DNA of 64,000 nucleotides from Escherichia coli (GTDB lineage: Bacteria > Pseudomonadota > Gammaproteobacteria > Enterobacterales > Enterobacteriaceae). The notes beneath the pieces are model-generated. The model was given only the letters and a program-made list of their open reading frames with translations. It ran no database searches and was not told where the DNA came from. This document shows, in pieces, positions 1 through 64,000 of the stretch (position 1 is the first letter of the stretch; the number at the start of each line of letters is the position of its first letter). The DNA lies in assembly GCF_024700885.2 (NCBI RefSeq), contig NZ_CP117014.1; one strand, 5' to 3'. Both the position numbers and the translations under genes were made by a program.

Positions 1-861
1 ATGGATAAGTCATTTATCTCTGATATTCTTTATGCTGACATTGAAAGCAAGGCTAAAGAATTAACAGTTAATTCGAACAATACTGTTCAACCTGTCGCAC
101 TTATGCGGCTTGGTGTTTTCGTCCCTAAACCAACTAAAAAACAGGGTGAAAACAACGAGATAGATGCATCATCTGTTTTTTCCAAATTGGAAATAGCTCA
201 AGCAGAAGGCTACGACAACATCAAGATCACTGGCCCTCGCTTGGACATGGATACTGATTTCAAAGTCTGGATTGGGGTAATCTACTCATTTAGCAAGTAT
301 GGCTTATCATCGAATACAATTCGCCTTTCTTTTCAAGAATTTGCAAAGGCGTGCGGATTTCCATCTAAGCGACTTGATGGGAAATTAAGAAACACGATCC
401 ACGATTCTTTAGGTCGGTTACGCAACAAAGGCATCTCATTCAAAAGAGGGAAAAGTGCTCGTGGAAGCTACAATACTGGCCTGCTTAAAACGGGATATTT
501 TGACTTTGAAACAGATGTCGTTGAACTGGAGGCTGATTCCAAGTTATGGGAAATCTTCCAGCTAGACTATCGGGTGCTTCTACAGCAACACGCACTTCGC
601 GCTTTACCTAAAAAAGAAGCAGCCCAGGCCATATATACCTTTATAGAAAGCCTCCCGGCACGTCCAATACCTATTTCATTTGCCAGAATACGTGAAAGAT
701 TAGCCTTGATGTCATCGGTAAGTGAGCAAAACAGAACGATAAAAAAAGCTATAGACCAGTTAAAAACAATAGGTTATCTCGATTGCACCATTGAAAAGCA
801 AGGTCGTGAAAACTTCATTATCGTTCACTCTCGGAATCCGAAACTTAAACCAACAGATTAA
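1..861 (+). CDS. repA: Plasmid replication initiator RepA (P1-type, iteron-binding)
   Basis: 286-aa ORF starting at window position 1; protein recognisably P1 RepA-like; immediately followed by an array of ~19-bp iterons. Confidence 0.85.
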   Translation: MDKSFISDILYADIESKAKELTVNSNNTVQPVALMRLGVFVPKPTKKQGENNEIDASSVFSKLEIAQAEGYDNIKITGPRLDMDTDFKVWIGVIYSFSKYGLSSNTIRLSFQEFAKACGFPSKRLDGKLRNTIHDSLGRLRNKGISFKRGKSARGSYNTGLLKTGYFDFETDVVELEADSKLWEIFQLDYRVLLQQHALRALPKKEAAQAIYTFIESLPARPIPISFARIRERLALMSSVSEQNRTIKKAIDQLKTIGYLDCTIEKQGRENFIIVHSRNPKLKPTD

Positions 862-1084
862 ATGTGTGCTGAAGGGATAGTTTCATGTCTGGATGTGTGG
901 TGGAGGGAATTTCAGAGGATTGCTTATTTCAGATGTGTGCTGGAGGGATAAATGACGCTCTTTACATGCGAAATTCCCCTCCAGCACACATGTTGCCATT
1001 ACCATTCCCTCTACAACACATCTTGAGCAATGGGGTTTCCCGGCAGCACACATTTAACGTAAACCTTTCCCTACAGCACACATA
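862..1084. repeat. Iteron array (incA-like copy-control locus), 3 direct then 4 inverted copies of ~GATGTGTGCTGGAGGGAA
   Basis: Copies read at 862-879, 892-909, 932-950 (forward) and 974-992, 1005-1022, 1038-1054, 1067-1084 (reverse); matches the P1 iteron consensus from memory. Confidence 0.8.
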
Positions 1085-1095
1085 ATTAAAGCATT

Positions 1096-1803
1096 TCAGA
1101 ATTTGATCACTCCACTGATAGCCCCCTTTAACGCACTTGTAGCCATGCCAGCGGCACCGTTGACCAAGGCAGAAACACCTGAGCCTGCAGATGTGTATTT
1201 CTGGAAAGTGATTGGGTATGACAAGAACTCTGACACCTGATCACGTGAGCGAGTGATTTCCCCAAGTTGTGTAGGAAATACGCGCATTTCTTCTTCCAGT
1301 TCTTTTCCGCCGTCCTGAGTTACCCGGTAGACACGGATTTTCATCAGATATTCCGGAGGAAGGTTTATTGTTCCATCAGGATTTGTTACACGAGAACGAC
1401 GCTCTTTGAACCAGTCCATGATCTTGCCATCTTCGGTATCCCTCACGGTCATAGTGACCGGTCCAGCGCTAACATAGGTTGGCTTGCTGAATTCTACGCT
1501 GCCGATCACCTTGCTTTCTGTCTCAATGTTTCCACTGCTGTAGGTGATATCCTTCACGAACATATCGAAGCCGTTCAGGCCATCCACTTCAACGGTCCAC
1601 TGCCACCCCTGGGCGTAACGGATACGCATAGCGGCAGCAACAATATTTTTCCCGTAGGCAATATCGCTACTGTAATTCCCGCTTACCCCGCCGCCTGATA
1701 TGGCTTTATCAAGAATGTCGCTAATGAGGTTGCTGGTGAATGATTTCGTGTTAAATGACAATGCGGTGGTCAACGTTCTACCAACGCTGCTGAAAATACT
1801 CAC
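1096..1803 (-). CDS. Virion morphogenesis operon protein, hypothetical (235 aa)
   Basis: GTG start preceded by GGAGG; last gene of a tightly packed minus-strand operon 8190->1096; no recognisable motif. Confidence 0.4.
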   Translation of the reverse strand: MSIFSSVGRTLTTALSFNTKSFTSNLISDILDKAISGGGVSGNYSSDIAYGKNIVAAAMRIRYAQGWQWTVEVDGLNGFDMFVKDITYSSGNIETESKVIGSVEFSKPTYVSAGPVTMTVRDTEDGKIMDWFKERRSRVTNPDGTINLPPEYLMKIRVYRVTQDGGKELEEEMRVFPTQLGEITRSRDQVSEFLSYPITFQKYTSAGSGVSALVNGAAGMATSALKGAISGVIKF

Positions 1804-1818
1804 TCTGCGCCTCCAGCG

Positions 1819-2370
1819 TTAAAAAATGGTAGCCCCCGGAATAATGGCCCGGTTTGAGGACATTTTTTCCTCAATCTCCTGCACGCGGGCATATAGCGTG
1901 GCTTCATCGGGCAGATCGGAGTAGTCAAATTTCCCGTCGATGGACGCTCTACGCTGCCGGGCGACATTTCTTACATTGATAAGCGCCTCCAGATATTCCT
2001 CCAGCATTCCAATGATTGCAGGAGGCACTTGCCATTCATCCAGCTTTCTGTCGCGTAGATTAACCAGATACAGCATTCGAAAAGGCCAGCGTTCTGAACC
2101 TGTTAGCTCTAATTCAATAAATCCGGATAATTCATCCGAATAGACCAACAGGCCATTGTTGTCGGTAACATGAACCAGAGAGAGATAATCTTCTGGTAAT
2201 GGGATTGCAGTACCACCAGCTTTTTCAAGTTTTAACGTTTTCACTACCCCTGCCCTGTCCTGATACGTGGTCAGAGCTTTGATCAGGAAGGCTTTCAGCG
2301 TTTCTTCTTCACGCACAAGCAGTGGATTAAATCGTACTTTAACGCTTTCTAATAATTCGGTTGGTGTCAT
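1819..2370 (-). CDS. Virion morphogenesis operon protein, hypothetical (183 aa)
   Basis: ORF in structural operon; short intergenic spacing. Confidence 0.4.
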   Translation of the reverse strand: MTPTELLESVKVRFNPLLVREEETLKAFLIKALTTYQDRAGVVKTLKLEKAGGTAIPLPEDYLSLVHVTDNNGLLVYSDELSGFIELELTGSERWPFRMLYLVNLRDRKLDEWQVPPAIIGMLEEYLEALINVRNVARQRRASIDGKFDYSDLPDEATLYARVQEIEEKMSSNRAIIPGATIF

Positions 2371-2422
2371 CGTACCTACAACTCAAATACAAGGAGTTCC
2401 CGCCACAAGGGCGGGAAAGAGA

Positions 2423-2914
2423 TCACTCTACCCAGTTGTAAACAATACGCAGGGAAGGCTTAACGACTGCTGTTACGTCTTCGGTGGAGAAGTCCACTGC
2501 GTCGGAATACACTTTGCAGTGATAATATGTGCGGATCAGACCTTTATGGTTACCGCTATTGGATTCAGCCGCTGCCTGTAAGGTAATTTCCAGATATTCT
2601 TTGCCATATACCATTTGTTTTACGGCGGCCAGAACATCCCCTTCGATGGTTTCAGAGCAGGTAACCTGGAATTCACCTGAGTTACGCAATGGCCCGTGCT
2701 GGTTGATCTTCATGCCGCCAGGACCATAGTCTTCCACGTCTTCGCGAGTCATTTCCGGCAACTGAGTGGTACGAACAAGTACAGATAGTTTTTCGTAACC
2801 TTTAATAGTCATCCAGAATTCTGAACCAATAAGTTTTTCGCCCGCTGCCAGGTTTTTGTTCAACCGGGATTTCAGAAAAGCGATATCGGCTTTTGTATTT
2901 GCAAAACCGGACAT
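2423..2914 (-). CDS. Virion structural protein, possibly tail tube-like (163 aa)
   Basis: Size and position downstream of a large structural protein resemble myovirus tube genes; assignment is by context only. Confidence 0.3.
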   Translation of the reverse strand: MSGFANTKADIAFLKSRLNKNLAAGEKLIGSEFWMTIKGYEKLSVLVRTTQLPEMTREDVEDYGPGGMKINQHGPLRNSGEFQVTCSETIEGDVLAAVKQMVYGKEYLEITLQAAAESNSGNHKGLIRTYYHCKVYSDAVDFSTEDVTAVVKPSLRIVYNWVE

Positions 2915-2922
2915 AAATACTC

Positions 2923-3513
2923 CTACACAAAAACAGATGATATGTTGCTACGGTTAATCGAGGTGTTTCCGCTGCATTGCAGGGTTACCGTGTTATGAGT
3001 GAAATAGCCTTCCGGTGTGCGTGGGGCGTCCAGTTGGTAACTCACGCTTTTGATAACAACGTCGGTAAGGGCTATGTTCCTACCTATGTTTAACGTTACT
3101 GTCTCCGGGCGACGACCGAATGGCGCTACATTGTTCAGTTCCGGCGATTCCATCTTCAGCAATGCTGTAATGGCTGCGTTTACTTCAAGTTGCGCGTTCG
3201 TTGTCGCCATGAAATCAATTACCAGATTAAATTCAGGCGGTTGCTGACCTTCCCAAACAAGCATTGAGTTGAAGAGGGTTTTTGTTGTTACGCCGGTTGC
3301 GGTCTGAAGCGTATCTGCAAGAGAGCCAGCCGCAGCGCTAATACCACCAAGCAAACCTCCTACTGACTGGTTTTCAAATGGTGATTGCCACATTGATGAC
3401 AGTTCTGCGGTAGATCCTTCACCGATATAACCGACGACCATATCCTCTGAAGAGAGGATATAAACCTTCATTAACGGACTTATTCCGTCAGGCATTATCG
3501 CGCCGCAAATCAA
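2923..3513 (-). CDS. Virion morphogenesis operon protein, hypothetical (196 aa)
   Basis: ORF in structural operon. Confidence 0.4.
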   Translation of the reverse strand: MICGAIMPDGISPLMKVYILSSEDMVVGYIGEGSTAELSSMWQSPFENQSVGGLLGGISAAAGSLADTLQTATGVTTKTLFNSMLVWEGQQPPEFNLVIDFMATTNAQLEVNAAITALLKMESPELNNVAPFGRRPETVTLNIGRNIALTDVVIKSVSYQLDAPRTPEGYFTHNTVTLQCSGNTSINRSNISSVFV

Positions 3514-3562
3514 ACGCTATTTCTCCCAGGTAGAGGCCACCTTTGCAGACGGCCTATGTCAC

Positions 3563-4303
3563 TTACAAACCGCGTTTTTTGCGAATGCGCATTGATTTTT
3601 TGCGGTTGATATTCGCTACGGATGTATGTGCTTTGCGGCGTGCTTTTTTCAGCGCCTGTTTTTGCAATGACGTCATGCGGCGAGGACGCGGGCGTTTACG
3701 GATGATGGTTACCTTGCCATCACGAACCACTTTTTTACGTACCGCTTCCAGCATTGCGCTATCACCACCAGCAACGGTGTAAATGGCAATAGCTGTTTCC
3801 ATCATGTCGGTGTCGCTTTCGGAAAGAGCGTCATAAACACGTTCGGCAGCTGAGTCATCTTCATCGTCGATCATTTCGGTTACATCATCCTGATCAGCGC
3901 CAAGCGCAACAGCTGCATCAGCAAGAGCTGCGAGTGCATCGTTATAAGCATCGATTTGCTCATCGGTGAAATCGGTGTCTTCATCGATATCAGCCAGGCC
4001 AGCCATAGTGATTGCTAATGCATCAAATGAGTCAGCCTCCGGATCACCATCTTCAACCCAACCAGCAAGCATGGAAGCTGCCAGGCTGCGCATATCACCT
4101 TGTGCACGGGATTCAACCGCTTCCATCATCGCGGTTTCAATGTCGTCTTTGGGCTTTGGTTGAGTGTCCTTTCCTTTCTGTCCTGCGCTTTCCAGCATGG
4201 CGTTATCATTATTGTCCTGCGTGGATTTATCACCGCTTTCAAAGCAGCCAGAACCGAAAATCGCACGCATAAAAGGATCAGCAGTATAATTTTTCATATT
4301 CAA
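3563..4303 (-). CDS. Acidic virion protein with strongly basic C-terminal tail (246 aa)
   Basis: D/E-rich central region followed by K/R-rich C-terminus (KRPRPRR...RKKRGL); composition typical of internal or DNA-associated virion proteins. Confidence 0.35.
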   Translation of the reverse strand: MNMKNYTADPFMRAIFGSGCFESGDKSTQDNNDNAMLESAGQKGKDTQPKPKDDIETAMMEAVESRAQGDMRSLAASMLAGWVEDGDPEADSFDALAITMAGLADIDEDTDFTDEQIDAYNDALAALADAAVALGADQDDVTEMIDDEDDSAAERVYDALSESDTDMMETAIAIYTVAGGDSAMLEAVRKKVVRDGKVTIIRKRPRPRRMTSLQKQALKKARRKAHTSVANINRKKSMRIRKKRGL

Positions 4304-4340
4304 ACCTCTCTCCCCCGCATCATTTAGCGGGGGTTATAAA

Positions 4341-5999
4341 TCAGCGCATCAGAATTGGCTTACCGACGATTCGGCGAGCTGTACCGGTCGGACAAACAGA
4401 CCAGGACACTTCCCACAGATCGATGTCCTTTTGGACAACCTGAACAACGTATGGATCTTCACCCTGGGACTTGTCACGTGGAGTAACCAGCGCACCGGCT
4501 GCAACGTAACGGTCAAGCAATTCAGTCATTGCTTTCATTAGCGTTTCTTTGGTAATGCCATCCGGTTCGTGCTTAATCGCCTGAGCTACTTCATAGAAAT
4601 CTCTGGCGATGGCGTTCATCAAGGAAGACACATGCTGGAATCGCAGATAGTTGTTTTTGCTGTAAGTTGTTAAAGAGTCGTCAATGTAAACGGACCCGTC
4701 AGCAGCAACTGAAACTGGATTAATGCGCGCAAGAACGAACGCTTCACGATCAACTGCACCGATATTTGGAATTCGGGCAATGTTCTGTCGATCAATAATC
4801 GCGCGTGATATACCTGCCGGTGCGTAATGCCAACCACCAACATCCGGTACCAGCGCCACTCCTTTTGCCTTCGCTACGAATGCGTCGCAGCTAATGCCAT
4901 AGACGACATTCATTCCAGTGAAAGTATCTCGGCAGGAGAGTGGGAAGTAGTAACGGCTTGGTTGATGTGAGCCGCCAAAACTATGGCTTTTCGCTTCTGA
5001 AATAGCGTTTTCAGGTGTCTGGTTGCCCTTCAGGTCATAGAACATGTCTACGCGAACATCTTCAGCCAGCTTTTTGATTGCGGCTAAGGCGGATGCGTCA
5101 TAACAACCCAATGACAGCAATGCGGTGTAATTAACCTCTGAAGCTTCGAGAACCTTTAATGCTTCCAGATAGTCTGCAGCGTTAATTTCGGACAGATTTC
5201 CATCAGTACCACCTTCAAAAGCTACATCCTCAAAAATGAGTTGAGCAGCGGATGCTTCTGCATTATCTGCCAGTACGGCACCAATGCGAGAGGACTGGCT
5301 TTCAAGCAGTGTCGGAATCCATGCTGGTTGGCCCATGTCGTTGGTGCCTTCTGGATTGAAAGACACTTGGTGGCTTTCCAGCACCTCAATGGACCCATCG
5401 GTTTGTTTTTCTTTCAGCGTCAGCGTAAAGAGTTCGCTTTCTTCATCATCGCGAGTTAGTGATAACGTACGATTTTGAGATGCATCACCATCTTTGATGA
5501 AGAATAATGCCTTCTCTCCACCTTTAATCTGGGGCGTCTCTTTGGGTGTGAAGGTCACTGATTGAGTCGTTGCAGTTGAAGCAACACCAACGCTTAATGT
5601 GTCACCTGGATTTACTGTGGTTTCAGTAGGTTCAACGGAAAGTTCTTTGCTCGCCTTTGCCGCTTTTGCTTTGCCCACAACGGAAACAGAAATACCCGGC
5701 ACCTTCATGTCTTTAGCGCAAACTCGAACGACATATCCAGAGCCGCCTTTTACTGCACGCTCCACGTGGCGATATGGTTCAAATGCCGCGCCCTGGCGAG
5801 GGTGAATCGGTGAACCTAATACGCTTTGATAAGTCGTATCGTCAACTTTCAGTACCTTACCCGGTGCGCCACGACGCGATATTACAAGCCCAGCAAAGAC
5901 GGATGCGCCACCGCTGGTATTGGTGAGGGTAGCGTCAGCATTTACTGACATTACAGCAACGCCAGCTGCCTGCCCTACCGAAAAACTAATCTTATTCAT
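4341..5999 (-). CDS. Large virion structural protein (552 aa), possibly contractile tail sheath
   Basis: Large ORF in structural operon followed by a 163-aa tube-sized gene further downstream; identity unverified. Confidence 0.35.
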   Translation of the reverse strand: MNKISFSVGQAAGVAVMSVNADATLTNTSGGASVFAGLVISRRGAPGKVLKVDDTTYQSVLGSPIHPRQGAAFEPYRHVERAVKGGSGYVVRVCAKDMKVPGISVSVVGKAKAAKASKELSVEPTETTVNPGDTLSVGVASTATTQSVTFTPKETPQIKGGEKALFFIKDGDASQNRTLSLTRDDEESELFTLTLKEKQTDGSIEVLESHQVSFNPEGTNDMGQPAWIPTLLESQSSRIGAVLADNAEASAAQLIFEDVAFEGGTDGNLSEINAADYLEALKVLEASEVNYTALLSLGCYDASALAAIKKLAEDVRVDMFYDLKGNQTPENAISEAKSHSFGGSHQPSRYYFPLSCRDTFTGMNVVYGISCDAFVAKAKGVALVPDVGGWHYAPAGISRAIIDRQNIARIPNIGAVDREAFVLARINPVSVAADGSVYIDDSLTTYSKNNYLRFQHVSSLMNAIARDFYEVAQAIKHEPDGITKETLMKAMTELLDRYVAAGALVTPRDKSQGEDPYVVQVVQKDIDLWEVSWSVCPTGTARRIVGKPILMR

Positions 6000-6066
6000 G
6001 CTGGTTCTTATCCTCTAAAGCGAGAGAACGAGGCAAGGCTACCCACGGTTAATGGGCAGCCTCTGA

Positions 6067-6345
6067 TCAGGATTGGCTTACCGTGAAGTTATCGCCTACG
6101 GTTACTTCTTTCGTAGTTGGTTCAACACTGACGGTGCTTACGCTTTTATGTGCCTCCCTAACAGTGACTGTGCACTGTGCGGTTTTATTGCCGTCATTTG
6201 TTTTGATTGTCAGCACTGCCTGCCCGACCTTAAGAGCGGTACATGTAGTGCCATCAACCCGGACAATATCAGGGTGATCTGACTCAACAGTGAAAGATTT
6301 GTCTGTTGCGTCAGATGGCGTGATAGTTACTTGAATGTTTGCCAT
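6067..6345 (-). CDS. Small Ig-like (BIG2-type) domain protein, probable virion decoration or accessory protein
   Basis: 92-aa T/V/S-rich beta-strand pattern typical of bacterial Ig-like domains; AGGAG RBS; preceded by a stem-loop at ~6358-6385. Confidence 0.4.
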   Translation of the reverse strand: MANIQVTITPSDATDKSFTVESDHPDIVRVDGTTCTALKVGQAVLTIKTNDGNKTAQCTVTVREAHKSVSTVSVEPTTKEVTVGDNFTVSQS

Positions 6346-6492
6346 TTTTTTCTCCTGAACGCCCCTTAATCAGGGGCGTGTTTTTGCCTTACTTCTGCTT
6401 TGTTTTTTTCTGTGCCTTTGAAGTGTTCGCGGCGATAGTTTCACCTTCATCTACGTCAAGTGACGTTGGTGATACCGACACGTTCGCCACCA

Positions 6493-8190
6493 TCACTTTT
6501 TTTCGTTAACCTTGCCTGTCAGCATGTCGATAGCACCTTCTTTGGCGCGAGTCAGACGCAGGCGGGTGAAGTAGTTTTCACCGTTGCGAGGATGTACTTC
6601 GTTGATGGCACTGCCCCAGAGAGTGGTACGGTTAACGAGAGACGGATTGGTTTCGTGCACGTAAGGGATTGCTGGGACTGCATCACCAGCAATCAGACCG
6701 GCTTTACCGATGCCTTCGCCACGCCCATAGAAGAAGATGTCATCCAGCCCGAAGTCATATCCCTGTGCCTGGAATTGCTCACAGACAGGTTGCGGCACTT
6801 CGTAAATACGAATCGTGCCAAACAGGGTGCCGATGTACTGTACATACGGCGACTGAACGTAACCTGGTGCGATCTGGAAGTGCTGTGGAGGCAGAGAGCG
6901 CAGGAAGTTCGCGGCGTCACCACCAGCAAAGCCGCCACGAATACCCGTTGTCAGGGTACGATTTGCCATTTCTTGAGACAGAGCGTTTACTACGTGACGC
7001 AGGAGGCCGACCCAGGACTCATAGTTTTGAGCTTCCGGCAGAGCCACATCAAATTCACGACCATAAACGGTATGGAATACCAGGGTGCGCAGACGCATGA
7101 TGTCGGTTTCATGGGAGATCCAGTTACGCATCGCGGAGAACTGAAGTGCCGCTAATTCAAGGCCGTGCTCACGGCTTAAATCGGATGCGGACATTACCGT
7201 GTGTTCGGAAGCAATTACGTACTGGGATGGACGAACTTCGTACTTACGCATAGCCTGGTTGATCACAGGAATCAGGCTTGGATTGCGCTCGATGTTAATT
7301 TCGACCTGAACAGCAATTTCAGTACCTTCTGGCGGAGCCTGGGTAAATGTAATGTCAATGACACCAGTGTCATAGGCAACTTTGGCAGTCGCTGAGAAAG
7401 CTTTACCTTTGCTGTCTTTAGCATTGAAATAAAGGTTGCCATCGCCGTCGTCAACTTTGGACGGTTTGCGGTTGATCAGCAGTTTGTTATAACCAGCGCG
7501 AAGCGGGCAGGATTGTCCCTCAAAATTTTGGATGTCGAACTGGAAGGTTTTGGTGCTGCCATCCCCTTTAGTGGAAAGGGTATACAGGCGCTTCATTTGA
7601 GAATAAACACCAGCTGACTGCATATTCAGTTCGTCACCTTGTTTGAAGGTGCCGAATTTTGTGCCTGCTACGTTGACCAGTTCATAAATATTTGACTCGT
7701 CACGATCACAAGGAACAAAAGTACAGGCATCACTGGTAGCAGCGCCCAGAGAGGCAGGCAGAATTAGAGCAGCATATTGAGCAACTTTCATTACGCCGTC
7801 AGAGCTACGCATTGATTGCGCGACAGACTCAAACATTGCCTTACCCGTGCCTTCGTGGGTATCACTGGCACATTCAGTCATCAGGCGCTCAAGAGCCATG
7901 TGTGCGTTCGCCAGGATGTCACTTGCCGGGTAATGACCATGTTGACGTTTATACTCATGCAGAGACATAGCCCACCCACCAGTGATCTGACGAGCGACCT
8001 CTGGATTTACGCCTTCAAACATAGGCACTTTCTGGATTGCTTTATCCAGGTTTTCCATCATTACTGCCTGGTCAGCAATCATGTTGCCTGCTGCATCGGT
8101 GGTCGGATCGACGGTCATAGCCATGACGCTTGCCGCCCGATTCATAATCTCGCGCTCGCGATCACGAGCTGGCTGAATGTTTTTATTCAC
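6493..8190 (-). CDS. Large virion structural protein (565 aa), possibly major head protein
   Basis: First and largest gene of the morphogenesis operon; dispersed motif copy upstream (8317-8335); P1 gp23-like by position only. Confidence 0.35.
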   Translation of the reverse strand: MNKNIQPARDREREIMNRAASVMAMTVDPTTDAAGNMIADQAVMMENLDKAIQKVPMFEGVNPEVARQITGGWAMSLHEYKRQHGHYPASDILANAHMALERLMTECASDTHEGTGKAMFESVAQSMRSSDGVMKVAQYAALILPASLGAATSDACTFVPCDRDESNIYELVNVAGTKFGTFKQGDELNMQSAGVYSQMKRLYTLSTKGDGSTKTFQFDIQNFEGQSCPLRAGYNKLLINRKPSKVDDGDGNLYFNAKDSKGKAFSATAKVAYDTGVIDITFTQAPPEGTEIAVQVEINIERNPSLIPVINQAMRKYEVRPSQYVIASEHTVMSASDLSREHGLELAALQFSAMRNWISHETDIMRLRTLVFHTVYGREFDVALPEAQNYESWVGLLRHVVNALSQEMANRTLTTGIRGGFAGGDAANFLRSLPPQHFQIAPGYVQSPYVQYIGTLFGTIRIYEVPQPVCEQFQAQGYDFGLDDIFFYGRGEGIGKAGLIAGDAVPAIPYVHETNPSLVNRTTLWGSAINEVHPRNGENYFTRLRLTRAKEGAIDMLTGKVNEKK

Positions 8191-8348
8191 GGTTAAGCCC
8201 TAAATTCGGGCGCGGCGTGAAGGTTCTTTTGACGGGATAACAATACCTACTTTGTGATTTAGTCAATAGGTTTAGTAAAATAAAATCTATTAACACTCAT
8301 GTTGTTATGTGATTTAATTTTAGTTTTCTAACACAAATCATTAGAGTT

Positions 8349-8741
8349 ATGGCGTATCGAATCTTTGTTTCGTATAAAAATGGCGCTAAGAGCCACTCTC
8401 TGAACACAACAAGTCGCTTTCTTGTTGAGGCGCAGTTGGCATCAATTCTTGCCGAAAGTGAGATACTCTCGCTCGCTGAACGGATCGTTATCCAGTTTTC
8501 TGGTAGAGATATACTCAATGTCCCCGCTCTCACCCCGGCCTCCGAAGTTATGGAATCAATTAAATGGCCTGTATGCGGATGTCCTGCCAGGGTTGAAGAA
8601 CCGGTAACTGCAACGCTCTACATGCCGAAAGCTGTAAGAGATTGGCTTGCTATGGTTGGCAATGGGAAAGTCAGTGCTGGACTTCGCAAGTTAATTGAAA
8701 TGGCAGATATTCCTGAGTTAAAAAATGCATGGCGACAATGA
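8349..8741 (+). CDS. Hypothetical protein (130 aa)
   Basis: ORF divergent from structural operon; motif copy immediately upstream. Confidence 0.4.
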   Translation: MAYRIFVSYKNGAKSHSLNTTSRFLVEAQLASILAESEILSLAERIVIQFSGRDILNVPALTPASEVMESIKWPVCGCPARVEEPVTATLYMPKAVRDWLAMVGNGKVSAGLRKLIEMADIPELKNAWRQ

Positions 8742-8757
8742 GTAAACAAGGGACAAA

Positions 8758-9216
8758 ATGAGTCACGTTAACCCATCAAAAACACAATATCGCTTAATGC
8801 TGGCGATCGCGTCAGCTATACCAACCAGCCTGAATCCCCCGGCAGGCTATCCCACTGTTGTTGATGATTGTTTTCAGTATTACGGAGAAGACATCCTGAG
8901 CCAGTCAAAAGCGCTCAAGCAGTTATGTAAGGCAGGTATTCTTCACTGTATCGGAGATCCGGACGATTTTGTTGTTATGCTGGCGGATCGTGACTCTTTT
9001 CTACTGTCCTGGAAAGCTGGTGCGCGCGAAGCACGTTTGGGGAATGGTATTGGTTACATAGACTATAGCGATTGTCCGCTGGCATTTGCTGGTGGATATA
9101 TGCATTGGCATGAGCGAAATAGGGGCCGTCAGCGTCAGTATCGTTTGAGTGACTTTAACGTCTGTCACGGTTTCGAAGAAGCTGACAGCCAGGACATCTG
9201 GCTTCAGGAGCCTTGA
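8758..9216 (+). CDS. Hypothetical protein (152 aa)
   Basis: ORF 16 nt downstream of previous gene, same strand. Confidence 0.4.
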   Translation: MSHVNPSKTQYRLMLAIASAIPTSLNPPAGYPTVVDDCFQYYGEDILSQSKALKQLCKAGILHCIGDPDDFVVMLADRDSFLLSWKAGAREARLGNGIGYIDYSDCPLAFAGGYMHWHERNRGRQRQYRLSDFNVCHGFEEADSQDIWLQEP

Positions 9217-9536
9217 TCCCCCTTCCCTTCCCAAATCTCCCTGTTTCTTTGGTTATTCAGTGCGTTTCGTTGGTTGCATTCGTCGATCGTGCTGAATAAC
9301 TGTTCAGCGTATGTCGGATACTTGTTTAACAGCACTGGCGTGTCTTCTGGCACTAAACAAGGGGAGTAATCAATCAGATTTGCCTGCGGCTTGCTGGTGG
9401 CTTCTACGGTAATTTTCACTGGCACGCTGGTTGATGGCTTTTGCCCGTTCCCGCTGCATCCTGATAACGTCATCAGGCACACGCACATCGTTAATCCCAG
9501 CACGGCGTAACGCATTTTCAAGGCGAGTGATTTCAT
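9204..9536 (-). CDS. Rz1-like o-spanin lipoprotein, partly embedded in the Rz reading frame
   Basis: Lipobox LSGC after a hydrophobic signal segment; out-of-frame overlap with the Rz-like ORF; likely true start near 9515. Confidence 0.45.
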   Translation of the reverse strand: MKSLALKMRYAVLGLTMCVCLMTLSGCSGNGQKPSTSVPVKITVEATSKPQANLIDYSPCLVPEDTPVLLNKYPTYAEQLFSTIDECNQRNALNNQRNREIWEGKGDQGS

Positions 9537-9843
9537 TATGGCTTTCCTCCCGTTGTTTGATTAGGTTGGCATTCAGTTCTGCTGTTTTGCGCTGGTACTC
9601 CTTTTCCAGTGCTTTAATTCTTTCGTTTTCGGTCAGCATGGCTGAGCGAGCGTTCTCACTTAACTGTAATGCGGTAGAAAGCGTGTTGTTCGTGCTTTCC
9701 AGTTGTGATTTTGAGTCTTCAAGCGATCGGACATACCTGATGTGTTCGATAACTGCCGTCGTTGTTCGGTAAATTCCAGAAATGGCTAAAACCGCAATTA
9801 CAATCAAAATTATCTTTTTCAAAACCATCCTCTTCAGGTTCAT
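9370..9843 (-). CDS. Rz-like i-spanin (N-terminal transmembrane helix plus coiled coil)
   Basis: N-terminal hydrophobic helix (IILIVIAVLAISGIY) followed by heptad-rich E/K/R/Q region; lipoprotein gene overlapping in another frame. Confidence 0.5.
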   Translation of the reverse strand: MNLKRMVLKKIILIVIAVLAISGIYRTTTAVIEHIRYVRSLEDSKSQLESTNNTLSTALQLSENARSAMLTENERIKALEKEYQRKTAELNANLIKQREESHNEITRLENALRRAGINDVRVPDDVIRMQRERAKAINQRASENYRRSHQQAAGKSD

Positions 9844-9898
9844 TTTTGGTGTTAAACATGTACCAATTCACATCCTTTTGTGTTCCTAAGTGGTGTTG

Positions 9899-10705
9899 CT
9901 ATTGTTCCTTTTTGGTGTTCTTTTGGAGCGCATCGATAACGCCTTGTGGCATGATTAAACTGATTGCCGGACTCATTACTGCATCATCCAGTAGAGAACC
10001 AGTTAACGTGATGGCGACAGCGTTTTCTAAACCTTTGGTTGCCTGAGTGGTTGACGTTTTAATGCGACCTGTAAGGGCTACGACACTCTCACTTGCTGAG
10101 TTAATTTCGGAGAGTAAAACTTCGGCGGCTGTCACTGCTTCCCGTAAAGCATCAATTTCATCCTGAGTAATGACTGGAGCCTGAGCGCCCCCAGTACCAC
10201 CCTGTCCACCATTGCTATCACCACCACCAGCACTTCCGGCAGCTTCTATTTTTGCGTTAATGGCGTTCATGGCGGTTTTCAGAGCATCAAGTTTTAGCGC
10301 CGTCAATGCGTCCGTTAGAGATTGCGGAATGGAAACATTCCCCATCCCCTCAACAAGGGCGAAAGCAGGTATGGGGGTCAGCTCGTTACCTTTTACGTAG
10401 CATTCCCAGCCAATCTTCATCTGTAACAGCTCTGATGGCTTGGTGTATGGGGAAAGAGAATCAGCCAGTAATGAAGACGCTTTGCTGGCCTCATTTAGCT
10501 GTTCAGAAAAGCCAAGCAATTGAGTAGTCCAGGCCGAAACAGAATCAGGATAGGTTTTATCGGCGTGAACTATTCCCTGTATGGCGCTGGCGAGTGATGA
10601 GGCTTTTACAGACGCTGCCCGGCTTATGGTTATAGATTCTGGTGTAGAGATACCGGCATCTGACAGAATTTTGAAGGCTTTAACTTCACCTATTGAATCA
10701 AGCAT
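9899..10705 (-). CDS. Hypothetical tail-associated protein (268 aa; start MLDSIGEV overlapping PAAR stop as TAATG)
   Basis: Translational coupling to upstream PAAR-like gene; Ala/Ser/Gly-rich. Confidence 0.35.
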   Translation of the reverse strand: MLDSIGEVKAFKILSDAGISTPESITISRAASVKASSLASAIQGIVHADKTYPDSVSAWTTQLLGFSEQLNEASKASSLLADSLSPYTKPSELLQMKIGWECYVKGNELTPIPAFALVEGMGNVSIPQSLTDALTALKLDALKTAMNAINAKIEAAGSAGGGDSNGGQGGTGGAQAPVITQDEIDALREAVTAAEVLLSEINSASESVVALTGRIKTSTTQATKGLENAVAITLTGSLLDDAVMSPAISLIMPQGVIDALQKNTKKEQ

Positions 10706-10989
10706 TATGCAACCTGAAAAATATCCTCGCCGTTGGCGATAACAGAACCACAAGAAAGCGGATCGCCTACACAGACAACTCCCTTTCCACCTATCGAAAA
10801 CCATACTCGCGTCGATACAGCTGCCCCTGGATGTGCACTGTTACCGTCAGTGTGACTGGGAAACATGGCACCATCTACAACAATTGGCTTACCGTTAACG
10901 GTGAACCAGGGAACAGTTTCAGCTACCAGTCGCGGCGGAAATCCTCCGTGACCAGAACAAAGGGTGTCGCTGGTGGCTATTGCGCTCAT
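10705..10989 (-). CDS. PAAR-like spike tip protein
   Basis: 94 aa with HGG and GDPLSCG-type motifs characteristic of PAAR repeat proteins. Confidence 0.5.
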   Translation of the reverse strand: MSAIATSDTLCSGHGGFPPRLVAETVPWFTVNGKPIVVDGAMFPSHTDGNSAHPGAAVSTRVWFSIGGKGVVCVGDPLSCGSVIANGEDIFQVA

Positions 10990-11069
10990 TCTTCACCTCC
11001 TGGTTATCCTCCTATTGTCATCACTTTGTTATTTCGTCATTCAAACTGAGAGTAAAATTTCGGAATATT

Positions 11070-11231
11070 TTTGTATTCTCAATTCATCCTCAAATAAATC
11101 TCACTGTCAGACCATCATTCATTGGGTGATTAAGATATTCTCAAAATGAACTCAATAATCACTCTTTATTATCTCTTTTGGTGTGGATTTTTGGGTGCTT
11201 CTCTTTTAAAATTGCATTTTGATTCTCAAAT
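11070..11231. repeat. parC-like centromere: ~5 copies of (A/T)TTCTCAA(A/T) upstream of parM
   Basis: Repeats read at ~11075, 11087, 11136, 11150, 11221; located directly upstream of the ParM gene as in type II partition loci. Confidence 0.45.
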
Positions 11232-11255
11232 GTGTCTCAGAAGTGGAGCAAGAAG

Positions 11256-12212
11256 ATGCGCATTTTTATCGATGATGGTTCAACCAATATCAAAATGCTG
11301 TGGGAGCACGACGGGGAAACTCGCACTCACATCAGCCCTAACAGCTTTAAGCGCGGATGGTCAGCAACATTTTGTGCTGGCAAGCCGTTTAACTATGTCA
11401 TTGACGACGAAAAGTATTCGTATGATTTGATCTCGCCAGATGTTCTGCCGACGAATAACGTGGAATGGCAATACAGCCCGCTTAACGTCCTGGCTGTTCA
11501 CCATGCCCTGCTGACAAGTGGCATTGAGCCGCAGGAAGTAGAAATTGTGGTCACGCTGCCTCTGGCGGAGTTTTACGACGACGACGCGCAATACAATCTC
11601 GATAACATCGAGCGCAAGAAAGCCAGCCTTATGCGCCCCGTCACGCTGAATAAAGGCAATGTGTTCACGATTAAGAAAGTTACGGTACGACCGGAGTCTA
11701 TTCCGGCAGGAATTGGCCTGTGCGACAATCTGAACCCTGCCCATTCTATTCTTATCGTCGATTTGGGTGGAACTACCCTTGATGTTTCAATGGTCGCCGG
11801 GCAAATGACGGCAGTTTCCCGTGTTTTTGGCGATTCGAATCTTGGCGTCTCTCTGGTTACCAGGGAAGTAAGGCAAGCGCTTGCCAGAGCCAATACCGAA
11901 ACGTCAAATTACAATGTTGATCAGCTCATTATTAACCGCCACGATGAAGATTATCTGAATGACAATATCAATGACCCATCAGCGATTGGTGATGTGAAAA
12001 AGGCCATTGCCGCAAGCATTGACCGTCTGCGTACCCGCGTTCTTGATGTGATTGGCGACTTTAAAGGATATACGCATGTCATGGTGATCGGTGGTGGCGC
12101 ACCGCTGGTGGCAGATGCAATTCGCGAGCAAGTTAATATTCGTGATGACCGTTTCTTCGTGGCGGATGACCCGCAACTTGCTCTTGTTCATGGCCTGAAA
12201 GCAATCGGTTAA
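11256..12212 (+). CDS. parM: ParM actin-like plasmid segregation ATPase
   Basis: IFIDDGSTNIK phosphate-1 motif and full-length similarity to R1 ParM/StbA; ATG at 11256 with RBS (track ORF starts at upstream GTG 11232). Confidence 0.85.
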   Translation: MRIFIDDGSTNIKMLWEHDGETRTHISPNSFKRGWSATFCAGKPFNYVIDDEKYSYDLISPDVLPTNNVEWQYSPLNVLAVHHALLTSGIEPQEVEIVVTLPLAEFYDDDAQYNLDNIERKKASLMRPVTLNKGNVFTIKKVTVRPESIPAGIGLCDNLNPAHSILIVDLGGTTLDVSMVAGQMTAVSRVFGDSNLGVSLVTREVRQALARANTETSNYNVDQLIINRHDEDYLNDNINDPSAIGDVKKAIAASIDRLRTRVLDVIGDFKGYTHVMVIGGGAPLVADAIREQVNIRDDRFFVADDPQLALVHGLKAIG

Positions 12213-12218
12213 CGAGGT

Positions 12219-12563
12219 ATGTCCATGTCTCAGGAACGTAAGAAAGTGATGATTTATCTTCGCCCAGAGGCTTATGCCAATGAAAAGGCGGCGAGCGAGA
12301 AGATAAAAAAACATAGCGATATGGCAAGAACTGCATTGTTGGCAGGGCTTGCGCTGGGAGAAGTCGATAGCAGGCTTCCAGGATTACTGGCTTCCCTGCT
12401 GACCGAAGACAATAACCCGGAGCTGATCCGAAAAATGCTGGCATCCTTCCTGGAACTACCAGCTGCGGTTGAGGAGCGCCCTGCCTCCATTGAGCCAGTG
12501 AAGGAGCAAGTTGTTGCCAAAAGCGCGTCGGCGCGCAATCTGGCTGACTCTCTACCTGATTGA
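12219..12563 (+). CDS. parR: ParR-like centromere-binding adaptor
   Basis: 114-aa ORF 7 nt downstream of parM; size and position typical of ParR. Confidence 0.6.
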   Translation: MSMSQERKKVMIYLRPEAYANEKAASEKIKKHSDMARTALLAGLALGEVDSRLPGLLASLLTEDNNPELIRKMLASFLELPAAVEERPASIEPVKEQVVAKSASARNLADSLPD

Positions 12564-12583
12564 CAGAAGATGTGCTGGTTTAA

Positions 12584-12606
12584 GGCTGCAAATTGCAGCC
12601 TTTTTT
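12584..12606 (+). terminator. Rho-independent terminator after parR
   Basis: GGCTGCA-aat-TGCAGCC hairpin followed by TTTTTT. Confidence 0.6.
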
Positions 12607-12607
12607 G

Positions 12608-12730
12608 TGCCTTAATGGTGTCTAATTAGTGTTGAACTGGCACCAGTTAGGTGCTGTTATGGTGCAATTTTGTATCTGGTTCCAATTTAGGGCTGATTTC
12701 GTGTTAAATAGGATGCAATATAAGGTGTAT
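12608..12730. repeat. Centromere-like boxes (GGTGCAATT / GGTTCCAATT / GGATGCAAT) upstream of the ParA-like gene
   Basis: Related 9-11 bp boxes at ~12616, 12637, 12660, 12677, 12710; a similar set recurs downstream at 13790-13885. Confidence 0.4.
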
Positions 12731-12850
12731 TTGGTCTGATTGATGTTATACTTTGCCAAACATTCATGACTCCATTATAGAGCCTGTCCCGCATCAAAAA
12801 GGCTCTTATCTGGAACCGTTTTGATACCAAAATCACACCGAGGAACGGAT

Positions 12851-13492
12851 ATGATTATATTGGTAGTCAGCCAAAAAGGTGGCTGTGGAAAATCAACCAC
12901 AAGCGTAAACATCTGTGCGGAGCTTGCCCGCGCAAATAAGGATGTAGTGTTACTAGATGCAGACAAGCAAGGAACAGCTGCCCGCTGGGCAGCTGACCGT
13001 AACACGGCAGAGGTTTCTCCTGTAATTCATTGTGTCCAGAAGTTTGGTAATATTCGAGAAACACTTCTCGATCTGGATAAGCGTTATGAATTTGTTGTTG
13101 TTGATACAGCCGGGCGCGATAGCAAAGAGATGCGTACAGGCATAACCGCTGCAGATATTGTGTTGGTCCCATTCAGACCATCTCAACCAGATTTAGACAC
13201 GCTGGCACACTTTGTTGAAGTGTTTGAAGAGGCTTTGGACCTGATGCCTAATCCTAGCATTAAGGCGTTCGCAGTCTTAACAATGGCCCCATCCAATCCG
13301 GTTGTGAATGAAACCAATGAGGCCAAAGAGTACCTGGCTGAATATCCGCAACTGAAGTTGCTGAAAACCATCATTCGTGATCGTAAGGTTTACCGCGATT
13401 GCATGGCTGAAGGGAAGGGCGTTGTTGAGATGGACAACGGGAAAGCTAAAGGTGAAATCCAGATGTTGGTTAAGGAGTTATTAAGTGATTAA
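12851..13492 (+). CDS. ParA/Soj-family partition ATPase (small type Ib)
   Basis: Deviant Walker A KGGCGKST near N-terminus; ATG at 12851 with GAGGAA RBS. Confidence 0.8.
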   Translation: MIILVVSQKGGCGKSTTSVNICAELARANKDVVLLDADKQGTAARWAADRNTAEVSPVIHCVQKFGNIRETLLDLDKRYEFVVVDTAGRDSKEMRTGITAADIVLVPFRPSQPDLDTLAHFVEVFEEALDLMPNPSIKAFAVLTMAPSNPVVNETNEAKEYLAEYPQLKLLKTIIRDRKVYRDCMAEGKGVVEMDNGKAKGEIQMLVKELLSD

Positions 13493-13772
13493 GCCTCGTA
13501 AATCGGTAAAAGCCCCCGAAGTAAAAGACCCCGATCTTGAACGCCGAATTGAGGATTTTGCAAGTAAGGCTGATTTGGTGCCGGGTGAGCAACCAGAAGA
13601 CAACAAAGTGCTCGATAAGGACGCTCCACGTGATTTTAAATCTATTCGTGTTGGTTTCAATGAATACGAGTACCAGGTACTTGATGCGTTGAGCAAAAAG
13701 CATAATCGCAGCAAATTGAATATGATCCGCCATGCTATCCTCATGTTAGCGGAGTCTGAGGAAGCAAAATAA
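13485..13772 (+). CDS. ParG-like small centromere-binding protein (putative RHH)
   Basis: 95-aa basic protein overlapping the ParA stop; arrangement typical of ParF/ParG-type loci. Confidence 0.5.
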   Translation: MIKPRKSVKAPEVKDPDLERRIEDFASKADLVPGEQPEDNKVLDKDAPRDFKSIRVGFNEYEYQVLDALSKKHNRSKLNMIRHAILMLAESEEAK

Positions 13773-13789
13773 AGTCTTTCAGGTTGGTT

Positions 13790-13885
13790 TTAGAACTTAA
13801 AAAGTCTTGAACCAAAGGTGCACCAATACACCACTAATTTGGTGCACCTTTACATCCTTTTTGGTTCCAATTGTGTACCATTTGT
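13790..13885. repeat. Second set of centromere-like boxes downstream of ParG-like gene
   Basis: GGTGCACCAAT, TTGGTGCACC, GGTTCCAATT, GTGTACCATT at ~13818-13883. Confidence 0.4.
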
Positions 13886-14040
13886 CATTAATTTACTTAT
13901 GCGCAAAAGTGGGCTTCATGAAAAAGCTCATTATTGAAATAACGATAGAAAGTAATTTCTAATCAACTAGTGGTTGTCAGCCTATTCGGCTTATAAGATC
14001 ATACGCTGTTATACGTTGTTTACGCTTTGAGGAATCCACA

Positions 14041-15702
14041 ATGAGTGAGGCAGAAGCCCGCCCGACTAACTTTATTCGTCAGATCATCGATGAAGATCTG
14101 GCCAGTGGTAAGCACACCACAGTACATACCCGTTTCCCGCCGGAACCGAATGGCTATCTGCATATTGGTCATGCGAAATCTATCTGCCTGAACTTCGGGA
14201 TCGCCCAGGACTATAAAGGCCAGTGCAACCTGCGTTTCGACGACACTAACCCGGTAAAAGAAGATATCGAGTACGTCGAGTCGATTAAAAACGACGTTGA
14301 ATGGTTAGGTTTTCACTGGTCTGGCAACATCCGTTACTCCTCCGATTATTTTGACAAACTCCATGCCTATGCTGTTGAACTGATCAACAAAGGCCTGGCG
14401 TATGTTGACGAACTGACGCCGGAACAGATCCGCGAATACCGCGGCACCCTGACGCAGCCGGGTAAAAACAGCCCGTACCGCGACCGCAGCGTTGAAGAGA
14501 ACCTGGCGCTGTTCGAAAAAATGCGTGCCGGTGGTTTTGAAGAAGGTAAAGCCTGCCTGCGTGCGAAAATCGACATGGCTTCGCCGTTTATCGTGATGCG
14601 CGACCCGGTGCTGTACCGCATTAAGTTTGCTGAACATCACCAGACTGGCAACAAGTGGTGCATCTACCCGATGTACGACTTCACCCACTGCATCAGCGAT
14701 GCGCTGGAAGGTATTACGCACTCTCTGTGTACGCTTGAGTTCCAGGACAACCGTCGTCTGTATGACTGGGTACTGGACAACATCACCATTCCTGTTCACC
14801 CGCGCCAGTACGAATTTTCGCGCCTGAATCTGGAATACACTGTGATGTCCAAGCGTAAGCTGAACCTGCTGGTGACCGACAAGCACGTTGAAGGCTGGGA
14901 TGACCCGCGTATGCCGACCATTTCCGGTCTGCGTCGTCGTGGTTACACTGCGGCTTCTATTCGTGAGTTCTGCAAACGCATCGGCGTGACCAAGCAGGAC
15001 AACACCATTGAGATGGCGTCGCTGGAATCCTGCATCCGTGAAGATCTCAACGAAAATGCGCCGCGCGCAATGGCGGTTATCGATCCGGTGAAACTGGTTA
15101 TCGAAAACTACCAGGGCGAAGGCGAAATGGTCACCATGCCGAACCATCCAAACAAACCGGAAATGGGTAGCCGTCAGGTGCCGTTTAGCGGTGAGATTTG
15201 GATCGACCGCGCCGATTTCCGCGAAGAAGCTAACAAGCAGTACAAACGTCTGGTGCTGGGTAAAGAAGTGCGTCTGCGTAATGCTTACGTCATTAAGGCT
15301 GAACGCGTGGAGAAAGATGCCGAAGGCAATATCACCACCATCTTCTGTACTTATGACGCCGACACCTTAAGCAAAGATCCGGCAGATGGTCGTAAAGTGA
15401 AAGGCGTTATTCACTGGGTGAGCGCGGCACATGCGCTGCCGGTTGAAATCCGCCTGTACGATCGTCTGTTCAGCGTGCCGAACCCAGGTGCTGCGGATGA
15501 TTTCCTGTCGGTGATTAACCCGGAATCGCTGGTGATCAAACAGGGTTTTGCTGAACCGTCGCTGAAAGAAGCGGTAGCGGGTAAAGCATTCCAGTTTGAG
15601 CGTGAAGGTTATTTCTGCCTCGACAGCCGCCATTCTACGGCGGAAAAACCGGTATTTAACCGCACCGTTGGGCTGCGTGATACCTGGGCGAAGTTAGGTT
15701 AA
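14041..15702 (+). CDS. glnS: Glutaminyl-tRNA synthetase
   Basis: 553-aa class I aaRS with HIGH (LHIGHAKS) and KMSKS-like (VMSKR) motifs; essentially indistinguishable by eye from enterobacterial GlnRS; own terminator. Confidence 0.95.
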
Positions 15703-15726
15703 TAGGTATTTCGCCACATAAAAAAG

Positions 15727-15753
15727 TAAACGCCGCTACTGCGGCGTTTTTTA
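15727..15753 (+). terminator. Rho-independent terminator after glnS
   Basis: AAACGCCGC-tact-GCGGCGTTT hairpin followed by T-tract. Confidence 0.65.
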
Positions 15754-17979
15754 CTTCATTATTGCAATTATATCGTTAGCAACTACACGTGTTGACGCCT
15801 TGCAGGACACCGACCGTCTGGCTGCCATATGATGTACTTTAAACCCGTTTCGTTCATATAGTTCACGGATGTTTGGCGCACCACTATTTGTTATCACTAC
15901 CTTAGCGCCGCGCTGGTGGGCTTCCACCAATAGAGATACCAGCCGTTTCTGTTCGTCGAAACGGAAGCTATTTCCTGAATAACTGGTAAACCCTTCTGTA
16001 TCCGGCAGCGGTTCATACGGCGGATCGCAAAAAATCACATCGCCTTCACCAGCCGCCTCGATGACGCCAGCAAAGTCACCTGATACAAAGGACGTGTTTT
16101 TGAGTACGTCATCAGCCAAAAATGCCTCCATCTCTGCATGTGGGAAGTAGGGCGCTTTGTATTTGCCATACCCCACGTTGAACTCGCCATTTTGGTTGTA
16201 CCGCGTTACGCCATTAAAACAGTGCCGATTAAGGTACAAAAAGGCGGCAGCATGATGTAGCTGGTCATACTTTCCTCTGTTAAATGCCTCGCGCACTTCG
16301 AGGTAAGCGTCAGCGTTGTTGTAATTTTTGAAAAAACTATATGCCAGCGTGACGAGCGAATGTCCCTCTCGCTGCAATGTCTGATAGAAGTTAATCAGGT
16401 CACCGTTAATATCATTAAGCAGGTTGTGGCGAAATCCTGCATTCGTAAATACGGAACCGCCACCAACGAATGGTTCTATTAACCGCTTGCCGTGTGGTAG
16501 ATGCTCAAGCACTGTAGGCAACTCTGAGAATTTACCGCCTACCCATTTGAATATTGGGCGTTCATATTCATCCGGAGTCCGGAGTTTTCTTGTGTAGGTA
16601 ATGGTATTTATTGTTTTTTGCTGTTTATCCGCTACGGTCGCAAGAATGCGACACCCTATCCATTGCATAACAGGAACTGCCATGCTGTTGCCGATCGCTT
16701 TGTAACGCGGTCCGTCAGCTGCAAGCATCGCGGCCTCTTCTTCGCTTAAATCTGGATAGTGATTGCGAAGGTATGCCAGTTCATCTGAAGAAACTTTTTT
16801 ACGCTTTTCCGTAGGGATCAACGTGTGCCCGTCAGGAAAGCCCTGCAGGCGTTCGCACTCGACAGGCGTTAAGCGACGTACTGCCACTCCGACGTTCGCA
16901 CTGTCAAAAACAGCCAGGTCGGTTGCATCCTTAAAATCTCTGGCCTTGACCGTGGAAGCCGCCTCATCATCCGCATACTCACCAAATGCTACCATCCGGT
17001 AAGCACCGACAAGCCCACTTCCGCGCTGTGAAAAAATCTCCTGGTTGCTTGCACCCGTCCCGCCGGTATTGTGCGATCGGGCAAGTGTCGGGTGAGGATT
17101 TACAGGGTTATCCCAATGGCTCCCGCTTTTAATGCCATTTCCAACATTTCCGGCAACTTCCTTCCCCTCGCCTCTGCTCGGCGCAATATCCCGGCGCACG
17201 CCTTCGAACTCAAAAAGTACCGTTGCGGGATCGAGGTCTGTTCGAGCACTTGCGACAACAAACACGCGTCGGCGTCGTTGTGCCACTCCGAAGTATTGGG
17301 CATCAAGTATTCTCCAGGCCACCTTTCGCTGCGGTCCATAAATACAACCACACTGCGGCCACTTTGGAGCATGGCAACCGGTTTTGCCATCCCACCGCCA
17401 GAACGCGTTACTTTTTCCTGATTCAGGTCGATCACCTGGTTCAAATGGTGCATCTTCTCCAGCCAATCCGGCAAGGAAACATCCGAAGGCGTTATCTGCC
17501 GATGACAGGACTCCTGGGACATTTTCCCAGACGATAACTGTCGGTTTGAGGAAGGACTCAGACCGTTTGTCGTCAATTGCATTTGCAAGCTCCACATACT
17601 TCAAAGTTAGCGCGCCGCGCTCATCATCAAGCCCACCACGTAATCCCGCGATACTGAATGCCTGACAAGGTGTTCCCCCGACGAGCACATCAGGGGATTC
17701 GATTTCCCCAGCCAGGACTTTTTTGGCAAGTTTTGTCATATCGCCAAGGTTGGCGATATGAGGCCAGCGGTGCGCAAGAACGGCAGATGGAAAAGGCTCA
17801 ATTTCAGCAAACCACGCCGGACGCATACCCAACGGTTCCCAGGCAATGCTCGCGGCTTCAATTCCACTGCAAACTGAACCATATCGAAGGTTAACGTTCT
17901 GCTTCACCGCCAATGGCCTCCACCAGCGCGTTAAACAGTGCAGATAATTCGCCCGTAAAGAGCACGAAATCAGCATCAA
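15751..17979 (-). CDS. dmt: Bifunctional DNA methyltransferase: N-terminal C5-cytosine (Dcm-type) plus C-terminal N6-adenine (Dam-type), P1 Dmt-like
   Basis: Motifs [22 protein letters not shown] in N-terminal half; DPPY and Dam-like region in C-terminal half; start uncertain, ORF overlaps rdgC 3' end by ~88 nt. Confidence 0.8.
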
Positions 17980-18796
17980 ATCGTTGTGCTACATCCTCCC
18001 GGTCGATATCGTCATTCTGGTCATAGAGATCATCACAGAATGTCAGGGCTTTGATACTCATATCATCGTTGACTCTGAACGACGCGCGTTCCATCCAGTT
18101 AATTGCAACGGTCGTAGCTACTTTCCCCGCCTCAATGTGAGACATAATCTCGTCGGACTGTAGATCAACTTTGTTGCAGCGAACGGCACCACCATTATCG
18201 AGCAGACCCTTTAATGTGGCGTCTTCACCTGCTGTAAATCCGGCAGGGAAGCCGCTTTTAAACCACTCGGTCATTGTAATTTCCAGCGGTTCGCGTGGTG
18301 TGAATGGAATGACAGGCAGGCTGCCGAGCGATTTTCGCAATAAAGCCAGCTGGTCCTCTGCCTTTTTGGCGCTGCTTGCCTCAACGAATACCAGATGGTT
18401 GCTGCGGTCGATCAGGATTTTGGCAAGTGATTTTCTCGTGAACGCGCGAGGCAAAAGTGAATGCAGGACTTCATCTTTAAGACTGTCTCTTTCCGTTTTC
18501 TTCAGCTTGCGGGCTTGCTCTTCTTCGAGTTTCAGGACTTTTTTCTGCAACTCTTCCTTGAGCACCTGCGAGGGGAGAATTTTTTCTTCTCGCTTATGCT
18601 GTATTAGCAGAAAACCCTGGTATTCATGTGTGAGGTTGTCACCAAGAACGGAGGTCCAACCAGCTTTAGCCATATCCTGAGAACCGCATGGGGTAAACAC
18701 AAACTTGCTAAGGGCTGCATTTACTTCTGCAGTATCCCAGCTAACTTCGCGTGAAAGACGATAGATGAAGATATTTTTGAAAGCGACTGATCTCAT
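17891..18796 (-). CDS. rdgC: Recombination-associated protein RdgC homolog
   Basis: 301 aa collinear with E. coli RdgC ([40 protein letters not shown]); ATG start, motif copy ~35 bp upstream. Confidence 0.8.
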
Positions 18797-18807
18797 TTCT
18801 CACCATT

Positions 18808-18841
18808 TGTGTTAGAAAATACGCGTTAATTATCTAACACA
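18808..18841. promoter_or_regulatory. Palindromic operator-like site TGTGTTAGAAAA-N-TTATCTAACACA in the rdgC promoter region
   Basis: GTTAGA-N16-TCTAAC read directly; same architecture at 32812-32829 and 35654-35681. Confidence 0.45.
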
Positions 18842-18855
18842 AATGGGTGCATTTT

Positions 18856-19509
18856 CTATCCTTTCTTGAAATCGAAGTTGCCAGCAGTGGCCTGAAAGGT
18901 TCCCCCTGCCTTGAAAGCTATGTCCCCGTTAGCGGTGACAGCAATATTTTCCCCATTAACATTGATGTTGTTGGCTGATTTGACGTTAACACTCCCTCCT
19001 GCATTCACGATTACATCAGCCGGACCAATGATATATATCTGCCCGGACTCATTCATGCCAATCCTTGAGCCTGCTGCCGTATTGGCAATTTCATAGCCGC
19101 CACCAGCAGTTCGTACTTCAAGAATATTGTTGCGGTGAATAACGAAGTCTTTCGTTGCTGAGATTTGGGGGCGGGGAGGTGCTCCATCTACTTCCGGCGG
19201 CGTCCAGCCGTTGCCTTTGCCAGATGCTTCTGGTGCAACGTTTGGAATTCCTCCCGGTGCATCCTGAGCGGCACCAACTATCATTGGGCGTCTGGTGTCT
19301 ATTCGACCGTTAACATCTAAATAAGGAAACTCTACCCAGACCAGGTCACCTTTGACTGTGGGTACAAAAGCGTTTCCGATGGGTAACAGGTATTCCGCCC
19401 AGGGTAGATCGTCATCAGGAACGCCATTCCAGTCAGGTAAAACACGGACTTGAGCACGCATAAGCCCTGCCGGGTGCACAGTTCCAACAATTTGCGCTCT
19501 ACGCTTCAT
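18856..19509 (-). CDS. Baseplate spike/hub protein (gpV-like OB-fold N-terminus, beta-helical C-terminus)
   Basis: N-terminal pattern resembling phage baseplate assembly protein V; C-terminal NINVNGENIAVTANG repeats. Confidence 0.45.
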   Translation of the reverse strand: MKRRAQIVGTVHPAGLMRAQVRVLPDWNGVPDDDLPWAEYLLPIGNAFVPTVKGDLVWVEFPYLDVNGRIDTRRPMIVGAAQDAPGGIPNVAPEASGKGNGWTPPEVDGAPPRPQISATKDFVIHRNNILEVRTAGGGYEIANTAAGSRIGMNESGQIYIIGPADVIVNAGGSVNVKSANNINVNGENIAVTANGDIAFKAGGTFQATAGNFDFKKG

Positions 19510-20486
19510 TTGTTCGGCACTCCTAATATCATTCGTGTTGTGTAGCCTACGCGGTCCTCAAAGTGCGCAACATTTTTTACTATCAGCTTACGGGGCATTG
19601 ATTCATCAATGCGGTTTTCCTGGTCATAGCGGTATACGATAATCTCTATTACCATCCCCGGTTTTATATCAGGATTGCCTGCGACTTCTATATCCATTTT
19701 GGGGACGAGAGACAGCTGCATATTGCGAAGAGTTTCCATATCAGAGTCGGATATATAACGCACTGGGAGTGAGCTATCGCCATATTCGACGTAGCCATCG
19801 GTCATGGAATACCCAACAAAACGATATTGATTCTTTGCTGTTGTCGCATGTTCCTGTTGGAGTAGGCGCATTTTGGACAAAGTGTATTCTGCTTTAGGGT
19901 TATTCCCCTCGTAGGTAAATGATGGCGTTTGCTTCATCAGATCAGCCAGGGTGTAAAAGTTCAATTCCCCCCGGCATACCCAACATAATGCACCTTTGTC
20001 TCGCGCTATCTCCGAAAGCATTTTTGACGGTTTGTCACCGGCATTCAGATGATATGTAACTGCGCGTTTTAGCACGCTGCTGGTAATTTTAAGCTTGCCG
20101 GAATATGCCTTGAATATAGCGTCTGGTGTTTTGTTGGTATGTAAATTTGTGCGCGGGGAGGGGATCTTAAACCTGCGCACGTCTTCACTGACAGCAATAA
20201 CGGTAACAACATCACCAGCCAGCATTGCAGACGTAACAAAGAAATCTGTTTTAAAAGTGCCTGCATTACCGTTTGGATCGCCCATTTCAGCCACCAGCGA
20301 TGCACCGTATTTGGCTTTCCAGTCATCAATTACGGTGCCGGTAGCGTCATGAATTTCCAGTTTTAGCAAAGGGGCTTTGAGGCTGGTTTTTTCTACATAT
20401 ACTGCGGTAAAAATCCAGTCTCGAGGCACTTTGTTATCGTTAATGAGCACTGACTGTAGAAAATATTGTTGTAACTCCTGGGCCAC
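19506..20486 (-). CDS. Putative baseplate protein (326 aa)
   Basis: Translationally coupled to spike gene; no motif recognised. Confidence 0.3.
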   Translation of the reverse strand: MAQELQQYFLQSVLINDNKVPRDWIFTAVYVEKTSLKAPLLKLEIHDATGTVIDDWKAKYGASLVAEMGDPNGNAGTFKTDFFVTSAMLAGDVVTVIAVSEDVRRFKIPSPRTNLHTNKTPDAIFKAYSGKLKITSSVLKRAVTYHLNAGDKPSKMLSEIARDKGALCWVCRGELNFYTLADLMKQTPSFTYEGNNPKAEYTLSKMRLLQQEHATTAKNQYRFVGYSMTDGYVEYGDSSLPVRYISDSDMETLRNMQLSLVPKMDIEVAGNPDIKPGMVIEIIVYRYDQENRIDESMPRKLIVKNVAHFEDRVGYTTRMILGVPNK

Positions 20487-20489
20487 TTA

Positions 20490-21257
20490 TCACCCCATAG
20501 ATATCGAGGTTTCGGTAATAATACGTTTTGCGTCCAACTCCCATGCTGTGATCACGTCTGTAATCACACTTATCGGCGCTTGTGTGGCATAAATACGCTC
20601 TTCTCCAATTGGTGCTGAAACATCCGTAAAGCCGACTTCTTTGGCATCCTGTATCGAGCAAATCAGCGGGACCGGGACACGAACAAGGTGAGTGGTTGCT
20701 TCAAATTGTGTACCTGTCATCAGGCGAAGCCGTGCGCCCAGCGAATTACACATCAGACTCATGGTCGCTTTATCAGTTGCCATTAACGTAACGTCATACG
20801 TCAGAATGGCCTGGGTGTATTCCAGTTCTGCTAAAGGCATTCCGGTATCCGGTTCGCAAAAACTGGCTACTTTTTTGCGGTCAATCTGCTGATCATCGTT
20901 GATATAATTGATATCCATAGTGCGTGAGATATTGACCAGGGGGAGAGCATCCCGGTTAATGTTCTGGTTTTCAGGTTTTCTCCCTTGCCCGGCATTTGCG
21001 CGACGAACTGCTTTAAGAAACTCGATCGCATTGTCGAAACGGGCCACATAGACACGCTCTGCTGGTGGACGATTCAGGAATGACGCAAAGCGTTTTTCTT
21101 CCGGCGCGGGGGCCACCAGTAAGATATCAGAAAAGATATTGCTGATTAGCGTAGCAAACGCGTTATCCACGTTTTCAAAGCCCGTGGTCTGGAATTTCCC
21201 TGTGCGTGAGGTTTGCCATTCACCTGTTCGCGCCAGGAGGGTTTTATTTGAAGTCAT
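20490..21257 (-). CDS. Putative baseplate/tail protein (255 aa)
   Basis: ORF in same operon. Confidence 0.3.
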   Translation of the reverse strand: MTSNKTLLARTGEWQTSRTGKFQTTGFENVDNAFATLISNIFSDILLVAPAPEEKRFASFLNRPPAERVYVARFDNAIEFLKAVRRANAGQGRKPENQNINRDALPLVNISRTMDINYINDDQQIDRKKVASFCEPDTGMPLAELEYTQAILTYDVTLMATDKATMSLMCNSLGARLRLMTGTQFEATTHLVRVPVPLICSIQDAKEVGFTDVSAPIGEERIYATQAPISVITDVITAWELDAKRIITETSISMG

Positions 21258-22087
21258 TCGATCACTCCGTTTTGAGTCGTATCAAAATTTCTGGCAGGTA
21301 TGCAGTAGTAAAGCGAACCAACATGTTGTGTGCCGTAGCTAAAAATACGGTGCACGTACCACCAGCGGCGGGCTACGCCGTTTACCATCTCTTCATTCCA
21401 TTCAAGAATTGATCCGACGGGGACGTTATTTGCTGCAATACGCAGAATCAGAACATCATCGGTTAAGCCATCCTGCTCACCGTCTGCGTCAATCGCATGG
21501 AAAGAGTCACGCCCGTCAGGGTTATCCAGCACATAAACGATTTCAGGTTCCTGGTAAGTCAGTTCGCGTTGGTTGTTATCCAGTTCAGTGAATGACTCTT
21601 CTCCTGTTTCGTCGCTGACTACCCCATATGTGCCAACATCTGGTCGATATAAGAGAGCCTGAAACGCGTCTGGGCTGGATTCAATAATCAGCATCCAGTC
21701 TGCGCGGATTTGGTCGTTAAAGGCTTTATGCCCGTTATAGCGTGCTTTTAGCTGTGGCGTCGGTTCTCTGCCAGCCAAGGAAGGTGGAAGTATGGCTATA
21801 TCTGATTCGCCAGCGTCCGGAGTAAGGCCACCGTTGCTATCAGCAAAATTATCATGGCTATCAGCTTCGGCGGTGGATTGCTCTTCCAGAATGCTGAATG
21901 AATCCGGTCCGGCATTGCCATGTTCCGGCGCGCTTCCTGCATCCGCTTCAACCGTCGCTGGCGTTTCTCTCTGCGTGCTGTCATGTTCTGACTCCTTACT
22001 TGCCAGGTTTGCATCGTCAGCAAACCATTCGTCAAAACGGCCCATAAGCATCCTCAAAGGTCGATTTATCAGGTATCGAGGGTGCAT
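21254..22087 (-). CDS. Putative baseplate/tail protein (277 aa)
   Basis: First ORF of operon, overlaps next gene by 4 nt. Confidence 0.3.
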   Translation of the reverse strand: MHPRYLINRPLRMLMGRFDEWFADDANLASKESEHDSTQRETPATVEADAGSAPEHGNAGPDSFSILEEQSTAEADSHDNFADSNGGLTPDAGESDIAILPPSLAGREPTPQLKARYNGHKAFNDQIRADWMLIIESSPDAFQALLYRPDVGTYGVVSDETGEESFTELDNNQRELTYQEPEIVYVLDNPDGRDSFHAIDADGEQDGLTDDVLILRIAANNVPVGSILEWNEEMVNGVARRWWYVHRIFSYGTQHVGSLYYCIPARNFDTTQNGVIE

Positions 22088-22190
22088 TGTCTGGAGATTG
22101 TGATTTCAATTCATATCCCAGCATGGGACTAAAGTGCTTTACATTGTCCCATATTGGAACTACTATACTTTCAGTGAGAAGGAATCTGTG

Positions 22191-22493
22191 ATGAAAATAA
22201 TTTCGGTAAAAACACTAAGGGATTTTTGGGCGAAGAATCCCGATGCAGAACAGCCTTTAAAGGCATGGGTTGATGAAGCAACAAAGGCTGACTGGAAAAA
22301 TCCGGCTGAGATCAAAGAACAGTACCGGACAGCCAGCATCCTTAAAAACAGGCGCGTGGTGTTCAATATTAAGGGAAATGATTACAGGTTAATTGTCGCA
22401 ATTGCTTATCAGCGAGGATGGATGTTCGTTAAGTTTATTGGAACACACAAGGAATACGATGCCATTGACGCGGATACAATAGAACTGGAGTAA
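22191..22493 (+). CDS. higB: HigB-family type II toxin (RelE/ParE fold)
   Basis: 100 aa with conserved ...FNIKGNDYRLI...FIGTHKEYD pattern; toxin-first gene order. Confidence 0.75.
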   Translation: MKIISVKTLRDFWAKNPDAEQPLKAWVDEATKADWKNPAEIKEQYRTASILKNRRVVFNIKGNDYRLIVAIAYQRGWMFVKFIGTHKEYDAIDADTIELE

Positions 22494-22496
22494 ATC

Positions 22497-22856
22497 ATGA
22501 ACATTAAACCTATCCGTACAGAACAAGATTATGAGGCCGCACTGCGTGCGGTCGAACCGATGTTCGATAACGAACCGGAAATGAACACCCCGGAAGGTGA
22601 TTTCTTTGAGGTCATGTGTCTTCTCATTGAGGAGTACGAGAAAAAACATTACCCAATTGAGCCACCATCACCTATTGAAGCCATTAAATTCCGCATGGAA
22701 CAGCAAGGGCTGACCGTGAAGGATCTGGAACCGGCAATTGGTAAGTCAAACCGTGTTTACGAAGTGCTTAATGGGACACGAAATTTGACGTTACCTATGA
22801 TTCGTCGTTTACATGCCCAGTTTGGTATTCCACTGGAAAGTCTGGTTGGTGTTTAA
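22497..22856 (+). CDS. higA: HigA-family antitoxin (XRE-type HTH)
   Basis: 119 aa, starts 4 nt after higB stop; C-terminal HTH-like segment (GLTVKDLEPAIGKSNRVYEVLNG). Confidence 0.75.
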   Translation: MNIKPIRTEQDYEAALRAVEPMFDNEPEMNTPEGDFFEVMCLLIEEYEKKHYPIEPPSPIEAIKFRMEQQGLTVKDLEPAIGKSNRVYEVLNGTRNLTLPMIRRLHAQFGIPLESLVGV

Positions 22857-22916
22857 GTTTTGCGGTCTGGATGACCGCTTTTACATAAAATCAATGTTTA
22901 AATATTTGGTAATTAT

Positions 22917-23648
22917 ATGAGCGCTGATTCATCAATAGAAAAGGAAAACCCCTCTACCAAAAATCTGTTAGAAGACGCTGTAAAAGATAAGTTGTTTAAT
23001 AAGGTTTTTGCCTATATTTTTATTTCATTTTTAATTTCTAACTGGCAAGAAATATTGATTTTGTTTAAATCAAAATATGATATATACACAACACTATCTA
23101 TAGTATGGATTGGTGACAAATATCAAGTCCCTTATTTGGGAACCTTCATTGTACCTCCGTTTTTAGCTCACTTTGTTATGCCGTTTATATATGGCACTGT
23201 TGCGTCCATAGTAATGCCTTATATTACTATGCGTATATCAAAACTAACTGGTAGAAATTATGCGCAAATAAGACATATTGACCGTGAATTTGACTCAAAA
23301 GAGCAAGCAAGATTAGATGAGTTACAGAAAGAAATAGAACAAAAAAAAGATGAGCGTTTAAGTCTAGAAAAGAAAATAGAAGATCAACGTAAATCATTGG
23401 CTAAAATTGAAGGTGAAAAGAAAGAAGTTGAGGACGCTAGAATATCCCTGTTTTATGGGATAAAGGCAATAGTTGATATATATGAAACCAAAGGCGAAAG
23501 CATTTCCACCCAAGAGGATTTTGCTGATTTACTAAAGGCAGTCGAACAAACTGATTTTTATAAAGATACAGGTTTATACGGTATTAATAAATTGGTAGAT
23601 GATGTAAAAAGAATATACGAACATCAATCTATCTTAAATGATAAGTAA
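22917..23648 (+). CDS. Membrane protein with 2-3 N-terminal transmembrane helices and a long charged coiled coil (243 aa)
   Basis: Strongly AT-rich gene; hydrophobic segments (FAYIFISFLISNWQEILILF; FIVPPFLAHFVMPFIYGTVASIVMPYITM) then E/K-rich heptads. Confidence 0.5.
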   Translation: MSADSSIEKENPSTKNLLEDAVKDKLFNKVFAYIFISFLISNWQEILILFKSKYDIYTTLSIVWIGDKYQVPYLGTFIVPPFLAHFVMPFIYGTVASIVMPYITMRISKLTGRNYAQIRHIDREFDSKEQARLDELQKEIEQKKDERLSLEKKIEDQRKSLAKIEGEKKEVEDARISLFYGIKAIVDIYETKGESISTQEDFADLLKAVEQTDFYKDTGLYGINKLVDDVKRIYEHQSILNDK

Positions 23649-23677
23649 TAACATAGGCGGGATAACCGCCTATGTTA
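23648..23677. terminator. Bidirectional hairpin between convergent genes
   Basis: TAACATAGGCGG-gataa-CCGCCTATGTTA inverted repeat. Confidence 0.45.
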
Positions 23678-23681
23678 TCAA

Positions 23682-24878
23682 TCAAGAACCTTTCTTCACA
23701 TACTCCATGAACATTTTTTCAGCCTGCTCAGGTGACGTTCCTGCCATGACAAGCGCATCAATGAACGCCTGCTTCTTCAGTGCGAACTGATCGGCAAGGC
23801 GTTGCTGAAGCTCCTTGTTTTTCTGTTTCTCACGTTGCAAGGCCGCTTCTTTTGCTGCCGCCCGTTTTTTCTGTGCGTCTGACAACTTTCTGGCTTTGGT
23901 CAATTGGTCACGTAGCTTGTCAATTTTGCCGTTGTCCTTTGCCAGTTTTGTGCTTAAAGCGGCCTGGCGCTTCTGATAGAGCCTCCATTCGCGCTTGGCA
24001 GCGTCAACGTTTGTTTTACTGTTGCGATTGCGATTAAACTCCCTCTCGTCTTCTTTTGAGAAGTGTTTGGTTGTACGGCGGCGATCGTCACCAAATGCAA
24101 TTTGCGTTGCGGCCTTTTGTAACGCACGAGCAATACTCATTTGCCAACTGGCGGACTGTAACCGCGTCATTGAGTGGATCACGTGTTTACAGGCGACGCC
24201 TTGTAGCTTAGGGTTACGAACTTTTGGATAGGCGTATTCTTTTGGCGGGGCCAGGGCAAAGTTACCTGCAGTAGCGATGTAACGATACCAGTATTGATGA
24301 CGACCACAGTCACAATCGAAAGACACCCGCCCAGCGCACAGTGATTTAGTGATTTTCAGAGCTGATTTATCGTCTTCTGCGATGTCATCGACCATCTGAT
24401 CCCATTCTTCAAAGCGTATCCGGACGATATGGTGCTGGTGGACGGATATATCCGATGCTTCTACGCGGATATTAATCACGTTGTGGCGAAGAGATACGGG
24501 TGTAGCTCTTTTGATACCAGATCCGTCATCCACGGCGTTATTTGCACGCTTAATATCGATTGCCTGGCTGGATGCCACCAGCTGGGCGTATGTGATGCCA
24601 GCCGTCTTGCTGTCATATTTTTCGCGTGTTTTACTCCGTAGCTTTTCGAAACCTTTCAGGTCGTCTCGCGTGAAGAACGTGCCGCCTTTTTTCTTCCCTA
24701 ACTTGAGAATATCTTCGGCGGATTTGTTCCTCAGTCTACCTGGCGTCAGCGTCCGGTGAGCTTGTCGGCGCTTACGGGTTTGTTCTTTCCTGATAAGGTC
24801 GAATAAACGCGTGAAGTCCTTAGAGGACAGGCCGTCAGTGATATAGCGCCCGTCCTGGTTTTTCAGGAAATCAGGCAT
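23682..24878 (-). CDS. SWIM-type zinc-finger protein with basic N-terminus and K/R/Q-rich coiled-coil C-terminus (398 aa)
   Basis: CDCGRHQYW...(25)...CKHVIH matches a CxC-Xn-CxH SWIM finger. Confidence 0.45.
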   Translation of the reverse strand: MPDFLKNQDGRYITDGLSSKDFTRLFDLIRKEQTRKRRQAHRTLTPGRLRNKSAEDILKLGKKKGGTFFTRDDLKGFEKLRSKTREKYDSKTAGITYAQLVASSQAIDIKRANNAVDDGSGIKRATPVSLRHNVINIRVEASDISVHQHHIVRIRFEEWDQMVDDIAEDDKSALKITKSLCAGRVSFDCDCGRHQYWYRYIATAGNFALAPPKEYAYPKVRNPKLQGVACKHVIHSMTRLQSASWQMSIARALQKAATQIAFGDDRRRTTKHFSKEDEREFNRNRNSKTNVDAAKREWRLYQKRQAALSTKLAKDNGKIDKLRDQLTKARKLSDAQKKRAAAKEAALQREKQKNKELQQRLADQFALKKQAFIDALVMAGTSPEQAEKMFMEYVKKGS

Positions 24879-25200
24879 TTTCTATCTCCGGTTCCGCGCT
24901 CGCGTAATCACGGATCTTGTTCCTCAGCCATGCCACATCAGGAAGAGTTAACGTGGTCCCGGCGGGCATTTCTTCCATTTCTGACTCATGGCCCACCAGC
25001 ACCCGGAATACCCAGCGCAAATCTGCATTGCCATACGCCCGGTAGGCTGCAAGGTCTGAACGATATACTTCATCAATCTTTATCGTGTACTGGAAATTAT
25101 CAGAGTGATACTCCGATACCCGCTTAATCATTTCCTGGTGAAACAGCGCACGAAAAATATCGTCTTCAATGTACCTATCGTCGAGTCTGCTATAGCCCAT
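24871..25200 (-). CDS. Hypothetical protein (109 aa), translationally coupled to SWIM protein
   Basis: 8-nt overlap with downstream gene. Confidence 0.4.
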   Translation of the reverse strand: MGYSRLDDRYIEDDIFRALFHQEMIKRVSEYHSDNFQYTIKIDEVYRSDLAAYRAYGNADLRWVFRVLVGHESEMEEMPAGTTLTLPDVAWLRNKIRDYASAEPEIENA

Positions 25201-25372
25201 AACAAAGCCTCTCAGTCATAACCTGGGGGAAACTGTATGCAGGGTGTGAAATGCGAGAAACAGACAGGTCACCATAAATCCCCTCACTGGTGACAAGTGA
25301 CTTTCATTAATCTTTATGCGGGGGCCAGCTTCATTTGCTGGCATTAGATTAAAAATTAAACGGAGTGAATGA

Positions 25373-25507
25373 CATGGATGTTATATTCGAATTATTAATG
25401 CTAATTGATCTGTTTATGAACGCTTCATTGACCACTCAAATACTCGCGTCAATATTTTTGTTACTCTTCTACCTGGTATTGAGGGAGTTAACAAAGCTAC
25501 TAATGTG
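25373..25507 (+). CDS. Small hydrophobic peptide (44 aa), candidate membrane-active toxin-like peptide
   Basis: MDVIFELLMLIDLFMNASLTTQILASIFLLLFYLVLRELTKLLM; GGAG 12 nt upstream; below the track's 60-aa cutoff. Confidence 0.3.
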
Positions 25508-25508
25508 A

Positions 25509-26162
25509 TCAAAGTATCACGGTATCTTCATCAACTTCTTTCCCAGCCAGTGACTTTGGCTGGGAGGTGCCTGCTTTAACTTTTTCATGCCCAATAATGG
25601 ACAGGAACGAAGCGAGTATGCCTGTTTTTTGCTCTTTCTCGACTGTACCGGTCATCTGCTCTACATAATCTGCACTGGCAACGTTGTGGTATACGGTCGC
25701 GTAGCAACACAGGATCATCAAAATATGCTCCGGCCTGATATCCTGCCAGTTCACCCTGTAGACTTCTTCTCCGTTACCGTTGTATTCGGTATCAACGATA
25801 GAGTCGGGGATTTCGAAAGCACCTTTGTTATTTTGCGGCAGGGATAATAGTTTCTGGAGTTTTAACTCTCTGTATCTTTCCATCCCAACGATGATTGCTG
25901 CTCTACCATCGGCATGACGGGTCTTGAGAGTCACCTGGCTTGCTCCGGTGCCAGCGGAGATCGTTGGCGTAATTTCGTCTACTAGAACCTTAAATTTGCT
26001 TTTCCGCAGGGCTGCTATAGCTGGAGGAATTTTTTGCTTTTGCTCCAATGCTGACGCGGGAAGGGGTTTTACTTCGTTAATAATGAGAGCACCGTCTTTC
26101 AGTATTGCAGTGAGCATTTGAGGCTTGCTGGTGGTCAGGCTGAATATTGCGATCTTTTCCAT
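25509..26162 (-). CDS. Hypothetical protein (217 aa from ATG 26162, GGAGGAAGG RBS)
   Basis: Track ORF extends to 26204 but a strong RBS precedes the internal ATG and a terminator hairpin occupies 26197-26213. Confidence 0.4.
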   Translation of the reverse strand: MEKIAIFSLTTSKPQMLTAILKDGALIINEVKPLPASALEQKQKIPPAIAALRKSKFKVLVDEITPTISAGTGASQVTLKTRHADGRAAIIVGMERYRELKLQKLLSLPQNNKGAFEIPDSIVDTEYNGNGEEVYRVNWQDIRPEHILMILCCYATVYHNVASADYVEQMTGTVEKEQKTGILASFLSIIGHEKVKAGTSQPKSLAGKEVDEDTVIL

Positions 26163-26189
26163 TTTCCTTCCTCCACGGATGACGGATAC

Positions 26190-26213
26190 AAAAAAAGGCC
26201 GCACATGGCGGCC
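26190..26213 (-). terminator. Rho-independent terminator (minus strand)
   Basis: GGCCGC-acat-GCGGCC with A7 on plus strand = U7 tail on minus. Confidence 0.5.
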
Positions 26214-26430
26214 TGCTTTGGCGTTATGACTCCCTACCGCGCTTCGGCTGAAAGTTAATCGTCAAAAGAACCTTCAACGGGAGCCGTTAGCGCGATGGAT
26301 TATGTGCAGTTTGTGATTTCCAAAATAGTGTCAACCACTTTTTGTGGATTTTATTTTTTGACCGAAATTTGGCCTAAATCATGTTGATGTAGTTAATTGT
26401 TTTTATAACATAAAACTTCATTTTGTTTAC

Positions 26431-27054
26431 ATGAAGGATGGTGTAGTGAAGTTAAGGGTTTTAGGGGCCGCGCTCGCGGCTATGTTGGGATGCGTATCTG
26501 CTAATACTGCCAATGCAACTGCGTTACCTGCACAATTCAGGGCAGGGCAGCAGGTTATGAATAATGCTGGTGGGGATCATTCACAAGCGGCCATTATGGA
26601 CTTTTGCAAGAGGGAGGGCATTCCATTACGGCCTGTTGGAACTCAGTTTATTGGTAAAACTGACTTTTGCGTTTTTGCATATACAGCATATCTGACGGAC
26701 AAAGCTATAACAAAAACAGGTTATTCAACCAAAGATACTCTTTCCAGATTAAGTCAGGGATGGCAGCAATTCGAAGTGTATCGCCAGCAAGGATTAGGTG
26801 AGTTATTGCAACCACTTTTTATGCTTGCGTTGGTGCCCGAGGGGCAGCAATTTTTGGTTAAAAAGGGAATGCTTCGCCAAAGTGATATTGCCGGGTTCGA
26901 TAGCATGATGGCTTATGAGCGCAAACTAACCGAGCAGCGAAATAAAAAACCATCTGCTTCATGTGTGCAAAGTAAAACAGCAGAATACAGTGCAGTAGCC
27001 GGGCCTTTAGCCAAACAAATGGCAGAGCAATGGTGTAAAAAATACGGGCAATAA
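26431..27054 (+). CDS. Exported protein with signal peptide (207 aa)
   Basis: N-terminal LGAALAAMLGCVSANTANA signal-like segment. Confidence 0.5.
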   Translation: MKDGVVKLRVLGAALAAMLGCVSANTANATALPAQFRAGQQVMNNAGGDHSQAAIMDFCKREGIPLRPVGTQFIGKTDFCVFAYTAYLTDKAITKTGYSTKDTLSRLSQGWQQFEVYRQQGLGELLQPLFMLALVPEGQQFLVKKGMLRQSDIAGFDSMMAYERKLTEQRNKKPSASCVQSKTAEYSAVAGPLAKQMAEQWCKKYGQ

Positions 27055-27074
27055 GTTACGCAGCGGAGGCAGAA

Positions 27075-27467
27075 TTGAAAAGATTGACAATTGCTTTACT
27101 GGCGTCTTTCCCTTTGATCGCGAGCGCCGGAAATTTACAAGTTAAGTGCGGTCGGTTTGATATAAAAATCTATCCAGATGCCATATTTCTGAATGGGAAT
27201 AAGGTTGATAACGTACACCGAAAAACTGAATCTGACGTAATGAGCTATGTGTTCCAGGAGTATGCGGAGATGGGGGGAACTTACACGCTGTACTCGCTGG
27301 ATGTTCCTTCTCGCGGTGATATGACATTATCCCATCAATGGCAGAACGCCGATGGCGAAGCTCTGCGCGAAGTTAAAACAGAAAAATGTGGCACTTTCCA
27401 TTCTTTTAAAGGGAAAGTGCCAAATGTTAAATCTGTGCTTGAAAAACAGCGCGCAGGTGATTTTTAA
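27075..27467 (+). CDS. Exported protein with signal peptide (130 aa)
   Basis: MKRLTIALLASFPLIASA signal peptide. Confidence 0.5.
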   Translation: MKRLTIALLASFPLIASAGNLQVKCGRFDIKIYPDAIFLNGNKVDNVHRKTESDVMSYVFQEYAEMGGTYTLYSLDVPSRGDMTLSHQWQNADGEALREVKTEKCGTFHSFKGKVPNVKSVLEKQRAGDF

Positions 27468-27489
27468 ACTGTGTTAGCACTTTGAACAT

Positions 27490-27535
27490 GGCGACAACAC
27501 ATCTTGGTGGCTGCGTTGTCGCTGTATGTTTTTAT
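27490..27535 (+). terminator. Rho-independent terminator
   Basis: GCGACAAC...GTTGTCGC stem followed by TGTATGTTTTTAT. Confidence 0.5.
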
Positions 27536-27555
27536 AATATAAAGCATTAAAGTTT

Positions 27556-28185
27556 TCATTTTTGTCGGATCTTTTCCAGCATATTTAATTCATTATCACT
27601 TTCTGCTGCTGAGACGGTTGGCCTCACATTTCCGAAATATTTCCTGTGAGACTCATGACTTATGTATTCACCGACAGTTTCATTCTTGAATATACGAATT
27701 TGACATATGCGAGATCCAACAATAAGTTCTACAGGGCTATTCCCATGATTAAATAACTCTAAAGATATACAGCCTCTGTACCCTGGTTGTATCATGGTAT
27801 TTAATGAAAGACCAAGCCTTGTATAGCTGCTTCTGGACAATACATCAGCGTAGCAATCTGGTGGCAAACAAACATATTCTAATGTTGTTGCCAGTACCAC
27901 TTGATTCGGGTAAACAATGAACCTATCCCCAAGATCTCTCCTTGTTTCCTGGAAAAATGTTCTGATTGGTTGATGAGTATCATTGTTTTTTGAGGGAATT
28001 AACTCTATTGACGGCTTCCTTGTCATAATAGACACTAAAAAATCGTAACCAAGTCTAAGGTCTATGGTGAAGTTTCCAATTTGGTTTTTATTTAGAAGAG
28101 GTTCAATGAACAACGACTCAGGTTCTTCTGATTCATAATATTGCAGCAATTCAGCTTTGCTTAGGAGATTCATTGTGCACTCCAT
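27556..28185 (-). CDS. dCTP deaminase (Dcd/dUTPase-fold) homolog
   Basis: 209 aa collinear with E. coli Dcd: IDLRLG, LATTLEYVCLP, RSSYTRLGL, GYRGCISLELFNHG; putative catalytic Ser/Arg/Glu conserved. Confidence 0.7.
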   Translation of the reverse strand: MECTMNLLSKAELLQYYESEEPESLFIEPLLNKNQIGNFTIDLRLGYDFLVSIMTRKPSIELIPSKNNDTHQPIRTFFQETRRDLGDRFIVYPNQVVLATTLEYVCLPPDCYADVLSRSSYTRLGLSLNTMIQPGYRGCISLELFNHGNSPVELIVGSRICQIRIFKNETVGEYISHESHRKYFGNVRPTVSAAESDNELNMLEKIRQK

Positions 28186-29243
28186 TTTTCAAGAATCATT
28201 ACGTTTCGAATCGATTTTTCAACCAAATCATTTATAGTTTTTTCTATGGCTTCTTTTGACAACCCAGACCATATACCCGTAGGTTTTTCCCATTCAGAGC
28301 ATAAGTACTGCCAGCTGCTGTTAATAAAAGCATGCATTTCATTGTGGTCGCGAATAACAAAAGGACGCACATTATCAAAAGCTGATTTCACATCAAGCAA
28401 AGGTGTCGGCAATGTCAAACAAGGAGAAATAATCTGCCCACCCTTATGTAAGGCTGATATCACAGCATTGAACATGCCAACAACTGGATTTTCCACTTTG
28501 TTCAAAAAGTCGCTTACAATTTTAACTCTATCTTCTGTGGATGGGTGAGTATAGCTTGCAGGATGAGAGCCAGCTAATTTGTATAAGAAATCTACCCCAC
28601 TTTTTCCAATAAATTGGGCACTAAATAGATCTGCAAAATATTCTCTGCAATGATTTATCCAAATAACATCAGGTAGATTACTCCATTCTGGTCCTGGAAG
28701 TGTGCCTTTGTCCTTGGAACGATAGTTAAGACAGGCAAGCTCAGAAATACCTTTGCTAATATCAACGAAATGTCCCAATTCGTGATATAAAGGTATAGAG
28801 CATAATGGTCGTCTTCTGTACATTTCAGGTAATGAAATCTGAATTAATTCGACCTCGAATTTGACATTTAAAACTTCATCAAATAAAGAATACAAATTCT
28901 TGTTTACAGACTTAAAATAAAACCCATGCATATCTGGAGATAGGGCTGTGGTTATAAGTGTTTTTTCACTTATCCATTTTTTACAGGCATCATTTAAGCA
29001 ATAAACAATCTCGTAGGGAATTTTCTTTGTAGTACTGCCAGTGAAAAAATTAACTGCATCGGTGATAAAAAAAGTACAATCCGCAATTATTTTATCAGCA
29101 ACATTCACATGGTTTTCATAGAGCTTATCTACCGCTTCTTGTAGAACAGCAAGATATTCATGCATGTCTTTAGAAAAATAGGGAGATTCTGATATCTCCC
29201 TTAGCTTATTTCGAACTAATGTAAGTTGTGTAAATGCAAGCAT
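28170..29243 (-). CDS. HExxH zinc metallopeptidase-like protein (ImmA/IrrE-like motif)
   Basis: 357 aa; HELGH at residues 154-158 with downstream EYFADLFSAQFI; 16-nt overlap with Dcd-like gene. Confidence 0.5.
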   Translation of the reverse strand: MLAFTQLTLVRNKLREISESPYFSKDMHEYLAVLQEAVDKLYENHVNVADKIIADCTFFITDAVNFFTGSTTKKIPYEIVYCLNDACKKWISEKTLITTALSPDMHGFYFKSVNKNLYSLFDEVLNVKFEVELIQISLPEMYRRRPLCSIPLYHELGHFVDISKGISELACLNYRSKDKGTLPGPEWSNLPDVIWINHCREYFADLFSAQFIGKSGVDFLYKLAGSHPASYTHPSTEDRVKIVSDFLNKVENPVVGMFNAVISALHKGGQIISPCLTLPTPLLDVKSAFDNVRPFVIRDHNEMHAFINSSWQYLCSEWEKPTGIWSGLSKEAIEKTINDLVEKSIRNVMILEKWSAQ

Positions 29244-29548
29244 TAAATGTACTCTAATACATTCCGGGCCATTACGGGTTCTAACATATCTTCGCTAGTT
29301 ACTTTGGTTAGCACCTGGGCGAGCGCCTTAGTGTGGCGTATCTCTACCGCGAGCGAGATGGACTCTCTGTGAGAAGGAATCTGTAATTGATCACCTTTAT
29401 CTACACTTAAGTTTGAGGCTTCTCTGATCACCTCATAAACCCGTAACTTTAACTGCTGTGACACTTCTTGTTGAGATGCTATAAGCTGAAGTACAGTCTT
29501 GATTAACTTCAAAGAATCAGAAGCTTGCTGAGGAACCGCATAGAGCAT
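29243..29548 (-). CDS. Small hypothetical protein (101 aa), first gene of the three-gene operon
   Basis: Stop overlaps start of the metallopeptidase gene; predicted all-alpha. Confidence 0.4.
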   Translation of the reverse strand: MLYAVPQQASDSLKLIKTVLQLIASQQEVSQQLKLRVYEVIREASNLSVDKGDQLQIPSHRESISLAVEIRHTKALAQVLTKVTSEDMLEPVMARNVLEYI

Positions 29549-29684
29549 AACCCCTCCTTTTCCCTTATCTATAACCGCTTTCTTTTTTCTGTGGATGTTA
29601 AAAGTAGAAGCGGTTTTTACCTTTTATAATATATATAGTGTCTAAAACTAATTTTGGCACTATATATGGCATGATATCTATGTT

Positions 29685-29730
29685 TTAAAGACACAAAAGC
29701 TCTGTTAAAACAGAGCTTTTGTGTCTTTAA
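29685..29730. promoter_or_regulatory. Perfect 20-bp inverted repeat with 6-nt spacer upstream of the three-gene operon
   Basis: TTAAAGACACAAAAGCTCTG-ttaaaa-CAGAGCTTTTGTGTCTTTAA; second IR ATATATAGTG-N17-CACTATATAT at 29631-29667. Confidence 0.5.
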
Positions 29731-29874
29731 CTTGATCATTTTCTCGCTGAAGTGTATGTCAGGCTTAGCTCATAATCAAGTTGCTTCCAAGCTAAAAATG
29801 AGCTATTTCACTGAAACACCAAGAGCGGGATGTTTCATTTATTTGCGTTGGGCCTGACGGTGTGCAGGTGAGTT

Positions 29875-30162
29875 TTAGCTCATCACACTATAACGACGGG
29901 GAACGGAATTCTCCATCAGGTCACGAATTACTCCCGCCTCATGTAGTTCCTCTGTTTCCCAGTATCTGTTTGTCACCAGATCGAGGCTGGCTATGACCTT
30001 GTGCCGGTCATTAGGCATAGCCAATTTTTCTGCTATAACCATCAGTGAAAACTCTTCATCCAGTAGGATTTGATACCAGACTTTTGACAGCTCCAACTCT
30101 CTAATGAGGGTGAAGCGCCGCTCAAGTGTGGCGGCAGAATAAGTGAAATCTATTTTTTTCAT
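29875..30162 (-). CDS. Hypothetical protein (95 aa)
   Basis: ORF downstream of antirepressor-like gene. Confidence 0.4.
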   Translation of the reverse strand: MKKIDFTYSAATLERRFTLIRELELSKVWYQILLDEEFSLMVIAEKLAMPNDRHKVIASLDLVTNRYWETEELHEAGVIRDLMENSVPRRYSVMS

Positions 30163-30221
30163 CGTGCGGATAATCCGATTATTTGGCAGTTAAATCCCCG
30201 GCGTCGCCGGGGATGCAGCAT

Positions 30222-31148
30222 TTAACTAACAATCCAGTCCATAGCAATAACATCCTCTGGAGCTAAATCAATAGCATGGATTTTCCCGTCACGGATGGTG
30301 CGCCAGTGCTTTCGTGATCCACCTTCGGGCCACACCCATATACCTTCAGGCCAGGAAGAACGACGACACACTGTTGCGTATCCAGTCCTGATCTTCTCTC
30401 TGACGGTATGTAGTGACAGATTATCCTTTGGGCTTTCAGGCACAGGATGGTGGATTGCCTGAAACATCCCCATCTTTGGATGATACCAGCGTTTATTGCG
30501 TGGTTCTGCCTCCGACATCACCTGCTTAAAGGCTTTCCGGAAGGGGGCCAGGGCCACAATGGAGCGTCGCGCAAGCAAACCCTCTGGAGTTAAAAACTCA
30601 TGCGTATCGGTGGGAATCCGGAAAGCGTTAACCAGGTTGCGACATTTGGCTTCAGTCAGGCCACATTTCGCCGCCAGCTGGCGGTAGCCAATGTAACCTT
30701 CCGGCATATTGCCTTTCTTGATTTGCTCGAGTGTTTCAGCGACCATCGATACTTGTGCTGATACCTCGGCTACCTGGGCATTTACGGCGTTGATCCGGCG
30801 TTCATGCTCAAGATGCATTTGCGCCATTTCAGCCAGAATTTCGGCTTTTGATTTTAACTGTACCCGGGCATTCTCCAGTTCGCGCCAGCGGTCCACCAGC
30901 CGGGCGGTGAATTCGGGAGAGAGCTGCGCGACGACGACAATACTATCGCGCTTGCCTTGCTCGCCTTCGAAGACGTAATAGCTCGCCGGGCGGCCTGCGG
31001 TGGGCTTTTCCTCAATTTGAGGAAAAGATATTACGCCCCGTTCCGCCAGGTGTTCAATGGTGCGTTTAACGTTATCAGGGCGCTTACCTACCAGTTCCGC
31101 GATCTCAATGCTGGTCATTGTCGCTTTTTGAGAGATGGACAGATTCAT
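30222..31148 (-). CDS. Rha-family phage regulatory protein / antirepressor-like
   Basis: N-terminal ...TSIEIAELVGKRPDNVKRTIEHL... resembles the Rha domain; 308 aa. Confidence 0.55.
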   Translation of the reverse strand: MNLSISQKATMTSIEIAELVGKRPDNVKRTIEHLAERGVISFPQIEEKPTAGRPASYYVFEGEQGKRDSIVVVAQLSPEFTARLVDRWRELENARVQLKSKAEILAEMAQMHLEHERRINAVNAQVAEVSAQVSMVAETLEQIKKGNMPEGYIGYRQLAAKCGLTEAKCRNLVNAFRIPTDTHEFLTPEGLLARRSIVALAPFRKAFKQVMSEAEPRNKRWYHPKMGMFQAIHHPVPESPKDNLSLHTVREKIRTGYATVCRRSSWPEGIWVWPEGGSRKHWRTIRDGKIHAIDLAPEDVIAMDWIVS

Positions 31149-31363
31149 CAGTGCGCCTCCACGCAGTTCATCGGCAGATTCCAGTAATTGAGGATCTCCA
31201 TCGCATCAAGAGTGAAGCGAGCAGCAAAAATGCAGGGTTCTTCGGGAAGGTATGAGCGCGCCTCTGCTTCGGTAGCAGCCATGACGCAGATATACAGGTG
31301 TTTTTGGCAGGAATAGAAACGCCAGATAAATTCAGAATGAGTTGGGGTAGGGATAGTAGCCAT
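31148..31363 (-). CDS. Small protein (71 aa) overlapping antirepressor start; Icd-position gene
   Basis: ATG with AAGGAGG RBS; stop overlaps antirepressor start. Confidence 0.4.
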   Translation of the reverse strand: MATIPTPTHSEFIWRFYSCQKHLYICVMAATEAEARSYLPEEPCIFAARFTLDAMEILNYWNLPMNCVEAH

Positions 31364-31548
31364 ATTGGCAGCCTCCTTTGACTAAGTTAAGGAGCTACCG
31401 CGTGAGGTTCCAATCTCAATGGCGGTAGCACTGACTGGGTTGGAACTACCGGCGTCAAAGGGAACCGGCCTGCCTTTCGGCAGCCCAGCCAGCACTACCA
31501 TTGATCTCTGAGCTAAACGCTACGTATGGCTGTGCGATGGCATGACAC

Positions 31549-31569
31549 AAAAAAGACGCTTTCGGCGTC
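31549..31569 (-). terminator. Rho-independent terminator (minus strand)
   Basis: GACGC-tttcg-GCGTC with A6 on plus = U6 on minus. Confidence 0.5.
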
Positions 31570-31674
31570 TGTGTCGCCTTTGACATTATCCGGGGTTCCA
31601 ATCCCGGCACCCGTTTTTCTAAGGTGCCGTAGAAATATACCCCACGATAATGCTAGGGCGCAACAGTCAGTATT

Positions 31675-31842
31675 TTATGCTTTGGCGGATTTCTTCCGGG
31701 CTTGCTTGCAGGCGTAGGCCATTGCTTTAACTTTCACTTCATCCAGCTTCCCGGTGATCACTTCTTTTCCGAGAGTGACAAACCAGTCATAGCAACCGCC
31801 AGTGATGTTCTGGATTTGAAAGTTGAGGTAGCGAACAGTCAT
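31675..31842 (-). CDS. Small basic protein (55 aa), below track cutoff
   Basis: ATG preceded by GGGGG; MTVRYLNFQIQNITGGCYDWF...KQARKKSAKA; followed by terminator. Confidence 0.3.
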   Translation of the reverse strand: MTVRYLNFQIQNITGGCYDWFVTLGKEVITGKLDEVKVKAMAYACKQARKKSAKA

Positions 31843-32173
31843 TTTGACACCCCCGACGCGAGTAAAGAATGCAGATTATCGCGTGAGTGGTGGACGACGA
31901 GTGATGGGAAAAGACTGTAGTTGTTCATAGTGTAGTGACTCCTTGCTTTCGGAGCCGCCATCGACTGTTCCACGGTCTGGTGGCGGCGCAATAAAGGCTG
32001 GAACACCGTGAGTCAACGGGGGCTTTTCAGCCACCTATATTGCACCGCCATAGGTATGACGGCGGCAATAATACGAAAAACTAAACAGTTTGTCTCAAAA
32101 AGTTGACCGGTGTGCCAATCGGTAGTGAATGTACATCGGAGAAATTTACAATTCAACTTAAAATGTTAGAAAA

Positions 32174-32752
32174 CTAATTTATCGATTCAATCGCCATCTG
32201 ATACAACGTCATTTCATCGGCATTGTGCCGTATGAAATCTGCTTTTCCGCCTATTTTTCCATCAGCATGAACAGGGACCAGCCAGGGATATTGTTCTCGG
32301 ACCTCGGCTGGCGCTGCGTACTGGTGGTGCCATTTACACAAAGGGAGGACATATTTATGCGCGTTCTCTGCCGTTCTCCCGAAGATATGGTGCAGGGATA
32401 CCACTGGGCTATGTTGCCCGTGAATATGGCAGGCAATGCAGGGGAGAGTACCTATAGCGGTCTGTATCCGGCGTTCATCGGCTGTGAGTGATCTGCCTTT
32501 CAGGCCGCGTGACGTGCGTGTTTTTTTGGGCGGAGCGGATACAGCTTTATCTTTTCTCCGCTGTTCATATTGCTTTGCTTTTTCATTTTTCTTTTGCCGA
32601 TATTCAGGCGATGCGGCCTTTTCTCTCGCTCGCTGCTGCTGGCGTTGAGCTTGTTGAAGGCGCTTTGCCCTTTGTTCCTCTCGCCAGGCCGGGTCAGCCA
32701 ATTTTTGCATGGCTTTTTGTCTCTGTTTCTCCCAATAACTCTGTTTCTGCAT
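32174..32752 (-). CDS. HNH-family endonuclease with long basic disordered N-terminus (P1 Ref-like)
   Basis: ~90 aa K/R/Q-rich N-terminus then CIACHIHG...LHHIF...PLCKWHHQ zinc/HNH motif; motif copies on both flanks. Confidence 0.5.
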   Translation of the reverse strand: MQKQSYWEKQRQKAMQKLADPAWREEQRAKRLQQAQRQQQRAREKAASPEYRQKKNEKAKQYEQRRKDKAVSAPPKKTRTSRGLKGRSLTADERRIQTAIGTLPCIACHIHGQHSPVVSLHHIFGRTAENAHKYVLPLCKWHHQYAAPAEVREQYPWLVPVHADGKIGGKADFIRHNADEMTLYQMAIESIN

Positions 32753-32811
32753 GATGGCAGTCTCTTACTTTTCAACGATTTTTCTATGATTGATCAAAAC
32801 GGTTAGATATT

Positions 32812-32829
32812 CAAAATTGATTTTCTAAC
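32812..32829. promoter_or_regulatory. Palindromic operator-like site GTTAGA-N16-TCTAAC upstream of the Ref-like gene
   Basis: GGTTAGATATTCAAAATTGATTTTCTAACACA read directly. Confidence 0.45.
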
Positions 32830-32869
32830 ACAAAACATTAATATCATCACTGATAAATGTTTGGAGGAC

Positions 32870-33025
32870 ATGATGCTTATAGCTTTAAGTGCGATCCACC
32901 AGCCATCTGTGAATGAGATTGGCCTGTTCTATGTGTTGTTTTTCGGGGCGTTGGCGCTACTTGAGCTTGGTATTGAGCTTTTCGCAGTGCTTATGTTTTG
33001 CGTCACGATTTTGGGGAAATTTTGA
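32870..33025 (+). CDS. Small hydrophobic protein (51 aa)
   Basis: GGAGG RBS; stop overlaps next gene start as TGATG; below track cutoff. Confidence 0.3.
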   Translation: MMLIALSAIHQPSVNEIGLFYVLFFGALALLELGIELFAVLMFCVTILGKF

Positions 33026-33636
33026 TGGTGAAACGTGTTTTGAAAATTTACATCGCGGGGCCGATGACTGGTTATCCAGATTACAACCGTGCTGCGTTTA
33101 ATGCGAAAGCGAGCGAGCTGATGGCTGAAGGGCATATCGTTCTGAATCCAGCTGTGTTACCTGGTGGCCTTTGTCAGAGTGAATACATGGATATTTGCCT
33201 GGCAATGGTGCGTTCTGCTGATGCGATCTACTTGCTCAATCGATGGGAGGAATCGATTGGTGCTCGTGCAGAGCACGCGCTGGCTGAAAAGCTGGGGCTG
33301 ACTGTAATTTATGAGTCACCAACCAACATTGAATGCCAGGTTGCTCCGCATATTTACCGGGAACTGGTCAATGCACTGCGTGATATCGCTGCTGTATATC
33401 ACGGCACAGAACAGCTTCGTGAGCGTTTAGCCCATACCATTTCCTATTACCTGTCTTTATCTCATGAGCACAAGCTCCGCCAGAAGGTAATGATCAAATT
33501 TATCATGAGGTTATCGAAATCCCTGGCAAACGCCGATCCAAAGAATCCATTACCGAAAGAGGCAATGAATTACCTGAAGTCCTGCAACGTTGTTTCTGAA
33601 GATGGCGTTCTTTTGGTTAGAAGGAGTTCTGCGTGA
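33025..33636 (+). CDS. DUF4406-like (nucleoside 2-deoxyribosyltransferase-like) protein with C-terminal extension
   Basis: N-terminal KIYIAGPMTGYPDYN...HIVLNP pattern. Confidence 0.45.
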   Translation: MVKRVLKIYIAGPMTGYPDYNRAAFNAKASELMAEGHIVLNPAVLPGGLCQSEYMDICLAMVRSADAIYLLNRWEESIGARAEHALAEKLGLTVIYESPTNIECQVAPHIYRELVNALRDIAAVYHGTEQLRERLAHTISYYLSLSHEHKLRQKVMIKFIMRLSKSLANADPKNPLPKEAMNYLKSCNVVSEDGVLLVRRSSA

Positions 33637-33950
33637 GCTGGCGGGGATGGGGAAGGGCAGAAATCATGATACTCCGCCAGTGCGCCGGAACTATGACGGT
33701 CGAGAGTATTGGGAAGCTGATCGGTCGTACCGGTGATGCCGTCAGGACTAAAGCGCGGGAGTTGGGGATCAGCATGATTCTGAAAGGAGACTTTCATCCG
33801 TCAGCCAAATTCCGGCAGAGCGATATAGAACTGGCGCGGCAGCTTCATCAGTGTGGTGTTCCCCGCCGTGAGATCGCGGAAAAACTCGAAATGCCCCTGG
33901 GCATGATTAATCAGTACGTTTATTTCGAAAGGAGAGTACATGAAGTCTGA
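33633..33950 (+). CDS. Small putative DNA-binding protein (105 aa)
   Basis: HTH-like segment SIGKLIGRTGDAVRTKARELG. Confidence 0.35.
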   Translation: MSWRGWGRAEIMILRQCAGTMTVESIGKLIGRTGDAVRTKARELGISMILKGDFHPSAKFRQSDIELARQLHQCGVPRREIAEKLEMPLGMINQYVYFERRVHEV

Positions 33951-34443
33951 AGGTTTAACGCCAGCACAACTGGCAGAGCGTAACGCTGAGTATGTAACGG
34001 AAATTTCCCGACTTGAGAAAGCGTGTGCTGCGCTGGCGGCGGAGAATGCGAGACTGAATGCGATATGTGAGGATCGCCGCACGTTCATTATGAATGGCGT
34101 GCAGCTTGGCTTTATCAAGGTGCCAACAGTGGAAATAGATCCAGCTCTCGAAACAATTCGTCTCGCCCTATCACCACAAAAAACCACTCCTGCGACCGAC
34201 ACTTTCCTGGATGAAGTGAAGACTGAAGCACGCAAGGAGGGCGCTTACTTTGTGGCGAACAGGATGCTGGCTGCTTGGGAAGCTGGTTTTATTGATGATA
34301 CTGCGAAGAACGCCGCGGATATTGCCCGGATGATTCTTACCTCTACTGAGTTTATGGCTAATGCGCGGGAAGGCGATTTTGACCGCTCATTCTCTGATGG
34401 CGTTCTCGAAGATATCGCCGAACAGCTTAGAAAAGGAAGGTAA
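33940..34443 (+). CDS. Ea22/Ead-like early-region protein
   Basis: Coiled-coil CAALAAENARLNAICEDRR and C-terminal ...TDTFLDEVKTEARKEG... shared with paralog at 37652. Confidence 0.45.
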   Translation: MKSEGLTPAQLAERNAEYVTEISRLEKACAALAAENARLNAICEDRRTFIMNGVQLGFIKVPTVEIDPALETIRLALSPQKTTPATDTFLDEVKTEARKEGAYFVANRMLAAWEAGFIDDTAKNAADIARMILTSTEFMANAREGDFDRSFSDGVLEDIAEQLRKGR

Positions 34444-34446
34444 ACA

Positions 34447-34695
34447 GTGAGTAATACCGCACGACTACAGCTTGGTTTTTCACCGCTATCAAAAACCATC
34501 GTGTTGGCAAAAATGCGTGACTTAGGGGATGGAACAAAACGTCGTGTTGGCAATGATCGCGGTCGTGATGTAACCAACGAGGCCGCTCAACTCCTCTGGC
34601 ATCTGGTCATGGCAGAAGGCGGTGAAATTAATTGGGAGCTGGATGATGGTTCTCGCATGGTATTGAAGGCAGAAAAGCAGGAACCACCACAGTGA
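34447..34695 (+). CDS. Small early-region protein (82 aa)
   Basis: Tightly packed ORF. Confidence 0.35.
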   Translation: MSNTARLQLGFSPLSKTIVLAKMRDLGDGTKRRVGNDRGRDVTNEAAQLLWHLVMAEGGEINWELDDGSRMVLKAEKQEPPQ

Positions 34696-34967
34696 ATATC
34701 GACACCACGATAACGCTCGATACGGCCCTAAATACCGGTCTGGCACTTCTTGGTTGGCTTTACATCATGTCCCGTACCTGGCGATGGCTGGGTTCCATTT
34801 TCCTAAAAGAGTGGAAAAAACGGCGCAAACAGGAACTACGCCAGAAGGCATTAGAAGCGTTCTATGACGCATTTGAACTTAGCCGCATTGAACCAGGCAC
34901 AACAGCCAGAATAGCGACAAAAGGCGACCTGATGATAGTGATGTTCAGACAGGAGAAAACCAAATGA
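34692..34967 (+). CDS. Small early-region protein (91 aa)
   Basis: 4-nt overlap with neighbours; N-terminal hydrophobic segment. Confidence 0.35.
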   Translation: MNIDTTITLDTALNTGLALLGWLYIMSRTWRWLGSIFLKEWKKRRKQELRQKALEAFYDAFELSRIEPGTTARIATKGDLMIVMFRQEKTK

Positions 34968-35188
34968 CAGAACAGACGATGACAAATCGCGAACTTGTTG
35001 ATGCCGCGATTGAACTTGCTGGCGATTTTTATTCCATGATGGGGTACACGCATCGCCCAGGCTTCAAATATTGGGAGTCTCCGCACCCGCAAGAGCAACG
35101 GGTATTTCAAATGGCCTGCCGCGCTTTTGAAGTTATTCGCGGTTCTGATGTGATGGACGCGGTTGCTGATTTGGAGGATGAAGAGTGA
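34964..35188 (+). CDS. Small early-region protein (74 aa)
   Basis: Translationally coupled ORF. Confidence 0.35.
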   Translation: MTEQTMTNRELVDAAIELAGDFYSMMGYTHRPGFKYWESPHPQEQRVFQMACRAFEVIRGSDVMDAVADLEDEE

Positions 35189-35496
35189 ACACAATTAAAG
35201 AAATGCCGGTAGAACGTGATGAATATGGCTGCTGGACACATCCGGAGTATGAGAAGTTTTGCGCAGGTCGTGAATATATTTCCACTGAGGAATTTGACGC
35301 CTGGATGAAGGAAAATAATCTTCAGTGGACTATTCGCAGTATGGATGAAGATGATTTTGATCTGGACGCAGCTGGTCCCGATATTGCCGCCTGGGAACCG
35401 GAGCGACCAGAGGGTGAAGGCTGGTTTGTTGGCTCTATTCATGACACTGAAGATGGTCCGGTTTGTATCTGGCTGCGTGAGAAGGTTGCCGCATGA
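35185..35496 (+). CDS. Small early-region protein (103 aa)
   Basis: Translationally coupled ORF. Confidence 0.35.
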   Translation: MNTIKEMPVERDEYGCWTHPEYEKFCAGREYISTEEFDAWMKENNLQWTIRSMDEDDFDLDAAGPDIAAWEPERPEGEGWFVGSIHDTEDGPVCIWLREKVAA

Positions 35497-35653
35497 CCCA
35501 GGCTCTGCATGAAGTGAATTTATATAGCCGTATTGATGGTTCTGGCTATAGAAACTAGACACGGGCGCGGTTTTTAGCGGAAATCTGACGCTAATGCAGG
35601 TGAAGGGAGGGCAGCTTAAAGTCTGATCAAATCATTTACGCACTCAAAATCAC

Positions 35654-35681
35654 GTTAGAACATTGATTTTAGTTTTCTAAC
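35654..35681. promoter_or_regulatory. Palindromic operator-like site GTTAGA-N16-TCTAAC
   Basis: CGTTAGAACATTGATTTTAGTTTTCTAACATA read directly, ~45 bp upstream of gene at 35725. Confidence 0.45.
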
Positions 35682-35724
35682 ATATTATTTTACCGATCGG
35701 AACAAAACAGAGTCGGTATGCATT

Positions 35725-36720
35725 ATGAGTGCAATAATCACCCCATATGTCGTAAATGAAACTGGTGTGGCTGTCTTTCCTGTAGATAAGCCCACCAGCA
35801 ATTACATCGGCGCAGGACGCCGTTTTCTTATATCCCCATTGCCGCGTGAACAGGCTGAAAACACCCCTGATGGTGTCGTTGACCTGAATTATTCACTGGT
35901 TGCCAACCAGTCACTGGCACCCTTTTTTCAAAGTGAGCGCGTATTTAACGCGTTAGGTGGTGAGGATTCTCTCGTTCACTGGGTTAGCACCAACATTCAC
36001 GATTGCCAGGTGCATGATAAGCGCGATTGCAGCCACCAGCTAACCACCCATTTCTATAACGGTTCTGCCGTTCGCCTGTGCTGGAAGCATGATGCGGAAT
36101 ACATGATGAAGGGATACGGCAAGCTGGAAGACCAACTGTCACTGAATCGCGCCAACTGGATTATGAACTGGGCTGCCAGCGAGTTAAAACTTCCGCCAGA
36201 TCGCGATCTGAGCATGGTTGAACTCACCTTTTGGGCCATTCGCCGGAATCTTAAAGACGAACTGCCTGATGAAGCTGGTCGCATTGCATTTTGTCAGCCA
36301 AAAACTGAAATCCCTACCGGCACTCTGAAAGAGTCGGATATTACTTGGGAGCATAGTACCCGCGAGCTGGTGGATATTTCCGCAGAGCAGATCGTCAATC
36401 TGTCCGTCGATGAAGATTCTGGCCTCCTATATATGCGCCGTCCAAAAACCTTACTCGGAAAAAGCCCGGCTTATCTCCGGTTTGTGGTGTCTCGCCCGTG
36501 TGTAGGCTGCGGCGGCAAGGTTAATCACCCATTCATGTACCGCGCCCGCTCGTTAAACGAACACGACCGCTGGACTGTTCCTCTTTGCGATGACTGCGCC
36601 AGAAGCGCAGAAAACGATGTCCGGGCATGGGAAAAAGCACATGGCATACGCCTTTACGTAGCCGCTAACCAGCTTTTCGACTTCGCCATTGAGCGCGGAG
36701 TGATCACGTTCAATAACTGA
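35725..36720 (+). CDS. Hypothetical protein with C-terminal Cys-cluster (331 aa)
   Basis: CVGCGG...CDDC near C-terminus. Confidence 0.4.
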   Translation: MSAIITPYVVNETGVAVFPVDKPTSNYIGAGRRFLISPLPREQAENTPDGVVDLNYSLVANQSLAPFFQSERVFNALGGEDSLVHWVSTNIHDCQVHDKRDCSHQLTTHFYNGSAVRLCWKHDAEYMMKGYGKLEDQLSLNRANWIMNWAASELKLPPDRDLSMVELTFWAIRRNLKDELPDEAGRIAFCQPKTEIPTGTLKESDITWEHSTRELVDISAEQIVNLSVDEDSGLLYMRRPKTLLGKSPAYLRFVVSRPCVGCGGKVNHPFMYRARSLNEHDRWTVPLCDDCARSAENDVRAWEKAHGIRLYVAANQLFDFAIERGVITFNN

Positions 36721-36733
36721 TGGGAGCAATGCA

Positions 36734-37027
36734 ATGAGTCAAGGTAATGGTGACGGAGCTGCAAAGTGCAGAATCTCCACTTGTTTGATTAATGACAAAA
36801 AAATAGAACCGTGCGCGGCGTTGGCACAATCTCTGGAGAAGGATGCTGAATACACGACGCGGAAAGGTCTGCTGAAATACAAAATCTATAACCATGAATT
36901 AATTCATTCACAAGACCTGATCATGCTGCGGTCTGGTGAATTTTCTAAATCGCCTATTCGAGTTTCATTTTGCCCATTCTGTGGTGAAAGTCTGAAAACG
37001 TGGGAAGCGGAGGCAACCAGTGAATAA
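36734..37027 (+). CDS. Small protein with C-terminal zinc-ribbon-like CPFCG (97 aa)
   Basis: ORF with Cys pairs. Confidence 0.35.
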   Translation: MSQGNGDGAAKCRISTCLINDKKIEPCAALAQSLEKDAEYTTRKGLLKYKIYNHELIHSQDLIMLRSGEFSKSPIRVSFCPFCGESLKTWEAEATSE

Positions 37028-37664
37028 CCGCTTTTACATGATGTGCTTGCGTGAAACTGTGGGTAATAACGCCTCATTCCATTGCCATAACGGCAATGGT
37101 TACAGTTCTGATATCGATCGCGCTCATATTTACACGCTGGAAGAAGCCCAAAAAGCCTGGAATTGTGGGCGAGATATCGATCAGCCTGTTTGTGCCGATA
37201 GTGTGGATGCAATGGCTGTGTGGCACGTTGATTGCCAGTACATCCCTACAGAAAGCCTGATTGAGTCAGATTGCACTGAGTATGTGGCCTACAAAAAAGG
37301 TAGCTGGAACGGCAACGATGTTTACTGGCTTCAACACGGTGGATTGCCAACAGATGACTTCAGTAAAGCGACCATCTTTAGCTTCGCCAACAAAAACGAA
37401 CCAGGAATAGTTTGGTTGCCATTTTCCATTGCTGATGCAGCAAAGCGCCGGACGTTCAATATCAATAACTTTAACCGCAGAACAATGGTTCAGGGCGCAG
37501 GTTTGGTCATGCCTGACTGGTTGAAAGAGCAGAACAGAAGAAAGAAGTCGCGAAGCGGGAAGGTGCGTTGGAATTGTCCGCATTGCGGAAAAATAACCTG
37601 GCAGTACAGCCCATATGATTTTGAAGGCTGTCGTGATTACAACTGTGAAGGATGGCGAGAATGA
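37020..37664 (+). CDS. Cys-rich hypothetical protein (214 aa)
   Basis: Multiple Cys/His pairs including CPHCG. Confidence 0.35.
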   Translation: MNNRFYMMCLRETVGNNASFHCHNGNGYSSDIDRAHIYTLEEAQKAWNCGRDIDQPVCADSVDAMAVWHVDCQYIPTESLIESDCTEYVAYKKGSWNGNDVYWLQHGGLPTDDFSKATIFSFANKNEPGIVWLPFSIADAAKRRTFNINNFNRRTMVQGAGLVMPDWLKEQNRRKKSRSGKVRWNCPHCGKITWQYSPYDFEGCRDYNCEGWRE

Positions 37665-38374
37665 CAATTGACTATCAGGTACTGCGTGAGGCGGCAGAAA
37701 AGGCAACACCAGACGAATGGGTCGCATTTATTTCGACGGATACTGGTACTTATGCGGTGCACACGCCCGGTGATGAACGATGTGAAGACGTTATCAAATG
37801 GACCGGCTTTGATGGACAGAAAAATGCAGAGAACAACGCTCGTTATGTTGCCGCGTTCAACCCAAAGGTTGCACTGGAGCTTCTTGGTGAAATTAAGCGC
37901 CTGGAGGACACAAATATTGATGCTATGTGTCGAATTGCAGAGCTTGAGACTAATCTCGCGGCGCTGGCGGCGGAGAATGAACTGGCTCGTAAGGCAGTTC
38001 AGGCATTCTGCGATGTTGTTGGCGACAACACCGAGGTTATCGCTGAGGAGGTTGGGCGAGATGGCGTTCTGGTTATTTTGGAGGCCATGAAGGCAACAGG
38101 AAATATGCCAGCCACCGATGCTTTTCTGGCTGAAATTCGTGCGGAAGCACGCAACGAGGGAGTTAACTATACCGCCAGCCGTCTTGCTGCTGCGTTCAAT
38201 CACGGATTTATCAATAAGTCTTTGCGTGAAGTTTTCGACGTTACACGCATGATTTTGTCAGCGAAAGAAGAGTTGGCTAATGAAGCGCATCCGATTGATG
38301 GCCTGTCTGGTGAATATGCGGAGAAATCCCTTGAAGAATGGGCGGAACAGATTCGCAAAGGAGCTGACAAGTGA
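37652..38374 (+). CDS. Ea22/Ead-like early-region protein
   Basis: N-terminal YQVLREAAEKAT and AAFNPKVALELL cassettes shared with 39309 paralog; coiled coil. Confidence 0.45.
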   Translation: MARMTIDYQVLREAAEKATPDEWVAFISTDTGTYAVHTPGDERCEDVIKWTGFDGQKNAENNARYVAAFNPKVALELLGEIKRLEDTNIDAMCRIAELETNLAALAAENELARKAVQAFCDVVGDNTEVIAEEVGRDGVLVILEAMKATGNMPATDAFLAEIRAEARNEGVNYTASRLAAAFNHGFINKSLREVFDVTRMILSAKEELANEAHPIDGLSGEYAEKSLEEWAEQIRKGADK

Positions 38375-38781
38375 AGAAGATGATTTTTATCGCGGCATTG
38401 TTGGTGAATATCCAACAAGTGCATGCTTCAGCAGCTATTGTAGCCTCTACCGCCGCGACTACGGCTGCTGTAGCTGCTGCGAACTCTGCGAATATCGCAA
38501 ACCAACAGGCACAGCGTGCTGCTAATGCATCAGCCAGCGTTCACTCAATCACCATTAAGAGCAGTAAGCAAAATCTGGGATTCATAACGTGCGGCACGCG
38601 TTCTAATGAAGCTGTAGGTTCACTTGGATGTACGGTATATGGGGGTAGTGAGAATAGAGAAATTCCATGGAAAACGTGGCCCGGATACGTTCTTGGCTCG
38701 AAGCTCCCGGCCAGTTATGAAGTAAACGCCGTATCGTTTGATCACTATAACGGCGTGGCAACGGTCTATTTTGCATATTGA
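38371..38781 (+). CDS. Secreted Ala-rich small protein (136 aa)
   Basis: Signal-like N-terminus then low-complexity Ala/Thr run. Confidence 0.35.
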   Translation: MKKMIFIAALLVNIQQVHASAAIVASTAATTAAVAAANSANIANQQAQRAANASASVHSITIKSSKQNLGFITCGTRSNEAVGSLGCTVYGGSENREIPWKTWPGYVLGSKLPASYEVNAVSFDHYNGVATVYFAY

Positions 38782-38788
38782 GGCCCGC

Positions 38789-39322
38789 ATGAAATTCTCC
38801 AAATTTTCTGAGTTGGTGAATCGTATTTTGTTGAATCGTATTTTGTCCAACAACCACAGCCATCGTCGCGATATGGATGTAACGATCGTTGTTCATTCGC
38901 CTGGCAGCATTGGTTCAACACCCTCAGTTGAGGTTCAGTCAATTCACGCTGGTTTTGATTGGGATTCCGGGAAAGTGCTGATTTTCCCAGCACAGCCACT
39001 GACCACTCTAACACCAGAACAGATTACTGATATTACTGATAGTGTGCGCAAAGGTCAGTCCTGGCACGCATATCAGGAATACAAGAAGCATAAAGAGCAG
39101 TTGGAAAAATTATCGATTGAACTTGATACCGCAAAACAGCGCATTGCAGAGCTGGAGAGCAATCGCGCGGCGCTGGCGGCGGAGCATGGTATTCAGATTG
39201 CAATAAATGAACTGCTTGCTCTGGCCCCGCGTCTGGATAAACGAGCGGTGGATGCACTCTCTGTGGCTGTGGAGCACCTGTGTAAACTGATTAAGAAGGA
39301 GGCAGTCAGTGAGCAAAATTAA
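38789..39322 (+). CDS. Ea22-like coiled-coil protein (start refined to ATG 38789)
   Basis: IAELESNRAALAAEHG coiled-coil cassette shared with paralogs. Confidence 0.4.
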   Translation: MKFSKFSELVNRILLNRILSNNHSHRRDMDVTIVVHSPGSIGSTPSVEVQSIHAGFDWDSGKVLIFPAQPLTTLTPEQITDITDSVRKGQSWHAYQEYKKHKEQLEKLSIELDTAKQRIAELESNRAALAAEHGIQIAINELLALAPRLDKRAVDALSVAVEHLCKLIKKEAVSEQN

Positions 39323-40064
39323 TTACCAGGCACTGCGTGAGGCGGCAGAGAAAGCAACGTGGGGAGACTGGGACTCATATAAACCACACCGTGGCGCACG
39401 TGGTTATAAGGTCCGACTAAGTGGTCAGGCCATTGCGCAACACGTTCTGAAAAACAACGCTGAATTTATTGCTGCCTTTAATCCAAAGGTTGCTTTGGCA
39501 TTACTGGATGAACTGGAAAGAAACCAGCAATACATCAAACGCCGCGACCAGAAGAACGAGGATATTGCTCTTACGGTTGGGAAGCTGAGAGTTGAGCTTG
39601 AGGAAGTAAAACAACACGCTGAAGAATTATCCGAAACCAAGGCTGTTCGTAACCAATGGCGGCCAGATATTTGCCCAATAACCGGACGTGCATTTTTCAT
39701 GTGGATTGAGCATCCAACATTGGGAAATGTGCCGACATATGGTGGCCCATTAGATAGTTACACCATTCCAACAAAGGACGGTGACGGTGAGTTTTCATGT
39801 GAGCGTTACGATCATGATTTTGGCGGTTGGGTAGAAAGCGAATGTCTTGGGTTATATCTGATTGATGATAGAGAACAATGCAGGGTCTACGAACTGGAGG
39901 AGCGCGTTAAGGAACTGGATGCTCGGGAAATATCGCTCCCGGAACGTAGCAGCATGCTTCATCGAACAGATTTTCACGATGATTACCAAACGGTAATGGC
40001 ATACAAAGTTTCTGAAGTCATCGATGCAATCCGCGCTACTGGCATTCGCATCAAAGGAGAGTGA
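39309..40064 (+). CDS. Ea22/Ead-like early-region protein
   Basis: N-terminal YQALREAAEKAT / AAFNPKVALALL cassettes. Confidence 0.45.
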   Translation: MSKINYQALREAAEKATWGDWDSYKPHRGARGYKVRLSGQAIAQHVLKNNAEFIAAFNPKVALALLDELERNQQYIKRRDQKNEDIALTVGKLRVELEEVKQHAEELSETKAVRNQWRPDICPITGRAFFMWIEHPTLGNVPTYGGPLDSYTIPTKDGDGEFSCERYDHDFGGWVESECLGLYLIDDREQCRVYELEERVKELDAREISLPERSSMLHRTDFHDDYQTVMAYKVSEVIDAIRATGIRIKGE

Positions 40065-40065
40065 G

Positions 40066-40476
40066 ATGAACGCTATAACCAAAGAACGTATCAAATTATT
40101 CATTAAAAATCCGCTTGATAACGGACTTACTCGTGGCGAACAAATGGAACTGGCACGAATTGCTCTGGCATCGCTGGAAGCAGAGGCAGTTATGTTCTGT
40201 ATATCAGGACAAAATGTAGATTCAGAAGAACATGTATCAACCAGCAAAGCGGTTGTTGATGCCTGGGTTGAAGAATGGAATCAGGTTGACGGAAGTCCTG
40301 GCGAACCACTGTACAAAACTATGCCACTCTACTATCACGCTGCCTTGCCAGCGCCGGTAGTGCCGGATGAAATGTATTGGCAGGATGCGCCAGTTGAAGG
40401 CAGCAGCAAAGCGGCTGCATACGCTACAGGCTGGAACGCCTGCCGCGCCGCTATGCTTCATGGGAAAGGAGAGTGA
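40066..40476 (+). CDS. Small early-region protein sharing N-terminal cassette with 40752 gene
   Basis: ITKERIKLFIKNPLDNGLTRGEQMELARIALASLEA near-duplicated at start of next large gene. Confidence 0.4.
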   Translation: MNAITKERIKLFIKNPLDNGLTRGEQMELARIALASLEAEAVMFCISGQNVDSEEHVSTSKAVVDAWVEEWNQVDGSPGEPLYKTMPLYYHAALPAPVVPDEMYWQDAPVEGSSKAAAYATGWNACRAAMLHGKGE

Positions 40477-40478
40477 TA

Positions 40479-40741
40479 TGGCAACTTTAACAAAAAAAGA
40501 ACGGGCATGGTTGAACGAATTACAGGACGTTCTTGATCGCTGTCCATCACCGAAAAAAATTGGTTTTTACACCATTGGCGATAAAAGCATTTACCTGTAT
40601 GACCTGCGCCGCATGGATGAAATCATGGAGACTCTTGATAATCGTTCGTCGATGGATTGGTGTGTTGCTGTTCATGATATGAATGCAGGGTTTGATGAAA
40701 AGATTTTGTTCCCCTCATCAGTTGAAAGCACTGCGGGTTAA
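40479..40741 (+). CDS. Small early-region protein (87 aa; start refined to ATG 40479)
   Basis: AGGAGAG RBS; track ORF extends upstream in overlap. Confidence 0.35.
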
Positions 40742-40751
40742 GGAGTAACAC

Positions 40752-42272
40752 ATGACCACTATTACCAAAGAACGTATTGAATTGTTCATTAAAAATCCGC
40801 TTGAAAACGGGCTTACCCGTGGTGAACAAATGGAACTGGCACGGATTGCGCTGGCATCGCTGGAAGCAGATCCAGTTAAACGAGTTAACTCAGATCAGAT
40901 GCGCCGAGTCTGCTTAGAAGCTAATCGCCATTTAGATAAATATGACGCGATGGCGAAAGAGGTAAATAAGTTGCTTGGACGCATCGCCCCGCCAGCGCCG
41001 GTAGTGCCGGAAGAAGCAACTCCGGAAAACGTAGAAATGCTCTCTGGCTATGTTTCCACGTACAAATTAACCGATAGCGAGCGCGATATTGCTGCCGAAA
41101 TATGGAACGCCTGCCGCACCGCCATGCTTCAGTCCGGAAACTTTCGGGAAAGCAAGAATTCGTCAACCAATAATTTTCGGGAAATCGCGGAAACGTCAAC
41201 CAACTATCCGGTAATTCCTAGTGAGGTGTTGTCAGCAATCCTGAAGTTTGCCAGAGTTCGTGCCGATTTCGATGATTTTGACGGTGACAGGCGAGGTATC
41301 GGTGATTGTCTGGATGAGGCCGAGCAAGAGCTTATCGTTACCATTAACAAATATGCCAGTCAGTTGGCAGCAGAACCGATAGCGACTAATGACGTTCGAG
41401 AGCAAACAGCCGTTCCGCCAATACAGGCTGATGTCGCGCAAGCAATTGAAAATCTCAAGCAGAAGTTAGTGGAATGCAATCGCTATAACTACTGCGCAGA
41501 TGCAGTTAAAGGCGTAGAGGATGCCAGCCGCGTCTTGGCACTCCAAAATCAAAATATGTCAGCACCGGTAACGCCGGAGGCCATTGAAAACGCAATTGAA
41601 TATATCCGCAGTATCGCTTTTCACATCGATGAAGACGATTACCACGGCAAGCATATTGCGTATTTCATGCGACAAGCATTGGCCTGGCTGGAAGGGCATT
41701 CATGCAGCGACGACAGGCTGGGTAAGGCCGACAATCAACCCGCATCTGGTAACCAGTCTGCCGAATCCAATCGCGGTAATGAGTGGACCGGCAATCCTGA
41801 TATTGATAACGCCATCATCATGCTCGACCGCATAGATACGGCGGAAAGTTGCGATGATGACCGTATTGAGGCCGTTAAGGCTGTGTTGCGTAGACTGGCA
41901 GGCAACTATCCGGATATTCCGGATAGTTCGGTGCCAGCGCCAGGAAAGGGCGTCACCGGTGAACGTATCCGCATTAAGCCGCATGTTTATCGCGAACTGG
42001 TTAACCGTCTCCACGATACAGCGATCAAGTGTGCTGGCACCCAGCAATTACGAGAAAGAATTAGCCGTGTTTTGGGCGACGTTATTACACCAGATCATCA
42101 TAAACAAGCCGAGAAAAGTGGCCTGGAAAGGTGTCGCCTTGAGGCGGCATTAAACATTAAGCCGGGGCATACGCTTGGCATTATTGATGCACTATTGGTT
42201 CATAAGATGGCCAGGGCTTTATTGCCGCTGGTGGCTGAAAAGCATGAGGTGGACCATGCCAACGAAAGCTGA
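40752..42272 (+). CDS. Large early-region protein (506 aa) with Ea22-type N-terminal cassette
   Basis: N-terminus duplicates 40066 gene; internal APPAPVVPEE linker also shared. Confidence 0.4.
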   Translation: MTTITKERIELFIKNPLENGLTRGEQMELARIALASLEADPVKRVNSDQMRRVCLEANRHLDKYDAMAKEVNKLLGRIAPPAPVVPEEATPENVEMLSGYVSTYKLTDSERDIAAEIWNACRTAMLQSGNFRESKNSSTNNFREIAETSTNYPVIPSEVLSAILKFARVRADFDDFDGDRRGIGDCLDEAEQELIVTINKYASQLAAEPIATNDVREQTAVPPIQADVAQAIENLKQKLVECNRYNYCADAVKGVEDASRVLALQNQNMSAPVTPEAIENAIEYIRSIAFHIDEDDYHGKHIAYFMRQALAWLEGHSCSDDRLGKADNQPASGNQSAESNRGNEWTGNPDIDNAIIMLDRIDTAESCDDDRIEAVKAVLRRLAGNYPDIPDSSVPAPGKGVTGERIRIKPHVYRELVNRLHDTAIKCAGTQQLRERISRVLGDVITPDHHKQAEKSGLERCRLEAALNIKPGHTLGIIDALLVHKMARALLPLVAEKHEVDHANES

Positions 42273-42540
42273 ATTACAGGTGCGCGTAGATGAGCTTGAA
42301 AAAGAGAACGCGAGCCTCAAAAAAATGCTGTCGCGGGCGGAAAGGGAATTATCAGGCAAATTATTGCCAGAAGAACTGCCACCAGCAGATATACCTGATC
42401 GAGTGTCCTGGTGGATGAAGTATTTCCGTGCACCGTGGGAGGCGTTTTGGTGCTACGACCATCGCAGATGGTGTGATGAGCTTGATAGCAGTTTCCCCTA
42501 TTTTGCAGAAGGGAACTCTTGCCCTGAATGTAGGCGTTAA
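42256..42540 (+). CDS. Coiled-coil / zinc-ribbon small protein, paralog A
   Basis: C-terminal W..PWE.F.C.DH..W.DELD.SFPYF...CP.C shared with next gene. Confidence 0.4.
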   Translation: MPTKAELQVRVDELEKENASLKKMLSRAERELSGKLLPEELPPADIPDRVSWWMKYFRAPWEAFWCYDHRRWCDELDSSFPYFAEGNSCPECRR

Positions 42541-42845
42541 TGATGACCGGCGAGCTTTATTTTAAAATGGCACGGGAGCGGCGTGTGCATCTGGATCGGA
42601 TATTTCATCTCCAGAAGAGAGTAGAAGAACTGGAACGTCGTCTGAACTGTTATCCTGTTGATATGGTGTCTGCAATACCGCCGATTCCAATAGAAATGCA
42701 GATCCGCCTATGGATGGAAGAATATGGAATGCCGTGGGAGATATTTTTCTGCTTCGACCATAAACAGTGGGTAGATGAGCTGGATAATAGTTTCCCATAT
42801 TTCACAGAGAACACATGCCCAGTATGCAGGAAGAACGGAATATGA
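42540..42845 (+). CDS. Coiled-coil / zinc-ribbon small protein, paralog B
   Basis: Tandem paralog of previous gene. Confidence 0.4.
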   Translation: MMTGELYFKMARERRVHLDRIFHLQKRVEELERRLNCYPVDMVSAIPPIPIEMQIRLWMEEYGMPWEIFFCFDHKQWVDELDNSFPYFTENTCPVCRKNGI

Positions 42846-43366
42846 CAAAATTTGGAAAGCTGGAAGCTCATTTGCTAACTCGCAACTACCGCCATGATAT
42901 ACACCCATATAGACAGTGGATCGATGAAAGCGAAGGAGTAGTTACATTCCCTCTCTACAGGTTTGATGGGATGTTGGCTGGGTATCAGACATATAGACCA
43001 GGTGCACCTAAGCAGCATAGCAATCCGAAGATGGCCCGGTATTTCACGCGATCACACGGCAGACAGTTACTTTGGGGAACCTATCTTCCTTTAAAAGATG
43101 GCCCAATATGGATAACTGAGTCTATTTTTAAGAGCGCAGCTGTACACAACGCGGGCGGCAATTCGTGGGCGCTGTTAGGTTCAACTTTCTCCGCAGGATT
43201 ACGCCGTCAACTTGCGATGCTGCCGTATGACTTTCGCGTAATAGGTGACAATGATGCGGCTGGTGAATCACTTGTGAAGTCTTTCGGAAAAGGTTTTGTG
43301 GCCCCGGATCTTGACGAGCTACAACCACATGAAGTGTCTCATTTGATTTTTAGCCATAGCCAATAA
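42815..43366 (+). CDS. Hypothetical protein with Toprim-like acidic motif (start uncertain)
   Basis: ...ITESIFKSAAV...VIGDNDAAGE... resembles a Toprim E / DxD arrangement. Confidence 0.3.
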   Translation: MPSMQEERNMTKFGKLEAHLLTRNYRHDIHPYRQWIDESEGVVTFPLYRFDGMLAGYQTYRPGAPKQHSNPKMARYFTRSHGRQLLWGTYLPLKDGPIWITESIFKSAAVHNAGGNSWALLGSTFSAGLRRQLAMLPYDFRVIGDNDAAGESLVKSFGKGFVAPDLDELQPHEVSHLIFSHSQ

Positions 43367-43574
43367 GCATCTCTCCCCTTTGAGGTCACAATTAGTGGCC
43401 TTAAACAATGTGTTTTCTACCTCGATTTAGCCTTTATTATCGTTTTGCATTTCTCTAATCCGGGCAACGAGGTTACGCTGATTCGTTGGTGATGAATAGT
43501 AGCAAAGCGCACAAAATCATCTGCGGTGGTTGATGTACGTAACGCGTTTGCACCAAATGTGTCTCTTTAATGTA

Positions 43575-43594
43575 TACTGTATAAATGAACAGTA
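43575..43594. promoter_or_regulatory. LexA (SOS) box upstream of humD
   Basis: TACTGTATAAATGAACAGTA = CTGT-N8-ACAG consensus, 20 bp upstream of ATG. Confidence 0.7.
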
Positions 43595-43613
43595 TTATTG
43601 AGGTGAAAACGCT

Positions 43614-44003
43614 ATGGGCTTCCCTTCTCCTGCGGCGGACTATGTTGAAAGCCGAATTTCTCTTGATCAGCAACTAATCAGGCATCCATCAGCGACATAC
43701 TTCATGCGGGCGGCAGACAGCCATCACCGTGAGGGAATATTGCAGGGTGCTTTGCTGGTGGTTGATTCTTCGCTTACTCCAGTTGATGGTTCGCTGCTTG
43801 TGTGCGCTATGGAGGGAGAATATCGCGTAAAAAGATACCGGAAGTATCCGCGCCAGCACCTGGAGGATTTAAGCACCGGGAAGAAAGAGGCGTTACCAGT
43901 AGATGACGATGGTTACACGGGTAGTAATGCTGTTTTTGGTGTGATCACCCACATTATCAATGACGCCAGGGGCGGTGAATTTGATGATAGTCCTGCTATA
44001 TGA
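43614..44003 (+). CDS. humD: UmuD-prime-like S24 peptidase-fold protein (P1 HumD-like)
   Basis: 129 aa aligning with UmuD C-terminal domain (...LLVVDSS...GEYRVKRY...FGVITHII); SOS box upstream. Confidence 0.65.
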   Translation: MGFPSPAADYVESRISLDQQLIRHPSATYFMRAADSHHREGILQGALLVVDSSLTPVDGSLLVCAMEGEYRVKRYRKYPRQHLEDLSTGKKEALPVDDDGYTGSNAVFGVITHIINDARGGEFDDSPAI

Positions 44004-44137
44004 TTTGTTTTCAGAGAAACCATAGAGAGGCATGACTGGATCTATATCGCCCTGGCCATTTAAATGATTCCTCCCATTAGACGCGGTTACTCACTTGAAG
44101 ATAAGATGAGGTTATAATTCTCTTTTTAGGTACGCGA

Positions 44138-44560
44138 ATGAGTTCGTCTGCTTTTGTCACTGTTGTCACTGGAGTAAGCGTTTTTGTCCTAGGTCGACTC
44201 ATCATCAAGGGGGTTGAGTCTTACATTTCATTCAAGGAACAGTTGGGGGAAATATCGCATCTGTTATTGTCTAACCAAGCAAAGCTATCGAATCCCCGCT
44301 CTGACTTAAAACAAGAAATCATCCATGATTTGAAAGATGCGGCAGCACAGTTACGGGTGAAGTACGAACTATTACCTTTCTATATCAAAATGTTACACAT
44401 CGGTTTTCGCCTTGTTCCATCAGAAACTGAAATTCGTAAAGCGGCGCAAGAATTGAATCTGATAGCCTCGATACATGATGGTAAAACCGGAGAGCTGCCA
44501 TATGAGCACATAGCCAAGATTGGATTACTGCTCAGAATTCCAACCACTTATTCTGCTTAA
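44138..44560 (+). CDS. Membrane-anchored hypothetical protein (140 aa)
   Basis: N-terminal TM helix (SAFVTVVTGVSVFVLGRLII); AT-rich gene between humD and phd. Confidence 0.4.
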   Translation: MSSSAFVTVVTGVSVFVLGRLIIKGVESYISFKEQLGEISHLLLSNQAKLSNPRSDLKQEIIHDLKDAAAQLRVKYELLPFYIKMLHIGFRLVPSETEIRKAAQELNLIASIHDGKTGELPYEHIAKIGLLLRIPTTYSA

Positions 44561-44668
44561 TCCCAGCAATTGCAAGACTGCATCTCGAGGATTTAAGGCA
44601 CCAAGAAGTGGTATTCAGCATCATTAAAACCTATAATTGCGTACACATAACGAGCACACGAGGTGTTT

Positions 44669-44890
44669 ATGCAATCCATTAACTTCCGTACCGCGCGCGG
44701 CAACCTTTCTGAAGTGCTCAACAATGTTGAAGCCGGGGAAGAGGTTGAAATCACCCGCAGAGGCCGTGAGCCAGCAGTAATTGTCAGCAAGGCTACTTTT
44801 GAAGCCTACAAAAAAGCGGCGCTGGATGCCGAATTTGCATCCCTGTTTGACACCCTGGACTCCACCAACAAGGAACTGGTTAACCGATAA
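44669..44890 (+). CDS. phd: Phd antitoxin
   Basis: 73 aa from [13 protein letters not shown]...; recognised as P1 Phd; stop overlaps doc start. Confidence 0.85.
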
Positions 44891-45270
44891 TGAGGCATAT
44901 ATCACCGGAAGAACTTATTGCGCTTCATGATGCGAATATAAGCCGCTACGGCGGCCTGCCGGGAATGTCAGATCCGGGTAGGGCAGAGGCCATTATCGGG
45001 AGAGTTCAGGCCAGAGTTGCCTACGAAGAGATCACCGACCTTTTCGAAGTCTCCGCCACCTACCTGGTGGCTACGGCGAGAGGGCATATATTCAATGATG
45101 CCAATAAGCGTACCGCGCTAAACAGTGCGCTGCTATTTCTACGCCGTAACGGTATACAGGTATATGATGATCCCGTGCTGGTGGAGCTTGCAGTGGGGGC
45201 TGCAACTGGTGAAATCCCCGTATCTTCAGTAGCGAAAAAACTACGTGAACTATATGGTTCCAATATTTGA
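44890..45270 (+). CDS. doc: Doc toxin (Fic-fold kinase)
   Basis: 126 aa with HIFNDANKR Fic motif; P1 Doc-like. Confidence 0.85.
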
Positions 45271-45305
45271 AAAGAAGCCCGCTCAACCAGGCGGGCTTCT
45301 TACTA

Positions 45306-46400
45306 TCACTCAATGATTTTTTCTGCTGTCAGCCAGCTAATTTCTTGCCTGTCTTTCGGCGGTTTTAGCATGTGGGCGTATTCAGCGACATTCTCCCACG
45401 GAATTGTTTTTGCCCACTCAACGATAGCATTGTGATCTGCAGTGAAGAGTGGAATGGTGTGCGATTTCAACCATTCTAATGTCGTGACGCCATGTTTTTT
45501 GGCGTGGTGCTGCGCATGATGCCGGGCTATCACTCGTAATGGTATTGTCCATTCACTACCATCAGGCATCGAAAAGCGCATTGTCTTCGGCATATCTGAT
45601 TCAAGAACAGCCTCCCTAATACCAGGGAACTCACCAAGAATCATACGACGATAGTCATCACTATTTCGCCCGCCATACCTTTCGGCAAAATGATCAAGAT
45701 ATTCTTGGGTAATAAATGGTGAATCCTCCGCACTCAGCTTAATGGCTTTATATACACCACTCGGATTATCTTCAGCTAAAGCACGTCCATGATGTGAATC
45801 ATAAAAAAAGCCTATTTCCTCTGGTGACGGAATTGAAGTGAGCAATATGCGTGAATCACCACTAGTCATGCTTGCCCACACAATGCTGTATGCCCGATCG
45901 CTGATATGTGCGGAATCCACAATAATGAATAAAAGATGGTCGGCGTAGTGACCTGCAATGCTATCTTCATAGTTAAGGCGGAAGTTACAAAAGCACATTC
46001 CCCAAAATTCATTGAACATCAGACCGCTATCACCGACCTTAAAATACTCAATGATAAAAGGTTGTTTTTTCAGCAATGCCTCCCAACATTGCCACACATA
46101 TGCAACAATTCCTCTTTTGCAAACATTTGATTTTGGATAAACAATTACTGTCCGGGAATCAGGATACATAATCGTATAAAGGGTACTAATAACAGCAAGC
46201 ACTTGCGGTCGTCCGATCCCATACGGAGTGGTGACAGTAGCTTTTGCATTATTGGGCTGTATAGCTTCAACAATTTGTTGTTGCTGGTGGCTTAAATCAA
46301 TATCAAACAATTCTTTTGCTGCCAGTACCCAATTGTCTTTATATTTCTCCACCAGCGACAGCCAGCGCGGATCTTTATAAATATTGCTCTTAGTCGCCAT
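45306..46400 (-). CDS. PacB-like terminase large-subunit paralog with degenerate Walker motifs (365 aa)
   Basis: Collinear with PacB N-terminal half (SHQQQQI, DSHHGRA, ESPF, YGGR) but Walker A GHGTGKSS replaced by PYGIGRPQ and Walker B LDEAS by VDSAH; start ATG 46400. Confidence 0.5.
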   Translation of the reverse strand: MATKSNIYKDPRWLSLVEKYKDNWVLAAKELFDIDLSHQQQQIVEAIQPNNAKATVTTPYGIGRPQVLAVISTLYTIMYPDSRTVIVYPKSNVCKRGIVAYVWQCWEALLKKQPFIIEYFKVGDSGLMFNEFWGMCFCNFRLNYEDSIAGHYADHLLFIIVDSAHISDRAYSIVWASMTSGDSRILLTSIPSPEEIGFFYDSHHGRALAEDNPSGVYKAIKLSAEDSPFITQEYLDHFAERYGGRNSDDYRRMILGEFPGIREAVLESDMPKTMRFSMPDGSEWTIPLRVIARHHAQHHAKKHGVTTLEWLKSHTIPLFTADHNAIVEWAKTIPWENVAEYAHMLKPPKDRQEISWLTAEKIIE

Positions 46401-47157
46401 CTGCCACTTCCTTAACTTCTTCTTTGGCCTGTTCTGCAATCGCCGCACGGCATTTCGCCCTGGCTGTAGCGATTGCTTCAGCTCGCACATCGTCTGGAAT
46501 CGTTGACGTGATATACATATCCAGTTCTTCGGCACGGAATACTGTTTGGTCCAGATATTCGCGTAGCATCCAGGTAAATTCGAAATCACACGCGATAATC
46601 TCTGCGCTACCTTCTGCACCATTTGGGAAATGAATAAATGCCTGTTTAGCCAAACCGATAACACGACATGCGGTTGCCAAAACAGCGACAACTAGGTTTA
46701 CATTTTCACACGCTACGGGCTGGTTAACGCCGGAGATTACTCCATTTAACTGTCGGTTATATGGAAGGTAGTTTGAGATGCGTTCTACGCGCCATGTGCC
46801 AGTCAGGCTGCCATTTTTAAATATAATTGGTGTAACGGATAGCCCAAGCTCGCGTATAAGTCGTTGCGCTATAGCAGGATCATTAAACAGGTCTAATGCT
46901 ACACATTCGAAAGACTGCGCAAGGGCAAACAGTTCTTCCAGAGAGTAGTCTTTGCCCCTGGCGGTGATGTAACGACGAACGCCGCTGTCTGCATCACTCC
47001 ATATAGCTACGCCATGCTCTTCATTCAGCTCTTCATTAAAGCCGAGATACGTCATGATAGTGCGTTCAATCGTGTCAAACGGCAGTGACATGTCGGCGTT
47101 AACAGCCACCAGCAGGCCATTACGCAAGCGGTATTGAATTGTTTTAGTGCTTTCCAT
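46390..47157 (-). CDS. Hypothetical protein (255 aa)
   Basis: ORF overlapping paralog start. Confidence 0.4.
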   Translation of the reverse strand: MESTKTIQYRLRNGLLVAVNADMSLPFDTIERTIMTYLGFNEELNEEHGVAIWSDADSGVRRYITARGKDYSLEELFALAQSFECVALDLFNDPAIAQRLIRELGLSVTPIIFKNGSLTGTWRVERISNYLPYNRQLNGVISGVNQPVACENVNLVVAVLATACRVIGLAKQAFIHFPNGAEGSAEIIACDFEFTWMLREYLDQTVFRAEELDMYITSTIPDDVRAEAIATARAKCRAAIAEQAKEEVKEVADGD

Positions 47158-47163
47158 GTCAAA

Positions 47164-47604
47164 TCACTCCACAACAAACCAGTCACAGGCCAGCAGGTCG
47201 CCAACTGAAGGCACCCACGGAACAACTACACCTTGTGCATTTTTTAAGGCGAAATAAGCACCATACGGAACGAGGTCGCCGGGGAAATATCCCTTAATGG
47301 CTTCCATTCGTGCCGGGTACTGTCCTTCAGGAACCAGCCAGCAGAATTGGTTTTCGCCGTTCCACCCGCGTCGAGCAACTTTCTTGCCTTCCTTCAGCCA
47401 CATCAGCGCGTCTGAAAAGTCGGCTGCTTCAAGGTCGATTTCTTCTTGCTGGGTGGTGATGCCACCAGCAGAAATAGTTACGCTCCCGGTAAGATTAATC
47501 ATCACGCCGTTGTCATCCGTAATGATGACCGTGGTTCCATTTTTTTTGTGAGCTTTGTATTTGGGACGGAACTTAAAAAGCTCTTTCGTTGCCATGTTAT
47601 TCAT
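47164..47604 (-). CDS. DUF2829-like (Tad2-like) domain protein with N-terminal extension
   Basis: C-terminal half ...DALMWLKEGKKVARRGWNG...VGDLLACDWFVVE matches the DUF2829 pattern from memory. Confidence 0.5.
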   Translation of the reverse strand: MNNMATKELFKFRPKYKAHKKNGTTVIITDDNGVMINLTGSVTISAGGITTQQEEIDLEAADFSDALMWLKEGKKVARRGWNGENQFCWLVPEGQYPARMEAIKGYFPGDLVPYGAYFALKNAQGVVVPWVPSVGDLLACDWFVVE

Positions 47605-47618
47605 AGTCTTTTCTCTGC

Positions 47619-48113
47619 TTATAACTTTTCGTACTGAAGCGGTGAACGCTTAATTTCAAAGTGGCCTTCCGATGTGCTACCAAAGCCACCAGCACCACGC
47701 TCCGTTTCGTTGAGTTCCTCAACCTCGACTAGTGAGACTTGTTCAACACGCTCAAAAATTCCTTGCATGACAGCCATTCCAGGCTTGAGACAAACGCCTT
47801 CCCCGCCGGGATCAGTAATCAGTTTTGCCATGATTTCGCCGCGATAATCGGAGTCGATAATTCCTACGCAGTTAGCCAGGCGAGTATGTTTTTTGCAGCC
47901 CAATCCTGATCGCGGATAGAGTTTCAGACACCAGCCGGGCGGGATCTCCATAGCCAGTCCGGTATACACCCACCAGCTTGAGGAAATTGCACCATTGCTA
48001 TCGACGCATGGTTTTATTTCAACAGCCTCAAAATCCATCGCCGCCGATCCGGAGGTGGCATAAGCTGGAAGTTTTGCTGCCGGATGTAGGCGTTTCACTT
48101 TTACGTAAATCAT
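47619..48113 (-). CDS. dut: dUTP diphosphatase
   Basis: Motifs AYATSGSA, PRSGLG, GIIDSDYRGE, GAGGFGSTS. Confidence 0.8.
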   Translation of the reverse strand: MIYVKVKRLHPAAKLPAYATSGSAAMDFEAVEIKPCVDSNGAISSSWWVYTGLAMEIPPGWCLKLYPRSGLGCKKHTRLANCVGIIDSDYRGEIMAKLITDPGGEGVCLKPGMAVMQGIFERVEQVSLVEVEELNETERGAGGFGSTSEGHFEIKRSPLQYEKL

Positions 48114-48592
48114 TGTTTTTTAGCTCTCTGCGTGAAGGTGTAAACCCGACGTTTGATATGTGGAACGGTAGGAACAGGAAGACAGGAACTTTCAATAACT
48201 CCTTGCTCATCCAGCGATCGCACCGCCCGCAAGAACTGCGACGTGTCGCCGCCAAACTGGCGGGCATAGGTGCTGCCGTTATGAAGTATTTGAGCTATTA
48301 CCCGAGTTTTTGTCTGGCTGTCACGATATGCGAATAGCCGCACGGCCTCTTCTGGCGCAATCGCTAACTGATAGCCTTTCCCGGCACGGTGTCGAATGAA
48401 TCCATGCGCCAGTAGGTTTTTGAGTTCGTTACGAGTGCGAACAGATCCGTAACCCAGGAAGTGTGGATTGATAACGACTGGCTTAAACCATTCCGTAGGT
48501 GCTTTAGCTAATAGAGCTAACAGCTTCCCGGATAATTCTGGATAGGAAGACGGGTAACAATTCAGAGATGGGTAATAAGTTTTCACCGACAC
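48110..48592 (-). CDS. Hypothetical protein (160 aa)
   Basis: 4-nt overlap with dut. Confidence 0.4.
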   Translation of the reverse strand: MSVKTYYPSLNCYPSSYPELSGKLLALLAKAPTEWFKPVVINPHFLGYGSVRTRNELKNLLAHGFIRHRAGKGYQLAIAPEEAVRLFAYRDSQTKTRVIAQILHNGSTYARQFGGDTSQFLRAVRSLDEQGVIESSCLPVPTVPHIKRRVYTFTQRAKKQ

Positions 48593-48927
48593 CCCCTTGC
48601 AGGATATCGACCGGCATTAGTATCCGGTGCAATAAAGCCGGTAGTGGGGCGAGTGAAAGCGAGATTAATCTTCTCGACCATAGTGCGATAATTTTCCTGA
48701 TAGTGGGCCAGGAGTTTTTCGGCGGCAATGATGGTTACTTTCCGGACGTAGCTTTCTGCTTCCTCCAGATTTCGCCAGTTTTTTTCGAGGGTAAACACAG
48801 GGACGGCCTCAAGCCCGGTCATGATGCCGAACACAACGACAGCATGACTGTTCTTAACACCAGCGGCGAAGGTTACGGTGTAACCATCCACCTTGAAGCG
48901 TCTTGATTCCGTGATTTGACTCTGCAA
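48583..48927 (-). CDS. Hypothetical protein (114 aa)
   Basis: First gene downstream of recombinase. Confidence 0.4.
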   Translation of the reverse strand: MQSQITESRRFKVDGYTVTFAAGVKNSHAVVVFGIMTGLEAVPVFTLEKNWRNLEEAESYVRKVTIIAAEKLLAHYQENYRTMVEKINLAFTRPTTGFIAPDTNAGRYPARGCR

Positions 48928-49000
48928 AGCACCCTCCTAAATAGGCGAGGGTACTTTACAGCAAAGGCGTTAATCTAAAAAGATGTGTTAGAAATTTAAT

Positions 49001-50029
49001 TTACGAATCCATCAGGCGGCTATTAGCCCCCACAGACACGCCGCCACGGCGAAGATACCGCATAAGTGTTTCCGGTTTCTTCCAGGTTCCTTCCTGCATG
49101 ATCTCCACCATAGACACCTGCTTTTCAGCCATATCAATAGCGGCCCCGACGCGTGCACTATGCCCGGTCCACGTCCGGTATCTTCCTTTGTTTGGCGTAG
49201 CATCTCTTTTATTCAGCAACACCCAGGCGTCGCTGAATATTTTCTCCATTGCAGGTGCAGTAAGGGGCGTTGTCGTGATCCTGGCCTTATTGCTACGGTG
49301 TATCGGCGGGAACAGCACTGCGTCAGGATGTTCGCGAAGCCCGGAAACATCCAGCCAGTCATTCAGCACAGCGGTAGTGCGACGGGAAAGCACCTTATCA
49401 AGCCCGGCGGCGGTCGTTATTGTCTTCGTGTGTGAAATATGTAGCGTGACAGTGTCACCTGTTTGATCCAGATCTCCTACACGAATACGCGAGATTTCCG
49501 ACATACGCATCAGCGTATTGTATGCAACAAAGAGAAAAGCCCGGTTGCGCAGGTCCACCAGCCGTTCTGACCTGGACAACAGGACGTCGAGCAGTTTCAG
49601 ATCGTCCCACCGAAGCGGTATAGCCTGGCCTGTTCGTTCGCCTTTTTCAGTTGCCGCTTCGCGCCGGATGCGCCGCATAGCCAGAGAAACACTTTTATCA
49701 TCCGAAAGTGGCGGAAGGCCACAATGCGAAAGCAGCATATTCAGCATGGCGTAGTGCTTATCAATGGTGGTCGAAGCCAGATCGGCATCATGCAGCTGAA
49801 GAAAATACTCGCGGGCCATTTCTGGTGAGATCGGAAACCAGGCAAGCTGGCGAGCGTGACACCAGCGCGCCCATGAATGAAACACCAACCGGAGGTCGCG
49901 CAGAGTATTCGGCGCATAAGCCCCCTGGTCATTCATGAACCGCATAAAGTTTTCTGCAGCCTCCTGGTACTCTTTGCCAATGTTGCGCAGAAAACCACCG
50001 GAGCTGCCAGAGATAATTAATTCACTCAT
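49001..50029 (-). CDS. Cre-like tyrosine site-specific recombinase
   Basis: 342 aa collinear with P1 Cre (…WTGHSARVGAA.DMA……IMQ.G.W……Y.R), conserved R/H-x-x-R/W/Y; lox-like site ~150 bp upstream. Confidence 0.8.
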   Translation of the reverse strand: MSELIISGSSGGFLRNIGKEYQEAAENFMRFMNDQGAYAPNTLRDLRLVFHSWARWCHARQLAWFPISPEMAREYFLQLHDADLASTTIDKHYAMLNMLLSHCGLPPLSDDKSVSLAMRRIRREAATEKGERTGQAIPLRWDDLKLLDVLLSRSERLVDLRNRAFLFVAYNTLMRMSEISRIRVGDLDQTGDTVTLHISHTKTITTAAGLDKVLSRRTTAVLNDWLDVSGLREHPDAVLFPPIHRSNKARITTTPLTAPAMEKIFSDAWVLLNKRDATPNKGRYRTWTGHSARVGAAIDMAEKQVSMVEIMQEGTWKKPETLMRYLRRGGVSVGANSRLMDS

Positions 50030-50180
50030 GAAACTATTTAACCTCTATATACAGATAACGCTACGCGAAAAATATAAAAATGACAGGGTAGCTATAAGTT
50101 AATTTTCAAGATTCAAGCCTTTGATTCGAGGCGCGTATTTTCAGTGATGTCAATACTGATCATCTACCCATAATTATAGC

Positions 50181-50214
50181 CTAACTTTAAATAATGCCAA
50201 TTATTTAAAGTTAT
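50181..50214. other. lox-like recombination site: 13-bp inverted arms with 8-bp asymmetric spacer
   Basis: CTAACTTTAAATA-ATGCCAAT-TATTTAAAGTTAT; outer AACTT/AAGTTAT shared with loxP. Confidence 0.6.
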
Positions 50215-50395
50215 AAAATGCCGATTTTTTTTAATCCATCATAGATTGATGATGACCAGTAACACGTTGCCTTCATGGTCTTTAATTTGCGAAGTGTGGT
50301 TTCTACGGTTGGTTTTCTAAAATTGATGACAAAAAATCACAGTTCGATCCTTTACTCACTCTGTTATTCGACATAAATTTGTCATAGTAATTTTA

Positions 50396-50411
50396 TGTTA
50401 GAAAACTAAAT
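50396..50411 (+). promoter_or_regulatory. Dispersed motif copy TGTTAGAAAACTAAAT in promoter of gene at 50424
   Basis: Read directly, ~13 bp upstream of ATG. Confidence 0.45.
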
Positions 50412-50423
50412 CGAGTAGGAATA

Positions 50424-51461
50424 ATGAGTAAGAAGTCGATCGAGAAAGAGTACAAACGGTTCCTGCAAACCGCTGAACGGTGGAAAGAGCTGGTGGTCGC
50501 AAACTCTGTTTTCCATGATACCAGTTATGCTGGCGAGGAATTCCGCCATGTTGCATTAACGCATGACCAAAACATATTAGAAGAAGCTGAAAAATGTCTT
50601 GCTGAATGGAAAGCCTTCGTTGACATGTGCCGCGATGCCGACGGCAAAGCGTCGAACATTGTTGAGTCTGTATATTCTCCGATCCCATTCATCATTGAGG
50701 ACACCAATCAAAGCACGCATGTCGTTGTGCAAAGCGCTACAACAACACGTACATTTACACGTGAACAATTGCTAAAAAAATACGACAAAATCATAAAGAA
50801 AAGCCTTAAAAATAGGGTTTTTTCTCAAATCGTAGGTGATCTTGAAGAAGAACAGCGCTTCTTTGAAGCTGAGCCTGAAGGCGAGATCTACCGGGCGCGT
50901 AAAGAGGCATATACAGATGTTGTGCTGACAACAAACATCGAAGGCAGCAATGCCCTTTCTCGCTTTAGAGTTGGCGCACATGGTGCATTGGTTTTCGCAA
51001 GACTACCGAAGACAACGATCCCCGTTGTCAATAATGTTGGTGAACGCCGGAGCATTACAATTTATTCTGGCGTCGAATCGGTACCTTGCAGCCTTCTCGG
51101 CGATTTTAACTTATATCGTGTTCGTGACCTGGAAAAACACCAGCCAAGCTATGTTGCGAAGTCGTACATCTTAAGGAACATCGATATTCGCAATGAAAGC
51201 CTTAAGCAGAAATCCGCTAAGATGCTGGAGGATGCCGATCCGGCTATTCGCCATATCATTGAGCGTAAGATACGTACATCACGTGAAGCAATGGCAAGGC
51301 TGGATAAAATGGATCTGGAATTGTTAGACGTAATGATGGCCTCTGGAGACGACCTGACCGGCATTAAACTGAATGAAGCTCGTAAAAAATACGGCAAAGC
51401 AATCGAAGAACGTTACGGATACACATTCCCCCAAACGCAGTACGCCGCGAAGCTCTGGTAA
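50424..51461 (+). CDS. Hypothetical protein in the c1-equivalent position (345 aa); candidate regulator
   Basis: Convergent with pacB and adjacent to lox-like site, as for c1 in P1; motif copy in own promoter; no recognisable P1 C1 similarity. Confidence 0.4.
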   Translation: MSKKSIEKEYKRFLQTAERWKELVVANSVFHDTSYAGEEFRHVALTHDQNILEEAEKCLAEWKAFVDMCRDADGKASNIVESVYSPIPFIIEDTNQSTHVVVQSATTTRTFTREQLLKKYDKIIKKSLKNRVFSQIVGDLEEEQRFFEAEPEGEIYRARKEAYTDVVLTTNIEGSNALSRFRVGAHGALVFARLPKTTIPVVNNVGERRSITIYSGVESVPCSLLGDFNLYRVRDLEKHQPSYVAKSYILRNIDIRNESLKQKSAKMLEDADPAIRHIIERKIRTSREAMARLDKMDLELLDVMMASGDDLTGIKLNEARKKYGKAIEERYGYTFPQTQYAAKLW

Positions 51462-51468
51462 TCACAAC

Positions 51469-51490
51469 CGGCCCCGCATCGCGGGGCTTT
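51469..51490. terminator. Bidirectional hairpin terminator between convergent genes
   Basis: GCCCCGC-atc-GCGGGGC followed by TTTATATAT. Confidence 0.55.
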
Positions 51491-52997
51491 ATATATCCAG
51501 ATCCGGCATTTCGATATCCGCCAGAACCTGATCTCGGAAAGTTGCCATTTCGGCACCAATATCTTCATTAGCAGGCACATAGTCCACCAGCATAGTGAAG
51601 CAGTAGGTATCCCATCGGTCAGGCGATTTGATGTTTAGCTTTTGCCGCATGTGCTCTTTGCGCATCATCGCCATTTTCCCTTCTTCATTCAGTAAAAAGG
51701 GGATTTTTGACGCTTGCTCTGCCGTTTTAGGGTCACTGTCTATCCGCATACGCCCTGACTTTATGGCATCACGCGCCATAATGTTTGCGTAGGCACGCTG
51801 ATTAACAAATCGCTCCCTGTCTTTGTTCGCAAACATGGGTTTTCCCCACCGAATACGTACCGGGTTCGCACCACGACGCACCAACTGCGCACACGTATCA
51901 GAACCAAAACCATCAGCATCAACCGCGATTGTTATATTCGGGTATTTTTCCGGCGTACATTCGTTATATATGAAGTCAGCAAAGGCCAATGGGTCCATAG
52001 TGCCAGGCATCTCCATTACCTTAAAGTTAACAACGCGCCGCTTATCCCTGTGACCTGATACCTTGCAGATGTTGAGGACCGACTTATCTCGCCCATTACC
52101 AACGTCAGCCGTTGCCACCCATCCCCAGTTTTTCTCCAACAACACCTTGCGGCGAGCAGAGCGATCGCATTCATCACGACCAAGCAAATAGCCGTTAATT
52201 TCTCGTGGGAACTGACCAAGCACCTTGACCATGTACTCAATAGAATCGCGCCCACCATATTCCAGAAGCTTCTCCTTGATGAATTGTGGTGTGACGAACG
52301 GTGATTCTTCCGAGTTAAGAACAATTGCTGTCCAGATCCCTTTCGGGTTGTCTGGGGTTTTTGCTCGAGAATGGTGCGAATCGTAGAAATAACCACTTGG
52401 CCTTGTTGGCTGGGATAGCATCAACATCCGGTTATCTTCTTCAGTAAGAGCACCGGTCATTACGCCGATCGCCTTATCAGATATACCAGATGCTTCATCC
52501 AGAATTAGAAGCAAATGTGCCGCGTGTTCCCCCGCCAGCGCTTCTTCGTTGCCGAGTCGATAACCTTTGCAGAGAACTTCCCAAATCCCCTTACGGGAGC
52601 GCTCATAAAACATGGTGTCAGAGAGGACAAAATAGGTCTGCAACCACCCATGACGCTTAACTGCATTCGCCCAATACTGTTTAACGTATTTGAATACGCC
52701 TGTTTTTACCTGGCCTATCTTGTTAGCAACAATGATGACACGGGCATCGGGGAACAGGATCATAAAAATCAACAGCAACATCGCGGTAAGGGACGACTTC
52801 CCCGTTCCGTGTCCGGACGTGACGGTCGTCCTACTCCCCGTTTCCTGCACTGACTGAATGATCTGCTGCTGCTGGTGGGAGGGGAACATCCCAAAAATAT
52901 CGACTACAGCCTGGGTAAAGTTGTAGCGGTATTTGATTACCATATCGCGCCAGCGTGGATCGCTGGTGACGCATTTAATCTTGCGCCCGCCAGCCAT
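51489..52997 (-). CDS. pacB: Terminase large subunit (PacB-like)
   Basis: Walker A GHGTGKSS, Walker B LLLILDEASG; 502 aa; start overlaps pacA stop. Confidence 0.8.
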   Translation of the reverse strand: MAGGRKIKCVTSDPRWRDMVIKYRYNFTQAVVDIFGMFPSHQQQQIIQSVQETGSRTTVTSGHGTGKSSLTAMLLLIFMILFPDARVIIVANKIGQVKTGVFKYVKQYWANAVKRHGWLQTYFVLSDTMFYERSRKGIWEVLCKGYRLGNEEALAGEHAAHLLLILDEASGISDKAIGVMTGALTEEDNRMLMLSQPTRPSGYFYDSHHSRAKTPDNPKGIWTAIVLNSEESPFVTPQFIKEKLLEYGGRDSIEYMVKVLGQFPREINGYLLGRDECDRSARRKVLLEKNWGWVATADVGNGRDKSVLNICKVSGHRDKRRVVNFKVMEMPGTMDPLAFADFIYNECTPEKYPNITIAVDADGFGSDTCAQLVRRGANPVRIRWGKPMFANKDRERFVNQRAYANIMARDAIKSGRMRIDSDPKTAEQASKIPFLLNEEGKMAMMRKEHMRQKLNIKSPDRWDTYCFTMLVDYVPANEDIGAEMATFRDQVLADIEMPDLDI

Positions 52998-54361
52998 TAA
53001 TCATCCTCCGGCGGTTCTATCGCGATATCATCATCTCCGGCGTCATACCCTGCATCAGATGCATCATAATCACCGTAAATTTCAGCCGTTGCCGAAGGGT
53101 CAATATCCAGCTCTTCGTCGTTGGCCTCGAATTCTCCAGCTTTACGCTCGCCATTGCGGTCGTAATCTCCGCACCCCAATTCTTCAACAATGGTTGCCAC
53201 ATCCGCCCGGCGCTCTGCCAGCCATTGCGGATGGTTAGCCTGAAGCGTTGCAAACTCCCTTGCCTCTTTGTCCAGCTGTTCATCATCAACATCATTGACG
53301 TCAGAAACAGGTGGTTCGAGAAGAGTGATAGCTTTCGCCGCGCGCGCCGCGAGGATAGCCGGGACGCTGACACCCTGGCGCTCGATGTATTCAGCAACAC
53401 CGATATCATCCAGTTCCTCGCGCTCACGCATACGTATAGCGGCGGCGATAACTCTGGCTGCGCGTGCGTCAGCGCCAATGCGATATTCAATCTCTTTGCC
53501 ACGCTGTTCGGCCTGTAGGCGTGCTAATTCGAGTTTTTCTCTGGCCTCAGCCTCTTTGAATGCTTGCTGGCGAGCGCTCTGACGAAGCTTTTCATCCCCC
53601 TGTCGCAGCTTTTGTTCGGACTGATATATAGCTGCCAACCTACTGATAAAATCATTCATGTAGTAGGCCGCGTCACTGATTAGACCGAGAAGGCGCTGCC
53701 CAGGGTGCATTCCTTCTGGCTCTTTATCGCCCAAGGCGTCTATTTCCGCCTGTAGACGTTCGGCCTCCTGATCAACAATGCTTTGATACTGAAGTGCGCG
53801 CTCTTGCGCCATTTGAATTGCTAACCGCAGGTGTTCTTCTGCGCCGTTCTTCATCATATCGCGAGCCACATTCGTAGTTGGCAATGTGGCACGCTGCACA
53901 GCACCGTCAGGGATCATTGCAGAAGATCCCTCAATTTTTGGGGCGTTTTTATCTTCTTCGGGGATCATTTTCGCCATTTTTTCGCGCAATGATCTCCTGA
54001 CAGATTCTTTTATCTCATTGTTATTATTTGAATTATTTTCATGATCCGAAGTTTTCTTTCTCGGCATACTTCGGAAAGAACCTGCGCCCTGCGAATTGTC
54101 AATTTCTGTAAATTTTGTTTTTTCTGCACCCTCTTCCAGCTTTTTTGTTGCTCTTCCCGCCCGTTTTTTTTCAGGTGATTTGGTGCTTTTTTTTGTTGTC
54201 TTTACCTGCGACCGCACCTCATTTTTTTTCATATTGAGATGCTTTCTGGCTGTATTGAAGCTAAGGCCATGCTCCTCACAGTATTCCTTTACAGTGATCC
54301 CTTTTTCTTCACGCAACGCTATAAAGCGGGCGCGGTGCTCCTCCCAATTAACCAGACTCAT
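52997..54361 (-). CDS. pacA: Terminase small subunit (PacA-like) with N-terminal HTH
   Basis: N-terminal ...KEYCEEHGLSFNTARKHL HTH; acidic C-terminus; internal GATC cluster. Confidence 0.7.
   Translation of the reverse strand: MSLVNWEEHRARFIALREEKGITVKEYCEEHGLSFNTARKHLNMKKNEVRSQVKTTKKSTKSPEKKRAGRATKKLEEGAEKTKFTEIDNSQGAGSFRSMPRKKTSDHENNSNNNNEIKESVRRSLREKMAKMIPEEDKNAPKIEGSSAMIPDGAVQRATLPTTNVARDMMKNGAEEHLRLAIQMAQERALQYQSIVDQEAERLQAEIDALGDKEPEGMHPGQRLLGLISDAAYYMNDFISRLAAIYQSEQKLRQGDEKLRQSARQQAFKEAEAREKLELARLQAEQRGKEIEYRIGADARAARVIAAAIRMREREELDDIGVAEYIERQGVSVPAILAARAAKAITLLEPPVSDVNDVDDEQLDKEAREFATLQANHPQWLAERRADVATIVEELGCGDYDRNGERKAGEFEANDEELDIDPSATAEIYGDYDASDAGYDAGDDDIAIEPPEDD
53912..54046. other. 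Candidate pac site: cluster of five GATC (Dam) sites within pacA
   Basis: GATC at 53912, 53925, 53963, 53991, 54043 (~0.5 expected by chance); GGGATCATT duplicated. Confidence 0.4.
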
Positions 54362-54750
54362 AAAGCAACACCACGCTTTTTAACGGCGGCATTCCACAGC
54401 TTATTCGCCATGTCCACCAGCTCTCGTTGCTCTTTTCGCGCCTGTTCGACTGATTTCCTGCTACAGTTTTTAACCAGTAAACTGCCATATTCAGGGGTTC
54501 GCCCACGCACCTTGAACTGATATCCGTTCAGGCCATGCAACCAGTATTTTCGTGGGTAAACACGATCATCAAGCTCACAGATTGCCCTGCTTGAACGAAC
54601 AAAATGACGAATGATGTTAGTTACACTTACTCGTGAAACATGGAGATGAGGGTATTTTTCTTTGGCGAGAGTGGTAATTTCAGTGACTGTCAGATAGCAG
54701 TCAGCCCTGATCATGATATCCGCAATTTCTGCGCTGCTGATTTGTTCCAT
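54358..54750 (-). CDS. Small protein immediately upstream of pacA (Lpa-position gene; putative late activator)
   Basis: 130 aa, 4-nt overlap with pacA start; assignment by synteny with P1 lpa only. Confidence 0.4.
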   Translation of the reverse strand: MEQISSAEIADIMIRADCYLTVTEITTLAKEKYPHLHVSRVSVTNIIRHFVRSSRAICELDDRVYPRKYWLHGLNGYQFKVRGRTPEYGSLLVKNCSRKSVEQARKEQRELVDMANKLWNAAVKKRGVAL

Positions 54751-54858
54751 TAATCCCCCGGGCAGGAAATGACCGAGGGGATGATAATGAGAATGTTAAA
54801 ACTGTATAGACTGGTAAAAAGATGAATGTATTAGAAAATTAATACTAAATATCTAATG

Positions 54859-55251
54859 CTACCAGCTAGACAAACGAACAACATGTTTCACTTTTGCGAT
54901 CCACTGTCCGCGATAACTATTGATTACGGCCTGTGCCAGCTTCAAATTGGCTTCAAAATCAGCCTTACTACCATCAGACTCCACCAGCATTCCTCCATCT
55001 ATTTCTGGTAAACATAGATAATCCTGCTCAACCTGCAGCGGCATTGATGGCTCTCTGAATGGGGTTACTTGCTCTGCTTTCCAGCGAAATCTAACCCTTA
55101 TCCCCCTGGTGGTCATTACTAGATAGCCTGTTATAGTGCTTTTATGGCCCACATCAGTACGCGTGGCATTGCATGACTCGATCTTACAGTTAGCGATAGA
55201 CCACTCCATATTGGTGGCCTGTTGAGTGCTTAATTTGGTAGTCCCGTACAT
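54859..55251 (-). CDS. Hypothetical protein (130 aa)
   Basis: ORF, stop/start coupled to upstream gene. Confidence 0.4.
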   Translation of the reverse strand: MYGTTKLSTQQATNMEWSIANCKIESCNATRTDVGHKSTITGYLVMTTRGIRVRFRWKAEQVTPFREPSMPLQVEQDYLCLPEIDGGMLVESDGSKADFEANLKLAQAVINSYRGQWIAKVKHVVRLSSW

Positions 55252-55826
55252 CAGAAAGCCTCCCAGTCAGTCGCGATAATATCCACACCAGTTGCAAACC
55301 AGTCTGTCTGCGCCTGTAAATCCCCATTCATCATTACCAGGCGAGGCATCACCATCACATCGCACCCTTCCACAATATCGAATGCCTCTTCCGGCAAGAA
55401 TTCGAAGAGCTTTTCTTTGCTGCCAATACTGCCACGGAACATCGATATATAGCTCCCTTTGGGCCATGATGTCCGCCGGGCATCAAGCCCTTTCATCATC
55501 CAGTAAAAAGCCGAGGAAAAAGGGATATTCTTTTTGCCAATGATTACATTATTCGCTTCTGTGTATTTCAGGAACTTAACTAACCTTACCATTGACTCGG
55601 ATAACGCAACGTATGGCTCATGATTGATTGCTGACACGCTTACACCGTGCAATCCAACGCTTACCACTGTCATATCGCCGCTCTGTGCGGTTTCGATATT
55701 GACGCCTTTGCGAACTAATGAGGCGTAAATTTCCTCTCGCTTTTGGGTCCAGCGTTCACGCTTCCCTATGAAGTCACTCAAAATGAGATCTTCTTCTGTA
55801 TATGCGTTATCGTTCGCCATTAACAT
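55251..55826 (-). CDS. Hypothetical protein with DUF2829-like C-terminal region (191 aa)
   Basis: ...FYWMMKGLDARRTSWPKGSYI...VDIIATDWEAF resembles the G-K-x-x-R-x-x-W and D-l-l-A-x-D-W pattern of 47164 protein. Confidence 0.35.
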   Translation of the reverse strand: MLMANDNAYTEEDLILSDFIGKRERWTQKREEIYASLVRKGVNIETAQSGDMTVVSVGLHGVSVSAINHEPYVALSESMVRLVKFLKYTEANNVIIGKKNIPFSSAFYWMMKGLDARRTSWPKGSYISMFRGSIGSKEKLFEFLPEEAFDIVEGCDVMVMPRLVMMNGDLQAQTDWFATGVDIIATDWEAF

Positions 55827-56278
55827 AACGTTTCCTTTTTTACACGCGCGACTATCCCCCGGAAGTACCGGTAGTGATGTCGTAACTTCGTATTAATTAA
55901 GGGGTACAGCCTGAGCGGCTATATGATGAATTGAAAGGAGTTGTGGCGGTGGTGCCTCCACCTGCCAGGTTAGCCACTCCTGGCGACGTCACTTATCAGA
56001 ACGTAGTGAATGAAAATGGCTTCGTCACGAGCGCATAGCCGCAATTACCACAACGGAAACGGCGCTCACGCTAATTAAACGCCTTTTCCTGTTGTGCGCC
56101 GTGCTCTTCCGGCTGTCACACCGAATCGCCAGGATGGTGAATCCGCAGTCCGACGCTATGAACGGGGCTTGCACATTCCGGCTACCTGGTGTGCCCATGC
56201 AGTGTTAGTAAAAGGTACCTAACAGCTACACCAGACCGCTAACGACGCATGTGCCATACGCCGTGTTACAACCAAATG

Positions 56279-56354
56279 TGGTGGCCCCTACCGGACTTGA
56301 ACCGGTGACCGTGCGATTATGAGTCGCCCGCTCTAACCACTGAGCTAAAGGGCC
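56279..56354 (-). tRNA. tRNA with CAU anticodon (Ile2/Met-type)
   Basis: Reverse complement gives 76-nt cloverleaf ending CCA, anticodon loop CTCATAA; very similar to E. coli ileX from memory. Confidence 0.8.
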
Positions 56355-56783
56355 AGATTACTGTTAATTACGCTTACGCTTTTTGCCAGAACCGCGTAAG
56401 GCTTTTGCCGCTTGCTCTACCCCGTATGCAACCACCAGCAGAAACAATAATGTCCACTCCGGGTTTTTATCGGCAAACGCCCAAAAATCCATCACTTGCA
56501 GCCACCTTTTAAGACAAAACGCCATTGCTGTTAGGTTGCGGTGCCGGGCGCCTCCCGGTGACGTTAACCAGTTAACAATTAACGCCGGATCACTTATGGA
56601 TTCTCGTTACGCCAGTAAAAAGACCACCTTTACTGTTTTAACTGTTCCGCGTGCGCTTAGCCGCATTCACCGCAATGGTAAGAGCATTTGGCTGACTGGG
56701 CGGCGATGACGCCTGTACGCATTTGGTGATCCGGTTCTGCTTCCGGCATTCGCTTAATTAGCCAAATACCCTTAATGTTGCAC

Positions 56784-56870
56784 TGGCGGAGAGTAATGGA
56801 ATCGAACCATCATCGCTTGCGCAATGGGACGGTTTTCAAGACCGCTTGAGCACCATGCTCCCTACTCTCC
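56784..56870 (-). tRNA. tRNA-Ser (UGA), type II with long variable arm
   Basis: 87 nt, acceptor GGAGAGT/ACTCTCC, anticodon stem GCGGT/ACCGT, loop CTTGAAA, T-loop TTCGATT, 3' GCCA. Confidence 0.7.
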
Positions 56871-57324
56871 CGTTATTGTGGCGACCGGTGCTGATCTCCG
56901 GCTTGCGGTTATTTCAGACTCTCACGGGCGTTTAATTGCCCCGCCGAACAGCTCTTTTCCGCAATAGCTGCAATGTCTTTCGCGCATCAGCCTGCGCATT
57001 CACCACAATGTTGAGAACACTGGTTGTCACGCTGCAACGCAACATTTATTCGTAGATTGGGATATGACCCCGTTACGCCAGTGTTCTCAACGTTGTAGTG
57101 CCGGTTACGGTTCCGGCCAGACCTCTTCCTCAACGGGGTGTTCTCCATACGGACTACCGTTTATTGGTCGTTCCTGCGGTTTATGTTGTGAAGCCAGATG
57201 CTTATCTTCTGGTTGCTTCAAAGAGCTGCACTTCATCACAACGGTAAGAGCATTTATGGCTCGCATCGCGGGAAAAAGCCCACGGTAGAGAGTCGAACTC
57301 TACAAATGCTCTTACCTGTTGTGT

Positions 57325-57400
57325 TGGTGCCGGTTAACGGGATCGAACCGCTGACCATTCGCTTACAAAGCGACTGCTCTACCAACTGAGCTAAACCGGC
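57325..57400 (-). tRNA. tRNA-Thr (UGU)
   Basis: 76 nt, acceptor GCCGGTT/AACCGGC, D-arm GCTCAGTTGGTAGAGC, loop TTTGTAA, T-loop TTCGATC, CCA. Confidence 0.8.
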
Positions 57401-57404
57401 AATT

Positions 57405-57491
57405 TGGTGGGGAGTGATGGAGTCGAACCACCCGAGTCGCAATGACAGTAGATTTACAGTCTACCCCGCTACCCCTACGGACTAACTCCCC
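57405..57491 (-). tRNA. tRNA-Tyr (GUA), type II
   Basis: 87 nt, acceptor GGGGAGT/ACTCCCC, anticodon stem GTAGA/TCTAC, loop CTGTAAA, CCA. Confidence 0.75.
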
Positions 57492-57496
57492 TAAAT

Positions 57497-57573
57497 TGGC
57501 GATGGTGGGTGGATTCGAACCACCTACCGAAAGCTTAGAAGGCTGCTGTTCTATCCTACTGAGCTACACCATC
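57497..57573 (-). tRNA. tRNA-Arg (UCU)-like
   Basis: 77 nt, acceptor GATGGTG/CACCATC, loop CTTCTAA as in E. coli argU, T-arm GGTGG-TTCGAAT-CCACC, CCA; one mismatch in anticodon stem. Confidence 0.6.
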
Positions 57574-58808
57574 ACTTGCCGGGTACGTCTCCGGCGAGGG
57601 CTTCCACCTCCGTATGCTTTTCGGCGCACCGCGCCCTGGCTGCAATTCGGTAACAGGGGATGCACAACCCTGGCTTCCAGCGTGATTAGCGCCTTCAGCA
57701 TGACGGGATATACCCGTTACAAGAAGTTCTCCCAGGATGCCATTAAGCAATGGCTGTTACGCGGGAAGGACGCAACAGGTAAGGGCGCTGACCAGAAAGA
57801 CCTGACCCTTCTCATTCATCTGGTTAATCACACCAGCGCCCTTGCCTGTTATGCCTCCCCGTTCCCTAATACACAGACGGGGACACTCTGCGGTCGATTT
57901 TTTTGACGGGGGACGACTCATACCCCGTGGCGTCTGGCTTCTTAGGCCGCTACCATCATCAGATCATCGTTTGCATTTACTTTAATGGTCAGTTTCTAAA
58001 CCGCCGCAAAGTCGCTAACCATGACGAAAACCCTAAAAAAGCCCACCCGAAGATGGGCAAATACGCTACATCTCACACAAGAAAGAAGCCGACTGCCTGA
58101 GCTGGATTCACTTTCAAATGCCCGCTGAAAGGGATCACAAGTCGGCTTCTTTCTTGATGCGGCACTCTCTCCGCCCGTCACCGCTCTGTCTCGGTTGTCG
58201 CGTTTGCCACGCCAGCCGTAACGAGGTTTAAAGTCTTTACACGTTTCCATCACTCGACTGCCGTCTGTGGCTGTTCGTTGCAGCGGGGGTGCCTCCCCCT
58301 GGGGATATCCCCGGCCTTACCCCATTCTTTCAAGACACAATGCAAGGCCACATCCGCATAGGTGCATTACCGCAACATTAAGGAGACTCAGGGCAAAAGG
58401 TAACCGCCACAAAAATCCCTATGCCTCCTTAATGTTGAAGATGTGCATTGATGATTAGATGCAGCATGTACCGTTACTCTCTGCCGGACCATCATCAATG
58501 AACACCTTAAAAAGACCTTCCGTGGCTCAACATGTATTGTCGTTTACTCCGCAAAGTGCTCTCTCTGAAACCACTTTCCGCACTAAACCTGCTGAACTTT
58601 GGCCTGCACGGTGCCAAAGCGTGCTCTTGCATTACTATACATTTCTAACACTTTAATTTGTTAAATGCTGGTGGGCGAACAATAACCAATAAGTGACTAT
58701 CAAGCCCAGCAAGCGAAACGTGGGTACCGCCCACCAGCAAGGAAAATTCTATGTTAAGTTATCTTCACAATCAATACATTCGAATTGTGATTTTAGATTT
58801 CTAACACA

Positions 58809-60017
58809 TTATTTCCCATAAAGATCTTCTACACCCCCATTCTTCTTATCCCATTCGTTCGCCCATACCCGGCAAGCGTCAATGATTTCCTGACGACGAT
58901 CTCCTTGCATGAACGGGATGCTTTCATGGAAACAGCTTGGAATGCAGGCCACACTGAATACAGTATCAAACTCCGTCTGCTTGATTGCCTCCAGCGTCTC
59001 CGGACGCATTTTTAATTCATCGATTGGCGCATCCTTAGAGTCCATAATCCGGCGATATAAGCGCGGAAAATCCGTCTCCAGATACGCCATAATTTTATCT
59101 GCGAGACATTCGTCTATGTCGGTATTCCAGTCCTTTTCGAAGCCCGGCAGGCGATAGTAAAGCGGCGTTCCCCATACCGATGGGATCACATCCATCGTTA
59201 ACAGGCGATTGGTTCTGATTTGTTGATGGTAATTAGCCGTCAGCAGTGCTTCGCCACGCTGCCCAGTTTCCGCAACCAGGCCGTGCGGATACTCATGGAT
59301 GTAGGCAATGGCATCCCTTCCATCATACATAAGTGGAAATGTCTCTGGTCTTTGTCCCATGCCACAAGCACGGTTCAGATCGTGACCAAGCTGTGAGCAC
59401 TCTCGCTTTAATGTTTCGATAATGCTCTGCGCTGTAGCCAACTTTTTACGCAGTGTGACGCCTTCGCCTTGATAATCAATGCATTGCTGATTGAGCTTGG
59501 TTAAACGCTCTTTTAGTTCCCGGCGCTCTCTTTTCAGCGTGCGGTTATCCTTCTCCGCAACATCCAGCCGCTTTGTCAGGCTTGGCGGATAGTCTTTTTT
59601 GTAACGGTTCAAATCGGCTTCGGCAGATTTACGCAGTGTATTTGCCTGTTCAAGACGCGCTTCCAGATTGCCGATCTCATTACGCATATTCGCGGCAAAT
59701 TGATTAACTGCATCACCCAGGCTTTCAACTGTCGCTGATACGCCTGTGACTTGTGAAAAACGGATCAAGCCATCATTAACTGCTTGTTGGTATTCCTCAA
59801 ACTGATCCACCAGCTTATTGTAATCAACTGCCCCATCATCAAGCAGCTTGTTGATTTCCGCCACCAGGTTATCTGTAGTGGCAATGACACTCTCGTGCAG
59901 TCGCTTTGACAGGTCATCACCCGGATTCCGTTTCTGTATAAGAGCGATTTGTGTGCGCAGCGTTTCAATTGCTGTCGAGATAATTTCCAGATTAGAAGTA
60001 TCAGTGTGTTGACTCAT
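58809..60017 (-). CDS. Hypothetical protein with N-terminal coiled coil (402 aa)
   Basis: Motif copies flank both ends (58786-58807 and 60038-60056). Confidence 0.45.
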   Translation of the reverse strand: MSQHTDTSNLEIISTAIETLRTQIALIQKRNPGDDLSKRLHESVIATTDNLVAEINKLLDDGAVDYNKLVDQFEEYQQAVNDGLIRFSQVTGVSATVESLGDAVNQFAANMRNEIGNLEARLEQANTLRKSAEADLNRYKKDYPPSLTKRLDVAEKDNRTLKRERRELKERLTKLNQQCIDYQGEGVTLRKKLATAQSIIETLKRECSQLGHDLNRACGMGQRPETFPLMYDGRDAIAYIHEYPHGLVAETGQRGEALLTANYHQQIRTNRLLTMDVIPSVWGTPLYYRLPGFEKDWNTDIDECLADKIMAYLETDFPRLYRRIMDSKDAPIDELKMRPETLEAIKQTEFDTVFSVACIPSCFHESIPFMQGDRRQEIIDACRVWANEWDKKNGGVEDLYGK

Positions 60018-60130
60018 TGCTATTCCCGTTACTTTGTTAAATTATTTTTCTAACATATTTTATTAGTTTGATGACAGTATCGAAAGATGCAATAAACAAA
60101 AAACCCGCTAATTGGCGGGTTTTTATGCAA

Positions 60131-60445
60131 TTACTGTGTTGCAGCCTGATAAATAAGATACGCGATAAATACAGGTACGATGGCCCATTGCAGCAATGAA
60201 AGTAGCCTCATTACTGTTATTGGGGTAACTCCATCCACGTATTGTTTCTCTGACATTTTCCCGAACCAACTAACCGACAACAGTGCCGAGTTTTCCCCCA
60301 ATTCCAGCTCTCTGAGAGCTTCACGGATTAACGGCGCTGTCACAGCCTTAACCGGTGTGCTCAACGTGATACTCCGCGTCCTCCCCGCATCGTCAGCGAA
60401 CGCCAGACTCACATAATATTTTTTGCTCAATGTACAAACTCCCAA
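60131..60445 (-). CDS. Small protein with C-terminal transmembrane helix (104 aa)
   Basis: C-terminal LLSLLQWAIVPVFIAYLIY hydrophobic segment. Confidence 0.35.
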   Translation of the reverse strand: MGVCTLSKKYYVSLAFADDAGRTRSITLSTPVKAVTAPLIREALRELELGENSALLSVSWFGKMSEKQYVDGVTPITVMRLLSLLQWAIVPVFIAYLIYQAATQ

Positions 60446-60641
60446 TCATCAGCGCTTGCACTTTCCGGGGTTATGTGAACCTTATCGCCAGTAACAATAT
60501 TGCGAGCTTCAAAACTTCCATTGATACGTTTCGAGATCTCAATACATAGAGCCTGCTGCCATGAGCGACGACGAGCGATAGCATTAGTTCCTGCAGGGAT
60601 AAGTTCTGCCACGTTAAGTAACCGCAAAACGATTTCTCCGT

Positions 60642-61136
60642 TTAATCAAGACAAACATACTCCGTGATAGCTTTTATGGCTTCAGCGGCACTGCGCGCCT
60701 CAAAGCAGTAGTAACCGGCTTCTGTGAGGCGAGTCATCCAGACGAGTTGTTCGGGAGTCAGGCGATTTCTCCCATGTTTCATCTCAATGCGCATTCCGTG
60801 GTATCCCCCACAAGCAAGGTCTATAGAAAGATCGGGATATCCCTTCTTTTGGCCCTCTGCCACCATTTTTATTGCCGTCCTTATGCCTCGCAGGCCACCG
60901 TTTGGAGTGGCGTGAGTATGCTCATACACATAACGCATATTGCGATACATCCAGTCCAGGACGCGAACCTGCTCGTAATGCTCATGGTTCCTTTTGATTA
61001 GATCTGGGTTTTTCTCCAGTTCTCTAAGAGCTGCGGCATGTGGGGATGTTTCAGAATATTCACTGCGACGCCTTCTCTTTCGCGCTATTTTTCTAACACA
61101 CCCATTGATAGTAAATATGCGAAATAATAACAACAA
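60642..61136 (-). CDS. VRR-NUC domain nuclease (start uncertain)
   Basis: ...PNGG...KGYPDL...GGYHG.RIEMK.G.N.LTPEQ..W...L...GY pattern; motif copy at 61083-61100 lies inside the 5' end of the track ORF. Confidence 0.55.
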   Translation of the reverse strand: MLLLFRIFTINGCVRKIARKRRRRSEYSETSPHAAALRELEKNPDLIKRNHEHYEQVRVLDWMYRNMRYVYEHTHATPNGGLRGIRTAIKMVAEGQKKGYPDLSIDLACGGYHGMRIEMKHGRNRLTPEQLVWMTRLTEAGYYCFEARSAAEAIKAITEYVCLD

Positions 61137-61272
61137 CGTTAGATTTGTAAAACAAGAGAGATACTACTCAAGGATGGTCTATATGCAACAGGTCGGATTT
61201 GCTTTTAGAGTAAAGAGTGACCTTAATCAACAAGGAGGGTAAATCGCATGGCATTTACCCAACCTGTTATTT

Positions 61273-61533
61273 TTAAAGGGTTATTTTATCCTGTTCGGAT
61301 AATTCTTTGATTGTCTTGTCGATTGCGATCAACCAACCTTCATAGGTTAAATCATCAACAAGTTCTACCAACTTATCATCGGTGTGAGGAAAGTATATCC
61401 AGCTCCAGTTCGCAGGGTTTTCTGCTTTTCGCAGCGTAAAAACCTTCTTGTATCGGTGGAACTCAAGGATATACCCCTTCGATATGGAATATTCCTTTAG
61501 GTCTTCGACCGTAAACCTACGATTCTTTCGCAT
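61273..61533 (-). CDS. Hypothetical protein (86 aa)
   Basis: ORF with short spacing to neighbours. Confidence 0.35.
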   Translation of the reverse strand: MRKNRRFTVEDLKEYSISKGYILEFHRYKKVFTLRKAENPANWSWIYFPHTDDKLVELVDDLTYEGWLIAIDKTIKELSEQDKITL

Positions 61534-61535
61534 GG

Positions 61536-61970
61536 CTACCCCATAATTCGATATTTCTCTATAGACTCGTCGTAACTTGTGTACACGTATGGCTCTGTAT
61601 CATCGGCATAAGGTGCGACTTCCAGAGCATGAACAGGATTGTATACCGCGTCATTTTCCAGGCGATCGCTCGAATACAGATGCCCAGCCAAAACCGTAAG
61701 CGCCGGGCGACTCATTTTGTAGATCTCTGCCACATCACTATCTACAACTTGTCCAAATGATATGTCGCCGCGCTCCAGCAATAACGTTTTAAGCGCAGGC
61801 CACCACGGCCCATAAAGGTGATAAAGCTGTGGATCTCGTTTCAGCCTTTCCACCATGCCATTCAGATATGCATCCAGAAACGCCTCTTCACTCCTGCCAT
61901 TGAGCGCCTGCGGCAAAATGTCCTCAAGGTAGGATTCCGTCGGTTTTACAGTGTCAATTAATGTCGTCAT
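61536..61970 (-). CDS. Hypothetical protein (144 aa)
   Basis: ORF. Confidence 0.4.
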   Translation of the reverse strand: MTTLIDTVKPTESYLEDILPQALNGRSEEAFLDAYLNGMVERLKRDPQLYHLYGPWWPALKTLLLERGDISFGQVVDSDVAEIYKMSRPALTVLAGHLYSSDRLENDAVYNPVHALEVAPYADDTEPYVYTSYDESIEKYRIMG

Positions 61971-62006
61971 TCAAATTCGGCCCCAGTTGGGGCCGCTCCT
62001 TATCTG

Positions 62007-63962
62007 TTAGGCCGCATCGGCGATTATTTTACGCAGTTCATCTACCGAGTAACGCGTAGATACCATCCATGCAGGACGGTCAAAGTTCACATCAGCAACC
62101 GGGTTTGCTTCAAAATTCCAGAAACGTCCGCCAATCTTCTTAATCGCGTCTTTGGCGTTCCGTATTGTCGAGGAACCTGGTTGGTCGGCAATGAGATAAA
62201 CCGCGCCAACGTCCTCGCTGACGCTCCACCAGCGCCCGCGAACACGCGCCTTAGCGCGAATCGGCTTATCATTAACCACAATGATATAGTCATCATTCGC
62301 CGCTTCATCAGCTCTGGCTTCAGCCACTGCCGCCTGCTCTTCTCTTTTGCTTTCAGCCTGCTCAAGCCTTTCCGCGATCTCTGATTCAGTGGCCCCGCCG
62401 TTTTTCAGCGATACATAGTCCTGCCACGTTGCCGATTTGAGCGTATCCGGCAACTCATTCACATAGTCGCCGTCTTTCAACTCACGGGCGCGGCGGGTAG
62501 CCATTTCTACCAGGCGATTAACAGAAACAGCATCAGCAAAATCGTCCTTACTAATGTGTTTTTCATCAAATGCATTGATGACAGCCCCCACCTTAATCCA
62601 CTGTGCTGCCGGTGATTCCAGGGGGTTATCAGCCTGAACAATGGCGAGTTTCGCTCCATCTACCCCATTATTCGCCAGCTGTTCCAATGCCGCCCATCCA
62701 TCTGCATCACTGAGTGATTTATATTGCTCAAACAATGCATCGCGCCAGGCCACCAGCGCAGAACGTGTTTTTTCGATCTTCGCCTTAATTTTCGCGATCT
62801 TGACCTGATTAAACATCCGTTCAATATCATCGATATTGCTAAAGGCTTTCATCCTGCCCTGGAATAAACGGTATGCCAGCACGGTCCTCCAGAATGATTC
62901 CAGACCTTCTCCGGACGGTTTGCGGAACAAGCTAAGAATATCTTCAGAAGTGACTTTATTAAGCGAACGACCTGACAGACCACGCCCAGCCATCCAGTTT
63001 TCGAACTCATGGGCAACATCATCCATCGTTGCCTGTGCGCCCCATGCCTGCATTCCCTGGGTGTAATCATACCCATACAATGCCTGGAGGAATCCCTCGC
63101 CGTCCACGATATTCAGCGGGTTATCACTGGCTTGTATTTTTGCCACTTCACGCTTCAGCGCCTCGTCGTTGCCATCAGGATATATCCATCGCTCAGGTGC
63201 TATATCCGATGCTCGCCCGATTTTTTGGCCTATCACGCCATCATAGGCCGATGACAGCGCGATCTGACCATCATCTGTGCGATATGCCCAGTATTTAATA
63301 GCTGACCCACCGCCCCATGCATTACCAGGTTTACCAGCAATAACATTCATTACCCCATTGCGAATAGCATCATAGAACTGATCGCGAGTAAGTATTGTTG
63401 ATAGCTGGTGGCACTGAACACCACGCGCAGCCGTTGCGCGCGATTCAGCTACCCCCTCTTCAAAAGTTACCGCTTCAATCACAGAGTCAAACGGCAATGT
63501 AACGATTGACCCCGGTGCTCGAGCGTAACGACTTGCTCTATCCAGCCAGGCGATACGGCAGAGGTATTGTGCTTTTTCACCGTCAATTTTTTCCACCCGG
63601 ACAATCGCTGTTGTTTCGCGATCATCAATGACTGCACGGTAATAACTACCTTTATGCAACAGGATATTCTTGTCAGTGCGCATATATTCCTGTGGGTTCT
63701 GAATAACATCGATACTGATATCCAGCACACCAGACTTAATAGCGCGCTCCACCTCACCACGAGAGCGTTTCATTATGGTATCCGCGTCTTTTGCCCTGGT
63801 GATCGCAAACCGCAGCACCCGCGCACGTTTTCTGTAGCTACTCAACTGCTCAAGCGCGTATTTTTGCCCATTCCTGTTCGTACCCGCTTTTATCAGGTCG
63901 TCAAGATTGCGCTGGTAATACTCTATCTGTTCCATCGCGCTTTTCAGTTCTGTCTCCATCAT
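62007..63962 (-). CDS. Large hypothetical protein (651 aa)
   Basis: Long ORF, no recognisable motif; upstream region runs off the window. Confidence 0.45.
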   Translation of the reverse strand: MMETELKSAMEQIEYYQRNLDDLIKAGTNRNGQKYALEQLSSYRKRARVLRFAITRAKDADTIMKRSRGEVERAIKSGVLDISIDVIQNPQEYMRTDKNILLHKGSYYRAVIDDRETTAIVRVEKIDGEKAQYLCRIAWLDRASRYARAPGSIVTLPFDSVIEAVTFEEGVAESRATAARGVQCHQLSTILTRDQFYDAIRNGVMNVIAGKPGNAWGGGSAIKYWAYRTDDGQIALSSAYDGVIGQKIGRASDIAPERWIYPDGNDEALKREVAKIQASDNPLNIVDGEGFLQALYGYDYTQGMQAWGAQATMDDVAHEFENWMAGRGLSGRSLNKVTSEDILSLFRKPSGEGLESFWRTVLAYRLFQGRMKAFSNIDDIERMFNQVKIAKIKAKIEKTRSALVAWRDALFEQYKSLSDADGWAALEQLANNGVDGAKLAIVQADNPLESPAAQWIKVGAVINAFDEKHISKDDFADAVSVNRLVEMATRRARELKDGDYVNELPDTLKSATWQDYVSLKNGGATESEIAERLEQAESKREEQAAVAEARADEAANDDYIIVVNDKPIRAKARVRGRWWSVSEDVGAVYLIADQPGSSTIRNAKDAIKKIGGRFWNFEANPVADVNFDRPAWMVSTRYSVDELRKIIADAA

Positions 63963-64000
63963 GCCGATATCTTTTCCGGCGGCGTTTGCCGCTTTCAGGT

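What the first reader, a model, noticed from the sequence alone, without database searches (positions are those of the whole stretch)
57574..58808. 1.2-kb region without a convincing ORF upstream of the tRNA cluster, rich in long-range inverted repeats
No credible coding frame (only short antisense or overlapping track ORFs). It contains AGAAAGAAGCCGACT...AGTCGGCTTCTTTCT (58078-58160), CAACATTAAGGAG...CTCCTTAATGTTG (58374-58438), CTGGTGGGCG...CGCCCACCAG (58669-58738) and two motif copies. It may hold the tRNA operon promoter plus regulatory RNAs.
Basis: seen in the sequence. Interest (0 to 1): 0.4.

Follow-up and report, generated by a model that had tools for sequence, protein, structure and literature searches.

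The report
Phage tmRNA-like RNA without tRNA domain
The gene-free 1.2 kb upstream of this P1/D6-type phage-plasmid's tRNA genes is a repressor-controlled non-coding leader whose best-conserved part is a pseudoknotted RNA that carries a tmRNA-style 10-codon degradation-tag frame but no tRNA-like domain, and this RNA is shared by hundreds of unrelated enterobacterial phages and appears to be undescribed.

Summary
There is no conserved ORF, the three inverted repeats are real and far beyond chance, and both motif copies are present. The tRNAs lie on the minus strand, so the region is their upstream leader. The window is a D6-like member of the P1 family.

Reading 5'->3' on the minus strand, the region contains:
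- two copies of a D6-type homologue of the P1 C1 operator, flanking the only sigma-70-like promoter;
- a ~700-nt D6-lineage leader with three hairpins kept by compensatory changes;
- a terminator-like hairpin;
- a ~460-nt block almost invariant between D6 and P1.

The core of that block (57837-58043) recurs in about 230 phage records from unrelated phage families, in about 620 plasmids and in 12% of complete E. coli genomes. It holds a frame that starts with GCA and is always 10 codons plus a stop (ANDDLMMVAA here; E. coli tmRNA encodes ANDENYALAA). The stop sits in a hairpin loop, and two H-type pseudoknots with heavy covariation follow.

Rfam gives only sub-threshold tmRNA hits. ARAGORN, Rfam and inspection find no tRNA-like domain. 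I read it as a tmRNA-derived RNA that acts on ribosome rescue; that mechanism is inferred, not shown.

The parts
58790..58810 (-). Operator-like motif O1 (AATGTGTTAGAAATCTAAAAT), about 20 nt upstream of the -35 hexamer and directly after the stop codon of the pmgS homologue.
   Evidence: The window consensus AATGTGTTAGAAAACTAAAAT occurs about 13 times. Its reverse complement matches the P1 C1 operator ATTGCTCTAATAAATTT at 12 of 17 positions (my alignment). It is conserved in all D6-like relatives, including L005.
58746..58774 (-). Sigma-70-like promoter, TTGATT-17-TAGAAT. The predicted start is near 58739.
   Evidence: this is the only hit in 4.2 kb. The -35 hexamer is identical and the -10 is TAAAAT in the divergent L005, while the spacer differs. 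That it functions as a promoter is inferred.
58666..58739 (-).
   Evidence: repeat I5.: -33 kcal/mol, z -4.4; 12/12 pairs kept in L003 through GGGCG/CGCCC changing to GGGGA/TCCCC.
58634..58654 (-). Operator-like motif O2 (AAAGTGTTAGAAATGTATAGT). It overlaps a possible second promoter, TTAACA-19-TATAGT.
   Evidence: The motif is conserved in all D6-like relatives. The second promoter is my reading only; its 19-nt spacer is outside the range the scan accepts.
58373..58437 (-). Hairpin I1, which sequesters a perfect Shine-Dalgarno-like UAAGGAGG. No conserved ORF follows it.
   Evidence: -30.6 kcal/mol, z -5.9; 15/15 pairs in all six relatives, with an A-U to G-C compensatory change in L003 and L004.
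58278..58376 (-). Block that is nearly invariant in all D6-like relatives, with a G+C-rich hairpin (GGGGAUAUCCCC / GGGGGAGGCACCCCC). Function unknown.
   Evidence: the block is almost 100% identical even in L005, whose flanks are about 73% identical.
58166..58275 (-). Mosaic block shared at 83% identity with an unrelated Pantoea plasmid and missing from the Shigella dysenteriae relative.
   Evidence: The frame of the 85-aa ORF is broken by stops and an indel in Pantoea, and by a TGA in L004.
58078..58156 (-). Hairpin I3, with a 17-bp perfect stem.
   Evidence: z -4.5; two compensatory pairs in L003 and L004 (16/17 paired).
58035..58058 (-). Intrinsic-terminator-like hairpin GCCCAUC-UUCG-GGUGGGC followed by U6, immediately 5' of the tmRNA-like core.
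   Evidence: z -3.8; 7/7 pairs in all relatives including P1, with U-G changed to C-G plus C changed to U in L003. Most other lineages also have a terminator-like hairpin just upstream of the core.
57837..58043 (-). Core of the conserved RNA family: a 5' box (GUUUUCGUC...GCGACUUUGCGG...UUUAGAAACUGACCA), the tag frame, the helix-5-like hairpin, and pseudoknots PK2 and PK3.
   Evidence: Covariance model R1 built here gives one hit in the window (149 bits, E 5e-46). The core matches about 230 non-P1 phage records, at least 120 IMG/VR contigs and 669 of 5426 E. coli genomes. Rfam gives only sub-threshold tmRNA hits.
57942..57974 (-). tmRNA-type tag frame GCA AAC GAU GAU CUG AUG AUG GUA GCG GCC UAA = ANDDLMMVAA*, preceded by AUAAAU (U at -5 and A at -4, as U85/A86 in E. 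coli).
   Evidence: All 128 elements have exactly 10 codons plus a stop, in 28 distinct ORFs. Codon 10 is always Ala, with all four Ala codons used. The other two frames vary in length. The role of E. coli UAGUC/A86 is taken from PMC2481249.
57893..57927 (-). H-type pseudoknot PK2 (S1 CGGGG/CCCCG, S2 GUCG/CGAC).
   Evidence: 84 of 87 unique sequences are fully paired, with 5 or more S1 variants and 4 S2 variants; helices 2 and 3 are 99-100% paired, and 5 of their 9 pairs change on both sides.
57856..57892 (-). H-type pseudoknot PK3 (S1 CGCAGA/UCUGUG, S2 UCCCCG/CGGGGA).
   Evidence: S1 is 6/6 paired in 87 of 87 unique sequences, with 9 variant combinations. S2 is always complementary, though 3-8 bp long. 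One search covers helices 4 and 5.
57773..57852 (-). Long hairpin 'module' (AUAACAGGCAAGGGCGCUG...CAGCGCCCUUACCUGUUG). It is the local version of arms (CACAACAGGUAAGAGCAUU ... AGUGCUCUUUCCGUUGUG) that flank tRNA or tRNA-like inserts in many phages.
   Evidence: repeat I4; z -6.8.. A second copy lies at 57237-57323.
57574..57772 (-). 3' domain specific to the P1 lineage. It has a variable patch (57720-57790) with hairpin swaps, a segment at 57673-57699 predicted to pair with the 5' box (a closing helix like tmRNA helix 2), and a terminal hairpin at 57578-57595. It ends 3 nt before tRNA-Arg.
   Evidence: The long-range helix rests on RNAalifold over 25 P1-like sequences and on one G-U/G-C swap. 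It is not general in other lineages.
57497..57573 (-). tRNA-Arg(UCU), the first of the downstream tRNAs. RNase P cleavage at its 5' end would define the 3' end of the upstream RNA (inferred).

Best explanation
SHOWN:
- The region is the non-coding 5' part of a minus-strand operon in a D6-like P1-family phage-plasmid. It corresponds to the stretch between Pban/Op72 and the tRNAs of the P1 ban operon.
- It begins with a sigma-70-like promoter flanked by two operator-like motifs homologous to the P1 C1 operator.
- It continues with a lineage-specific leader of about 700 nt containing three covarying hairpins and a terminator-like hairpin.
- It then encodes a structured RNA conserved with P1, whose ~200-nt core is shared by many unrelated enterobacterial phages.
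- That core has the anatomy of the mRNA-like half of tmRNA: a GCA-started frame of 10 codons whose product resembles the ssrA degron, U and A at -5/-4, the stop codon in a hairpin loop, and two downstream H-type pseudoknots.
- It has no recognisable tRNA-like domain.

INFERRED:
- The RNA is made early, when the C1-type repressor is absent, together with the phage tRNAs.
- It is released by RNase P cutting at the downstream tRNA.
- It acts on the host ribosome-rescue (trans-translation) system.

Two modes are possible, and I weight them about equally:
(a) It serves as a tag template, which would need a tRNA-like partner supplied in trans. The partner could be host tmRNA-SmpB or a phage tRNA-like module.
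(b) It acts as a decoy that titrates factors which bind this part of tmRNA (S1, SmpB, RNase R).
For: Homology and context:
- The window is 100% identical to E. coli plasmids, 99.1% to phage D6 and 92% to P1 over 57574-58061.
- The P1 annotation places Pban/Op72 just upstream and the tRNAs just downstream.

Promoter and operators. P1 pmgR/pmgS are C1-controlled, and the motif sits next to their homologues here.

The core as a family:
- BLAST finds it in Ackermannviridae, Schitoviridae, Drexlerviridae and other phages, always on the strand of the neighbouring genes and often upstream of tRNAs.
- The covariance model finds one copy per locus.

Tag frame: constant length, [AV]-A C-terminus, AN[DE][DEN] N-terminus, and synonymous variation at codon 10.

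Structure:
- 97.2% of cells are paired, against 31-47% in the slid controls.
- 11 of 23 pairs change on both sides.
- No shuffle of 500 reaches the observed covariation.
- Window-type variants add further compensations.

Link to tmRNA:
- Every lineage gives sub-threshold hits only to tmRNA families. These hits align UAAAUGCAAACGAUGA...GCCUAA and the next hairpin.
- The tag region itself is unstructured (z +1.4), as expected for a template.
Against: - No tRNA-like domain is found. ARAGORN finds no tmRNA in the window, in P1 or in 57 family representatives.
- The Rfam alignments delete the tRNA-like-domain part of the models, and no hit reaches a gathering score.
- I found no G3:U70 acceptor stem, no adjacent T-arm and no consistent CCA end. 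A canonical trans-translation role is therefore impossible for this RNA alone.
- There is no expression, binding or tagging evidence of any kind.
- The IMG/VR set was retrieved with an exact pattern, so the 5' box, U-5/A-4 and codons 1-3 could not vary in it.
- The terminator-like hairpin may stop most transcripts before they reach the core.
- A P1-like mcr-1 plasmid carries the element cut by a TnpB insertion, so it is dispensable for plasmid maintenance.
Confidence: 0.6

Rival explanations
1. The conserved block is a cis-acting platform for processing, stability or antitermination of the tRNA operon. It could offer entry sites for RNase E, RNase III or RNase P, or protect the 5' end. Its likeness to tmRNA would then be an inherited relic without a role in ribosome rescue.
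For: - It sits directly 5' of tRNAs here and in P1 (3-nt spacer), and 320-500 nt upstream of tRNAs in many other phages.
- Leader/trailer hairpin 'modules' flank tRNA-like inserts all over these regions.
- A terminator-like hairpin precedes the core in most lineages.
Against: - Many loci that carry the core have no tRNA within several kb.
- A processing platform does not explain a frame held at exactly 10 codons with an Ala C-terminus across 28 distinct ORFs.
- It also does not explain the stop codon being kept in a hairpin loop.
Confidence: 0.17
2. The core is a decaying pseudogene of a once complete phage tmRNA and has no present function.
For: - The tRNA-like domain is missing.
- tRNA-like remnants abound nearby.
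- One plasmid tolerates an insertion in the element.
Against: - Compensatory changes maintain four helices across lineages that are only 70-75% identical.
- The core is far more conserved than its flanks between D6, P1 and L005.
- The frame is never broken in 128 copies.
Confidence: 0.06
3. The region acts at the DNA level, as a recombination or cassette-exchange site for tRNA genes, an origin, or a protein-binding array. The repeats would then be DNA cruciforms or binding sites.
For: - The tRNA next to the conserved block differs between relatives (Arg/Tyr here, Asn in D6 and P1).
- The upstream leader is a mosaic of blocks shared with different plasmids.
Against: - G-U pairs are tolerated on the minus strand only (for example G68-U92 and U72-G88 in all 64 sequences).
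- Pseudoknot topology and a strand-specific reading frame point to RNA.
- Orientation relative to neighbouring genes is constant.
Confidence: 0.05
4. A protein-coding gene is hidden here by frameshifts or annotation gaps.
For: - Some records annotate 'hypothetical protein' under the match.
- An Arg-rich stretch WRG(K/T)RDNRDRAVT is shared with the Pantoea plasmid.
Against: - No Pfam family matches.
- The ORFs are broken by stops and by indels that are not multiples of three in close relatives.
- The 154-aa ORF overlaps two tRNAs on the opposite strand.
- Near-invariance of the P1-shared block, without third-position drift, is not a coding pattern.
Confidence: 0.02

Closest known systems
tmRNA (SsrA), in particular the coding piece of two-piece (permuted) tmRNAs; Rfam RF00023, RF01849, RF01850, RF04321
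   Same: - The tag frame starts with GCA and has 10 codons. Tags such as ANDDLMMVAA, ANDEQFLAVA and ANEEMYLAVA compare with E. coli ANDENYALAA.
- U and A lie at -5 and -4 before the resume codon.
- The stop codon sits in a hairpin loop.
- Consecutive H-type pseudoknots follow.
- A 5' 'UUUCGUC' box resembles the UUCGAC box that follows the acceptor strand.
- Sub-threshold covariance-model hits go only to these families.
   Different: - There is no tRNA-like domain: no G3:U70 acceptor stem, no T-arm, no CCA.
- There are two pseudoknots after the tag rather than three, and no clear PK1.
- Scores are 15-33 bits against gathering scores of 47-84.
- It is encoded by phages of hosts that already have a standard tmRNA.
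- It is embedded in tRNA-region transcripts.
Phage tmRNA genes and fragments listed in the tmRNA databases (mycobacteriophage Bxz1 group, Bacillus phage G; mycobacteriophage DS6A 'TLD only')
   Same: - These are phage-borne relatives of tmRNA.
- DS6A shows that a partial tmRNA can be kept by a phage. According to PMC4131195 and PMC11915505, such a tRNA-like-domain-only molecule inhibits host tmRNA when expressed in E. coli.
   Different: - Those entries all contain the tRNA-like domain. The element here is the converse: tag template and pseudoknots without that domain.
- Neither paper mentions P1, D6 or enterobacterial phages.
- Their pipelines start from ARAGORN or BLAST hits that require the tRNA-like domain.
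Leader of the phage P1 ban operon (Pban, operator Op72, 'dicF-like region', tRNA1 and tRNA2)
   Same: - Same position and same strand logic.
- 92% identity over the 488 nt next to the tRNAs.
- Repressor-controlled promoter upstream.
   Different: - The P1 operator consensus itself is absent (0 matches at 3 mismatches or fewer). A diverged motif replaces it.
- The ~105-nt P1 'dicF-like' segment is missing from the window, although it is present in L003-L005.
- About 700 nt of unrelated leader is inserted.
- Rfam's DicF model matches neither P1 nor the window.
GOLLD and ROOL: large structured RNAs of unknown function that are often phage-borne and lie next to tRNA genes
   Same: A large, highly structured non-coding RNA carried by phages and adjacent to tRNA genes.
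   Different: - No Rfam match to either family.
- Different hosts (Enterobacterales).
- This element contains a conserved reading frame.

Membership tests
tmRNA (standard or permuted) | A tag reading frame that resumes at an Ala codon (GCA), has about 10 codons and ends in hydrophobic-Ala-Ala (or a similar sequence) plus a stop. | tested here: met
   128 of 128 elements have 10 codons plus a stop. Tags follow AN[DE][DEN]xx[LMK][AMV][AV]A. Codon 10 is Ala with all four Ala codons. Window coordinates are 57942-57974.
tmRNA (standard or permuted) | A conserved U and A four to five nucleotides upstream of the resume codon (E. coli U85/A86). | tested here: inconclusive
   AUAAAU|GCA has U at -5 and A at -4 in every copy. 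However, these bases were fixed by the retrieval pattern. Only the five BLAST-derived phages are independent. The role in E. coli is taken from PMC2481249.
tmRNA (standard or permuted) | The stop codon lies in the helix-5 hairpin. | tested here: met
   The outer stem CUGG/CCAG, CUGA/UCAG or UGG/CCA encloses the last codons and the stop. In one search helix 1 is 100% paired, with 31 double changes at one pair.
tmRNA (standard or permuted) | Pseudoknots downstream of the tag. | tested here: met
   Two H-type pseudoknots are present. tabulate the variants. One search gives 97.2% of cells paired, 11 of 23 pairs with double changes, and 0 of 500 shuffles reaching the observed covariation.
tmRNA (standard or permuted) | Pseudoknot PK1 shortly upstream of the tag. 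| tested here: inconclusive
   A helix CUUUG.CGG / CC.CAAAG can be drawn in most lineages. It has almost no covariation and fails in the Bp4 group (my reading).
tmRNA (standard or permuted) | A tRNA-like domain: 7-bp acceptor stem with G3:U70, a T-arm and a 3' (N)CCA. | tested here: not met
   - ARAGORN finds none in the window, P1, D6 or 57 representatives.
- The Rfam alignments skip the tRNA-like-domain positions of the models.
- T-loop-like GTTCGA occurs upstream in only 8 of 57 representatives and downstream in 17 of 57.
- The 3' CACCACA is followed by varied sequences.
tmRNA (standard or permuted) | The Rfam gathering score is reached. | tested here: not met
   The best scores are 33.5 bits (RF04321, gathering score 47), 24.7 bits (RF01849, 50), 23.1 bits (RF01850, 84) and 15.5 bits (RF00023, 47).
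tmRNA (standard or permuted) | Alanylation, SmpB/EF-Tu binding and tagging of stalled-ribosome products. | not testable with these tools
   These need biochemistry or proteomics.
P1-type C1 repressor operator at an early promoter (such as Op72 at Pban) | An asymmetric 17-bp site matching ATTGCTCTAATAAATTT, in many copies per genome, at early promoters. | tested here: inconclusive
   - The P1 consensus itself is absent.
- A diverged motif matches it at 12 of 17 positions and occurs about 13 times in the window, including inverted pairs.
- It lies next to homologues of the P1 C1-controlled genes pmgR/pmgS and pmgM.
- Binding by the D6 repressor is not testable here.
DicF sRNA | A match to the DicF covariance model, or homology to the P1 'dicF-like region'. 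| tested here: not met
   There is no DicF hit at E-values up to 10 in the window or in P1. The P1 segment annotated as dicF-like is deleted in the window apart from the terminal hairpin.
Rho-independent terminator | A G+C-rich hairpin followed by a U tract. | tested here: met
   58058..58035 is a 7-bp stem with a UUCG loop and U6. Its z-score is -3.8, and the pairs are kept in all relatives. Termination efficiency is not testable here.

The most novel reading that the evidence does not exclude
The phage RNA is a free-standing tag template that hijacks the host's own tmRNA-SmpB entry step, or a phage tRNA-like module. Together they would form a chimeric two-piece tmRNA, so that proteins from stalled ribosomes receive a phage-specified degron (…LMAA, …MVAA, …AVA) instead of the host's. 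This would be the first trans-translation template lacking a tRNA-like domain. It would also be a widespread phage strategy to reprogram ribosome rescue, carried even by phage P1.
Probability: 0.2. Interest if true: 0.95.

Novelty: new variant of a known kind. Interest (0 to 1): 0.78.

Why it matters
tmRNA is defined by the union of a tRNA-like domain and an mRNA-like domain. Partial forms known so far keep the tRNA-like half: DS6A, some plastids and mitochondria.

Here there is a widespread family under purifying selection that keeps only the tag template and pseudoknots. It occurs in phages of at least four families, in P1-type phage-plasmids (many of which carry resistance genes) and in 12% of complete E. 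coli genomes.

If it is functional, either trans-translation can use a template supplied in trans, or phages deploy mimics of the mRNA-like domain against ribosome rescue. Either outcome would be new biology.

Both can be tested directly in P1, a classical genetic system.

The finding also explains a long-unannotated, ultra-conserved stretch of the P1 ban operon. It gives annotators a covariance model for a region that is now left blank or called 'hypothetical protein'.

Tried and rejected
1. Rfam at permissive thresholds on the window, P1 and 14 other loci gave no family at gathering score inside the region. DicF, GOLLD, ROOL, 6S and riboswitch families were absent. The miRNA and Ysr49-type hits merely reflect hairpins and the terminator.

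2. Hidden protein gene: rejected.

3. Search for a tRNA-like domain. I tried ARAGORN, T-loop motif counts, the 3' 'UGUGGUG...GCCGGAG-loop-CCGGC-CACCACA' tRNA-shaped module, the 5' hairpin read as a permuted acceptor stem, and the 'tRNA-Ala(cgc)' upstream of the core in phage Bp4. None has G3:U70, a canonical T-arm next to an acceptor strand, or a consistent CCA.

4. A general long-range closing helix between the 5' box and a downstream segment is predicted for P1-like sequences. Duplex energies in other lineages are not better than shuffles, so I do not claim it for the family.

5. The helix GUUAG/CUGAC and a PK1-like helix upstream of the tag show too little covariation (reading).

6. My first automatic pseudoknot parsers for PK3 picked wrong registers. 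Anchoring on the conserved loop solved this.

7. The covariance-model alignment A2 kept P1-like rows one or two columns out of register. The formal count was therefore done on 64 non-P1 sequences (A3).

8. The single genome-contig scan was wasted. My pattern had 15 instead of 16 N between codon 4 and codon 10, and returned only three chance matches. The distribution among bacterial species representatives therefore remains unknown.

9. Literature searches found no description of this element. The P1 genome paper and the D6 paper are not held in the library.
Full report
**Identity and orientation**

The window region 57574-58808 is 100% identical to two E. coli plasmids and 99.1% identical to phage D6. 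Its first 488 nt (57574-58061) are about 92% identical to phage P1, P7, SJ46 and several hundred P1-like plasmids. ARAGORN and Rfam place all five tRNAs of the window on the minus strand: Arg 57497-57573, Tyr, Thr, Ser and Met. The finding is therefore the sequence upstream of the tRNAs when read on the minus strand.

In P1 the homologous stretch lies between the C1-controlled promoter Pban (operator Op72) and tRNA-Asn/tRNA-Thr of the ban operon. The only annotation there is a 'dicF-like region'. D6 annotates nothing.

**Check of the observation**

- Perfect arms of 17, 13 and 12 nt compare with a maximum of 11 nt in 200 shuffles.
- As minus-strand RNA the hairpins fold with z-scores from -4.4 to -6.8.
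- The two motif copies are confirmed.
- No ORF is credible. There are no Pfam matches. The longest minus-strand ORF has an in-frame stop in one relative and is deleted or interrupted in others. The 154-aa plus-strand ORF runs antisense through two tRNAs.

**Promoter and operators**

The only sigma-70-like promoter in 56000-60200 is on the minus strand at 58774..58746. Its hexamers survive in the Shigella dysenteriae relative L005, although the spacer is rewritten.

It occurs about 13 times in the window, some copies as inverted pairs. Its reverse complement matches the asymmetric 17-bp P1 C1 operator at 12 of 17 positions (my alignment). The P1 consensus itself is absent.

Copies lie next to the homologues of pmgS and pmgM. 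In P1, pmgR/pmgS and the pmgL-pmgN region carry C1 operators Op86a,b, Op82 and Op83. I therefore read the motif as the D6-type repressor operator. One copy (58790-58810) lies about 20 nt upstream of the -35 hexamer, and one (58634-58654) lies about 95 nt downstream of the predicted start. Binding is inferred, not shown.

**The D6-lineage leader (58061-58740)**

Alignment of the window with D6, three further E. coli / E. marmotae plasmids, the S. dysenteriae plasmid and P1 shows a mosaic:

- a 5' stem-loop at 58666-58739;
- hairpin I1 at 58373-58437, which buries a perfect UAAGGAGG;
- a block that is nearly invariant in all D6-like relatives at 58278-58376;
- a block at 58166-58275 shared at 83% with a Pantoea plasmid and missing from L005;
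- hairpin I3 at 58078-58156.

All three hairpins keep their pairing through compensatory changes. The P1 'dicF-like' segment is present in L003-L005 but absent from the window. Rfam's DicF model matches neither P1 nor the window. What this leader does is unknown. It ends in a conserved terminator-like hairpin with a U6 tract (58058..58035).

**The conserved block and its core**

From 58040 to 57574 the window, D6, L003-L007, L005 and P1 are almost identical. This is far more conserved than the flanking genes. The exception is a patch at 57720-57790 where different hairpins replace each other.

A sensitive BLAST of this block gave the unexpected result. Positions 57838-58032 match about 230 further phage records at 70-88% identity. 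The matching phages include:

- Ackermannviridae (phiEa2809, phiMAM1, Magnus, Menlow);
- Schitoviridae (Bp4, ECBP1, PD38);
- Drexlerviridae (Cronobacter phage CS01);
- phages of Salmonella, Klebsiella, Serratia, Aeromonas and others.

In four annotated examples the neighbouring genes and tRNAs are on the same strand as in the window, and nothing is annotated under the match. About 620 plasmids and 669 of 5426 complete E. coli genomes also carry it. Host ssrA is not among the matches.

**The tag frame**

On the minus strand the window reads AUAAAU GCA AAC GAU GAU CUG AUG AUG GUA GCG GCC UAA, which encodes ANDDLMMVAA* (57974-57942). The tmRNA tag of E. coli is ANDENYALAA. Its resume codon GCA is preceded by UAGUC, with U85 and the essential A86 at -5 and -4 (PMC2481249).

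A pattern search of IMG/VR returned at least 120 loci. Together with the earlier loci this gives 128 elements. In every one the GCA frame has exactly 10 codons and a stop. There are 28 distinct ORFs, encoding tags such as ANDDVVLMAA, ANDEQFLAVA, ANEEMYLAVA, ANDNTFLAVA and ANDNEFKVAA.

- Codon 10 is always Ala and uses all four Ala codons.
- Codon 9 is Ala or Val.
- Codons 3 and 4 are Asp, Glu or Asn.
- The other two frames have variable lengths.

Caveat: the retrieval pattern fixed the 5' box, the AUAAAU and codons 1-3, so only codons 4-10 and everything downstream are free observations in that set.

**Structure**

The last codons and the stop lie in a hairpin, as in tmRNA helix 5. Two H-type pseudoknots follow.

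- PK2: stem 1 occurs as CAAGG/CCUUG, UGAGG/CCUCA, CGGGG/CCCCG, UCAGG/CCUGA or CUGGG/CCCAG. Stem 2 occurs as CCGA/UCGG, GUCG/CGAC, CCAA/UUGG or CCAG/CUGG. Both stems are fully paired in 84 of 87 unique sequences.
- PK3: the 6-bp stem 1 is fully paired in 87 of 87 sequences in nine combinations, with CGCAGA/UCUGUG in the window. Stem 2 varies from 3 to 8 bp but is always complementary.

The formal count was made on 64 non-P1 sequences:

- 97.2% of cells are paired, against 31-47% when partners are slid.
- 11 of 23 pairs change on both sides.
- The covariation score is 0.253, against 0.114 in shuffles (0 of 500 reach it).

A covariance model built here (R1) finds exactly one copy per locus. In the window the copy is at 57837-58043, with 149 bits.

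**Relation to tmRNA**

Rfam gives hits only to tmRNA families over this core, and it does so in every lineage tested:

| Family | Best score (bits) | Gathering score |
|---|---|---|
| tmRNA_permuted (RF04321) | 33.5 | 47 |
| alpha_tmRNA (RF01849) | 24.7 | 50 |
| beta_tmRNA (RF01850) | 23.1 | 84 |
| tmRNA (RF00023) | 15.5 | 47 |

The alignments cover UAAAUGCAAACGAUGA...GCCUAA and the next hairpin, and they delete the tRNA-like-domain positions of the models.

- ARAGORN calls no tmRNA in the window, P1, D6 or any of 57 representatives.
- I found no G3:U70 acceptor stem, no T-arm adjoining an acceptor strand and no consistent CCA.
- The 5' box (acceptor-strand-like segment, 6-10 nt, then UUUUCGUC) resembles the 5' end of real tmRNAs. 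In most lineages, however, it is simply paired to an upstream arm of a long hairpin.

The element therefore fails membership of tmRNA on a defining feature, while sharing the anatomy of the mRNA-like half.

The tmRNA database papers list phage tmRNAs (mycobacteriophages, Bacillus phage G) and a tRNA-like-domain-only form in phage DS6A. They do not list anything like this, and their pipelines depend on detecting the tRNA-like domain (PMC4131195, PMC11915505). Further literature searches found no description.

**Rest of the P1-type block**

Downstream of PK3 lies a long hairpin at 57773-57852. It is the local form of conserved arms that, in many phages, flank tRNA genes or tRNA-like remnants. 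A second copy lies at 57237-57323, after tRNA-Thr.

RNAalifold on 25 P1-like sequences pairs the 5' box with 57673-57699. This closes the tag/pseudoknot ring as helix 2 does in tmRNA. The support is weak, and the helix is not general in other lineages. The block ends 3 nt before tRNA-Arg.

**How it probably works**

Shown:
- a repressor-type operator/promoter arrangement;
- conserved RNA structure;
- a constrained tag frame;
- linkage to phage tRNAs.

Inferred:
- The RNA is transcribed when the repressor is lifted.
- Transcription passes through the terminator-like hairpin. P1 ban transcripts must also pass it, because Op72 controls ban 2.6 kb downstream.
- RNase P trims the RNA at the following tRNA.
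- The RNA engages the ribosome-rescue system.

The amino-acid-level pattern of the tag (ssrA-like N-terminal AND/ANE, a hydrophobic residue at position 6-7, a C-terminal [AV]A) argues that it is decoded. Decoding would require a tRNA-like partner in trans. The absence of any such domain argues instead for a decoy of factors that bind this part of tmRNA. S1 crosslinks to U85, PK2 and PK3 according to PMC2481249. I cannot decide between the two modes, and no expression data were available.

**Verdict**

The substantive result is a widespread tmRNA-like RNA family without a tRNA-like domain, apparently undescribed, carried by P1 and D6 and by many virulent and temperate enterobacterial phages.

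Noticed in passing
window 56537-56674 (-); also L001 3149-3268 (-) and L014 1030-1244 (-): There is a match to the prophage sRNA family STnc100 (RF02076) between tRNA-Met and tRNA-Ser. It scores 39.1 bits here (gathering score 47), 33.4 bits in P1, and 53.2 bits (above threshold) in a Menlow-like Klebsiella phage contig. STnc100 is reported to be related to the PasD sRNAs (bioRxiv 10.64898/2026.05.13.724894).
   Followed up: partly
window 57237-57323 (-), 57773-57852 (-); many loci, e.g. L023, L037, L074, L077: Recurrent hairpin 'cassette arms' (CACAACAGGUAAGAGCAUU ... AGUGCUCUUUCCGUUGUG) enclose variable inserts. Some inserts are tRNA-like remnants with a GGUUCGAnUCC T-arm that ARAGORN does not call. 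The arms look like conserved leader/trailer pairs of phage tRNA cassettes.
   Followed up: partly
window 57405-57573 versus L002 (D6) 3847-4000 and L001 (P1) 3847-4000: The tRNAs next to the conserved block differ between close relatives. The window has tRNA-Arg(UCU) and tRNA-Tyr where D6 and P1 have tRNA-Asn. In addition, the D6 GenBank record places its tRNAs on the plus strand, while ARAGORN finds them on the complement.
   Followed up: partly
window 8325-8334, 18809-18840, 32163-32172, 32822-32831, 35674-35683, 48985-48994, 50395-50404, 54828-54837, 60047-60056, 61090-61099: These are further copies of the operator-like motif (A/G)TGTTAGAAA-NN-TAAWWT, including an inverted pair at 18809-18840. 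They probably mark the repressor-controlled promoters of this D6-like element.
   Followed up: partly
L133 (pHYEC7-mcr1, NZ_KX518745.1) 1413-1576: In this IncY P1-like mcr-1 plasmid the tmRNA-like core is truncated (model positions 46-195 only) by an insertion carrying a TnpB-family gene. This is a natural knock-out, and it shows the element is not needed for plasmid maintenance.
   Followed up: partly
L009 (phage Bp4) 1782-1853 (-): ARAGORN calls a 'tRNA-Ala(cgc)' about 95 nt upstream of the tmRNA-like core in the Bp4/G7C-type phages. It scores poorly with Rfam (26 bits, as tRNA-Sec) and has U3-A70 rather than G3:U70.
   Followed up: partly
window 58373-58437 (-): Hairpin I1 sequesters a perfect Shine-Dalgarno sequence (UAAGGAGG) against CUCCUUA. 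No conserved start codon or ORF follows it. The purpose is unknown.
   Followed up: no
L006 (Pantoea sp. plasmid NZ_CP034366.1) 3001-3113: A 110-nt block of the D6 leader (window 58166-58275) recurs at 83% identity in an intergenic region of an otherwise unrelated Pantoea plasmid. This suggests a small mobile or exchangeable non-coding module.
   Followed up: partly
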